DNA of 64,000 nucleotides from NCBI GenBank assembly GCA_965644265.1, contig OZ286467.1, positions 57,412,001 through 57,476,000 of the forward strand, read 5' to 3'. The stretch comes from Glycera tridactyla. Lineage: Eukaryota. Made by a program: the position numbers and the translations under genes. The notes beneath the pieces were generated by a model. The model had not been told where the DNA came from. It did not search any database and worked only from the letters and a program-made list of their open reading frames with translations. Positions 1 to 64,000 of this stretch are shown in pieces. Within the stretch, counting starts at the first letter, position 1. The number at the start of each line of letters is the position of its first letter.

Positions 1-25
1 ATTTTGCCTGCCTCTGCCACCAGGA

Positions 26-182
26 NNNNNNNNNNNNNNNNNNNNNNNNNNNNNNNNNNNNNNNNNNNNNNNNNNNNNNNNNNNNNNNNNNNNNNNNNNN
101 NNNNNNNNNNNNNNNNNNNNNNNNNNNNNNNNNNNNNNNNNNNNNNNNNNNNNNNNNNNNNNNNNNNNNNNNNNNNNNNNNN
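26..182. other. Assembly gap (157 N)
   Basis: Run of N from 26 to 182. Confidence 0.99.
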
Positions 183-355
183 TAAACAGTTTGAATGGAT
201 ATGTGGTGGGTCGTAACCCATATAAAGATCAGTGTCAGATATGATTGCCCGCTCTTGACTGAGTTTACTGACCCCTGACTACAGATGTGAACACAGTCAG
301 GTGAATCCATGTCTTGGAAGATCTCCGGGGAATGATCATCAAACTGATTTCACAT

Positions 356-356
<1 letters not shown>

Positions 357-408
<52 letters not shown>
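357..408. repeat. (GT)n microsatellite
   Basis: About 26 GT units; others are (GT)31 at 2605-2666 and (TAA)9 at 1922-1950. Confidence 0.98.
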
Positions 409-412
<4 letters not shown>

Positions 413-878
413 ATACATGCATGCATGTGAATTCAAGAGACTGTGTGAGAGATAGGTGAGATGTAGTGCTGCAACGATAACCCGATTAAATCGATTATTG
501 CATCGTTGAGAGGTCCGATGTAAATTGACAATCGGTTAAGTTATGGTCCCCAAATACAGATACAAAGTCATGATTTTGCTGCAAATTTTGAGTGTTTTGA
601 GGTCAGTCAGGGGAGTCTGAGCTCCGATTATTTAATCGATAATCAATCGCTGCTGAGTCCGATTAATTGATCATCACTTCAACAACCAAGTCTGAGCACT
701 AGTGAGATGTGGTGAGGAGCGGGAAGTGAGGGATACAGGATAATAGAATTGAACATGGATGGGTGTGATCTGGATGACAAAAATCGATGACAAACGACAT
801 GATGAACAACTATCGTGCCATGACAAAGGCCTCTTGATTTTTTTAATACATCTAACAATAGATAAGTAAGGCACTTAC

Positions 879-1918
879 GCAAATCCCACCATGCACCAGT
901 AGTTGTTGAGACCTTGGTATGGTCCTAACATAGGCAGCACGTCAGGACTGTATGTGATTGGCCCAGAGATGCACTGGGTGATTTCTGCCGTCTGTAGAAT
1001 GGGAAACAACTCCATCGCCATCTCGATATGCTTCTGAATGCGATCCAAGTCTGGCTCAAACAACTCTTTCCCAAAACCTAACAAAAAATAGGGTTGTTTG
1101 AAAAAAATGTAGTATCAATATTTCATGCCATCCAGCGTGCCTGAAGAGGGCCAGAAATCAGACTGGCCATTCACACTAATGAAGCGTCTCAATGATAGGA
1201 ACATAGATCTCGATATATTGCAATCATGTGTGTACCTCCAGGACTGGTAATTAACACAGTGCATACGCACCTTATGACGTTTCTTTTCAAGAATTCTTCA
1301 GGACATTTCCAGGATACTGAGCAATTTTCCTGGGAAAAGTCAATTACCTTGAACCATCAGATCTCTCTGTTGGTTTCTATCTTCACAGAATCAGCTCAGA
1401 AAGTATGTGATTAATTCTCAACACCACCAATTGAGCATAACTGTGTCTATTTGCCTGGTCAGAGTCAATGAATTCTGAGATCATGAAAAATGCTGATTTG
1501 CAATCAGGACAGAAATTCTGGTATGATTGCAAGCTTGAGATCATAAATCTCAGAGGTCAGGGGCCATAGTTAAAAGATACATGTACCCAAATATTTCATG
1601 GACAGTCATTAAAAACTACTCTCACATAACAATGAAAGAGAAGCCAAGAGAGGTGTTGTTCATTCCGGAGAGGTCACAATACAGACTGAGTTAAATGCTT
1701 GTACATTTTGGTGGCAAATTTTTATGTGACATTTGGATCCCTGGTGATCTTATAAATGAGGTCACATGGACATAAATCTGACCATTTTGTTGGATCCTCC
1801 AAAGCGGTATGCCGATCAAGTTTTATTGACTATGGATGAGGAGTTTTGCCGCAATCATGCTCACAAAATTTGTGACAAACAGACAGACAGACAGTATGAA
1901 ATCTGTAGAAGTCTCCTC

Positions 1919-1950
<32 letters not shown>

Positions 1951-2602
1951 GCAACTTTTTATCTAACAATATACAATAAACTTACCTGAAGTAACTCCAT
2001 TCCTGTACCAGTCATCACAGAGCCTCATCTTGTCTTCTTCCTCATACGGACCAAAGAGTAATCCTCCCCTCTCCTGCCGCAGGTAGTACGACCCCTCAAG
2101 GTCGCGGATCACTGGAAGCTCTGTCTTGAGTGCCTCAACCTCCGGAATGGGGTTTGTCACCAGGTACTGATGGTGGATGGCACACAGTGGCAGATCCAAT
2201 CCAGCAAGCTGACCGACTTCACGGCCCCAGAATCCTGCAAATCATGGCAAAATAGATCAGAGCCCATGAGACTGGCGTCGATTGGATTAAGTCAATAAAA
2301 CGAAAATAAAATCTCCGGTCATCTCATCAATATATCCCACCCGATGTCGCATTTTTCATCCACTTTCACTTCTACTCTGTGTCTCATAGTAAATTATGCA
2401 GGGATTATCTTTCTTAAGCGACGAACACACCTGTCCATTTTTTCGACTTCAGAATTTGGATCAGAATTCTGAAAGCTATCAGGTTCAAACATTTTACTGA
2501 TGGTATTCAGAATTCCAATCCGAATTCGGATGGCAAAGCACCATAAGGTGTGTTCGTGGCTTTAGAGATATTTTGACATCCAAACAGAGCTTCCCAGTGT
2601 AT

Positions 2603-2668
<66 letters not shown>

Positions 2669-5600
2669 ATGCATGTGTGAATGAGAGAGAAACACAGATG
2701 ATAAGAATCGGTAATAATGCAGCTATTGAATCCCACCAATTCTGATCGACTGTCTGAAAGGGAACTCTCTCTCACTTGGCAGTTGTTGTTTTAAACTAGA
2801 TGTATGTCCAGCATCGGATTATAGCCAAAGTCAGTTTGGCAGATATATGAAGGTAAGCAAAGGAGCAGGTGCTCAAAGTTCGAGAAATGTACATGAGAAG
2901 ACCTTCTGAAGTGGTTCTGATTGAGTAGCTTTCTCAAGTCCAAGGTGAGGAAATCGATGAGGTTGGTGCCAATTCTCAAAGCAGGATGTTGTTGATTTCA
3001 TAATGTTCAGTATTCCCACTCTTCTCCCCAGAGACCATAACATTGGTCATATCAACATGAGAAGGAATGGAACCCACCAGCATGTGTATAACTACAATTT
3101 ATTGCAGCTTTTCTATTGATACATGCTCTCTGTTCTATTACTAGAAATCCTCAAAGTGCAAACTGTATCTGATTCTTGCCATCAAGTTTACATACCCGCC
3201 GCGTTGACCAGGTGTTTGGTGCGTATTGTTCCTTTCGGCGTTACAACATCCCACAATCCATCAGACCGTTGTGTCGTTGCATCGACCGATGCACTCTGGT
3301 AGATATCAGCTCCATATTTGCGTGCACCAATAGCAAATGCTTGAGTCAATGAGTATGGGTCAATGTGCCCATCACCTGGTGTGATCAGCCCCGCAAGTAC
3401 CTGCAAAATATCGACACGAAGTAGTATACATTTTGTATTTCAGCTTATTGAACAATGATACATCTTTTGCAGAAAAGAATGCCTTCTTTACATTAGGCCT
3501 ATATCATTTATTCAAATATAGTGATGGTCTGATATTTTTGGTTCTGATTCTCAAACATAGCATCGGATATTTTTGATGGTGAAAGTCATACAAATATTAT
3601 CCTTATTATTATATCATTATATGTGAATTATATGTTATTATATCGATGGCTCAGCGCAATACTAGGCTAACTCACTATAGACAAAGAGAAGAGTTAGCCT
3701 AGTATTGCGCTGAGCCATCGATATTATCCTCTGTGAATGGGAGCATTTGCTGACGAAGGTGATCTTGTTAACTTGAGATGACTCACCTTCCCTTTATCGA
3801 TGACTGGCAACATCTCTTCAACCTCTTCTCCAGTCAGCATCCATTGCTGCGCTTTATTCCATCCCTGGCGAGACATCTGATATCGGAACTCATCCACACG
3901 TTCAGGCGTCAACGCCAAGCGAATGCTGCCAGGTTGATGATATCCTACAGCCTGTCAAGAAACAGTTTTTACGTCAGGCACATTGCATACTTTACGGTCG
4001 CCATCAAGTTCAACTAAATGCTTATAGTTCTTCAAATCTTTGTGATAGACGATCGAACAAGGGAATAGCCCAATCTTTCACAGTTGTGTTCCCTTAAATG
4101 AAGCTCCATCATCCTTCAAGCTCTTCTCTTGTTCAGAGCTCCATGCTGAGACATTTTCTACTGCAACTGAGTTCATACAGATCGGTCACTTCAAAATTCC
4201 CGACTATTTACTGACTTTTCCCCTTTCTTCAACAGAAATTCCCTGAATAAGATTTTCATTAAGCAACACAGCTGATGAAACAAGATAAAGATAGATCACA
4301 CGTTCCTGGAATTCGAAATTCATGACTTCTCACTGACTCTTGCCTTTTTGAAAACCAAATTTCCTTCTTCACAGACCACCCAAGTCATCACACATTTAAA
4401 CAATAACACTGGATCTTCCCATGAGTGACCATCAAATGAGCAACCGCCTCTCTTGAATGACTTTTTGCCGCCAAAATCATTCTCCTTATAATATGATTTA
4501 CATTTAAGGTACCCCTTTTTTGAGCGACCATATATCTTGAACGCCTACCTTCGAACAGTCAGAAAATCTCAAATGAGCGACTCTTGGAAAGTCGAGACAG
4601 ACATATTTTGTGGGTCTTCTCATGCCGGATGAGAGCATGGATGTTATCGCTAGTTATGGCTAAAGTGAATTCATCACTATTATGGTGAGAGTACTGATAT
4701 TTCTCAAAAAGATGTCTTCTGATATGCGTGTTTGGTATAATCATTTGGTGTTCGTTGACTGAGAACAAGCAAGATCACGGCCACAGGTGCAACTCTGTCC
4801 TGTATCGAGTGAATTTATCCTGACCATGGCGAAAATGTCAATATTTGTTCAGTCGTCTCATTTACAAATATAAGATATCAATATGACACTATTTGGATGT
4901 ATGAAACATGATTTGTGAGCCGAATGTGAGCTGAATGCACACACTGAAAATCACTTTGTGGTTTTAGTCCTGTCACCGGCCGACTTTGAACCTCTAAAGG
5001 GGCGACCACCTCTTTTGAACAACCAATTTTGCTTGACAATATCACAAGAGAGGTTTTACGGTAGTAACAGAGCTTCAGATTTTCTCAGAGGTCCATGGGC
5101 TTTTGACCCATGGATCGGGAATATCATGGATCAATAGACAAAACTACAGGCCATCTACCATTTATGGATAACCTCCTCTAAAGACCACCTCTCTATGAAG
5201 AAAACTCTGAGCTGCGACTGTGGTAGTATTTTGAACAGTAAATGACTTTTCTTAAAAGACCATATACCTATAAAGGGCATTTTTTTATGCGACCTAAGGT
5301 GGTCCTTATAGAGAGGTTCAACTGTATTTGTTCAAATCCTGTTCCCTCAGCAACAGTCATGAAATAAACAAAGGAACTTCTTACTTCATATGTGCCAATT
5401 GCTCCAAAATCTTTCTGATCACTGGGCAATAAAAATTGTAGGTAAAACGTGACCTGCCTGATCGTCACACCTGGTTGCCAATGTCAGTCAGCAGGTATCA
5501 GTTTCAAGCTTCCCATTCCAACATATCCAATATAATATACAGTTGAATAAACCTTCAAAGAAAGACTATGTATTTTGTGAAATATCTCTGTATTTTAGGA

Positions 5601-8600
5601 TTGACCCAGATACAGTCGAACCTGTCTAGAAAGACCGCCTTTGGTCACATCAAAAAGTGGTCTTTATGGGCAGGTGGTCTTCATAGAGAGGTCATTTACT
5701 GTTGAAAATACTAGCACGGTCGCACCTCAGGGAGGTCTTTGTAGGCAGGTGGTCTTTATAGAGAGGTGGTCTTTAGAGCAGGTTTGACTGCCGCTTCAAT
5801 TCTGTTGAGTTTAACTGGACTCAGGATGGTAGCAATGGATGAGATTTCTATCTGAACATAATGATTGAAGACAGGCATGAAACATTACTTTCAACAAGCC
5901 CCTCAATGTTTCATCCATCATTTTTAAAAAGGAATACACTGAAAACATTTTGTCCAGCCTCAATATTACAAAATTCATGATGATAGTGTACCTCCTGATG
6001 TATTGATTCATTCTCAACGATAAGAGAACTATGAAATAAAATCATCTGGACAATCACCAAATCATGTCCTGTATCATTAGCTGGCTGTCAGCACAGGATA
6101 GCACCATGTGGTGGACAACAATTCACCTTTGTTGACCAACTAAGATGAGACACAGGGCTGGGATCTGCAGCTGAAATCGGGTCATGCATGGAAGACTGCA
6201 AAATCTGGTGCGCCATTATTGCTCGGGGAGACCCGACCTGATGATGATGTATCATTAAAAGAACAGTCAATCACAAAAATGTGCTGCATGAATCCATTTC
6301 TCCCTGACCAACTATGAAATTCGCTGACCTTTTTCAAAATGTGCATGTCAAATCAAAATTCCCTCACTTGCATTGAAATTCCCTGAATTTCCCCTGACCT
6401 TGAGGAATTTCATTTTTCCCTGAACCGTATGAGCCCTGTGCAACGAGCATCAGATCGAATGTATGGGGCTGCTTGGTGCAGGTACATGGACCAGGAGAAG
6501 GTAATTGAACCAGAGTGTCAATGACACCGAAACCCATCTGGCCCTGTATCTGTGCATGCATACCAATACTGATCACAGACTATTAAGTAAATAAGGCTCA
6601 TTGAGGAGACACAGTGTGTGCGTGCGTGCATGCATGCACGCATGAAATTCTTACCTGTCCTGTTTCCTCTTCCAACGTTTCAAACAACTTCAAGCTGTCA
6701 TAGTGGAGATGTTTCACATTAATTCCAGGATGAAAGTAGGTTGTCAAGCCAGCCTGAAACAGGCACGATCATCATCAGTGCTCTATGCATAGGCCAGCCT
6801 TACTGGAATCAGCGGCTTGGAAAACTGTTCCAACAGGGGAAGATCAGAGTGCATGTCCTATGCACAGGTACGCACTGTGACCTGTGATTTTGTGGAGAAG
6901 GCAGATGAAAATTCAATTTATCTGCCCAAAGGACATCTCTGAAGAGGAAAAGCAATGTGGAGCCTGGACAATGATTCTGGTGAGGGGAAAAATGACAAAA
7001 GTGAAAGAAAAGATGATCAATTATATTGATTATAAATACATGTATCAGTATCCAGAATTGCTGGGTCTCCGTTTGGCACTCTCACCTGTCGGGAGATGCA
7101 AATCCCTACATGCAAGAGCGGAACAAGTGGTGAGCACCAAACTTCAAATACAATCACTATCACGAAAAAACCATCATTATCTCCTCAATCATCCCAGGCA
7201 AGTGATACAAACCACGCACATCATAAGTACATGCTTGTGGAAATGTCAATAATAACAGCCACCTCAGCAATTCTATTTGTGTTCACATGGTAGCATCACA
7301 TGCAGTCAGACCTGCTCAAGAGACTGCCTTTATATAATGGCCAACTGTTTTTAATGGTCATCCTATGCAGTCCATGATAGTACTTCCTACAGTGAACAGC
7401 CTCTCTACAAAGACCACCTGTCTACAGAGAATGTGACTGAGGGTGGTCTTCCTAGACAGTTTTGATTAAAGTGGCTGAATCAAGAATTAAATTCAGCATA
7501 CCCATCTGACATCTGTGCCAGAGAGCATTCTAGTCTAGTTATGACTGCTTGACCTGAAGTCTAAATGTTATTTACCGAAACTGTTTCCTAGACAGATTTC
7601 ACTCACATTTAGATTGGTGGCCAATAATAAAGTTATACTTAGTGATGTACCAATTTTCGACTATAGATGATGTCATTTGGATAGCTCTGACAAATCAGAT
7701 ATTCAAATGACAAGTCAATGTTCGATTCTGTTCCAGTGATCCATCTACAACCCTCAACCTCATCTCAGCCTGCTTGGACTCATTGCTTTCATAACCGCCT
7801 GCATCCCACCAGATCAGTTATTTTGATGGTGAATGCATCCACATCTGACCACTACATCAGCTCACCTTTCCCCCTTCATGTAAAAACCCCTCCTAGCCAC
7901 ATGCTGGAAGAAATGTGCACTATGAGTAAATGGAAAATAATTGGTTACCTTGGAAACTGAAGCCTGGCACAATGCAAGTTTTTAGTTTTTGATTATTGAC
8001 TTGACTCCTAAATGTTATTTCCTTCAGGAGCTAAATAGAACAATTTGCCTGTGAGAGTATGAGTCTGAAATATGGTAAAAATCAAACATTGTTTGAAGTT
8101 TGTTTGGTTACAAAAAATAGACTTCAAACATAACAAAAAACAATTTCCAATACTAGCTAATAGGTATTACAAAATGAGTAAGAATAATTTACAACTTACA
8201 GCGTGCCATGTTGAACCTGCAGTCAGCTCTGTCTTCTCGAGCAGAACAACATCAGACACGCCTAATTTGGCAAGATGATATGCCAAACTTGTGCCGACCG
8301 CTCCTCCGCCTATGATAACGACATTAGCCGTATCCTTCCATCGTTTGCCAAGTGATGTGGCTCCCTCACTGAAACATAAATTTGAACATCATTTTTCGAA
8401 TTTCCAAACTCATCTGATGGCACAAGCCGATTCAAAGTCTGAGAGAATGAAATTCAGGAATTCGAATCTATAACTGCAACTCCCGTTTCAAATCTTGGAT
8501 GAGTTCGCAATTCTGATATGGGATGGATACCACGAAATGTTCAAGAGATAATGAGTGGGAACCTCTCGGCCAATCAGATGCTACCATTTGGTGAAAAATC

Positions 8601-11600
8601 ACTCAAGTTTGATAGTTTTTGCATGCAACACATTGTTTTCATATGTGGATCATTTGTACCAATTTATTTCAAAATAAAGTCATTGAAGAAGTCATGGGCC
8701 AGACATGAATCAACCGATCAGAGGCCACCAATTGGCGGAAAATGAATCAAGTGTGACAGTTTTATGTATGTGACATGTCATCTTCATATGATGATCATTT
8801 GTATCAATATGTCTAAAAATCAAGGAATGGAAGTTAAAGTCATCAGGCAAACACAAGAATGTCCATACACACAGACACAGACACATGGGCAGGGCATACA
8901 CTATATGCCCATCCGAGATAATACGGCTAGGGCATCACAAAAAAGTATTGCACTCGAACCTCGACCTTCTGTATCACAAACAAATTGTTCATCATTAACA
9001 ATGTAACTAACAGTTCATAGTAAACAGTAATCTTAACTGCTGGTTGGTTCACCAGTACGCCATGACCCCTCCAATAATGGATTTATATAGCTGTGCATTC
9101 CAGACCTACTAGTAATAGGCCTGAATACTTCTTTCCATGCACGCATCACTGGCATCCCTCTAGGATGGGAAACAGTATTGCCGAATGGTCCCTGCGATAT
9201 GAAAATTATCTAAGCAATTCAGAGAACACTCTCTAGAAATAAAACATTTCATTGAATCAGTTAAATCCAAAAATAAATGAATAATGGCATCAATATCAAT
9301 TAATATTTCATTTATTCACCAAAACAAATGGGAATCATTTAGCACCACCACTGATGCCACAGCCACCACCACTACCGCCAACATCACCACCACCACCAAG
9401 TTATGTACAAGCGCCTGCTCACGGGAGGTTTAGCTGTACAATCTATCTGGACTCTGTCCACATTGCAGAAAATCTCTATCCCTTCAAGAATTATGCCAGA
9501 CAGATGCCAACAAATCAAAGAATTCAGATGCCATGAGAGATGGGATCATGATTTTTTTATCAATTGATCTGCACTATTATGCCAAATTATGAAATCATAG
9601 ATAAATTTGCTCTCTGAGTCTCCTTGTATTCAGGGTTTGTGAGAGTGATGTTTGCAGGCGAGAGAAGATCTAGCTTCCATTAACCAGGAACATGTGGCAT
9701 ACACAACCCTAAGCTTGATACATGCCAAGAACCTCAAACAAACAAGCAAAACCTATGATACAATATTTGGCACTGTTTCTTCTGCAACATGGATTTCTCC
9801 AAGCCCTGCTGATAAGGGGTTACACATCAATGATATATACTGATAATGATAGCTGCAGAAACAGGAACAGAGCAGTTCCTGGGCGTGAGATAACAATGAT
9901 AACTGGAAGATATATAATGCAGGTTGGTCAACTACAGTAAAACCTGTCTTGAGTGAAAAGTCACGGGACCATACTTTTCTTTCACTTAAGACAGGATTTT
10001 GCTTAGCGCAGGACAATTATAGTGAGAAAAAAACAACTGAGCAGACCGTGGGGTATGTGCTTAAGACAGGATTTTGCCTAGCGCAGGTTTACACTCCAGC
10101 AGGTTTCACTGTACCTATTATCTACATGCTGTGAGCTGACCGTGACCCTGATAATTCACCAACTAAACTCACCTCAAATGACCAGTTGCAAGGGCGGCAA
10201 CTAACCAATATGAGACTGCCTTCAAAAGGAGACCACATCATAAGCACAGCTTCTCTATTTGACAAAGTCATCTATACTTTCAATGAGAGACCTCACTTGA
10301 GAGGGATTTTCGGTATATCTAGGACAGTGTCTCATTGCTGTAAGCATACACTGTAATAAGCAAGAACCTTTTTTCAAGCAACCTTGCTGCATCTATTCAG
10401 CCTGTGTATCTAGATTTCAACTCACCTGTACCGAGCATACACCTAAGAAGTCACTTTTGTGCCTTCGCTTGGCCACATGCTAAGGACAGAGCGTGACAAA
10501 GAATGTGATATCCCTGGGTTCCCTCTAGCAAGAAAAAGCTTTTAGCGAATGATTCTAGCAAAATGGAAATAGTTTTAGCAATTCAGAAAGCATTTCAATG
10601 AATGAGCTCACAAAAATGGAAAGTTATTGGCATTTTTATCCCAAATCAATTTCTATTGCATTGCTCTCATGAAAACAAATGAAATTAATGAAAATTCATT
10701 CACAATAAATCCCCCATCACCACCTTGCTTCCATCAGGATTGAAAATGATTTTAGCAAATTAGATTTTAGCTTCAGAATTTGACCTGATGGATTATATAA
10801 AGTGCTAATCTATAGAGAACCCTGTCCTTTTTCATGCTTTTCATTGGCTGGAAATGAAGACTAATAACAAGGCAAGATGCGAGATAAAAAACCTGGTAGC
10901 GTGACAGTACCATTGGCTTAGTGATCTTGAAGGCCCGATGGATATCCTTGATATATTTCATAAAAAAACACCACAACTCATCTTCATCACTTCCATCCAA
11001 TGCATTCATCGATGATATTGCAGGATAAAACAATGATGGTCATCAACCGCTGATGCTCATCTAATCAAAATGTTTTCCCAGTTACTTCACCAAGACACAA
11101 TAGTGTTTTGGCAAATACAGTCAAATTTGTCCTAAGCATGAAGCCGCAGGACGTAAAAAACGTGTGTGCTTAGAGTAAGTTCATGCTTAGAACAGGTCAA
11201 ATATACCGAGAAATACTCTGGTGGGATTAACAGAATCCTGTTGCTTGGGCAGGGCTCTACGTTGCTACCTGTGGGTAGCCAATTGCTACCAAATTTACCC
11301 TCTGGCTACCATATTTTGAAAGTTAGGAGCCAGCCGCCCCTAAAATTTTGAGGGGCTGTAATTGGCAATACATTGATTGGCTACCAAAGTTTTGCACTTG
11401 CTACCGAATATTTCAACTTAGGAGCCAGCCAGCTCCTAAATATTTTGACCAATGTAGAGCCCTGTTAGGACACGTTCTTGCTTAGTACAATTCTTGCTCA
11501 GGACAAGTTTGACTGTATATGATTTTCCCAAATTGTGAGTTGCGGCTCCAATTGGAAATGGCATTTTCCACATCAGATTGCCCAAGTTGCTCGAGGAATG

Positions 11601-14600
11601 GTTTCAGGGCCTTTGGGACCTCTTGATTCCGTGCCCTGAATAAACACAGATAATCCCGAGCTTGTCATCCGGCCGATACAGGTTTACTTGGTGACCAAGA
11701 TACCAATCAGGAATGACCCGGGGGAAGCAGCCAGTTTGAACCAGACCTGCTATTACCAGGTCAAGTGTGTTGTGACGCTGGAATTTATCCATTGATGTTC
11801 TGAGAACTCCAATAACAAACTGACATTGTTTGTGGCCACACAAGTATCTAGATAAACAGCATGGAGATTGGGTGGGGTATATAAAAGACTATCACTATAG
11901 TTGCGAATATGTTGCTATTCGTTCTAAGATCATCCATGATGAACAAAAATTTACCTACTTCGGAACGATTTGTTGAGACAACGCCACTGATCCATTACGT
12001 GATCAAGACTGCTTGTAGAGTGGTCATGAAACATCTCAACAAATAGTTCCTAAGTAGTTTAATTTTTGACTATCACTATTAAGGGTAAGACGATTCACCG
12101 AAATTTCGATAATATCGATCGTTTGCAAAAAAACAATCGTTTCGAAACTAGGAGGAGTGTTTCGTAGTATTTCGAAATACAAAGAAACATGGCTGATGAA
12201 TACTCACATATGCCAATGAATACAGAAAATGCACCTTGTTTAAAGAAAACCCATTGCGGAGAGCCCGAATGATGGAGATTTGATGAACTTTTTACCAGCA
12301 ATGTCTTTATGTTCAATAGTAATCAGCAATATTTCACGACCACCAAAATATGGGTGGCTTGCTCATGTCACTTGCAACTGGGAGGACCATGCCAGACTCC
12401 TGAAAGAGGGTTACATGGCATTTCCTTTAGTCATTCATTTTGTGAGGTGTGTTTCTAGAAATGTTTCGTATCGCGACCAAAGTGTTTCGTCCCAGCCCTA
12501 ATCACTATACATGGTCGATCCCTCAAGGATGCTGCATGTAGAGGCAGTGATGAACGTATGATTTCAGTTCTGACATGTCTCGTGGACTAGAATTATTAGG
12601 GTTCATAGCACAGAATGGTGGACCAGCTCACAATTATCAAGGGTTAATAAGATTGAAAAGTCTGGGTCAACTGACCCATAGTGGAAGATATTGATGGGAA
12701 TCAATGGGGTCAAGAACCTGGCCTCACAAGCAATCTGAAATGGGGAAGGGGGGAGGGGGTTGAGGCTGCATCTACTCACATATAGTACAATGAAAATTTT
12801 CATGGGCGTTGAATTGTGTTGATGCTAGAAGAAAAAGGAATAGGCTAGCTCACTGGGTTGATGCTAGAAAAAAAAGGAATAGGCTAGTTCACTGGACTGA
12901 CTGGTCATATAGAAAAGTAAGTGTGAAACATGAAGTTTTATGACATGGCAATAACCACCTTGGGCATTTATATGTAGACCTTTGTAGTGCCAAGGGGTCA
13001 TCTTATCATACTAATGGATACAGAGTGAGAACACATCAAGAAAGTTCAGTTATCTACCTGGAACCTAATATGCCAAGTGTCCATAATCATTTCCCACCTG
13101 CCCATTAGGTATATTTGTACAAATTTGCAGCATTACCAACACTTGCCATGTTGACATCTTGCGGGCCACACACTATTTTGGGAGTGGTTATCAGAGTAGC
13201 AGGCTGATCTGTACTTGACAGCAACTGAGAGTGCTGATAATTGACTATAAACCTACTATCCGAGTGATAAGCTCCATGTGAGCCATCCTTGATAGTAGTG
13301 AGTTGTCAGATAATCAGGCCGGTTCTTACTGGCAAGCTTGGTATTCTGACTGAACACCGGCCATCAAGATAACCTGAAGTACAAACTTCCATCAGCTGTC
13401 TTGAGTAAATTTCACTCACCTTCAAGCAACCTGGCCAAAGGGACTTTCTTTGGGATAAATGCTCCAATATGCATGTACTTTACATCTCTATTTGATGCAT
13501 GATTTGAGGGCTTGAGATCCCCAAATCATGCTTCATATTGAGACTGATCGGAGGATGAGATTATGAAAAATCTATGGAAGTGTTTTTTAATTCAGAAATG
13601 ATACCTAATGATAAAAGTCCTGGCTGCACTTTCATAATTTCAAGTCTCTGACTGGATAAAATGATAGATTTGTAATGACATTTGCTCAAGCATCAATACT
13701 GGCAATGGTGAGACAGACATGAAGCTTCAAGTCCTTATCTATTCCTATGATCCAGGGACTACACCTGAGATTTATTGTTCATTTCTACAACATCCTGAAC
13801 GGCAATATAGTCAAACCTGTCTACAAAGACCACACTTTGTCACAGGAAAAGGCAGGGCTCTACATTAACTTTCTTCTTAATTTTTGGTGCCTAGCCCCTC
13901 TCTGACATTTCTGGATTCACCACTAAGACAGGTTCATGTTGTGAGCAAATTGTGTGAAAGGTAGGGAAAATTATTATATGCCAACCATTATTTGAGCCGA
14001 TATTAAAATCCCCTCCCCATATTTGATTATGTGGTTGACACAGTCAAACCTGCTCTAATGACTGACTGACTACAAAGGCTACCTGCCAACACAGACCACC
14101 CTGAGTGGTGATCATGATGAGTCAAACCAGTTATACACCACCTCCTGCATACCTAGGTCACCCTGGATACAATAGTAAATTGTACAGAATACCTCCCTAG
14201 AAAGGTCACGTGTCCATAAAGCCCACTTCTTGCGTGACAAAGTGTGGTCTCTGTAGACAGGTTTCACTTGAGAGTACTGGATATCACTGAAAGCGATACA
14301 TAATGAAAATCTCACTACACTACTATGTGCAATGGGATCATTTGATATTAACTCCCCGAAATAATCACACTGAATGGTCGTATCAAAAATTGTATAGTCT
14401 AAAAAAAGTTAATTCTTAAGAAAGGGAGGGGTTCCACAAAAGTGGTCTCTTTAAAGAGGTGGTATATCTTCTCAGAACTACTCAGAGGAATCCAATTTCA
14501 CTTTCCATCAACTATAACCCTAGCCATATTATCTGAGGATCTCGATGATAAATGAGGTCACAGAGTACCCAAGTTGGTCAGACAATAAAAATAGAAGTTG

Positions 14601-14731
14601 TTTTACCATGTTTACCTTGGCTTCTGATCCTTGAAGAGTTCAGTTGAGCTCAATGAGCGAACCACCTGGACGCGAGAAGGTGCCTGCAGGAATTGCCTAC
14701 CAAGGCGACAGCACTGCAGCATCGCAGACAT
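879..14731 (-). CDS. DMGDH: Dimethylglycine dehydrogenase, mitochondrial; exons 1-7, 3' part lies left of the window
   Basis: Exons (- strand): 14731-14616, 8368-8200, 6753-6655, 3951-3787, 3400-3196, 2234-1986, 1077-879; all GT-AG with matching phases. Translation: transit-peptide-like [29 protein letters not shown]; FAD dinucleotide motif [19 protein letters not shown]; [20 protein letters not shown] (covalent-FAD His); [11 protein letters not shown]; [22 protein letters not shown]; [11 protein letters not shown]. The TTYFHPGIN and RQER motifs match DMGDH rather than SARDH. Confidence 0.97.
3640..3724. repeat. Perfect 34-bp inverted repeat with 17-nt loop
   Basis: ATATCGATGGCTCAGCGCAATACTAGGCTAACTC (3640-3673) and its exact reverse complement (3691-3724). 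Confidence 0.95.
5613..5790 (+). mobile_element. Tc1/mariner-type MITE, ~180-bp family A
   Basis: TIR CAGTCGAACCTG...CAGGTTTGACTG with internal AGAGGTGGTCTTTAT repeats; near-identical copies listed below. Confidence 0.8.
9935..10111. mobile_element. TA-flanked MITE, related family
   Basis: TA|CAGTAAAACCTG...CAGGTTTCACTG|TA. Confidence 0.75.
11118..11515. mobile_element. TA-flanked MITE carrying a nested hAT-like MITE (11250-11464)
   Basis: Outer TA|CAGTCAAA..TTTGACTG|TA; inner TIR CAGGGCTCTAC / GTAGAGCCCTG. Confidence 0.7.
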
Positions 14732-15539
14732 CGTGGATGTGGATGGGTAAGCTATGTAACGACGCAACAGATGATGTACTCAGACAACAAACAAAACCAC
14801 AAATCACCGATCAAGAGAGGTGTCAACCGCTCTACAGCGTACCTTGTGAGAAAATGAAACTCGGACATATGATAACACGTGTGTTGACAATCATGCCGAT
14901 CTTATCTATGGCCCTCCCTCCCCTATACTACAATTCCATATTCTATATTTCTTATGAACACGAAAGCAGGTTAGGTTCATTTCATGTCATCCATATTGAA
15001 AAAATATGTAAACACTAAATTCCAATAAATGATGAATATCAAGATATACGTCAATAAGTTTACTGCGAATGAAGAAAAGCAGTGGAGAGGGTAAGCACGA
15101 GTCCTCGAAAAGTATCAATATAGCCACGTGGTTTGCGAGGCGACCCCGGTTGAATCCATTTAGAGGAAGGTGAAGAGGGTCAGTCCCTGACTTCCCTAAT
15201 TAAGAAAACTTTGATAATTTTTGGGGTTTTCCCGCAGATTATCATGCCTGGACAAAACCTTGAGTCCACATCATGAATCCACTTAATATCTGTATAATAT
15301 ATAGAGCGGATGAGTCTATTTTCTCTAGCAGTTCTGTGCTCGGATCAGACCCTCTCCCCCTCGATGACCTACATCCGGGCAGTTAGTCTCATTTTCCCGC
15401 GTTAACGAGGTCAATCGTCGCACTTCCCAGCGACACCGCGTGGCCGACGCGCTTTTCTTAAAATTTGCGCACATTGTGCATGTTGGTTGTTGATTCTTTG
15501 TGAATTCTCTGCATCGCAACTGATTAGAGAAGCTACGAA
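14732..15539. promoter_or_regulatory. Putative bidirectional promoter region between the divergent DMGDH and BHMT start codons
   Basis: 808 bp between ATG 14731 (-) and ATG 15540 (+); locally CpG-richer than the introns; E-box CACGTG 15125-15130 and E2F-like TTTCCCGCG 15393-15401. TSSs not determinable from sequence. Confidence 0.6.
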
Positions 15540-18500
15540 ATGGTGAGTTCTAGATCCAATATTTCGCCAATCGGTGAACGTTGCAGGTAGTACTTGGGGC
15601 GAATCGAAACTTCTTTCCGATAGAGAAAGTTACAAAAATATTCCAGTGCCAGCCGCTGTCGATGCAAGGTCAAAAAGGTAACCCTTGAGGTAACCTTATT
15701 AAGATAGCTGGACCACAGGGTCGGTACGTCATCCCTGTTGTCAGTTACCGACTTGAGGGGTTATTTCAGGCAGAAGGATGGATCTAGGGGTGAATATATC
15801 GCCATTGACTAGTCTGGATCCTGCAGGAGGATGGTCACTGGGGTCAGATATCCTAGGTCAGATTCACTGTCAGACTGGAGGCCTGTTTGGACCAAGGATT
15901 AGTGAGGACAACGGGTTTTGGTCATTTCAGGAAATCTTATGCAAACTAGATATCACTATAAAGAATAAATGAAAAGAAACACAACACTGCAAAAATCATG
16001 TTCATACACCAATTATTAAGGACGATATTGCCTTTTTTCAAAAATTCACAAGTGAGACTTTTCTGCCGATTTTGAGATAGATTTGGATTTTGGGTTTCCC
16101 TTTCAAAGACCCCTGAAATATTTTGGAAAAACACAGTTCTTTGACATCTGGTGAAAGCCTGAAGCAAGACCTTGACATAAGGGAATAATTAACATGTTAA
16201 TTTATGGCTGAGATATAGCCTCCTGAATAGCAAACCAGGACACCATTTTAAGTGGTGTCCTAGTTTGTTGCCGTAAATTTCAAATCTCTCTCGCAAAAAA
16301 AAAAACATAAAATCTTCTGGCATGCCATACATATTTGGTATCAGCTGAAAGCTTGGAAAAAGAACTCAATACCAGTGAAGGATTCAAAATCCCAAGCCCC
16401 TAATTTTAAATATTCAGAAAACCATACATATTTGGTACCAGCTGAAAGCTTGAAGCAGCACCCTGTTATTTCTGAAAGAATTAGCCTGATATGTTCATTT
16501 ATGGCAGAGTTACAGCCATTTGAATAACTGTAGCGCGCAAGGGGGCCTGGCTATCGTACCCCTCGGAACCAAGCTCTCTTCTAAGACTCAGCCCCTGTCG
16601 TGGAATCTGTGCGCCCCGTGTCTCAGGGACTCACCACGGGATACGACACCACTCACAGCACTGACGCTCTTGGCCGTCTCGTCCAGGCAAGGTCACCAAA
16701 GATATGACCTCGCCAGACTCCACCAGCTCGGAGTCTCACACCAGCAAGCCAACAAGACTGTCGGCACATGATGGCAAACTCCACACGCTCGGAGTCTCTC
16801 GAGATAAAGCCACACGTTTCAGGCTCCACACAGATGTAGACCCTGCAAGTCCAGAGTCCGAGAATCCTGTAGACAACCCTGTACAAGCAACTACCACTAC
16901 TTCCCCTTGCCACAACACAGCTTATGAAAGAAAAGGGTTCGACACCGTAGTTAAACAATGCTGACTCGTTTATTCCTAGCTTCATAACGTTATCAGAGAT
17001 GACACAACACACGATAAACAGACAATTCCCACTGCCACTGCCATGACGCTTCAGAAACACTATTTACAGCTCAACACCGGACAATACAACTCTTCCTACA
17101 CAACAATACACGATGAGCTATCCACAATTTACAGCTCAACACAGACGATACCATTCTTCGAGTACACTAAACACTAAGCTGTCAATAAATACCTCCCCAA
17201 AAGAATCACCACCCCTGCCACTCGTAGACACACCAATCCCACTTATTTGCCCTCCCTACTCTCTCTTTCCCATATAAGAAATAACACACTGATGAGCCAG
17301 AGTGGCAGAGCCCCTGATAAATACCCAAGTCTACCGAGGCTTCCCTGACCCCACCGACTAGACAATTCACCCTACTCACTGAACTCCCTGAATCACATCC
17401 CAACGACAGCTTCCTACTACAATACACAAACTAACACACAGATACAGATGTGTGACCACATTCGGCACACCACAACTCAGCTTCACTACTATTCATAATA
17501 CACAGACGATGACACTACACCACTACAAGCATGTGACCACATTTGGGCACACCACAACACAAGACGTGACTTTATCATATCAAGCAACCCAATCCCACTG
17601 ATCATCCCGACCCACTCTTGCTCTCCCTATATAACACGAAATCTACCACTGGATTGCTGATATTACCAAGCCTGGGACAACCCTCTCAACACTCCAAACT
17701 CACATTGAACGACACAACTATGACACACTTTTGCTGGTTCAAGAGACTTATGAGCGATATGTTTGAAAGTGACTGCACCTTCCACACTGTCAAAGGCTTA
17801 TGCACTCAATCAAGTGAAAGGGGGGGGGGGATATATATTTGGAGTGATAACTCCAGCCAAACTGTCCCATGGATACATTCACCAAAGGCACAAACAGGTA
17901 CATGTGTATACACAGTATATATGTACTGATACAGGCTGACACAGGCTGATACTCGACTGGTGATTACAATAACAGGCAGACTTTCCTTATTGAACTGCTT
18001 GTGCTATTATGCTAATACAATATAAATGAGTCTTCTTTTGCTTGATGAACTATTTACTACAATACTACACTGCTAACATATAAAAGAGACTCTCTGTGCC
18101 TAGGAACTAGGTGAACTCCTACACTGCTAACATATAAATGGGGCTTGTTATATAAAAATGCTAAACCTTATGCAGTCAAATCAGGTGTGCATTACTTCCA
18201 AAAATTAGCACAGATGCCTCACAGACACCTCAGATAAACAGCCCACACAGGCCCAAATGGTGGTTTCATGCACAGCTGACTGACTACATAAAGAAACTAA
18301 AAGCGTATTGAATGGCCACACAGCTCAGAGTGAACACAGGCAGCACACTGAAATTGCATAAATTCACCCATGCGCAGTGCATGAATACTGCATGAAGTGG
18401 CCCACTGAGCAGGGGCTCCACCTTCAACAAGGCTGAACTGATGCAACAAATGGCTTGCCATACTTATAATTCAGATCAAAGGCAAAACCAGCTGGGCACT

Positions 18501-21500
18501 GGCAATAAACTTTGCAGCTGGGCAAAACTAGTTAAGCCAAGTACTTCAGCATAGCTGTAAATACATGTGGGCCACAGCTGAGAACTCAACTCATTCATTC
18601 CCAGTTAACTTTCAGGTGTGAATGATGGTGATTCATTTGTCAACAAAGAGCTGTCAAACTAAGTTTACCTATGGCAGGCCGACTGTCACAATTGGGGGGG
18701 CTACTCTAAATCGACCTCTGATCTATAACAGGGCTGAACCAGAACTGAGGTACTTTGAGTGGACTCAGGGCTTTTATACCTGCGTTTGAGTCGAATGAGT
18801 CGACAATTTTGACACTAAATGAGGCGCCGAGTCGATCGAGCTTCTTGAGTCGTTGTCAAGCGACTCAGGAGCTCGATCTTGACTCAGCAGAAACTGGCGA
18901 ATTTCAGCCAATCAGAAGCCCGGAAACTATTCAGTGCGGGACCACACGCTGACAAGATGGATGCCGCCATTTCATACTAAAACGCAGGTTAAATGCGATT
19001 TATAGAGAAAATCATCGCTGTCAGCGACTTTTAGCACTGCAGACTTGTGAAACAAGCGCTGGCGAATACACAGGGTAAGTTTGACGACAGTTGACTGTAT
19101 AGTTTAGCGATAAGCGCGATCGCAACCTTGGCGGCGGCAAAACACGCGTGTATCGACATTGACAAGTGACAGCTGTCACTGCGAGTCGCCACATAACAAT
19201 CCAGGATGAAAGCTCCATTTTTTTGGGGTGCTGACGAGGTATAGTGTTTTGCTTTGTGGTTTGGGGCAATGTTGGGCAACATGCCACTTGCACATTCAGC
19301 ACATCATTTTTTTCTACAGAATCTGGGCTTTCTGAAAAAACATCCTTTCACTATCCTTTCGGGCACTGCATCAAGGTGAAAAAATGCTCTAAACATTGGG
19401 AAAGTTTGAGGCATGATGCCACTATATACAGAGGCAGAAACTCAACAAAATTCACATTCAGTGAGAGTGCATCAAGTTCTGAGTGTGATTGGCTTGGTTT
19501 CCATCCCATAATCAGGAAATCCAATGATTAGTGATACTTAAAATGAGACCTGCTTCAATCTGAAATCAAGATGTCAGCCCCCATGCTGGATTGAATTTTC
19601 ACTGACACCCCATGTTTGGGCACCCAGATTTCACCAGAACAATACAGAATTAATCTAACTAAGGCACGAATCAAGTGGGCAACATCTAAAGTGTGTTCTG
19701 AGCAAATTTCGTGGCAATCGGATGAAAACTCTCGATGCAATCAGCAATTCACATGGAGCATTTTAACATGGTGACATAGGGATCGCGGAATCGGCGATAT
19801 CGTTGGCCTCGCTACAAGGATGGGATGGCATGTGACCAAGGAGGATCATTCACACATACACACTCCAGAGTGGGGTTGTTTGCTACACAATATTTCAGGG
19901 GGCCCACAACAGAAAACAGTCAAACCTGTCTATAAAGACCGCCTTCAGTCGCATCAAAAAGTGGTCTTTATGGGCAGGTGGTCTCTATAGAGAGGTCATT
20001 TACTGTTGAAAATACTACCACGGTCGCAGCTCAGGTGGTCTTTATAGAGAGGTGGTCTTTATAGAGGTTGACTTTGGAGCAGGTTTGACTAGTTGAGAGG
20101 CGAGAGTCCGTTTGCAGCACTAAAGTGGCAAATACCCCCTCAAAATTGGCCTTTCTTAAACACTGATTTGTCCAGGCCCTGCATTCAAAATATTCTTTCA
20201 TCACCTCTGGTATTGTATAATTCAATACAGTAAAACCTGTCTTGGGAGACCGCCCCAAATGCCAATGAAAAGTGGTCTCAAGACAGGTGGTCTCTCATTG
20301 GAGGTATATTTGACTATGTCAAATAGAGAAAAGCTGTGCTGCTAAAACATGGAATGACCATGTTAAAGAGTTTCCAGATGCAATAAACATGGACAATGAC
20401 GTTTTTAAGCGGCATTTAAAGAATCTACGGTTCTAGTAAACTGACAACCATTCCGCAATATTTCGCAATATTTCGTAAAATAAAATGAAACCTGGTCAAG
20501 CGACCTCTACATTGTAGAAATATATTTACCATAGAAATAGATTCCCATATTTTCTGTATTTTAATACCTATAACTGCTTCATTCAATCATTATTGTTTCA
20601 GTGCGATGTTGATGTTGATGCTGATGCTGATGTTGATGTTAACGTTAATGTTGATGTTAATGTTGATGGTAATGTTAATGTTGATGTTCATATGATGTTA
20701 ATGTTAATATCAATGGCTGTGTTCTTGCTGACCTATGTCCGTGGTCTGTATCAATCAACTGTTTCAACAGTACCTGGGTAATATTCAACTTGACTAAAAT
20801 TCAATTCAATTCAACTCAACTCAACCTTACTTTTCCAGTTGAATCAAATTAAATTCATTAACTTCATACTACTGTATTTCTGTGCAAAAGTAATTAAATG
20901 AACCTGAGCGTCCTATATAAGATTACAATACCATATCTTCTATATACGACTAAGTCCTCATTGTGAATGTGTGTACGCGAACTGAAGGTACGGACAATAT
21001 CATTGGTATACTATGGTCTAGCGTATGTCATGAACAATATCTCGATTAATAGATGTTGCTCGAAAATGGGTCTTTCATTTACCATCACATCATTCATGTC
21101 ATCTCATACTCCTTGTACAGTCGAACCTCCCTATAAAGACCGCCTTCGGTCGCACCAAAAAGTGGCTTTATAGGGAGGTGGTCTTTATAGAGAGGTCATT
21201 TACTGTAGAAAATACTACCACGGTCGCAGTTCAGGGTGGTCTTTATAGGGAGGTGGTCTTTATGGAGAGGTGGTCTTTAGAGGAGGTTCGACTGTACATA
21301 TTCATATATCACTCTCATCCTTTGCTTTCGTAGTTTATGTATTGTATTGTAGTGTCTTTCGTCATCCTGAAGATGAGCACTGTTTTATGCACGTGTTTAA
21401 TTGTATTATGACGAATCAAAATAAACTGTTAAAATCAAAAAATAAAGAGCGGTCTCCCATTAGAGGGCGGTCTCCCAAAAGAGGGGTCTCCCAAGACAGG

Positions 21501-24500
21501 TTTTACTGCAATATAGGTGGAATTGTCACAACACACCTGTGCATGGCATGGGTCTGGCGTGGTGTCTATACTTGCAGCAGTGGCAGAGTTTTCAGATTGA
21601 CGGTCATCGCTTCTGTTCCCATCGTCTTGTGAGATAGAATATCTCAACCATTATAACCTTGTGCACTAATCCTCGATCTATGTCTTTTAGGGTTCTCAGG
21701 AGAGGAAAGGTATTTTGGAGCGACTTGCTGAAGGCCCAGTTATTGGTGATGGTGGTTTTGTGTTTGCGCTTGAGAAGCGTGGTTATCTGAAGGCTGGCCC
21801 CTGGACACCGGAGGTCACAGTCGAACACCCAGACGCAGGTAAGATTTGCTGGTGGTGGTGGTTGCTGCGGCGGCAGTGTCATACATTTATCATAGTGACA
21901 TATGTTCCTGTGACATTTCTCATTGGATGGATCATTCATCCATTATCAATTGTGTATTGGAGAGATGTGATTGCTTTGCAGACCCATGGATTCTTTATTG
22001 CGAATACTGCAAGCCACACTTGCCTACAGTAGTACTTGGTGCAGTATCCAATCTAGAAATTGACTTGGGGGGGGGGGGGGAGGAATGCCCCCTTTCCGAA
22101 AAAGGGGATGTTCTCAGGAAAATAGGGCATTTTTGGAGGGGAATCTCTCCAGGCGATGCCATGATGTTTCAAATTAATTGTAGAAATGAGCTTGGTAGTG
22201 TGGCCAGGTGAAAACAACTACCCAGGAAATGGAATAGACAATGTAATCTAAATGCATCAGTTGGGCTTTTTGGTGGGGTGAAATGCGCCCCTCCTTCCAG
22301 AAACAAGGGGATTCATGTCAGGTCTGTGGGGTGAATCACCCCAATGCCCGCGCTGGATGAGACACTGCTGTATTGTCTGTCACCTACTGTCTGAAATCTT
22401 CTTGTGGATTGATTATATGAGAAAAAACACAGCTCACAATGGATTTGTTGTCTTGTTCCTATGCAATCTTTTCATGTACATGTATCATTTTTGTGAAACA
22501 AAATATCGTGAGCCAAACATATCCCTGATAATGACATATTTATGATGGCACATGACCTAGCAGCTCTTTCATTCAGCAGTGATATAAGATAAGTGTTGGT
22601 GGTTTGTGCAAGGCCTGGTCTGTTTCTTTCACACCCTACTCATTTACCTGATTTTAGTCCGTGAGCTGCATCGAGAATTTCTTCGAGCCGGGGCTGATGT
22701 TATGCAAGCCCTGACATTCTATGCCAGTGATGACAAGCTCGAAAACCGTGGTAATCTGTCTAAAAGTAAATATTCAGTAAGTATCCACAAAATTCTCTAA
22801 ATTCGAAATCTATGATATTGGAAGCATTCAGTGTGGTGCCTCAGAGGATCACGCTTTCTCTGATATTCTGATGAAAATTGAAATCTTACATTTATTTCTG
22901 GAATTTGTAACAATCGGGGAATTCTGTCAATTCCCCAAATCACCGATTTCCTGACAAGGGAAACAGTATAGGCCTTTCAAGCATTTCACTGCAGATACTG
23001 TGTGGTATTTAATATTTCATACTGCCGAATCCATGCTCTCAAGGTAATCTGACCCATATGTGCTATTTGTGCATATCATATAGGCTATGTGCCCTTTTCC
23101 AACTTTGTGTGCCTTTTAAAATAGAGTCAGGATTGAATATCCCTATGATCAGGGTCTTTATGGCATATCTGAATTGTATGGGACCTCTGACAATCAGATC
23201 TGCGAATTCCTATAGTTTGCATGCTACATGATAGGATTACTTTATACCTGTAATTGTGTTCATTTTATCCGGCTAACGCATTCTCCTTAAGAATAATGCA
23301 CTAAAACTATTGGGGACATCTTGTGGCGAACAAATGAACTACATAGATAGAGTGACATCTGATGAGAGACAGGGGTGCTAATGACTGAATCCATCTGGTG
23401 TTCAGTCACTGAACTGCACTGACATCCATGAAATGGGGTTGGGTGCCATACCATAAATGGGGAATTCCCACTCCTTGTACCCACTGAACCCATCAAAGAG
23501 CCTTATGAGGGTGTGTTAATGCGCCAACTGAGACTGCCCCACCAGATTCCTGACCAGATTCACCAGGGGATAGATATTTCAACCATGTAGAATACATATA
23601 TATATGTATATAGTTGGACCTGTCTACAAAGCCCGCCTTCGCTCGCATCAAAATGTGGTCTTTACAGGCAGGTGGTCTTTATAGACAGCTCATTTACTGT
23701 CGAAAATACTATCATGTTCACAGCTCAGGTGGCTTTTATGGGCAGGTGGTCTTTATAGAGATGTCTCTCAAGCAGGTTCTACTGTATGGAGGCTACATGG
23801 TGTAGGTGGTAGGGGCATCCCCTGCTGCTTCATGAGATATGTTGTACAGCGAAACCTGCGATGAGAGACCATCATTAGGAAGAGGTGGTCTCTTGTCAGA
23901 GGTATATTTGAGATACAGTGCAATGAGAGACCCCCGATCTGAGACCACCTCGGACGGGAGACCGCTTTTGCAGAGCAGATTTTCCATTCGATATAGTCAA
24001 ATATACCCTCTGTTGAGAGACCACTTTTTGGTGACATCTAGGGTGGTCTCTCATTGCAGGTTTCACAGCATATTTGTCAAATAGCGATATTACTTTGAGA
24101 AAGTGTTCCCCCATTGGAGGTGGGCTCTCACCAGGGGGTCTCCTTATGCTTGATATCATGGGCTCCTCATGATCACATATCTACCCCCCCCCCCCTTTCT
24201 GATGGTCTCAAGATCCCTAAATAAATTCAGCTAGAATTAATCAGTTTGGTTGAGTTTAGTGAACTTACTACCTATCAGCTACAAAATTTATCGGTGGAAT
24301 TGGATTTGCTCGGCCAATGGCAGCCTACGCATTGGGGGAGGGTGCTGGCACAGGATATTTTTCATAACCTGGTAAATATTGACTGTGGCAATGGGAGGGT
24401 CTCTGATTGGAATCACTAGCATTAACCTGAAAAGCTGGAAAAAGAGACAGTTCTTTTACATATCTTGGATTTACATATCTAAGATCTGCATACCTGATGA

Positions 24501-27500
24501 GAGATCTCTGAATCCCATTCTAACGAAAATATAAGTAAATTTGGTCATAAAGGGGTTAATTACTGGAAAAAATCCATGGGTACCCATGCTGAATTTTGGA
24601 TGTATCATAACACAATACTGCATCAGTGTACTGGTCAAATTTGAAGTGGGTTCCATGTCAAAATAAATTTTGAGAGTCAAATTCAATCTATTTTTGCATA
24701 TTTTACGACATTTTTCCATATAATTTTGACAATATTTTGGATTTTCAGCTAGATAAACCATGTTTTCTGTCACTGAGCATGTTCGTGAGATATTGTACCA
24801 TCATTGTAAGCTGGAATATACATGAAAAATACATATATGATGTCAAAATAGGACCCAATTGACATGTCATCCAATAGGCTAATATTTGTGAAATGACCAC
24901 CAGATGGAGTGGTCATAGCAGAGAGGTTAGCATGGGTACCTATGTATTTTATTTCAGAAATCCAATTTAGAGCACCATAGCAACAATTCTGCAAAGTAAC
25001 AAGCAGTTTCCATGTCATTTTTGAATTGTGTGTATTATCCTTAATTCAAATTTCCCGCCATTCAAGTGGGCGCCACATTCATCCAGTCCACCAGCTGCTC
25101 ATTGTGTATAAATGGCCAGGATAGGGATATCTTACTCTCAAAACCCAATCATTAAACATGTGAATTTCACTTATGAATCACTAGATTATACAATTGAATG
25201 CTTTAATGCCTCCCAAGATTAAAATGCTTCAACGTATACCCATGATGTTCAATCGAATATCAATTCAAAATGAAATAAAGTAAAATAAGATAAAAGGTAG
25301 AGAGTATTCATATCATTGGCAGTATCAAACCTGATAGAGAGTCAACATCAATCATGATCTGGCAAGAAAACTCTTGAAGTAGGAGCCATTTTCATGAAAA
25401 GTAGACCCATTAGGAGCTTTCCAAGTAATCCATTCAAAGCAGACAGGCCTTCACAACAACCCTACCAGATTTCATAGGAATCAAAGCAGGTTATCATCAT
25501 CAATTGGCTGCTTGAAAAAAGTGTTAAAATTTGTGCCATTTTTTGTCATCTAAACTGCAGTCCCAAACGAGAGTGGTAAGAAGAAGAATGCCCGCAAGGC
25601 AGGCATCCTTAAAAAGATGTGTTGGATTTGCTGTACATGACTTGTGCGGGAATGGATGTTATGCAAGAATAAACAAGTTGTGTTGTTGTTCCCAGGGTAG
25701 TGCTATAAATCAAGCTGCATGTGATCTTGCACGGAGTGTCGCCAACGAGGGTGATGCCTTGTTTCTCGGTGGCATCTGTCAGACACCAACCTATCTATCT
25801 GGCAAAGGAAAAGAGGCAGTGCAAGCTGAGTTTCGCCGACAAATTCAGGTGTTTGTTGAAAACAGTGTGGATTTCTTGCTATGTGAGGTGAGCAGTGATA
25901 AACCCTTGATATGTAGACAATTCTTTTTGTTCCCCCAGTATCCTATTTTCTTCATTCTCTTGTGTGGTCACTAGGGGTGTGCATCAAAATTCATGAGTAA
26001 TTTGTAGGATCGATACTGGTGGTTGATTGAATCCTTGCAAATGTAAGTCAACAATCAGTAGAAAATTATTGATTATGCCTTTGTACATCAAGCTCAGTGC
26101 ATATGAGTTGTAATTTTTTGTACCTGATGGTTCTGAAAAATGTATGTACTGGATTGATTTTGATACTGTGAATATAGAAAATCAGTTCCATTGACACATA
26201 TACATGTACAGTGGAACCTGCTCTAAAGACCACCTCTCTATAGAGACCACCTCTCTATAAAGACCACCCTGAGCTGCGACCGTGATGGTATATTCAACAG
26301 TAAATGACCTCTCTATAAAGACCACCTGTCTGTGAAGACCACTTTTTGATGCGACCGAAGGCGGTCTTTATAGACAGGTTCGACTGTATATTTATTCAGA
26401 CTCAGTACCGCAGGAAGCAGGGAAGTGCATATTCCCTATATTGTTTCAGAGCTGCATCCAGGCCGTGCCTTGGCGGGATTTATGCGAAAAAACGAACATT
26501 GGCACGATTCGAATATGACTGCGTGCCAACCGCTACGCTTTTGTCCACGCGATTCGACAAGTAAACTGCGCCACAAACCTGTATCACATCATGTTTAATC
26601 GGATAAAATCCGGCGATATGACTCGCGGCAGCCATTGCGCAAGGTGCGAAGACGACGGCGATTTGTCTTCTCAATTTTGATTGACTCGTAGAAAGGTGAC
26701 CGGTCGATCTCGGCCAATCAGCGCCCGCGTTTCAAATGGCTTCAAACTGCACAGTTCGCCGAATATCCGTCAGATGGCGAACATTCATCGAATAAAATGA
26801 CTTTTTGCAGTGCCACCCAATGTTCCACTGCGATAGTCGGAACTAATGGTGGGTTGGAGAAGGATCACGTTTTGGCGGGTTTGTTGGCCCCAATTTTTCA
26901 AGATTTGCGCAATTTTTTCAAAGATAGGGGCCAATTGGCCCGAAATTGGCCCCACTTGAGGAATTCCTGGATGCAGCTCTTGTTTGTTGTAGCAAAATTC
27001 TTCTGAGGGGGATTTTCCACCTCCGGAAATCATGAGATCAGATATAAGTCTTATGTTTGCATGTTGCATTGCAGTACTTTGAACATATCGAAGAGATGGA
27101 ATGGGCGATTGAAGTATGTAAGGAGACCGGGAAGACTGTTGCTGCCACCATGTGTATTGGGGAAGAAGGAGACTTGCACGACGTATCCGCCGGAGAATGT
27201 GCTATCCGCATGGCCAGAGCTGGTGCGGAGATTGTTGGCGTTAACTGTCACTTTGACCCGGATGGCTGCCTGCGTGCAATGAAAGTGATGAAGAAGGCGC
27301 TTGATGAGGGCGGGCTGAATCCTTTCCTCATGGTCCAGCCCCTCGCCTTTCATACTCCGGATGTTGTCAAACAGGGCTTCATTGACCTGCACGAATTCCC
27401 GTTTGGTGAGTGGTTATGCCATCTCTGCATATGTGATGAGTCAGAGAATTCAATCAGTCATCTTAGGTTCTGTTCACTTAATTACTCACATACCGGTAAG

Positions 27501-30500
27501 TATAAGTTGACCCCACTATTTCACTTTGAAATGTCAGGATTGAGGCGAATTCTGACATGTTGGTTGACTGCATGGTGTTTGCTGTTCAATCCATGATGTT
27601 CTCCAGCTCACACATGCTGGATCTGGATAATTCTGTATTCGGTGATATATAGAAAAGACCATCTTCAATAGAAATTTTGGATTCATTGATGAGCATTGGC
27701 TGACTTTCACTTAGGCATTTCTACACTGTGCATACTTGAGACTGCCATTATTATGTCAGTATTGTTGAACCTGTCTATGAAGACCACCCTTGGTCACATA
27801 AAAAAGTGGCCTTTGTAGATAGGTTTTTCATAGAAAATGTAATCGCTGTCATAGCTCAGGGTGGCGTTTGTAGGCAGATGACCTCTGTATAGAGGTGGTC
27901 TTGAGCTGGTTCACCATTTATATACGTTAAGTAATTTCCAGCATTACAGGTTGCCAGTTGCCCATTCACCTAATTAATATTTTCAGTAATTTTATGCCAC
28001 ACCATTGTTTGGAATGCTTGATGGAAAGTGTTGCTTGTATTTTGAAAGATCTGTAGATTGAAATGGAGCTTCTTTCCCCTTTCATAGCTTTGGAACCACG
28101 CATCTGCACACGCTGGGATATCCATCGATTTGCCCGGGAAGCGTACGAGATGGGCATTCGTTACATAGGTGGCTGCTGTGGATTTGAAGCCTACCATATC
28201 CGGGCTGTAGCAGAAGAACTAGCGAAGGAACGAGGGCGTTTGCCAGCTTCGTCTGAGAAACATGGACAGTGGGGTGTAGGCCTTGCTATGCATACCAAAC
28301 CATGGGTTCGCGCCAGGTCTGTGAACAAATCTTGTAATATTTTCCTGAAATCAATATTCCATTATCTGACAGATTTGCAAAAATAGAACGTTTTGAATAT
28401 CTATTTTGTGGGCAAAACATCCCTGAAGAGCAAATTCATATGAAGTGAGTATCACAGAAGCCAAGATGACATAATGGTCATCATGTTGAAAATGATAGAG
28501 GAAAGCTCCACCAAAATTATCACCGAAAAGAAATCATCATGGCCAAGATTTTGTTTCAGTATCGAAAACAAGGCAGAAGTCCACAATTCATACAATGCAC
28601 CAATTGAGATTCCTTTAAATGTAAGGATTCAAAAGAAAAACTCATGCAGCTACTGACATCTAGCTCAGGTAATTGGGCAGATGTTCTGATTTTGATTATT
28701 TGTGTGCAGGGCACATCGAGCATACTGGGAGAAGTTGAGGCCAGCGTCCGGTCGTCCGTACTGTCCTGCGATGAACCGACCTGCGTGCTGGGGAGTGACT
28801 GCTGTAAGTATAATATACAAATGTACTGGTAGCCAAGATGCTGCAGATCATGTCATATCAAAATTTCTCAGCTGTAGTGAACAAGGTTGATGCATATCAC
28901 AGATATCAGATTTCTAAAGGTTGCCAGTGTATCTGCATGGATCCTCATTGATTACTATTTACTGGGCCCAGAAGTTCTCTGGTGTGGGCCTCTCTTTTCT
29001 GATCAGTTCATACTCATATTTAGATGCAATGTGTACCCTTGTAGCTATCGGTTGTCTTCAAGGAACAGGAGTCAAGATTCCTTCAATCTTGGTTGGGCCG
29101 CCAGCTCTCCATCCTTCAGGTGTCTTGAGATTCGAAGTGCCAAAAACCCCAACCTGGTATTTCACTGATGACCTGCCCATATATAGTCCAGTCAATAAAC
29201 AGTTGAGGTTCAACAAAATTGTCAGAAAAGGTTTCTCAATGGAATTCATTTCTTTGGCACCTCCTAATTACCAGAAAAAAAGTTTACCAAAATTTGCCCT
29301 GGGCAACTGCCCCAAATATGGCCAAATCCAAGATGGCCGCCATAAAAAGGTCAGAAATCTGAAATATGCAATAATTTTGGTGACAGTCAAGATAAAAACC
29401 TGTTTAATGGGTCCATTCATATCTGCTTTCAATGAGTGATGTGATGGAATAATCATTTTGTTGAAAGAGTTTGCAAAAATTGGCCAAATCCAAGATGGCC
29501 ACCATCAAAATGTCAAAAAATCAAGAAAATGCCATAAATATTGCACCAATCAAAATAGAAACATGTTTAATTGCTCTATTGATATTGCCTTTCAATGAGA
29601 AATGCAATGAGATGACCATTCCTGAAAGAAGTCTCGCAAAAATGGGCCAAAAATTCAAGATGGCCACCATCAAAATGTCGAAAAACGAAGGAAATGACCT
29701 AAAAATGACACAAATCATGATAGAATCATGTCTAATGGCTCTATTCATATTGCCTTCTAATGAGCAATGCAATAAGATGATGATTTCTGAAAAAAGTATC
29801 ACAAAAATAGGCCAAATTCAAGATGACCAGCATCAAAATGTCAAGAAAACAAAAGCAATACCGCAAATATGGCACCAATTAAGATGGGAACATATCTGCT
29901 TTCAATGAGCTTTCAATGAACATGCTGTGGGATAATAATTTTTGAAACAATAGCACTGAAACCAGAATTCTTTCGAAAAATTATGAATTTTTATATAGTG
30001 ATAATTTAACTATGAGATTGTATTGAACAGATTCAAACCCTAATCTTCCTTTCCCAGTACTTGATGAACAAAATATGGAACTATTGTTTGATCTGCAACT
30101 ATTTTCATAATAAGACAGTTGCAAAAAGCCACCATTAAGATGAGCATTGGTTGCCACATAAGGAGACCAGAAACAAAGCATTGCCGTCATGTGAAATCAC
30201 TTATGAGAATATTCCAGCAATTACCAAGTCATAAATGTGCAGTGTGAATTTACAGAGTGGCCACATTGATGAATATCACTGCAAGACTGAATGAAATCAA
30301 ATTGTAATTCTACTTTGCATGTTTTATATCAGTATAGTCTGTCAAACAGGTGGGCTTGGCAGGCAGGCAGACCAGTGCAGTTTAGTGAGATCATCTTGAC
30401 TACCACAGGTAACATTACCTTTGCATCAATGCATGATACCATTTATGATGGCCACATGCCATGCTACATTGCAGTCCATTTTTTCTGCATCAAGTATGAA

Positions 30501-33500
30501 TTATCTCAAAGTCACAGGACAGATACATCTGATGGTTGTCAAGATGCTGGTGCAGGAACTTGGCCCATTCTATGTGGCTTCAAGGCATATGCTTGTAGCT
30601 GTATCTGAAGATACTGACACGATTCTTTCTGCTGTAAGTTGTTGTCTAACCAGGATTGTACCTAAAGGTAGACTCGCTCACTGTAGAATGTGACGGGATC
30701 CTATTTAGATTCCAACCATGGAAAGGACCATAATGCATTGCAATGGCTTGATTTCCAGCCTTCTCTGATTTCTCATGGCTTACATCTGCACCAATAAACA
30801 ATTTTCAGATGTCCTGCAGCACAGCATATTTCTCTAGAGCTGAAATTGTTTTCAATGTCATTTGGTCTTGATGTTGTGTCACACTGAGACAATAAGTGAA
30901 TGAAAAGTGAGTTTCTGAGGTCAGAGCTGTGGTTTCTCTGTTAGATTGATATGTCAATGAGGTTTGTGCTTGACTGAAAAATGAGTCTCATTGCCAATCA
31001 GATTGAAGTGGTACTGGAGTAGCATGAGCAGGTATGTGTCATGCCCCACAACAATCACCAGCCACTCACAGCAATATAGCAGGCAGCATTGTAATGTCAT
31101 AGTCAGCATCATCAGATGAATGTTGAACTTGAATGCCTTTTTCTTTCTCCGGTACAGACACAAGGAGAAATATGAACAGCTGTTTGTTTTTGAGATTTTC
31201 CAGAAAAGACTTTTGCATAACACCACCATATTTGTGCCAACATTGACCTCCATTCCCATGTCACTACCAGCTATCCTCTTATGAGTCCCATCTTTAGTTC
31301 AGTCAAGTGAGATGATGAAGCATTGGCCTTCCATCAATGACACAGCTCATTAAAGGAGGCTTGATACTTCCAAAGCTGGAGACCAGAAGGTGCTCATATG
31401 GTTTCTCAGAAATGAACACACATGGGGAGCAAATGCATTACTGGTCCTATTCACCCTCCTTATTCAACCCCACACTATCCATGTGACTGTTGGACAAGGC
31501 CGATCACAAGAATGAGCTGATGAGAGAGGTATCAATGTGTTTGCCTGAGGAACATCCCATCTGTGTAATATAAGTCATTGATCATGAGACTATCATCCTT
31601 CAGACAAGCACAGATCTTATAGATATAGCTATCTGTCAGGGCCAGGAAGACCTTGGCCTTGACCTCAGTCACTCACTGCTCTTTATTCATGTATTGTCTT
31701 GGTATGACACCACAACGAGACCGTATGGCATTTGAAAAATTGCAGCTCTTGGAAAATATGCATGAAACTTCAAAACTATACATGGCTGCTAATTTAAACC
31801 ATGAGAAATTGGAGAAGGCTGGATATCAAGCACTTGCAATATTGTATTTTTCTATCTATGGGTCGAGTCTAAATTTTGAGCATGCATTGAAATTCACAGA
31901 AAAAAAAAAGTATTCAGCTCATCCTATCAACATCCTGAATGTCTCCCACCAGCGTCAGAATCCGCCAAGTTTTAAAACCAAAGGATCTACCTAGGTGCTC
32001 CTGATCAGGCAATAACTCAAAGCTGACCCAAATGGGCAGCAGCATCTTGAAAACCCTCAGATGTATCTGCACTGGTGAATGATGATGCATGTTCAGTGCA
32101 GAAAAATGGACTGCAATGTAGCATGGCATGTGGCCATTCTGGAGGGGTATCATGCATGAATTAAAACGGTAATGATTCCTCAGATAGTTTAGGTGATCTT
32201 ACTACACTGGTCCCACTGTCTACCTGCCTGACAAGCCCACCTCATTGACAGGCTTTACTGATATCGGATATCAGTAGGAGAATTACAATTTGATTTCATT
32301 CAGTCTTGCGGTGATATTCATCAATGTGACTACTCCATAAATTCTCACTCACATTTATGACTTGATAATTGTTAGAATATTCACATAGCATATCTTAGTT
32401 TGATTTCCATTATATCTTCACTTTAATGATATGATGGGGAGGGATTTCCTTGTTTTTTGTGGCTATTCAGCAACTGTCCCATCGTGAAATTTGTTGTAGA
32501 TGAAATTATAGCTCCATATTTCTCTCATCATACTGAAAGTAAGGGAAAAGAAAGATTGTAGAATGAATCTTCTCAATACAATCTCATAGTACAACTACCA
32601 TACATTACTGATAATTTGTAATTTTCCAAAAGATTTTCAATTTCTATGAAATTGTTCTTAGAAAAGATTCCCTCATTGTGTTGCTCATTGAAATCAGATA
32701 TGGACAGATCCAACGAACATGTTTCCATCACGATTAGTACCATATTTATGATATTTTCTTTGTATTTTGACATTTTGATGGCAGCCATCTTGAATTTGGC
32801 CAATTTTTTTCAGACTTTTTTTAAAGGGAAGATCATCCTGTCGCGATATTTAATGAAGCGTCTGCCTTCAGAGGTAATATTTCAAGTAGTCTGTATGGGA
32901 GGTTAATAAACAACTCGAATCCGCCATGCGCGTTATGTCATCTCTCAACATGGTGGCAGCGGTCAAAACTGCTTAATAATGTCAGAAGATGCTGCCAGTT
33001 TGCTGTCAACTGTTGGTGCTTGAGAGAGAAGAGTGCCAAGATGTCTCAGAAGAAAGAAGAGTGCTTGTTGTTTCAACTGAAGGTTGCTGTGAGTGAACTG
33101 TCAAACCAGTGAAGTGGCTTCACTTGTCAAGCACATGTCAGCCATGTGTTCATGTCAGCAGCAGTCTCCTGTGCCCAATGCCAGTTTTCTGAGAGTCATC
33201 CAGTGGTCTTCTGTCTGATGTTTGTGTAATGTCAACATGATGAACTGCTCCATTGATGAATGCACTGAATATCACAAGCTATCCCAGTCAGCTGAAAATG
33301 CCTTCAGCCAACAGTCATCAGTCTGTCCTGTCTCTGGCGTCAGTCATCCACATGCTGAAGTATGTTGTATGTGTGCCCATTCAGCATGAACTACCAGTGC
33401 CGGTCGAGTTCTGCGTCTGTCATTAACAACTGACATTTGTCGCTTGCGTGTCATGTGAGAACAACAAGCAATGTACATATCGCTCGTGTGCATTGTCAGC

Positions 33501-36500
33501 CAGCTACATCTGTTGATATGGTGCCCAGTTGAGTTACATCTGTTTTGTCAGACATGAGTCACATCTGTCAGTCATGTGCTACAACAGTCGTGCCATAATT
33601 GCCAGTCGTGTGCCATCGATAAACCATCAGCTGTCTACGTCAGTCGTGTGTCACATTTTTCTGCCATAAACTGCACAAATGCATCTGTCAGTGCCGTGTC
33701 ACGTCGGTGAATAGTGTGTTTACATTCACAGTCACGAATGCCTTGGTCAGTGTCATATTACGTCGGTGTATCGTGTGTCTATATTCACAGCCATCTACCT
33801 AAAATTAGACTTACATTTGTCGCTCACATTAATTGTATAGTTGGTGCTGATAGATGGTAAATATGTTCAAGTTTGCACCACCAGAGCCCTTGGATTTTGA
33901 TAATCCCTCCAGTTGGCCAGAATGGAAGAGTCGATTTTTACGGTATAGGCTGGCAACCAAATTGAACAAGGAGGATGGTATAATTCAAGTCAGTTCGCTC
34001 ATCTATGCAATGGGTCGCCAAGCTGAGCATATCTACAAGTCATTTAAATATACCAGTCATTCAGGGTCGACAACTCCTCCAGGAAGTCAGTCCCCATCTA
34101 GTCAAGCTGCAGCAGGGGACCCGTCTGAAGATTTTGAAACTGTCTTACAGAAATTTGAGGATTGGTTTGTGCCGAAAAGAAATACCATTCATGAACGCGC
34201 GAAGTTCAACTTGAGAGTTCAACGACCTGGAGAGTCAATTGAGAGTTTCGTCCGAAACTTACATGAGTTGAGTGCATATTGTAATTTCAAAGAACAAGAG
34301 AGTGAAAATATAAGAGACCGACTCATCTGTGGCATGCTCGACAAGGAGCTGTCCTTGAAGTTACAATTAGAGCAAGACAGCCTCACTCTCGAGAAAGCGA
34401 TTGACATGGCGCGTCATTCAGAGATGGTGAAAAGCCAAAATGAAGGTGACAGTGTGAGTGCCGTGACCACCAAATATAAGTCGTTTAAGTCAAAGTCGAA
34501 AGGTCATCAGTCGCGTACACCGTCAAGTCAGAAATCACAGTCAGCGTCCAAAGACAAATGCGGACGTTGTGGATACATCCATAGGTCGAAAAGAGAGGAT
34601 GCATGCCCAGCCATAGGTAAAGAATGCTCAAAATGTCATAAACTAGGTCATTTTCAGTCGGTGTGTCGCTCAACAAAATCTGGTGGAAATGTGCGCGAAG
34701 TGAATGAAGAAGAGTCCAGTGACAGTGACGAAAACCCAGCTTTGTTCCTTGGTGCCGTCGACTGCTCTGATTCAGAGCCCCCATGGAGATGTGACATTGA
34801 TATTGGTGAGAAGACAGTCCCATTCAAACTTGATACTGGGGCAGACACATCCATCATTTCCTATGACACATATTTGTCTTTGAGGCCCAGACCCAAGCTC
34901 AAGCCGCTCTTGAGTCATCTCAACTCACCCGGTGGCCCTCTTGAATGTGTTGGACAGTTCATTGCTCAAGGTCGAGTGAACTCAAATGAACAAAAGTGCT
35001 CATTCAGGGTGTGTGTTGTTACAGGTAAACAGGAAAATTTGCTGAGTCGAGGTGTTGCAAGCAAAATGGGTCTTGTCGAATTGAAAGTTTCAGAAATGAC
35101 TGAAGTATTTGGTGACATTGGTTGTATGAAAACTGATCCAGTTAAGATTGTGCTCAAAGAGGGTGCCAGTCCTTATGCCTTGGGCGTAGCTCGTAGAGTT
35201 CCGATACCCCTTTTGCCAAAAGTTGAACAAGAAATTGAGAGACTTTTAGAAGCAGGTGTTATTGAAGAAATCACCAAGCCCACATCATGGTGTGCCCCCA
35301 TGGTGCCCATTGTAAAAAAGTCAGGTAAAGTTCGACTTTGTGTTGACCTGGGTAAACTGAATGATTCCGTTGAACGAGAGAGATTCATTTTGCCTACTAT
35401 TGATGATGTCACATCCAAACTGTCTAATGCCAAGGTATTCTCATGCCTGGATGCTGCCAGTGGGTTCTATCAGATTCCTTTGGTAGAAGAGAGTCGTGAA
35501 CTCACAACATTTATAACACCTTTTGGTCGTTATTGTTTCCGACGCCTGCCATTTGGCATCACATCTGCTCCCGAAATTTTCATGCGGAAAATGTCACAAT
35601 TGTTGGAAGGTTTGAGTGGTGTGTTTTGCTATATGGATGATATTTTGGTGTTTGGGAAAGACAAAGACGAGCATGATGAAAGATTGAAAAATGTGTTGAA
35701 TATTATCGAAGCATCTGGCCTGAAACTCAACAAAGATAAGTGTGTATTTGAACAGTCTGAACTATGTTATTTGGGACACAAGTTTGGACCAGAGGGTGTC
35801 AGTCCAGATCCAGAGAAGGTGTCAGCAATTCAGAATATGTCAGCTCCCTCGAACCTGACAGAACTGCGTCAGTTTCTAGGGATGGTTCATTTCCTAGGGT
35901 CATATTTGCCAAACCTTCACACTATCACTCGCCCTCTGAATGATTTGTTGAAGTCTGATGTTGTGTGGAATTGGGGTCCTCTTCAAGAGAAGGCATTTTC
36001 CCAAGTCAAAGAGTTAGTCTCATCTTCTTCAGTCCTTGCATATTATGATGCCACAAAGCCGACTTTGGTGTCAGCCGATGCCAGTAGTTATGGCCTCGGT
36101 GGCGTATTGCTACAGAAACATGGGGAGAAGTGGCGTCCAGTAGCGTGTTGCTCCCGCACACTCAGCTCAGCTGAACAAAAGTACGCCCAAATTGAGAAAG
36201 AGTGCTTAGCTGGTGTGTGGACTTGTGAAAAGTTTACCAGATTCTTATATGGACTGCCTGATGTGAAGCTTCTGACCGACCACAAACCCTTGGTGCCATT
36301 GATAAACAGTAAGGATCTCAACAGTGTTCCTTTGAGGTGCCAGCGCCTATTGATGAGGTTGATGCGCTTCAAGGTAACTGCTGAATATGCACCTGGAAAA
36401 ACTCTTGTGGTGGCAGATGCCTTGTCACGCAGTCCGATGATTTCTCGTGAGAAAGAAGATTCAGTGGAAGAAGTTGAATTATTTGTTGGTATGATTGAAC

Positions 36501-39195
36501 AGTCACGCCCTGCTTCTGAAAATAAGTTGAACGTGTTTCGTGTTGCTACTAAAGATGATCCTGTTTTGCAGCCAGCAATTATATATACTTTAACTGGTTG
36601 GCCCAAATTTGAACGTGATGTTCCCCAAGACTTGAGAGAGTTGTTTAATGTTAGAGGTCATTTGTCAGTCAGTGAGGGCTTGTTAACATATGCTGATCGC
36701 ATTATTGTTCCAAAAGTGATGCGTCCCGGTGTCCTTGACAGTATCCATGAGGGTCATCAGGGAACCACAAGATGTCTAGAAAGAGCCAGGATGTCAGTAT
36801 GGTGGCCTGGTATCACACAAGATATCAAGCAGATTACAAAATCATGTGATTTCTGTTTGTCTCACCAGCCCACACAGAAGAGCCCTTGATTACTTCACCA
36901 TTGCCCCAGGGTCCATGGTTGCGTGTTGGTGCAGATCTTGCTACATTGAAGGGCCACAATTATCTCATCATGAAAGATTACTATTCTCGCTACATTGAGA
37001 TTATACATCTAACTAGCACAACATCGTCATCTGTCATTGCTAAAATGAAAGATATTTTTGCAAGATGGGGAATTCCTCAAGAGCTAGTTTCTGATAATGG
37101 TCCGCAGTTTGCTTCATCTGAATTTCAGAAATTTGCTCAAGCCTATGGGTTCATCCATATCACATTCAGCCCACATTTGCCTCAGGCCAATGGTATGACG
37201 GAGCGTGCAGTACATACTGCAAAGAAAATCCTTCGGCAGAAGGACCCGTGGTTAGCCCTCATGATTTATAGGGATACACCCCATTCAGTGACAGGGTTCA
37301 GCCCAGCTGTCCTTATGATGGGAAGACATTTACGTACTAATCTCCCATGTCTCCCAGCCCATCTGCGTCCAAAATGGCCTGATGAGGAGCTTGTGCGAGC
37401 CAATGATGATGCCGCCAAAGAGAAATATGCCCATTACTATAACAAGCGGCATGGTGTTCAGCCACTCAGTGAGCTGCGCCCCGGCTCAAATGTTCTAGTG
37501 AAACTTGATGGTGAAAAACACTGGACCAGAAGAGGAAGTGTGAAAAATGTTGCAGGTACTCCTCGCTCTTATCTGGTCCAAACTGAGACAGGTTTACATC
37601 GCCGCAACCGGCGTCATTTGAGACCTGTTGAAGATTGTGGTTCTCAGCCAGGTATTCCACCTGATGGAAAATCACCACAATCAGCTCCATCGAGGTGTGT
37701 TATTCAGCGTCATGATGTCTCCACACCTAATGCTCCTATGCCCAACATCCCACATCACAATGATGTGCCATCTGCCTGTCCAAAAACCATGACACCAGTC
37801 AAGGTGAACATCGCCCCGACCCCATCCTTGGTGTCATGCACCCGTTCAGGTCGTACAGTAAAACCACGTTCAAGATTGCTTGAAGAAATTTGATTAGCGT
37901 GGTGAACACAAATTGATTAGTCACACGGTTGCTCAGTTTGTTCTACAGTTGCATCTTGCATTGGTCACACTGTATCAGGTAATACCCTGTTTCTGATCAA
38001 GTCTGTTGTTCTATATTTACTTTGTCATAGCAGTACTCAATCTTTGATGCTATATTGTCTATATATTGTCTTAAAGGGGGAGGTGTCGCGATATTTAATG
38101 AAGCGTCTGCCTTCAGAGGTAATATTCCAAGTGGTCTGTACTGGAGGTTAATAAACAACTCGAATCCGCCATGCGCGTTATGTCATCTCTCAACACATCC
38201 CATTGCATTTCTCATTGAAAACAGATATGGATAGAGCCATTGAACATGTTTCTATCTCGTTTGGTGCCATATTTATTGCATTTTCTTTGTTTTTTGACAT
38301 TTCGATGCCAGCCATCTTGAATTTGGCCTATTTTTGTGAAACTTCTTTCAGAAGTGATCATCTCAATGAATTGCTTGTTGGAAGCAGATATGAAAAGAGT
38401 CATTAAACATGATTCTATCGTGATTTGTGCCATTTCTATGGTATTTTCTTTATTTTTCGACATTTTGATGGTGGCCATCTTGAATTTTTGGCTCATTTTT
38501 GTGAAACTTCTTCTTGAGAATGATCATCCCATTGCATTGCTCGTTGAAAGGCAATATGAATAGAGCCATTCAACATGTTCCTATCTGGACTGGTGCAATA
38601 TCTATGGCATTTTCTTGGTTTTTTGACATTTGGATGGCGGCCATCTTGGATTTGGCCAATTTTTGCTGGCTATTTCAACAAAATGATTATTCCATCACAT
38701 CACTCATTGAAAGCAGATATGAATAGACCCATTTAACAGGTTTTTATCTTGATTGCCACCAAAATTATTGCATATTTCAGATTTCTGACCTTTTTATGGC
38801 GGCCATCTTGGATTTGGCCATTTTTGGGGCAGTTGCCCAGGGCAAATTTTGGTAAACTTTTTTTCTGTTAATAAGGAGGTGCCATAGAAATGAATTCCAT
38901 TGAGAAACCTTTTCTGACAATTTTGTTGAACCTCAGTGTTTTTTTCACCTTCGTTGACTGGACTATATATGGTTGTGCATGTAGATGGCAGCCACCAATG
39001 GGCGTAGGACATTTATTTTGTAGCATTGCCATCGGAGATGATGTGGCCTAGGTGATCCATGGTCATGAGTGATGTCTATATAAGCCATATGTGCATGTAT
39101 ATCTTGTTTACTTCCAGGGTCACGAAATCCTGAAACAGCAGAAGGAAATGACAGCTGCCGAGGAGTTGAAAGACCTCGCTGGCAAGATAGCATAG
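15540..39195 (+). CDS. BHMT: Betaine-homocysteine S-methyltransferase, complete, 397 aa
   Basis: Exons: 15540-15542 (ATG only, cgaaATG|gtgagt), 21691-21838, 22658-22776, 25696-25887, 27075-27405, 28088-28316, 28710-28803, 39118-39195 (1194 nt, phases consistent). Motifs: [52 protein letters not shown], Zn ligands GVNCHFDP and YIGGCCGF, and a C-terminal helix [26 protein letters not shown]. The ENRGN segment and C-terminal helix mark BHMT rather than mammalian BHMT2. The ATG-only exon 1 is the least certain part. Confidence 0.96.
16529..19193 (-). mobile_element. Solo LTR, 2,665 bp, in BHMT intron 1
   Basis: TG...CA ends (TGTAGCG / CGCCACA imperfect inverted termini); 4-bp TSD TAAC at 16525-16528 and 19194-19197. 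Removing it rejoins the flanks into a copy of the repeat unit seen near 16200-16250. On the - strand: TATAAAA at 18778-18772 and AATAAA near 16970. No internal retroviral ORF. Confidence 0.75.
19917..20090 (+). mobile_element. MITE family A copy
   Basis: CAGTCAAACCTGTCTATAAAGACCGCC...GCAGGTTTGACT. Confidence 0.8.
20228..21508. mobile_element. 1.28-kb non-autonomous Tc1/mariner-like element with nested MITE A (21118-21294, TA TSD) and a GATGTT microsatellite
   Basis: Perfect 24-bp TIR CAGTAAAACCTGTCTTGGGAGACC; a short relative lies at ~43345-43500. Confidence 0.72.
23611..23784 (+). mobile_element. MITE family A copy
   Basis: Same internal sequence as 5613-5790; ends CTACTG|TA. Confidence 0.75.
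23847..24068. mobile_element. TA-flanked MITE (GAGACC family); relative at 51598-51756
   Basis: CAGCGAAACCTGCGATGAGAGACC...GGTCTCTCATTGCAGGTTTCACAG. Confidence 0.7.
26209..26386 (-). mobile_element. MITE family A copy, reverse orientation
   Basis: TA|CAGTGGAACCTG...CAGGTTCGACTG|TA; another reversed copy at ~5165-5324. Confidence 0.82.
30420..31350 (-). pseudogene. Degraded Academ-type transposase C-terminal region (XPG/FEN1-like nuclease plus Cys-rich tail), left copy
   Basis: Broken frames on the - strand: [11 protein letters not shown]; [31 protein letters not shown]; [17 protein letters not shown]; [15 protein letters not shown]; ILTTIRCIC; [14 protein letters not shown]. Many stops and frameshifts. 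Confidence 0.72.
31660..32165 (+). pseudogene. Degraded Academ-type transposase C-terminal region, right copy
   Basis: Broken frames on the + strand: [20 protein letters not shown]; [15 protein letters not shown]; [14 protein letters not shown]; [11 protein letters not shown]; (CRK)[19 protein letters not shown]-stop. Confidence 0.72.
32839..38195 (+). mobile_element. Ty3/Gypsy LTR retrotransposon (Mag-like), full length, 5,357 bp
   Basis: LTRs 32839-32950 and 38084-38195 (112 bp, TG...CA, 4 mismatches); 5-bp TSD CATCC (32834-32838, 38196-38200); PBS TGGTGGCAGCGGT 32951-32963 (complementary to the 3' end of tRNA-Leu AAG/UAG); PPT AAAGGGGGAGG 38073-38083; domain order gag-PR-RT-RH-INT. Confidence 0.97.
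33854..37893 (+). CDS. Gypsy gag-pol polyprotein with a single 1-bp frameshift near 36880
   Basis: 33854-36889: gag with Cys/His knuckles (CGRCGYIH..C; [14 protein letters not shown]), protease [26 protein letters not shown], RNase [10 protein letters not shown], integrase zinc finger H-x-GH..C-x2-C. 36886-37893: integrase core (GADL..SDNG..NGMTER) and RRNRRHL. The junction CAGAAGAGCCC lacks one G of the expected QKEPL. Confidence 0.93.
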
Positions 39196-42100
39196 TATCT
39201 GCTGCCCGGGCACCAGACGGATGCCAGATATGTACATGTTCTGAGTGTTACTACATTCCAGTTGCCCTGTTAAAAGAATCCTGTAATAAAATGTGGAGTC
39301 AAGTCAGTGTTCTCAACGGGTGGGAGCTCACTGGGTACCATTTGGGGGAGGCCAAACTGCATCATGTTCTTGATCTGTATCAATATTATCAAAGCAAGAT
39401 GATCTCACCATAAGTTGGATTATCAAGGATAGCTTGTGTACAGTGTTTTGTTCGACAGTTGGAAAGGACTGGCCTTTAATATTGAAGGGATTTCTCCAAA
39501 TGGACACACCTGGCAATTGCATTCAGTGCAAATAAGAGACCTCTTCCGTGCATGAAACATTCAGCATTGTTGCAATTGGGTGAATTACTGGATATTTCTT
39601 TATTTAGGTGCAGTGATTCAGGAATATACAGAGTCTTTATACTTGCTTATATTTGATACCCTGCCTTCATTAATGAATTATTTTTCGAGAGTATCATCAT
39701 TAATGAATTCTTTTTCAAGAGTATCAGCTGAGAGATTTTGTTTGGTCATTTTGAATATGTATTGATTGCCCATATTGTTAAGCTCAGCTATTGCCATTGA
39801 ATGCTTAATTCACGTGTGACTTTTATTGGGTCCATTATGTATTTACATTTGTATTTTAGCCATTCTTACAATATCCGTCCATCATGTATCTGATTGGTCT
39901 ATCTAGATTTCACTCTTGAAATCCTGTGGAAGTTTGTAGTATGGAAAATAGATGAATCCCTATATCTGTTGCCATGGTGACTTTTCCACATTATCATTAG
40001 GATGTAATCCAAATTGTCAAGTCGAGAGGTGGTGTGTGCTTTTCTGCTGTTCAGATATCTGTGTATGATTACTTACCTCTTGCTTCACAGATGACTTTGT
40101 CTAGGTCAGTCATTGCTACCAGAAGTCAAGTCATATTTTTATGGGTCACCTTCTTTTTGACATGCACTGGTTTAACATATTCTACATTTACTCTGAATGA
40201 ATTCTTATTATGTTCTTCCTCCCTGAGCATCTAAGTTTTTTTTTTGGCTGGATGACTTTTTTTTTCAGTGCGTTTGTATAGTCATACATGTAATTGCTAT
40301 TGTAATAAGTTATTGTGGCATGGTTTACCACGATACTGTAGTTTTGCCTGAATCATGGAATTAAGTTATTTCACCTTTTACTCTATCCTGTACATGAACG
40401 GTTTTTGATGGAGTAGCTTGACTTGATATTTTGTACCCTTTTGAGTTAATAAATTAACAACATTCCAACTTTTTTCTCACTTTAATTGTACTTATGTAAC
40501 AGCCATGGAATTCTGAGTTGGAGGCTGCAGTGCTCTTGCCGCCTAGATTTGTGGTTGTTCAGAGAATGTGGTATGCTCTGGATACCCTACGATAGAAATA
40601 GGACCCTGATGTACCAAAACATGGTCCTTTCTCTATTGGTCGCTCAAGGTGGTCGCCCGATAGAGGTGAAATGTATAAGAATTTTATTTTTTGACAGCGA
40701 AAAGCGCTTGTTAGAGAGGTGGTTGCTCATACTAGTTCAGGCTCTCTGTATGTGATGAGTTTTCAGCAGCCCTCATAACCCAAATTCAGAAGTCCACCCC
40801 TCACACATTCAAATGGAATAGCCCTGAGTTACTTGGGAGTAAGAATGGAAACATGGAGAGGCAACACTTCTTAAAAATAGGAGATTTTAATCATGATCTA
40901 CAACATATTTTACACAACAGACAAACAGACACAATTACTTTCATTTCTACACAGAAATGAGAAACTCCAGTATTCCAAACAGAACAGAACAAAACTTGTT
41001 TCAGGGAATGAAAGCATTTGCCCTTCTGCCTCATTGATGGATCAATTCTTTGCTCTGACATTTGCTAGTAGTTATAAAGAATAAAGTGGGAATCACAGTC
41101 AAACCTGGTCGAAAAGACCACACTTGGGAATTGTCAAGAACTAGTCTGACATCTTTGATAAATGACATCTTTAGGTGGTTTATATCATGAAATTCTTCTG
41201 CAATCAACATTCAAGTTGGCTTTTGAACAGCGGTGATCAATCCCACATCCCTGATCAGCGGAGCAGTTCGACTCTCCACTTGTCAATGCTGACAGCTTAG
41301 TGTAGCATCACAATTTTACTGTCTTTCAATTTTCTTTCAAACTACCAGAAAGTGATGGATCAACTTTCTGAGAAAGCATCTGAAGGCAAATTTGAGGTCC
41401 TATGAAGAGGCTCAGCCTATTGGCAAGTACATGATGATATGCAGTTGCAGGGTTTGAGTCACGCTCAGAGGTGCTCTCCAGATATTGATAGGTGAGCTTT
41501 GAACATGATTAGGGGTGGTAAGATTCACCGGTGCACGGCGATACTTCCTCCTGTATTGGATCGTGATACACCAACAGTTATTGCCCACAATTCAGACAAT
41601 TGACTAGTGAGTTTATAGTACAGTCCAGATTAGCAGCCTACAACCAGTGAAAGGTGGTGCTTTTTGAAGAGTCTAAGTCAACTGAATGTGAGACACTGTT
41701 GTTCCCCCTGCCTCAGCATAATACCATTCCTGTGATGTAATAGGACGAGTTGACTGCTGGGAGGAAGGGCTCCATATCTGCTGGTCTTTGATTAGGTTCT
41801 CAATGCCACCTTCCAGCCAGGTGGTCGCTCATCAAAGGTCATTTTAAAAGTATTTAGTATTCTGGCAAAAAAACGGTCGTTTGAGAGAGGTGACCACTCG
41901 TTGGGGGAGTTGCTTGTGACAGGTTTCACTGTACTGCCTATTATATTTATTTTGTACACTAGTGAGGTTTACCTCCTATGGGATGTATGAATGGCAGAGT
42001 ATTGCGATACTGTGCTGTATCGTGAGGGGTGTATCACGATATGTATTATATCATGACCCACCCATATCTTACCACCTCCGAACACGATGGGCATCAAATG

Positions 42101-42755
42101 TGACAAATATGGATGTGGAAACCACCGATTAATAGCTCAAAACTGCTAATTTGTTCAACATCACCAAAATGCTCACAGAAGCCTTCCATGAACATAAATG
42201 GACTGACCTCAACAAAAACATAACATCAATAACTGTCATTTTGGGGATTCTCGAGAATACTTGATTTTTCAATGTCAGCTGAAAAAAGTAAGCATCACTC
42301 CAAGATCATAATCTCGCCGTTTATCACACCACAGGGATCCTCAGGTGACATCACAAAGTCTCAGTTGGCACTCAGCTCATGGCGTGAGATTCAATTTGAT
42401 TTTTTTTCACACTTGCACATACACCAGCAGTACTTATAAAAACACGCTCTTACAAGACCTCACCACACAACCGGGGCAGGGCTTGACATTGTATGTACCA
42501 TGCGGCCTAAAACTCGTCCTGATAGTCCTCAGAAGATACAGCTTGGGAGCACATACAATGAACAAGGACAAAAATGCCCCATCGGACATTGTGAATTTAA
42601 ATCACGGGGCTGATTCTGATACATGACACAGGATATTGTGTACTAATGGACAGCTGCCAAAGTCCCCCATTCATCAGCAAACACATGGTGTAATGAAAAC
42701 TCATCCAGTATTTTGCCAATTTCACTAACAAACAAATCAGTGGTATCAATCAAAT

Positions 42756-45700
42756 TCACTTCCGATAAGGTCTATTTTTGCCTCTCCCGCCTCTGCCACC
42801 CCCGCCTCTGCCACCTCTTCCACCCCTGTTTCCCCCTCTTTTATGTCTGACTCCACCTCTTTTCTTATTGTTTTTCTTTGGATTTGTTGGGAAATACTGC
42901 TGCCAGTTGCGTGCGGCTTGTGCACCGTGACCTCCACGCCGTGGCGCTGGAGCACCACTGAATGCTGGGTAGTCCTCCTCCTCAGAACTCTCCTCGCTGC
43001 TCTCCTCATTCTCAAATACTGCCATATTCTGCTGCCGGGAAGCCATGATCTTCTCGCTGATTGCCTTCATCCGGTCTGTGATACCGATGGCCTGTAGCAG
43101 CTCCTGTACCTTCTCATCCACCAGCAGTGGCGACATCATCAATTCGGCTAGCTCCTGTGTCAGGGACTCCTGCAACCATCCACATCATAGTCACCATCAC
43201 CTGGAGCCTCATATGTGGTACATGTACATCCAGACATCTGAGGAAAATATTCCAGAGTTTTCTCAGAATTTCCAGTACACCCAAGAGATTTTCCAACCAC
43301 AAAACACAGCAAATAAAATCAATCATGAATAATGGTGATTCTTACTCAGTAAAGCCTCTCTTGAGACCAACCCAAATGCCAACCACAAGCGGTCTCAAGA
43401 GAGGTGGTCCCTCATTGGAGGTATATTTGACTATGCCAAATAGAAAAGAGCCGAAGAAAAGTAGTCTCAAAAGAGGGCGGTCTCAAAAGAGGTTCCAATG
43501 TATATTACAAATGCATGACACAGAAATTCAGAAGCAGTATGTCCAACCTGATGGTCCAATTTGCAAAATGCAAACACCATAATCCCAGTATTTCCCTAGA
43601 AAACCAGAGCCAAAAACATATTTTTCAGAGCAATTCCACTACATGTAGAGACTCCCAGCACATTTCAAGTTTGTGCAAACTCTGACAGTTATATCTATCA
43701 TTGCTGGAAACACAGGTGTCAGGATTGCTGTGACACAATATGCCAGCATGAATGAGGCTGCACCACAATGTTGGCCTGAGACCAATTTCCCCCCCCCCCC
43801 CCTACCCCCATTCATGGCGGGCATTCATTAAGGAATGCTATGAATTGCATCCACGCTTGGTGTGGCTATGAACAGCCACCATCTTTAGAAAAATCCATTT
43901 CTAAAAAAAAACAATTTTCACCCCAAAACCAACCAGGCCTGTTGGGGGACTCGATCTATGGTTGGAATTCACTAGGGAATGCTATGAAGTGCATCCAAGC
44001 CAAGTTTGAAGTGGCTACGAACAGCCACCATCTTTAGAAAAATCCATTTCGGAAAAACCAATTTTCACCCCAAAACCAAGCAGGCCTTCTGGGAGACCCC
44101 ATCTATGGCTGGCATTCATTAGGGAATGCTATGAAGTGCATCCAAGCCAAGTTTGAAGTGGCTACGAACAGCCACCATCTTTAGAAAAATCCATTTCGGA
44201 AAAACCAATTTTCACCCCAACCAACCAGGCCTTCTGGGAGACCCCATCTATGGCTGGCTGCGGCATTCATTAGGGAATGCTATGAATTGCATCCATGCCA
44301 AGTTTGGTGTGGCTATGAACAGCCATCATCTCTAGAGAAATCCATTTCTGAAAAAACAATTTTCACCCCAAAACTAACCAGGCCTATTGGGAGACCCGAT
44401 CTATGGCTGGCATTTATTAGGGAATGCTATGAATTGCATCCACGCCAAGTTTGATATGGCTGTGAACAGCCACCATCTTTAGAAAAATCCATTTCTGAAA
44501 AAAACAATTTTCACCCCAAAACCAACCAGGCCCTTTGGGAGACCCCATCTATGGCTGGCATTCATCAGGAGATGCGATAAAATGCATCCTTGTTGAGATT
44601 GGTGTGTCCCGTTACTCAAAAATCACTGAAATTGTCAAGAGTCCAGTCATCTAAAAAAAAGTGAGGTTTTATCCCAAATCTATGATACAGCACGCATACG
44701 GCTGTGGTGATAGCTGGATGCCCCCTCCCCTCCCCCAGAATACACTGGAGCATGTGTACATCAAATCTGGCAGAGGTATGGGCCATGGTTGAAGAGTGAC
44801 CTGTCCTGAACAAAAACTAAGACGTAAAGTCCAATTTCCCACAAATGAGCAATTTCACCCCAAAATCACTACCCTGAACTGAGATACTGCTGTTGTGAAG
44901 GGTAAACATCTCCTGTAACACAATGGAGCATGTGTGCATGTCATCTGGTGATGGTAGGGGCCATGGTTGTGGAGTCACCTGACTCCAACAAAAACTTTGA
45001 CGTGAAGTCCATATCCTCAAAAATATGCATTTTTCACCCAAAAATATGATACAAAACTGGGATAATGCTGAATGGATGGATGGACACCTTTCCCAATACT
45101 CAGGAGTATATGTGCATGAAATCTGGTGGTGGTAGGGGCCATAGTTGCTGAGCTACAGACTTCAAAGAAAAACTTTGACGTAAAACTTTGACGTAGTGCT
45201 CTCTTAATATCATTCCTGATGTATTATATCCCATGTGCACAAGATCTGATGATGGTAGCAGGGTTAAAGAAAAACTTTGACATGAAATCTTGCAGAAAAA
45301 AAAACTTTGACGTAAAACTTCGACCTAAAACATTGTAAGAGTGCGGACGCCGACGCCGACGCCGACGCCGACGCTGATGCGAGGACAATACCTCTCTTCA
45401 ACTTCGTTGAGGCGAGGTAAAAACAAGAGCTGCCCTGAGAAAGCCATCTCTGTCGGAGGTGGTCTCTCAGGGGTAGTTGCAATCTGAGCATTTGGCATCT
45501 CCCATTCCCAAGAAATATTTGACAACGAACATGGCAGATAGTGATGCATCATCTTTTTATCTTCCGATGAGTAGCTTTGAATGATGCCATCAGAATACAC
45601 CACAAGATAGCACTAATTGACAAGCAAATACAAACTCACCATGTCACAGTCTGGATCCTCATAGAGAGTGATGATGCGATGTAGTGATGTGAGAAGCTCG

Positions 45701-48700
45701 GAGACATCTTCACTCGTGATCAGTTGAAGAGCTTCGGGACCGAGGTCTCGCGCCACCATCGCAATCTCCATCAGCTTCTCGGCGTCAGCTGATCCTAACA
45801 TGGTACAGAGAGCCTCCATCTGCACCCGCAACTCTCCTGGCATCGATGCCATCATCTCAGCAAGCTGCAACATCACCGTCAATGAGAAGTGGTTAATGAC
45901 AAATGATTCTTGAAAAAAATATAAGCAAGCTCTCGTATACAAATCGTCCGATTTATTGTATAGTACAAGTATTCCCCTTGCCATTCGTGCAAAGTGGTCC
46001 AAGGCATGTTACTACCTGTTTGAAAGGGAAGTCTCCAGTCAGATTTCACTGTCTCATCATAAATGATGCAATAATTATGGCATATGTCCAAAATATAACA
46101 AGGCATAAATGCACGAAAGGCTCACATGCACGCCGCTCGTTGAAAGGGGACACATCTGTGTGTATGTGCCCCAACACCCCACCCTTCCCCCACCCATCTG
46201 CCCATTCCCCCATCCCCGGCCCCTACTCCACCCATCCCCAGCCCCTACCTCTGTGCCAAAACTTTTGGCAGCACTAGCCTGGTCAGGCTAGTACATGGGC
46301 AGTTCCACTAGTCCGAACACCAATTTACTAGCCCGAACTATTTGTTTTCTTGTAAAGCCTGGTCATGATTCCTTTCAACAAATGTCAGTTTTCTCTTGTG
46401 TTTTCACTCGTTCAAAAAGGCGCGGGCTAGTTCAGATCATCGCCACGAATGCACGTGTGGTGCTGTAAAACTCGCATCTCGAACCCCCGCCATCTAGTAC
46501 AAATTTGACGAATTCGATAGTTTCGATTCACGCCATGGTGTGGCGCTGCGAGAGTCGCGATTGTAACACCAGCATCTGTCGCAAAATTGACGAACTGCGA
46601 TCATCTTCTCATGCACGCTCACCTACCCCGCAAGAATATCAAGATGGCGGCGCCCACGAAATATGTTTTTCTCAACAATAAAGATGAATTTTCACATGGA
46701 TTAAAGCATTATATTACCAGTAGTTCCCCGAAATCATTACTTGATTTCTACTAGCCCCGGGCTTCGGGCTAGTGGCTAAAGTCGCAGTCTGTATCATACC
46801 CCAAACACACACAAGCACACACCCAAACCCCTCCCCTTCTTCCTACCCCACCCATCCCGGCCCCTCCCCCTACCTCACCCCCAACACTGGAACCAAACCC
46901 CACCGATCCCCCAATCTTTCCCTACCCCCCCCCCCCCACTCCGGCCCCACACACACCCTTCCCCCAACCCTGGCCGCACCCCCACCCATACATGTGTATG
47001 TATGAGAAAGTGAAATGAGGTCCATCTATCTATACTGTGCTTGAGGGAGCAAATAATCGGACATGCAAACTAGTGTATGTATGAGAAAGTGAACTTAGGT
47101 CTAGGTAGCAATCAGTGTATGAAACTGATTGCTGTACTATTACGTAACATAGCCAAGAACAAAAGAGTCACCGGGAGAGCCTTCCCCAGTAATGAAAGGA
47201 CAGTCTCAGAGTGGTGTACATTTCCTGTGGTCTTATGCAATGCAGACAGGATGAATAGGTTCAGCTCTCTAAAAAAATTCCAAACTCACAAATAAAAGTC
47301 TTCTTTTCCCTCAAAATTGCACAACTATATAGGATAGATTATGAAAAAGAATATACCCATGTTGTTGTCCAACTACTGATGCACATGTATATCAAATTTG
47401 AAGAATGTAGGTGCAATATTAATTGAGTGAGGCTTCAAAGAAAAACTTGTACGCAAAACTTTAACCTAAAAGTTTACGTGATACGAAGTGATAGCCGGAC
47501 AGACGGACAGACGGACAGACACAACCAAACAGACAGACCACCTGCATCATTACATAGACTCACATTTTGCTTCGCATGCGAGCCAAAAAGACATATTAGT
47601 GAGCTATGATATGTTTCTTTAGGCTTCTTTGCAACATGCCTCTGTTTTATGGTCTATTTCCCGTTCTCACCATATATGACACAAGTTTATGTATGTAACC
47701 ATGTGATCCACACCGCAGAATAGAAATTGATTTAGATTGGATGGAAGACACATTGATTGAGGGAGAGGATACGATGTTTGTGGCTTTGTGATGATGACCT
47801 GATTAGCCAAATTACCAACACAAGTTTAGTACATGATACTCAGTTCTGACCTATAAAACAATTGAATAAAATAATCCAATGACAATTGAGGGCGGAAAGG
47901 CATCATCCCTGGATGGACCCATAGGGAAACAATCTTACAGGTGATGATGGTGATGTTGATCTGTCTCTCTCAACATCCACTTGGTGTTCATGGTATCGAT
48001 CTTCATCTCGACTAGTGAAAGGATCCCTTTCTCGAATTCTACGATGCGATTCATATCTTTCATCTCTATCATCACGGTCATAGCTACGACTTCTTTCTCG
48101 ACTTCTTTCTCGACTTCGCTGACGGGAACCATCCTCCAAGTCACGATAGTCCTTGTCACGATAGTTGTGATCATCAAAGCGCCTCTCATCAGCATTCCAT
48201 CGAGCTCGCTGATCCCGATCACGTTGAGCCAAACTATAAGGATCTGCGCGTCTATAAGGATCTGTATTTCGGTAGTCTGTATCCCGAGCATCATTCGAGT
48301 GAGAGGTCACAGTATGACCTCTTGAAGGACCGGCAACTGTATCTCTGATTGCGAGTTCCTCTTGACTTGGTGGCTCAAAACCATATTCAGATGATGTACT
48401 TGCCTGAAATTATTATAAAGACACAAAGCACTGAAGGATCATACTGAATCATTAGGTAAGCAGTGACAACAATATGTGTTTAGCTCAGACTATAGGTACA
48501 GTCGAACCTGTCTATAAAGACCAGCTTTAGTCGCATCAAAAAGTGGTCTTTATTTACTATTGAAAATACTACCATGGTCGCAGCTCAGGGTGGTCTTTAT
48601 AGAGAGGTGGTCTTTAGAGCAGGTTCGACTGTATTTTGGTGACTACTGATTAGAGCCAATAGGGTGCTTGTGATAAAGTACATGTAACTGACAACTCTTC

Positions 48701-51700
48701 AATGGACACTGGTGTCATCATACACTGAAGCCTAGTTTTTGAATGAGCCATGCTTAAATATTGTCTCGGATGAAAATGCAATGCATACATTCACCTCATC
48801 ATTAGGCATAAAACTTGAATCCATTTCCATTTATTGGAAATAAGGTATACAGACTTGACAGCCACAGAGTTCAAGTCAGCCATGTTCCTTGACATATGCA
48901 GGGCAGAACTGATAACTGAGGGTGACTTGAGAATACTCATATGTGCACTACCAGTGACCAGAGGCAGTACATGTATATCCGAAATAATAAATTTTCTACA
49001 TTTCACATCATGATATTGAACACTATCTTTCATCTGCACATCGTGATGGTCATTTCGAGATCTATCAGAACTATCAAAGGCCATAGCGTACACCGTCAAT
49101 TGGCAAGAATCAGTGAACTTATGGATTTTGGTGGCAGCCATCCTGAATTATGCTCATCACTTGTAGCCTGCCACAGTCTATTTCATAATAATATCATTCT
49201 CCATAAAGAAGACATATTTTTGGTCATTTTGATACCAAAATCAGTCTGCCTGAAGGCACTACAACAAGATTGATGCTTGTGCAGCAAGATGGTTACCCAT
49301 ACTGAGTCATGCATATGCAAGCTACATGAACCAAATGTCACAGGACTTTTGAAAGTAGAGTCGACCTGTCTATAAAGACTGCCTTCGGTTGCATCAAATA
49401 GTGGTCTTTATAGGCAGGTGGTCTTTATAGGGGTCATTTACTGTTGAAAATACTACCATGGTGGCAGTTCAGCGGGGTCTTTATAGAGAGGTGGTCTTTA
49501 GAGGAAGTTCAGCTGTATACAAACCTTATTTGAGTCAGCTGCTTTTTCAAATTGCGACGTTCTGGTGTGTTGGTAATCTATGACCATAACAGGTTTTCTC
49601 TCCGGCAGTGACTCAAGATTGATAACAGGTTTTCTCTCCGGCAGTGCCTCAAATCTGGACTCCTTGGCTCTTGCAGGTTGCTGGGGGATGGCTGGCTGGT
49701 AAGTGTTTGGAAATGCTTGCTGGTTCATCACCCTGCTGGCAACTGGTGCAGCAGGAATATTAGGCTGGCCTGCAATACTAACACCTGAAAATGTAGGAGT
49801 TTCCATGAGTTTAAATTAGTCATGTCAATCAGCAGATATTGGGAAACATGATCAGAAAAATTCTGAAAATATCCTCGCATAATCTCAGAAGTATCTGTTT
49901 TGTGACATCTAGTCATCCTCAGCAGTTTCTGAATTTGAATTTTTGAAACCCCAGGGTTTTTTGGAAAATTAGCATCAATTACTAATCACATCCCAGCTTT
50001 CCACATTCACTCAAATTTTGTTTGCTCCAAATATGCCACACTCTCCTCGGATGTAAAATATGCATGATTGAAAAGCTGGAACAATTGTGGTAATTCCATC
50101 CTCTCAGCCAGTCTGACAGCGACATATATTGATGATAATCACTTTTGCTGGTTGTTTGTCATCTTTAGATCACAGGAAGGTCATACTGGGTTACCAAGAT
50201 ATTGGATATGTGAAGTTCCCATTAGGATAACAATAATGATGGCGTCAGCAGAAACACTGGTGACCAATCCAGGTGATGTTCATAGAAACACTGAGCGAAA
50301 AACCAAAAAGGAAATGCGAGCATTCATCACATTTCACGGACCTGTGTGTGTGTGTGTGTGTTAGCGATGCCAATCTAAGCTATACAAACATTGTGCTCTA
50401 TCTCCACTAATACGGATATAATTTCTTTAAGATCAATGACAAGAGGATCATGAATTTCTTGGGAGTAATGTTAAACAGATGATTACTAAAGTTTGGCTCA
50501 TTACTCCAAACTCCTAATGGTTGGCATCTCTGTTGCTGGCTGCAGGTCTCTCACGAGGAGATCTTGGGCGCCATGCATTATGTGACTGACATGAACTGAA
50601 CAAGTATGCATGTGTGCACCCATGCATACCGGCAAGTTTACATGTACCAATTGTTGGTCTGATCACACATGCACTTTTTGGTGGTACTTACTTGGTTGTG
50701 GTGCACCAAATTTCTCATAAGGCACAACCAATCTGAATTTATGTCCATACTGTTGAAAAGCCTGAATTGCCTGATTTTTGTCAGCAAACCGTAGATAGCA
50801 GACACTGAAACAAGCAGATCATGGCATTTCCATCATGCTGAAATAGGATCACAAAATAAACAGATCCTCTAGAAGGCCGTTCCATCAGAATGGGGAAACC
50901 AAGAGAATTCTGAATTTGGGGATAAGTTCTCTGCTGAAAAGTCAAATTTGGAGGGGGATGCTGAGATAAATTGAAATTTGGGGGAACAAGCTTGATATTT
51001 ACCCCCTGCTGTCAGAAATTCTGCGCTCATTTATGACAGAAGTGCTGATTTGTTGACGGTTGGTTTAGGCAGTATGTGTAGATCTATGCAAAAACTAGAT
51101 GGGTTTATTCAGAATAGGCAATCAAGGGGGTCTCCAGAATTTGGTGGTGATATGATTATATTCTGTATTCAGGAGTATGCACCCCTGGGGAATCACAATT
51201 GTTAGGGGTATGATCTGAGAATAATCCAGAATCTCCTCCACTCTGCCCCCACACCCATAATTATGGATGGTATTTCAAGTGGAACAATTCTGAATGGGAT
51301 AGTCATGATGCACATTTTGCGGTTCACGGACCAAAGAACCACACTGACTTGGCAAATGAAAGAAATTCTCGACGTCGAAGCATGTGATGTTCCTACAAGG
51401 CCATGACACACTCTCATTATTGGACAGGAGGCCAGACTGCTGGCTGACCTGTTTTCTACATATTACTCCAGCCAAAACCATAAACATGTTCCACCCATTT
51501 GTGAATATCCGAACTCCGAGCTCTGTGCAGTTAATTGGACACCATGATTCAGTTGGAAGCTTTGGTTGGTTTATATTCATCAGCATGTGAACATGTACAG
51601 TGAAACCTGCGACAAGAGACCCTCAACGAGAGACCACCTCCAATGACCATTTTTCAGGGCAGTTTTTCTATTTGACCTATCAAATATACCTCTGATGAGG

Positions 51701-54700
51701 GACCACCCCTTTTGAGAAACGGCTCTTTGGTGAGAGAGTGGTCACAGGTTTCACTGTATACAGTTATACATCCGATCTAGGTGAGTGAGTGCTTTTTTCT
51801 GTTGGTGAAAGTGATGCTTGTGAGCAAATAAAAACTTACTCTCCTAGATCTGGGACGTATAACTGCTCACAAGCATCACTTTCACAAACACTGAATACAG
51901 AAGATGAGGAACTATGAAATTTGTCCAGTCTAGAAGCACACATTTCAAAGTTGTATAAATTGATCAGAGAAGAATACAGTACAACTGCATGGCAGGACAG
52001 AAAATTCTCACGGCTGTTCTCCAGGATGTTTCAATCAAAATTCTCAGCTTCAAGGCCAGCCATTTACATTTCCCCAATTAGTGTATATCAAAATACAGTG
52101 GCAGATGTCCATTATGAAACATTTCAAAGATGCAAGCAATCTGCTAGTGGTTTTGACTGTCTACAGCTTTTCAACAATGACTTACCTTCCAGAGTTATGC
52201 ACAAGATGGATAGGTACGGTTGTTTGAATTGCATTGACCACTTCCTGTGAGAAAAGAAAACCATCATCCAACTAGAATTTTAGTGAGGCACCTCCTCACT
52301 CAATATGTCTCCCCCCAGACTTTGTAATTATTCACTACCCGTATACATGCCTGGCATCCCACCTGCTTGCTTATTCATCTTCAAGTAAGCATGAAAAGAT
52401 AGACATTAATGGTTGACAACTATCCTTTGAGTGACCAATGATGTAGTATACCTAGTCATAAGTACGAAAATGTGTCCTGGGGTATGAGGTGTGCTGGGGT
52501 ACAGGGGTCTCTTTGTGTGGGATTTGTCCTTGAGAATATGCCTAGGCATCAGAGAAGTTCAGTTGAATTTGGTTCAGCGGTTTGAGTGGAATTTTGCTGA
52601 CAGGGGAAGCTCTTGATCAGGTCTTGATCAGTGACCCAGGAAACAAGAACAATTCAGCAAATGAGATTTGTCCATATTCTCAAATTCTGAAAATAGCTCC
52701 TGTGACCTTGACCTTTGACCTTTTGGCACCATCTTCAAAATGCCAGTGTATCACCACTAGCCTGTAGATACACTCAATGGGTGTGAATGCCCCGCTGAGT
52801 GCATGATGTCACAGGATGAGTAAATCAGAAAAGTGAAATATATGAACAAAACTAATACATTTTCACTCTCAAATCATGAACAAACCCCGGAAATCATTTT
52901 GCACTCAGTGACCTTGAAATGCAAGATGTAAATCCATAGTCTAGGGAAGGAGGTATACAAACTTTGAGACAAAAACACACCAGTGGACCAACACAGGGGG
53001 TATGACAGTCAAATCGCTATCAGCACTTACAGTCGAACCTCTCTATAAGGATCGCCTTCGGTCACATCAAAAAGTGGCCTTTATAGGGAGGTTGTCTTTA
53101 TAGAGAGGTCATTCACTGTTGAGAATACTACCACAGTCGCAGCTCAGGGTGGTCTTTATAGGGAGGTGGTCTCTATAGAGAAGTGGTCTTTAGAGGAGGT
53201 TTGACTGTATATACCAATATGCCAAGTATAATAGCCATTGGATATCCACAGGTAGCAACAAGGAGCAGACACAAACAGGGAAGTTAATTAAGTTTGGGCT
53301 TTTGTTTGAGGAGAGAGGGAAAATGAAATCAACGTCTAGTCATTAGAGCAGGACAAAAGAGCATTGTCAGAGACCGAAGAATATTACATAACATGAATGG
53401 AGAGGCATGAGAAATGCGTTCATTTCGGAGAGGTCACAATACAGACTGAGTTTAATTAGGGTACCTTTTTGGTGAAATTTCAGTGAAATTTTTGCCCCTG
53501 GTGATCTTGAAAATCATGTCACATAGACCAAAATCTAATCAGTTCATTAGACCCATCCAAGGGGTATGCCTGCCAAATTTCATCAAATTCGGATGAGTAG
53601 TTTTGCTGCAATCGTGCTCACGAGGTTTTGTGACAGACAGACGGACAGACGGACAGACGGACAGACGGACAGACGGACAATACGAATTCTATATGTCTCC
53701 CCCATCAGGGGGGGAGACATAATTTGAGTACTGATACATTTATGAATAATAGATTGGACACTGGTAAGGAAAAAGTTGACTCCCTCACCACACACACATT
53801 CACTCAAAAAGCAAACTGTTGTTTGTATTGAAGAGTAACAAGGGATTAAAATATGAATCTGGGTTATAACAGTTCATCCCTGCCCCCAGACCCAGCACAG
53901 TAGACAGTGATTACATCCACGCTAGACCCGATATCGGATGAAAAAGTACATGTAATGTTCATTACCCCCGACTCCATTGTACCACATTTTTAACTGGGAT
54001 CGCACTCCATGATTTTGACAGTGGCATCCCATGATGGGGGAAGGAGATACACTACACTTACTTCTTGTGACACACTGGGATTCAATTTCAAACTAAGCGT
54101 GAAGAGTCCCGCTGAATTCGGCCTCAGATCATTGATGTCTGTACTCCACGGCCTGAATTTACCTGAAAAAGAGATTTTGATTCATTTTGAGATCCAACCA
54201 GAGACTCAGCTGGGGCTCTTTCTACCAGTGGACAAGCTGTACTTGCCCAGATTTCTGATTCAGTTGTTCATCTGATGGACCACTTGTGCAATACTGAATA
54301 ATACAGGTTCTTGTCAGACAGTGTATATTGTCAATGGGAGAAGTAACTCAGTATTTTCAGAAGTTGGCACAACTCAATTTGGCAGTCTGTTGTGAATAGG
54401 CCCCAATATCAAGGATGAATTCTCACATTGATAATTATTGTGAATTCACTCATCTCATATTCACTAAATAAAGTTCTTGAATCATGTCAAGTAGTACATC
54501 TATGCAGCTTGTACAAATAAATTCAAAAGTTGGTCAATAATGATAGTTTTTGAGTTAGAACTCGAGTTGAAATTGAATACAAAAACGTCATCGGCTTTCG
54601 GCTAGTGCACATAAAATTGGGAGGTGGTAAAGTGGAAGCTAATTTAGAATTTGGAAGTAGGGGAAAAGGAAAAGGCTGCTGCTGGAAAATAAATCTGTTG

Positions 54701-57700
54701 GGTTCAGGGGGCTCCAAACAAATTAGAACCCAGGGAGGGGGTCTATGTTGATTCAGAAACCAGAGTTTGGGTGTGGGGGAGGTTGAAGGAAGTAGTGAAG
54801 AGCTAAGAGATAAAGATATCTGCATGCTATGTACTTGAGGAATCAGTCTGCCTGAACTAATAAATAGAAACCGCGACCACTGCATGACGTTACTTACCAG
54901 CTGCATTCTGTGCAGATGGCGGTCGCACTGCAGTCATTTTCTGTGGCAAAGCTGCAGGGTTCATAATAGGCGGTCTTGGCATGCCAACTGCGACTCCCGT
55001 CAGCTGGTTCTGTCCAACCCCAGCCATCTGGTGCATCATGCCCCGGGCTCGCACTTGCATCTGGTTTGGCGCCATCTGGCCGACTTGACCTGCAGCGTGG
55101 ACTCCCTGTTGTGACACCTGACCTGAGAGAGCAGTAGTTGATGGAACGGCTGCAGAATATCCAGAGGAGATTTGTGTCGATGGCATCTGACCTGCAGCGT
55201 GGACTCCCTGTTGTGACACCTGACCTGAGAGAGCAGTAGTTGATGGAACGGCTGCAGAATATTCAGAGGAGATTTGTGTCGATGGCATCTGACCTTGCGC
55301 TGCTGTACTATACCCAGACACCTGACCTGAGAGAGCAGCAGTTGATGGAACTGCTGCAGAAGATGCAGAGGAGCTTGGCGCCACTGAGCTTTGCTTTGCT
55401 TTTTTCAAGTCCATCTGGGCAGCCAGTATGGACTGCTGTAATGCTATTTTTGCTTTTATGATTTCCTGCTGCTCATTGAGCTGTGCCTTCATCATTGCTT
55501 GCACTTCTTTGCGCTTCGCTTCTTGAGCTTCAGCTTCTGCTGACTGTAAATGGAATCAAAAATGCATTATCAAGTATTGGTAATGCCAGTGAGAGATAAG
55601 AGAAATAAAACAAATCACTGACCAATGAAATTTTTAAACAGTGCTCCCAGGGCTTGACATTAAGGTTGGTCCGGTTGTCCGGGACAAGTAGAAAATCATG
55701 GCAGACAACTGAATTTTATAACCTACCGTATATACTGGCGTATAAGTCGAGTTTTTTTCGCCAAAATCCGAGCCAAAAACAGGGGGCTCGACTTATATGC
55801 CAGACATGGAAGATAATCAAGATTTTTCAAACCAAACATGCTATCTGATGCTGATACCAGCTGTTGACAACTAAGTTTTTCTCGATGTCTTTCTCAAACG
55901 ATCACGCTCGAAAATGGCCAGTATACACCCGGATATCAATAAATAGTGTCAAACACACGAATGGTGACTCTACTTGCGAATCTGATGATCGATTTCGAGA
56001 GAATCTTGATGATTTCGCCATAAACCTGATGAAAACATTAGACGAAAACAACAAATAGAGAAAGTTCCACCATCTCGAGCAGACGATAAGGTCAAGGCCG
56101 TATGCTAATTAGGTATTCTGGTTCCTGCTTTGGTGTACATCCGGAGACTCTGACTTCACAACAATGGCGCCCAAATCGCGATCAAACATGCCAGCCTTTT
56201 GTTTTTATCACGAAATACATGAATATTCAGCGTTGATACGTGTTTTCAGCGGCGGGAAGCATCTAATCATGGATTAGACTCGTGAATTATTGATGTATAA
56301 AGGTGCGAACGACTTGACAAAAGCCGGGGTAAGGCGTGAATTGGTTTCTCTCAGTGGTTGATGTGTCGTTTCTCGTTGGTTCGAGCAAGATTATGGGGTT
56401 GACTTATGTACAAGAAATTGACTAAATCTCGACTTTTTGAGGCGAAATCGGGGGGGGGGGGAGGGGTCGACTTATACGTCAAGTCGACTTATATGCCAGT
56501 ATATACAGTACTTGCCCGCTGAACAACTGCGGATTTCTTCATTAAGTATGCTTAATATTACATTGGACAGGTAAAATTCTTGGGCGGACAACCAAATATC
56601 TTATGTCACTTGTCCGCTTGCACGACCAGGCGAAAACCCCAATGTCATGCCCTGGCTCGATAAAATTCTTGCTAACCCTTCAAAATAGAAAATAGGATTT
56701 TCATCACTTTCAAGCAGTATTTGTGAAGTTGATGCTTTCCTCCTAAGAGAGAAAGGGGTTGTAATTCGAAACTAAGAACATGACTTGGATGCGGCAGCTG
56801 GTGTCTTACATGTTCCATCTGTGAGCCTGAAGATAACACTGGGGATTGCAAAATCAAGCTCAATAGAGAAGGCTCTGCAGAGAAAGCATTTAGACTCACT
56901 GAGTGTTCATTTGCAGAATGATCCTGAGATGACACATGCTTTATATCTGACGGAACCAAAATGATTTTGCTGTTGAATATATAAGTCGGCAATAAGGGTC
57001 CCCCTTGCACTGAGAGTTGATAATAGCTTGGTGGTGCCTTGATACAGAAAAGGGCAGATTTGATTGGCTACCAACACCATCACTAGGGCTGGGATGAAAC
57101 ACATTAGTCACAAAAAGAAACGTTTCAAGAAACACACCTAGGCGAAATGAATAACGAAATAAAACTCCATGAGACCCTTCTTCAGGAATCTGGCGTTGTT
57201 CTCCCTGGTGCGATTGACATGAGCAAGCCATCCCTATTCTGGTTGGCAGGCATTATGGCCAATTACAATCATATTGATGTGTCGAGTAAAAAGTTCATCA
57301 AATCGTCATCATTTGAGCTCTCCGCCAACGTTTTTTTTAAAACAGGATGTATTTTCTGTATTTATCAGCATTTGGGCATATTCAGCAGCCATGTTTTGTT
57401 GTATTTCAAAACACCCCTCCTAGTTTCAAAACAATTGTTTCTTTTGGAAACGATTGAAATTATCGAAATTTTGGTGAATCCTTCCACCTCTAATCATCAC
57501 ATGATTATCCATTTGAGCTTGTTGATTTCAGAACTCATGAGAGCTCTCTTTGATCTCTATAAAGAGTGTGTCAACAATTTGACAGATTATGAGGGAGATA
57601 TGCCTATCCTCTTGCAGGGATACATCTAGGATTTGGGGAAAATGGGGCATGTGCCCCCTTGTTTTTCAAGAAAGGGGGCATTTGCACCCAGCCACATGCC

Positions 57701-57972
57701 CCCTAGTTTTTCCGAAGAGGGTCATTTGACTTTTAACGCGGACAAGTTTTTCTTTGGTCGGTCCAAGGTTTAAATGATATTTTGCCCATAGACCCACCAA
57801 TATTGGTCTGATTTTCATGCTGTTCACATTCTGAATATTTATCTATTTATTTCTACAGACACAGTGTATGCAGTGTGAGGCAGGACTGTGTGTGCCCCAT
57901 AAAGTTCCTGCTTCTTGATGTAAGCAGTGGGCCTCATGGTGGGACCACGTGCGCTGTGTTGACATGCTGCTG

Positions 57973-58018
<46 letters not shown>

Positions 58019-58881
58019 AGTGGTGAACTGTGTGGCATGAGGCCCTACAGACACGCCCTGCTGCAGCAGCAGCAGCAGCAGCAGCAGTACCCTCCCTCCA
58101 ACCAGAGAGGGGCTGGTGGACAACAAGCTGGCTCAAGGTTGGTAGCTGGGGTTAGCCTGCCCTGCCTGGGGTTAGCATGCTGGGGGGAACCAGCCAGTGG
58201 TGGCTGCTGCCAGTCTACTGGTAATAAACAGCGCGCTTGGTGATGGTGGTTCTGCGTGCATCCTAATTTATCTGCGCGATTTGCCGCGCTCAATGATAGT
58301 GATAATGGGCCCACTCAGATAATATTGCGCAATCTGCGCAATCGCGCACGCTGGATGCATCCCTGCTCTTGCCGAATCAGAGGATGCTGCCCTAGACTGC
58401 CTTGAAAAGGGGCCCTCACTCGACAAAATGTGCAAAATGCCTCCATGCTCCCCTCTAGATGTAACCCTGCTCCCCAAATCATGATTAATACACAAGACCC
58501 AACTACACAGAGGACTCAAGTGAAATTTCTTTCAATCTACTTGGCCATAGATAAGAATATTTTGGAAGCCAGACAAATGAAAACTTTGGTCTATGGCTGA
58601 CTGTCAGAGGCTAACACTGACTGAGTCAATTCCCACACAGAGTACCTGAATATATATACAAACCTTCTCTGCTGCCTTCTCTGCTGCTGATTCCACTTCT
58701 TTCTTTCTTCTCTTCTTATCTAGGTTGTCAATCAAAGCTGCAGCTCTGCAGTAATTGGGAGCGAGTCTCTTCTTCGGATTGACTGCTTTGGGCAATTTTC
58801 TTGACTTTGTTGTTCTATGAACCCACGCTGCATGTGCTTTGAATGTACTTGCAGTCCTCAAAGAAGCAGGGATTTTGATAG
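42756..58881 (-). CDS. Uncharacterised, probably nuclear RNA-binding protein (coiled coil, Q/P/G repeats, RS/RD tract, helical domain, acidic patch, RGG tail); 5' end not identified
   Basis: Exons (- strand): ~58881-58664, 55543-54898, 49784-49525, 48403-47939, 45864-45640, 43169-42756 (stop). Every junction is GT-AG with matching phase (0,1,0,0,0) and joins read naturally (AAEKAAEK|SAEAEAQ; QNAAG|VSIAGQ; DPDCDM|ESLTQEL). Contains RSRERSRERSRSYDRDDRD and GGRGGRGGGGRGGRGKNRPYRK. Additional exons may be missed. Confidence 0.72.
43708..45422 (+). mobile_element. Helentron/DINE-1-like (HINE) non-autonomous element with central tandem repeats
   Basis: Tandem core, then (GACGCC)n 45345-45372 and a 3' stem-loop ACCTCTCTTCAAC-TTC-GTTGAGGCGAGGT 45390-45418 ending in an A-run. 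The 5' boundary is approximate. Confidence 0.6.
43818..44590. repeat. Tandem array of ~147-bp units, about 5.2 copies
   Basis: GAATGCTATGA recurs at 43833, 43977, 44124, 44275, 44422 (spacings 144, 147, 151, 147). Confidence 0.92.
47158..47590 (+). mobile_element. HINE-like element
   Basis: (GGACAGAC)n followed by hairpin TTTTGCTTCGCATGCGAGCCAAAA 47565-47588. Confidence 0.55.
48499..48631 (+). mobile_element. MITE family A copy, internally deleted
   Basis: TA|CAGTCGAACCTG...CAGGTTCGACTG|TA; a further copy at ~49357-49515. Confidence 0.82.
53030..53207 (+). mobile_element. MITE family A copy
   Basis: TA|CAGTCGAACCTC...GAGGTTTGACTG|TA. Confidence 0.82.
53350..53725 (+). mobile_element. HINE-like element; truncated relative at ~1640-1920
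   Basis: (GACGGACA)n and hairpin ATGTCTCCCCC-ATCA-GGGGGGGAGACAT 53693-53720; body homologous to 1660-1900. Confidence 0.62.
55648..56654. mobile_element. hAT-like non-autonomous element containing a nested pogo/Tigger-like element (55726-56508)
   Basis: Outer TIR CAGGGCTTGACAT / ATGTCATGCCCTG (no clean 8-bp TSD). Inner TA|CCGTATATACTGGCGTATAAGTCGA...TCGACTTATATGCCAGTATATACAG|TA. Confidence 0.7.
57965..58087. repeat. Convergent (CTG)n and (CAG)n tracts
   Basis: Interrupted CTG tract of ~17 units at 57965-58016 and CAG tract of ~8-9 units at 58062-58087. Confidence 0.95.
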
Positions 58882-58898
58882 CTGCATCAAATCAAAAT

Positions 58899-59166
58899 GG
58901 GAAGTTAAACGAGGCTTACCTGTAAGGTGAAGTTTTGATGTACAACATTTCAGTAAACAGCTACGAGAGTTTAAAGGAGAGAGGGCGCTGCAGACCGGCT
59001 AATATATCGTCACACTTTAAAGCAATTAACCTAGTTTTATGATGAGACGAGAGTTTTTTGAATAAAAAGGGTGGGCCCAGCGGTGGGCCTTTAAACTCTC
59101 GTAGCCGTTTACTGAAATGTTGTACATCAAAACTTCACCTTACAGGTAAGCCTCGTTTAACTTCCC
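58899..59166. repeat. DIRS 3' inverted repeat (ICR / right terminus), 79-bp arms
   Basis: 58899-58977 and 59088-59166 are reverse complements with 1 mismatch; 59167-59200 is a diverged direct copy of 58944-58980. Confidence 0.9.
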
Positions 59167-59435
59167 AACATTTCGTAAACGGCTCCTCGTTTAAAGGAGA
59201 ATTCAAAGCTATACATAAAACTAGGCACAGCTTACCTAATTTATCTATTGTAGAGCTGTTCTTTGAATCCATTCTTCTGGTTCAAACGTTCTTCACACAA
59301 ACACCACTCTGTGAATGTGTCATGCTTGCTTCATGACGATTTTGTAAAAAATCCAGAATATGCATCCATATTCCAATTGTATATCCAAATGGCACAATGT
59401 GCAACGTATATACAACATGATTAGCAATAATCCAA

Positions 59436-60563
59436 TTATATATGTTGTACTCGTGTCGGAACGAGTACAGCTTCCGCAAATTCACCATGAGAAATCATAG
59501 GTCGATGGTAATGTCTGGCAAATGTTGAGGTTCCAACCCAGCCAGCAGCTTTCATAATGGATATCAACGGAAGTGAATTTGCCGCTTTGCTGGTGGATGC
59601 AGCACGAGTACTGTGTACAGCATATACAGCAGTATTTATACCTGCTTTATCCATCACCAATTTAATCCATCTACGTATAGTATCTTTAGCAGCAGGTCCA
59701 TGAGGCCTCTGTGTAACTAAAAATAGTTGTTTTTGATCATGTATTCGAAGCGGAGCTGTACGTTTCAAATACTCTCGTAGACAGGACAAAACACATAGTT
59801 TTCGCTCTGGAAAACATGGAAAATGCAATACAAAAGGAATTCCTTCCTTCTTCGTCTTCAGTCTATTCAAAATAGTGAAACACGCACACTCTTGCGTTAT
59901 TTTCATTTGTGAAATGTTCAAATAAAATAATAGTTGGACTCGTTGTCCAGTCACTAACGCAGAGAGCATAACCAACTTCTGCGTCAACTGATACAAATTC
60001 AATACATCATTATCAGGTTGTTGACGAAGATATTCCAGTACTACATCTGGATCCCAGATGTCTCGATATCTAGCATTTGAAGGATTGATCTCTGCAACTC
60101 CCTTCATGAAGCGTTCAATTAAAAAAGAGCGTTTCAAAGATGGCACCTTCAGGCATCCCACATTAATCACAGCCGCCTTCGCCGTATTAATGGTACTGTA
60201 ATTAAGGTTTTGTTCTGTCAAAGACGCCAGAAATTCTATTACATCTGTTTCCAACGGCGAAAAGGGATCAATATTCCGTCTCGTTGCAAATGTTGCCCAT
60301 TTTCTAAGGTAACACCCATATTGGGCCCGAGTTCCCTCACTCCATGATTGCAAACATATTCCAATAATACGTTCTGAAAACCCAATGTTTGCGAATGCTG
60401 CCCTGAGAGATACACTCCCAGTATCCGAAGTCGAGGATATAGAGGATGAATTCGCTCTGGGTCGAATGTCAGATATAACAGATTGTGACGGTTGGGAAAC
60501 AGCACTGGAAAGTCGCTGAGGAGTCGAACCATTGTCGCGAACCATGGTTGTGTTGGCCACCAT
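59436..60563 (-). CDS. DIRS ORF3: tyrosine recombinase, 375 aa
   Basis: SAM-like N-domain (T.AQYGCYLRKW..F), catalytic R (VTGQR), HSTR, and GW..F..HY; overlaps the 3' 325 nt of ORF2 in another frame. Confidence 0.93.
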   Translation of the reverse strand: MVANTTMVRDNGSTPQRLSSAVSQPSQSVISDIRPRANSSSISSTSDTGSVSLRAAFANIGFSERIIGICLQSWSEGTRAQYGCYLRKWATFATRRNIDPFSPLETDVIEFLASLTEQNLNYSTINTAKAAVINVGCLKVPSLKRSFLIERFMKGVAEINPSNARYRDIWDPDVVLEYLRQQPDNDVLNLYQLTQKLVMLSALVTGQRVQLLFYLNISQMKITQECACFTILNRLKTKKEGIPFVLHFPCFPERKLCVLSCLREYLKRTAPLRIHDQKQLFLVTQRPHGPAAKDTIRRWIKLVMDKAGINTAVYAVHSTRAASTSKAANSLPLISIMKAAGWVGTSTFARHYHRPMISHGEFAEAVLVPTRVQHI

Positions 60564-62515
60564 GGTACAACCAGCATTATTTGGGCTTTGTCCGTGATGA
60601 CTTTCTGTAGAACTTTCGGAATTATACTAAAAGGAGGGAAACCATAAATACTCAAATTAGTCCAACTGATAGTAAAAGCGTCAGTTGCCCATGCTTCAGG
60701 GTCAGGTTTCCATGCAACAAATGTAGGCAGTTGTGTATTCAAATGAGAGGCAAATAAATCAATTGTTGGAAATTTTTCCAAAATTTCACAAAACCACAAA
60801 AATATGTTGGGGTCCAAACGCCACTCGGTCCGATCATTGAAATGTCTGCTTTCAAAATCAGCATCTGTATTCAGTTCACCACTGATATGCAATGCAGACA
60901 ACCATATTTGTTTGGAAATTGCCCAAAACCAAATATCTCTTGCAATCAAATTGTTCTGCATGACACGACAACCACCCATATCATTAATATGGGCAATAGT
61001 AGTAATGTTATCCGATCTGATCTGAATGTGAACACCAGTATAATTCTTACATAATGCCCGAAGTCCATATTTAACTCCTAGGAGTTCACGAGCATTAATA
61101 CTGAGTAAATGTTCATTTTCACGCCAACGTCCATTTGCACGAAAAATGTTCTGAGAAGCTCCCCAGCCTTCATCAGAAGCATCAGTGAATATAACTACTG
61201 AAATGTCTTGTACAATAATTGGACGAGGATATTTGTGAGCATTATACAGCCACCAGAACACATCTTGTATTGCTTGAAAAGATAATACCATATGAACATC
61301 GAAATCACCATGAGAAAATTTCATAGCTTGATTTTTATCAAATTCAATGAAATGTTTGAACAAATATGCATATTTGACTCCAAGTCGACATGATTCAATG
61401 AGACCCAGAAATGACATGACTTGCCTGATAGTTGCACATCCCATTAAAAGAGGTTGAGCTTTTTGATGTAATTTGGTTATGCGTTTCTCTGTTAACCAAA
61501 CCAACATTTTATCTGAATCCAATAAAAAACCCAAATGTTCAATCTGATGACTCGGTTCAATACATGATTTTTCAAGATTCACTTTGAATCCGAGCTTCCG
61601 CAATAATGTTATAGCAACATGTAAATCATTCAGACATTTTTCTCTTGATGTAGATACCAGGAAAATATCATCAAGATAGTTGCATACTGAGATGCCTTGC
61701 TGTTGCAACGTTGACATAATAGGCTTCATGAGTTTTGTAAAAACTCTAGGCGAACTGGATAAACCTTGAGGTAATCCTGCAAATTGAAAATGACAATCTC
61801 GCCAAATGAATTTGAGAAATTTACGAAAACCAGGGTTTATAGCAATGGTAAAATATGCGTCCTGGAGATCGAGTGAAGCCATATAGGCGCCAGGAAATAA
61901 AAGTGCAACACATGTTTCCACAGTAGCCATTTTAAAATGGCGGTAAACTATTTGTTGTTTGATAGTACTTAAATTAATAATCATGCGGAATTTCTGTCCA
62001 TCTTTTTTCTGGCGCAAGAAAACCCGAGAATAGAAATCATGAGGTTCTGGTTGCGTGGGCAATATCACCCCTTGTGCCAAAAGTTTGTCAACTTGTTTGT
62101 CCATATGCAATGCCATGACTTCTGGCAGAACTGTGACAGGTTTGAATTTTTGATAAGGCAAATCAAAAAATTCTATATCCACTCCAAAAAATACATATGA
62201 TAAAATAATGGGATCAGATGTAATTTTACACCATTCTGAAATCGCATATGGTAATGAAGCAGCAACAAAAGGTTTATCTGGTGGTAAGGTACTCACATCT
62301 ATTGTTGTGTGTTCGGAGGAGGAAGAGCTGGCATCATTTGAGGCATTTGGAAATGTGGTTGGCTGGGAAACTGGGCAAAGTGCTGGTATCCCTGGAATTG
62401 TTGATACCTCTGGTTCTGTCGTCTGAAACGACCACCTTTGCCTTTCCTGTTGGAATAGCCAGTCCCCCTCTGAGACTTGCCTCTGCCTCGTCCTAAAAAA
62501 CCTCTGCCTCCTCTT
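60239..62515 (-). CDS. DIRS ORF2: reverse transcriptase, RNase H and Dam-like methyltransferase
   Basis: RT LDLQDAYF..LPQGLSSSPRVF..YLDD; RNase H FTDASDEGWG..ELLGV..SDN..NTDADFESR; MT IDLFAS..DAFT..IYGFPPF..VPWWPTQPWF. Frame open from 62515 (after TAA 62518-62516); first AUG lies ~60 codons after the GTG at 62296. Confidence 0.93.
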   Translation of the reverse strand, partial: KRRQRFFRTRQRQVSEGDWLFQQERQRWSFQTTEPEVSTIPGIPALCPVSQPTTFPNASNDASSSSSEHTTIDVSTLPPDKPFVAASLPYAISEWCKITSDPIILSYVFFGVDIEFFDLPYQKFKPVTVLPEVMALHMDKQVDKLLAQGVILPTQPEPHDFYSRVFLRQKKDGQKFRMIINLSTIKQQIVYRHFKMATVETCVALLFPGAYMASLDLQDAYFTIAINPGFRKFLKFIWRDCHFQFAGLPQGLSSSPRVFTKLMKPIMSTLQQQGISVCNYLDDIFLVSTSREKCLNDLHVAITLLRKLGFKVNLEKSCIEPSHQIEHLGFLLDSDKMLVWLTEKRITKLHQKAQPLLMGCATIRQVMSFLGLIESCRLGVKYAYLFKHFIEFDKNQAMKFSHGDFDVHMVLSFQAIQDVFWWLYNAHKYPRPIIVQDISVVIFTDASDEGWGASQNIFRANGRWRENEHLLSINARELLGVKYGLRALCKNYTGVHIQIRSDNITTIAHINDMGGCRVMQNNLIARDIWFWAISKQIWLSALHISGELNTDADFESRHFNDRTEWRLDPNIFLWFCEILEKFPTIDLFASHLNTQLPTFVAWKPDPEAWATDAFTISWTNLSIYGFPPFSIIPKVLQKVITDKAQIMLVVPWWPTQPWFATMVRLLSDFPVLFPNRHNLLYLTFDPERIHPLYPRLRILGVYLSGQHSQTLGFQNVLLEYVCNHGVRELGPNMGVTLENGQHLQRDGILIPFRRWKQM

Positions 62516-63789
62516 TTAGGATAAGGATAATATCTGTTGTCCTCCTTTTTCTTTTTCCCCAATTTCTGCGAAACTGAGTGTAAGGCAGCCATAGCTGTGA
62601 CCTTTTCCTCCAACTTGTCACCAAAGAGGAAAACCTGCTTCATAGGGTCATAATCATCAGGCCTGGTGCATATGGCATGATACCGATCATCAATGTAAGG
62701 GCGGAGCAAGTATTTACGTTGAGTTGAAAGTTCTTCATACTCTGTGACAGCAAGAGCAAACTGGGTTTTAATAGATGCAGCCACCTTTTTCGCAAAAGAA
62801 CCCTTGTTCTTTTTCACTTCTTGTAAAAGTTCAATTTGTTCAATAAGTCCTTTCAAGACACACAACTGGACTCTTTGTAGACGAGTGTCAATCTTACGAA
62901 TCGGACCAGGTATGTGAATCTTAACCTCCTCATTTGTTTTCTCTGTATCCAAGAGAAGCTTGCAGTTGAGTGGAGACTTAAATTGAGATAGGAGCACATC
63001 AACTTCTTTATCAGGAAGAGGTTTTGTGAACATTTCTACTAGTCTTTTGAGTAGATCTACATCCATGTCAGGTCCCCGCTTCGATTCCAGTTTGAACATA
63101 ACACCTAGTTCCTCCACAATCCCAGCAGTATAATCATCATCAACAATCTGAACATCCTCATCAGAGTCATCTAAGGCAAAAGGATCAACACCAGTAGGAG
63201 GACAAGACACAAACTGTCCTTCATCATCACTATCATCCACCCATTCACCTTCTTCTTCCTCTTCATCCGAAGGAGGAGCTCTAGATATAGTGCAAGAAGG
63301 AGCAACTCTGGGAATAGTATAAGAAGGTTGAGGCTGCCAAGCCCTGGCTACATCACGGTCAGCTAACAGTTTGTTCACAGAAGCAGTAAGAGACCCAACT
63401 TGACTCTGCATAAGGACCATGTTTTTCTCCATTCTGTCCATAGGAGAGGGAGAATGAGGAGTTTTCTTACCGCCATCTTTACTTTTAGCAGGTTTGCTCG
63501 AAGTATTCACCGATATTATGTCGGACTGGCTAGTTTTGTCGATAGTTCCGGTGTTTTTGTCGGCGGCTATACGACTCGAAGAGCGCTTGACAAACTGAGC
63601 ATGCTTCTCCGAACACGTTTTCGAACGTGTCGATTTATCCGGTTTAGGTGTCGTTGCTGGGGAATTAGATTCCTCCATGCTGACAATAACCGTCTTCTGC
63701 GGTGAACAAGAACGAGAGGAAACCTTAGCCTTTTTCTTCTCATTCATCATTTGCGGCTCGAGATCCGGCATATCTTCCTCGCTGGCCAT
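62299..63789 (-). CDS. DIRS ORF1, gag-like, ~496 aa
   Basis: ATG at 63789 (MASEEDMPDLEP); acidic tract, helical core (KIDTRLQRVQ..LSTQRKYLLRP..FLFGDKLEEKV) and RGG-rich C-terminus; position upstream of RT is typical of DIRS ORF1. Confidence 0.85.
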   Translation of the reverse strand: MASEEDMPDLEPQMMNEKKKAKVSSRSCSPQKTVIVSMEESNSPATTPKPDKSTRSKTCSEKHAQFVKRSSSRIAADKNTGTIDKTSQSDIISVNTSSKPAKSKDGGKKTPHSPSPMDRMEKNMVLMQSQVGSLTASVNKLLADRDVARAWQPQPSYTIPRVAPSCTISRAPPSDEEEEEGEWVDDSDDEGQFVSCPPTGVDPFALDDSDEDVQIVDDDYTAGIVEELGVMFKLESKRGPDMDVDLLKRLVEMFTKPLPDKEVDVLLSQFKSPLNCKLLLDTEKTNEEVKIHIPGPIRKIDTRLQRVQLCVLKGLIEQIELLQEVKKNKGSFAKKVAASIKTQFALAVTEYEELSTQRKYLLRPYIDDRYHAICTRPDDYDPMKQVFLFGDKLEEKVTAMAALHSVSQKLGKKKKEDNRYYPYPKRGGRGFLGRGRGKSQRGTGYSNRKGKGGRFRRQNQRYQQFQGYQHFAQFPSQPHFQMPQMMPALPPPNTQQ

Positions 63790-64000
63790 TGCGAACGCAA
63801 ATGACACGTCAACAATGAAAGTTGAGGAAGCCGACCATCAGCCAATCAGAATACGTTATTCCGGGGGAATGCGTTATGACGTCATTTGCCCGCGAAAATT
63901 TCAGCCAATCGTCGTTGGCGATTCAGAATTAGGTCATTGCGAGCTAAATATAGCTTCGTCGACCCCGGGAAACCCCGGTTTGACCTAAATACCTACTCGT

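What the first reader, a model, noticed from the sequence alone, without database searches (positions are those of the whole stretch)
29184..38965. Palindromic transposon built from two Academ 3' ends that moved as one unit
Seen in sequence: the element is not a simple long-TIR MITE. Its inverted arms (29184-~30930; ~31655-32838 plus 38201-38965) each carry the decayed C-terminal half of a transposase (XPG-like CDTTS motif, [19 protein letters not shown]), reading outward on opposite strands. The arms look close to identical at the outer ends and much more diverged inside, as if two different copies were fused head to head. One TATA TSD brackets the whole. Knowledge: Academ elements have TAG...CTA termini, 3-4-bp TSDs and an XPG-like domain. 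Inference: a chimera of two right ends was mobilised in trans, so Academ transposase would not need a distinct left end. In BHMT pre-mRNA it could also form kilobase dsRNA.
Basis: partly seen in the sequence, partly recalled or inferred. Interest (0 to 1): 0.7.

Follow-up and report, generated by a model that had tools for sequence, protein, structure and literature searches.

The report
Fold-back non-autonomous AcademX transposon family
This is one copy of a roughly 57-copy, 4.4-kb non-coding jumping gene whose two inverted arms each hold a dead remnant of the same nuclease-coding tail. It is a real but fairly ordinary derivative of the known AcademX transposons, and its two tips are not both "right ends".

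Summary
Window 29184-38965 is one DNA transposon with TAG...CTA termini and a TATA duplication. A Ty3/gypsy-type LTR element (32839-38195) splits it, and without that insert it is 4425 bp.

Each arm carries a decayed copy of the same C-terminal protein region, reading outward. That region is a FEN/XPG-like nuclease plus a Cys-rich tail: profile match to EXO1, and a fold match at Z 10.9.

At least 20 full-length copies (89-98% identical to the window copy) share the same centre but have different, mostly 3-bp, duplications. About 57 genome sites carry the junction sequence. So the element moved as a unit, and AcademX-type is the best classification.

The "two right ends" inference is not supported. 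The tips differ after base 12. The same two tip types flank ~6.5-kb coding-type relatives, with the left type at the 3' end and the right type at the 5' end. About 46 other elements also pair one tip of each type.

The arm identity gradient (about 100% outside, 60-80% inside) is already present in the family's majority sequence. The origin is inferred, not shown; I favour an old inverted duplication of the 3' region. Empty site, expression and dsRNA could not be tested.

Unchecked first-reader notes from this scan describe similar Academ palindromes elsewhere in this genome.

The parts
29180..29183 (.). Left target-site duplication, TATA
   Evidence: It matches 38966-38969. A 3-bp reading would mismatch (ATA against TAT).
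29184..29208 (+). Left tip, 'L-type' (TAGTCCAGTCAATAAACAGTTGAGG). This type sits at the 3' end of the 6.5-kb coding-type relatives.
   Evidence: 325 genome matches at up to 2 mismatches; nuclease ORFs read toward this tip type at C11:49363960 and C11:38485097.
29314..29893 (.). Left subterminal array, 3.5 units of a 165-bp repeat
   Evidence: TRF, 77% matches. It pairs with the right array at 88.7%.
29894..30441 (-). Left spacer, 3'-UTR-like, homologous to 32186-32639 of the right arm
   Evidence: 29314-30553 against 38662-32036, 73.9% over 1291 nt.
30442..31348 (-). Left-arm remnant of the FEN/XPG-like nuclease plus Cys-rich tail. It matches P0001 aa 21-337 and P0018 aa 270-586, and possibly also the VIDGRPML motif at 31320-31348. 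It has frameshifts, stops and a deletion of about 24 aa.
31349..31429 (.). Head-to-head junction zone between the two arms; the exact point is not resolved
   Evidence: bound it. No nucleotide symmetry beyond chance was found. The 29-mer beside it, at 31320-31348 in the left arm's inner end, is shared by 57 genome sites.
31430..32185 (+). Right-arm remnant of the same protein region. 31430-31597 resembles P0018 aa 173-228 (marginal, E 0.001) and is fused in frame to aa 373-592. That gives an internal deletion of about 150 aa, with the break at P0001 aa 124. It also has two frameshifts and several stops.
32640..32838 (.). Inner part of the right subterminal 165-bp repeat array, cut off by the LTR insertion
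32839..38195 (+). Nested Ty3/gypsy-type LTR retroelement. It has 112-bp LTRs (32839-32950 and 38084-38195, 4 differences), TG..CA ends and a CATCC target duplication (32834-38 and 38196-200). Its ORFs lie at 33854-36889 and 36886-37893.
   Evidence: Pfam finds RVT_1, RT_RNaseH, Integrase_H2C2 and rve.
38196..38826 (.). Outer part of the right subterminal array, 3.9 units of a 163-bp repeat
38941..38965 (-). Right tip, 'R-type' (TAGTCCAGTCAACGAAGGTGAAAAA on the minus strand). This type sits at the 5' end of the 6.5-kb coding-type relatives.
   Evidence: 313 genome matches. It lies about 4.5 kb upstream of the nuclease ORF at C11:49370458, C11:38491569, C1:28650896 and C1:126033417.
38966..38969 (.). 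Right target-site duplication, TATA
28711..28803 (+). BHMT exon (..[27 protein letters not shown]) with an AG acceptor and a GTAAGT donor. The element begins 380 bp downstream of it.
   Evidence: No further downstream exon was found.

Best explanation
**Shown**
- Window 29184-38965 is one copy of a non-autonomous DNA transposon family. The element is 4.4 kb without the nested LTR element.
- About 57 sites carry its junction sequence, and the window copy differs from the family majority sequence by 1.2%.
- It has a 12-bp perfect terminal inverted repeat, arrays of a 165-bp subterminal repeat on both sides, and 3-bp (here 4-bp) target duplications.
- Its interior consists of two diverged, inverted remnants of the 3' part of an AcademX-type gene: a FEN/XPG-like nuclease plus a Cys-rich tail and the 3' UTR.
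- It encodes nothing functional, so it must be moved in trans.
- Its two tips are of two different types. These are the same two types that bound ~6.5-kb coding-type relatives, with the L type at the 3' end and the R type at the 5' end.

**Inferred**
- The transposase of those relatives recognises the shared tips and the subterminal repeat arrays.
- The fold-back interior arose once, long before the recent burst, by inverted duplication of the 3' region of a single element.
- The most likely route is gap repair. A strand copied inward from the 5' terminal repeat switched onto the homologous, inverted 3' terminal repeat and copied the 3' UTR and C-terminal coding region. It was then joined head to head with the strand copied from the true 3' end.
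- After that the inner arms drifted to about 60-80% identity, while the outer 500-700 bp stayed at 82-100% because transposition depends on them.
For: - **Unit mobility.** At least 20 full-length copies, 89-98% identical to the window copy, match the query from base 1 to 3655. 18 of 20 have perfect, mutually different 3-bp duplications. The junction-zone 29-mer has 57 hits, 24 of them exact.
- **Arms.**. The gradient is present in the majority sequence, so it predates the amplification.
- **Protein.**
  - phmmer found homologues such as P0001, and the word search found 192 more.
  - An hmmsearch profile hits human EXO1 at E 4e-4 over 200 aa.
  - The AF2 model has pLDDT 89.5.
  - Foldseek's top hits are FEN1, XPG, Rad2 and EXO1. 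VIA-align gives Z 10.9 for EXO1, 9.3 for FEN1 and 8.7 for XPG.
  - PF02739 is found in 2 of 61 homologues.
- **Arm-to-protein map.**
- **Tips.** L has 325 hits and R has 313.
  - C11:49363960(L)..49370458(R) and C11:38485097(L)..38491569(R) are 6.5 kb. Their nuclease ORF lies on the strand that reads toward L.
  - C1:28650896 and C1:126033417 are R tips lying 5' of the ORF.
  - The left-arm piece is 70-73% identical in protein to exactly these elements.
  - About 46 L-R pairs were seen on contigs visible in both lists, with no L-L pair.
- **Age of the event.** The aa-124 break of the deleted arm recurs in many subfamilies.
- **TSD length.** AcademX makes 3 or 4 bp (PMC10045372).
Against: - Their 5' subterminal region, their DDE domain and their relation to the right arm are therefore inferred from coordinates only.
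- **No shared lesions.** The two arms share no inactivating lesion, so a single dead source is not shown.
- **Tip type not rigidly tied to arm type.** Some subfamilies carry the deleted arm next to the L tip. One element on C28 has R tips at both ends.
- **Centre not resolved.** No nucleotide symmetry is left at the centre.
- **Transposase source uncertain.** Of the four coding-type relatives I could place against their tips, three have stop codons inside the nuclease match, and the longest open frames seen for this type are 609-707 aa. A live transposase source for the youngest copies is not shown.
Confidence: 0.6

Rival explanations
1. Two separate, already diverged Academ copies lay head to head, their 3' halves were fused by deletion, and the chimera was then mobilised using two right ends.
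For: - Both arms carry 3' coding remnants that read outward.
- The inner arms are only about 60-80% identical even in the family majority sequence.
- The arms share no frameshift or deletion.
- The right-arm ORF is closer in protein identity to arms of other subfamilies (48-64%) than to its own left arm (41-47%).
Against: - The right tip is the type found at the 5' end of the coding-type elements, not the 3' type. A plain 3'+3' fusion should be L-L, and no L-L pair was seen among about 46 pairs.
- The higher identity to other subfamilies is also what one expects if those subfamilies inherited the same old fold-back as orthologous arms. The shared aa-124 break fits that reading.
Confidence: 0.2
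2. The autonomous relatives themselves have about 1.9-kb terminal inverted repeats that include the C-terminal coding region. The window family would then be a simple internal-deletion derivative.
For: Unchecked first-reader notes in this genome mention Academ loci whose inverted arms include the transposase C-terminus (s1-340517). The outer 700 bp do behave as long inverted repeats.
Against: - Geometry argues against it. In the 6.5-kb elements the nuclease ends about 0.9 kb from the L tip and begins about 4.5 kb from the R tip.
- That is just enough for the ~1,200 further residues expected upstream of the nuclease in a ~1,500-aa protein (ORFs of 1419-1514 aa in other families of this genome) plus a ~0.8-1-kb 5' end. 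It leaves no room for a second 1.2-kb coding remnant.
- No opposite-strand nuclease hit was listed inside these elements. That search scores only the best candidates, so this point is weak.
Confidence: 0.05
3. A locus-specific rearrangement or assembly artefact with a chance TATA repeat.
For: The target site is a TA-rich stretch where a 4-bp repeat could arise by chance.
Against: The same 4.4-kb structure occurs at 20 or more other loci with their own duplications. In an independent public run, a contig ends its match exactly at base 29184 and continues into different flanking sequence (X1 record 1).
Confidence: 0.01

Closest known systems
AcademX DNA transposons (Academ superfamily; Kapitonov & Jurka 2010; Kojima 2020, as cited in PMC10045372)
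   Same: - 3-4-bp target duplications.
- A FEN/XPG-like nuclease domain in the coding relatives.
- Terminal inverted repeats.
- Giant single ORFs of 1419-1649 aa that carry this nuclease elsewhere in the same genome.
   Different: - This family is non-autonomous.
- Its interior is two inverted remnants of the 3' region rather than a deleted collinear gene.
- I found no description of such fold-back Academ derivatives in the searchable literature. Kojima's 2020 paper was not held.
Foldback elements of Drosophila and palindromic non-autonomous families (for example the C. elegans PAL families and Tc7). Cited from my own knowledge, not checked here.
   Same: - Long inverted arms make up most of the element.
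- The outer arms are built of tandem subrepeats.
- Movement is in trans.
   Different: - The duplications here are 3-4 bp, not the 9 bp of FB.
- The arms contain recognisable remnants of the partner's coding tail.
- The tips belong to the Academ-type group of this genome.
Rearranged derivatives made during repair of the excision gap, such as maize double-Ds or internally rearranged P elements. Cited from my own knowledge.
   Same: An inverted duplication of one end region inside a cut-and-paste element, followed by mobilisation in trans.
   Different: The mechanism is only inferred here. The product became a long-lived, diversified lineage rather than a one-off allele.

Membership tests
AcademX (Academ superfamily) | Target-site duplication of 3 or 4 bp | tested here: met
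   18 of 20 other copies have perfect 3-bp duplications. The window copy has 4-bp TATA. The criterion comes from PMC10045372.
AcademX (Academ superfamily) | Encodes an XPG/FEN-like nuclease | tested here: met
   - Both arms align to P0001 and P0018.
- The profile of 61 homologues hits EXO1.
- The model (pLDDT 89.5) matches EXO1, FEN1, XPG and Rad2 at Z 8-10.9.
- The acidic residues D13, D85, D87, D109 and D164 are invariant, and D111 is conserved in at least 90% of the homologues.
- In the window copy itself the domain is dead, with stops and frameshifts.
AcademX (Academ superfamily) | Academ-type DDE transposase in the autonomous partner, fused upstream of the nuclease | not testable with these tools
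   - There is no Pfam model for it (PMC5751038).
- DNA of the 6.5-kb and 1,500-aa-ORF loci could not be fetched.
   The TAG...CTA ends and a 12-bp perfect TIR are present in all copies. I could not verify from any held paper that this terminus is diagnostic of Academ.
Foldback (FB) superfamily | Long inverted arms of tandem subrepeats together with 9-bp target duplications | tested here: not met
   Arms with 165-bp subrepeats are present, but the duplications are 3-4 bp. The element resembles FB in form only.
Transposon with two identical ('right') ends | Both tips of the same type | tested here: not met
   The tips differ at bases 13-35, including a 10-bp indel, in every copy. The L and R types map to the 3' and 5' ends of the coding-type elements.

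The most novel reading that the evidence does not exclude
Head-to-head duplication of the 3' region is a regular by-product of the AcademX transposition and repair pathway, perhaps linked to its flap-nuclease step. Such fold-back derivatives would then be the preferred non-autonomous form in this genome, and their interiors could be flipped by recombination between the long terminal repeats. Several subfamilies show the same arms attached to the opposite tip types, which fits flipping. If true, these elements would carry a readable footprint of an untested transposition mechanism.
Probability: 0.12. Interest if true: 0.6.

Novelty: new variant of a known kind. Interest (0 to 1): 0.33.

Why it matters
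AcademX elements have never been studied at the bench. A multi-copy derivative that keeps only the tips, the subterminal repeat arrays and two dead copies of the 3' region narrows down which sequences are enough for mobilisation. It also offers a natural series (L-R, flipped, one R-R) for asking whether the two ends are equivalent. For the host genome it is an ordinary insertion downstream of a BHMT exon (probably intronic), later hit by an LTR element.

Tried and rejected
- **Pfam on window and L060 ORF pieces:** nothing relevant. P0001 and its first homologues also gave no significant family.
- **phmmer of P0001 against PDB sequences:** nothing.
- **First AF2 model, from 10 sequences:** pLDDT 39.7, discarded.
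- **Papers:** Kojima's 2020 AcademH paper is not held.
- **Test for leftover nucleotide symmetry at the centre:** not above shuffles.
- **Search for a BHMT exon downstream of the element:** no convincing hit. PF02574 did not flag the window in the exon-wise genome search, although the exons are visible by motif.
- **Sequencing runs:** no run holds more than 13% of the junction words. Laid contigs show only other copies and no empty site or transcript. Polymorphism, expression, editing and small RNAs therefore remain untested.
- **Rfam on the left flank:** nothing.
- **Rejected readings:** assembly artefact, and long coding TIRs in the autonomous element.

Full report
**Observation**

The inverted structure is real.
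- The repeat finder and a blastn of the element against its own reverse complement give three paired stretches: 29194-29893 with 38944-38246 (88.7% over 701 nt), 29314-30553 with 38662-32036 (73.9% over 1291 nt, insert removed), and 30703-30991 with 31874-31584 (about 70%).
- The outer arms are arrays of a 165-bp repeat: 3.5 units at 29314-29893, and about 5 units at 32640-32838 plus 38196-38826.
- The termini are TAGTCCAGTCAA... and ...TTGACTGGACTA, flanked by TATA on both sides.
- The gap in the right arm is a nested Ty3/gypsy-type LTR retroelement at 32839-38195. It has 112-bp LTRs with 4 differences, TG..CA ends, a CATCC duplication, and RT, RNase H and integrase domains. I only describe that element.
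- Without it the transposon is 4425 bp.

**It moved as a unit**

A DNA search of the window's own 2.04-Gb assembly found at least 20 copies matching bases 1-3655 of the query contiguously at 89-98% identity. Each is followed by the inverted outer arm.
- I extracted both ends of 20 copies. All have the same termini, and 18 have perfect, mutually different 3-bp duplications (TAT, AAT, GTG, ATA, TAA, CTA, CAA, AAA, TGT, ATC, TTG and others).
- The window copy only fits a 4-bp TATA.
- A 29-mer from the junction zone occurs 57 times in the genome, 24 times exactly, and never in the reversed control.
- Copies differ from the family majority sequence by 1.2-6.2%. The window copy, at 1.18%, is among the youngest. 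Older copies at 83-88% identity also exist.

**What the arms encode**

The ORF pieces hit nothing in Pfam.
- A full HMMER scan of 1.84 billion representatives with L060:1390-1827 found 13 relatives. The word search with the best of them, P0001, found 192.
- Sources call some of these "5'-3' exonuclease" or "Tesmin/TSO1-like CXC domain-containing". They come from molluscs, cnidarians, crustaceans and insects.
- A profile of 61 homologues matches human EXO1 over about 200 residues at E 4e-4.
- PF02739 is found in 2 members.
- The AlphaFold model has pLDDT 89.5. Its best structural matches are all FEN/XPG-family 5' nucleases: by Foldseek, FEN1, XPG, Rad2 and EXO1; by VIA-align, EXO1 Z 10.9, FEN1 9.3 and XPG 8.7.
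- The acidic residues expected for this fold are conserved: D13, D85, D87, D109 and D164 are invariant and D111 nearly so.

tblastn maps the arms onto these proteins.
- The left arm, minus strand 31298->30442, covers P0001 aa 21-337.
- The right arm, plus strand 31580->32185, covers aa 124-351.
- With the longer homologue P0018, the right arm appears to continue upstream. 31430-31597 resembles aa 173-228 (E 0.001, marginal) and is fused in frame to aa 373. If so, the right arm carries an internal deletion of about 150 aa rather than a truncation.
- Frameshifts and deletions lie at different places in the two arms.
- The head-to-head junction is somewhere in 31350-31430. No nucleotide symmetry survives there.

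**The tips**

This is the result that changes the interpretation. The two ends are identical for only 12 bases. They then differ up to about base 35, including a 10-bp indel, and this holds in every copy.
- The left-type 25-mer occurs 325 times and the right-type 313 times in the genome.
- On the contigs visible in both lists they pair as one L and one R at distances of 0.9-6.5 kb. I counted about 46 such pairs by hand, with no L-L pair.
- One R-R element of family-typical length lies on C28, where the L list was not visible.
- Two pairs are 6.5 kb long: C11:49363960(L)..49370458(R) and C11:38485097(L)..38491569(R). Each contains a largely preserved nuclease ORF, 63-64% identical to P0001, on the strand that reads toward the L tip and ending about 0.9 kb from it. 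The R tip lies about 4.5 kb upstream.
- Two further loci, C1:28645365-28646420 (609-aa open frame) and C1:126027203, have an R tip at the same upstream distance.
- These elements are also the closest coding relatives of the window family's left arm, at 70-73% protein identity.

So the L tip is the 3' end and the R tip the 5' end of the coding-type element, and the window element has one of each. It is not bounded by two right ends. It therefore gives no evidence that the transposase can do without a distinct left end.

**The identity gradient**

Identity is about 100% at bases 91-190, 82-86% at 490-725 and 60-82% inside. The same profile is seen in the majority sequence of 18 copies, so it predates the recent burst.
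- It fits constraint on the tips and repeat arrays together with neutral drift inside. It does not require two different source copies.
- The break at P0001 aa 124 recurs in hits from many other subfamilies, which suggests that the fold-back is old and has diversified.
- In some subfamilies (3.95 kb, 2.78 kb) the same arm types sit next to the opposite tip type. This could mean that the interior is flipped by recombination between the long terminal repeats. It rests on coordinates only.

**Most likely origin (inferred)**

An inverted duplication of the 3' region of one element during repair of an excision gap. A strand primed from the 5' terminal repeat switched to the homologous inverted 3' repeat. 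This explains a 5'-type tip on an arm that otherwise looks 3'-derived.
- Long coding TIRs in the autonomous element are unlikely on geometry.

**Classification**

AcademX is the best fit. The evidence is the 3-4-bp duplications (PMC10045372), the XPG/FEN-like nuclease, and the giant ORFs of 1419-1649 aa that carry this nuclease in the same genome. The Academ DDE domain itself could not be tested.

**Host context**

BHMT exons lie on the plus strand at about 21745, 27243, 28168 and 28711-28803, and the last ends in a GTAAGT donor. The element starts 380 bp further on, so it is probably intronic. I found no downstream exon. No public run holds the locus. The empty site, expression, dsRNA and editing are all untested.

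**Limits**

Every statement about the 6.5-kb elements and the other subfamilies therefore rests on search coordinates, identities and strands, not on read sequence.
- A majority-rule sequence of this non-coding DNA transposon family was computed inside scripts, only to compare the arms. Short junction-zone stretches of it were printed to choose the 29-mer search pattern.
- Nothing of the kind was done for the LTR retroelement.

Noticed in passing
window 32839-38195: A Ty3/gypsy-type LTR retroelement sits inside the right arm's repeat array. It has unusually short 112-bp LTRs (4 differences), a CATCC duplication and a PBS-like TGGTGGCAGCGG. Its gag-pol frame is nearly open: a 1011-aa ORF, then an overlapping 335-aa integrase ORF in another frame.
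   Followed up: partly
window 29065-29175: The about 110 bp just left of the insertion site is covered at enormous depth by contigs from runs of other organisms (X2, X3). It looks like a widespread short interspersed repeat. There is no Rfam match.
   Followed up: partly
G000:C4:84629813-84633771, C18:12090781-12094735, C11:45036691-45040627, C10:112533746-112536524: These related fold-back subfamilies carry the deleted or the long nuclease arm next to the opposite tip type from the window family. This may reflect flip isomers made by recombination between the long terminal repeats. The evidence is coordinates only.
   Followed up: partly
G000:C28:60459553-60463815: An element of family-typical length (4263 bp) has the R-type tip at both ends. 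It is the only such case seen.
   Followed up: no
G000:C4:35948950-35997041: Five exact L-type tips lie on the same strand about 12 kb apart. This suggests a tandem segmental array that contains one of these elements.
   Followed up: no
G000:C31:22375521-22376561 and C31:22389534-22390574: Two 1419-aa open frames carrying the nuclease domain lie in inverted orientation 14 kb apart. Other open frames of 1504-1514 and 1649 aa elsewhere are candidate intact AcademX genes.
   Followed up: no
L009:5175-5991: A separate, more diverged Academ-like nuclease fragment lies about 15 bp beyond the L tip of that copy (tip at 5161). It may be an adjacent or nested insertion.
   Followed up: no
G000, many loci (for example C1:47319473-47319706, C40:1540750-1540986): A sister subfamily keeps a 116-aa open frame over the right-arm-type remnant in dozens of copies, at 58-64% identity to the window's ORF. 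This is probably shared descent rather than selection.
   Followed up: no
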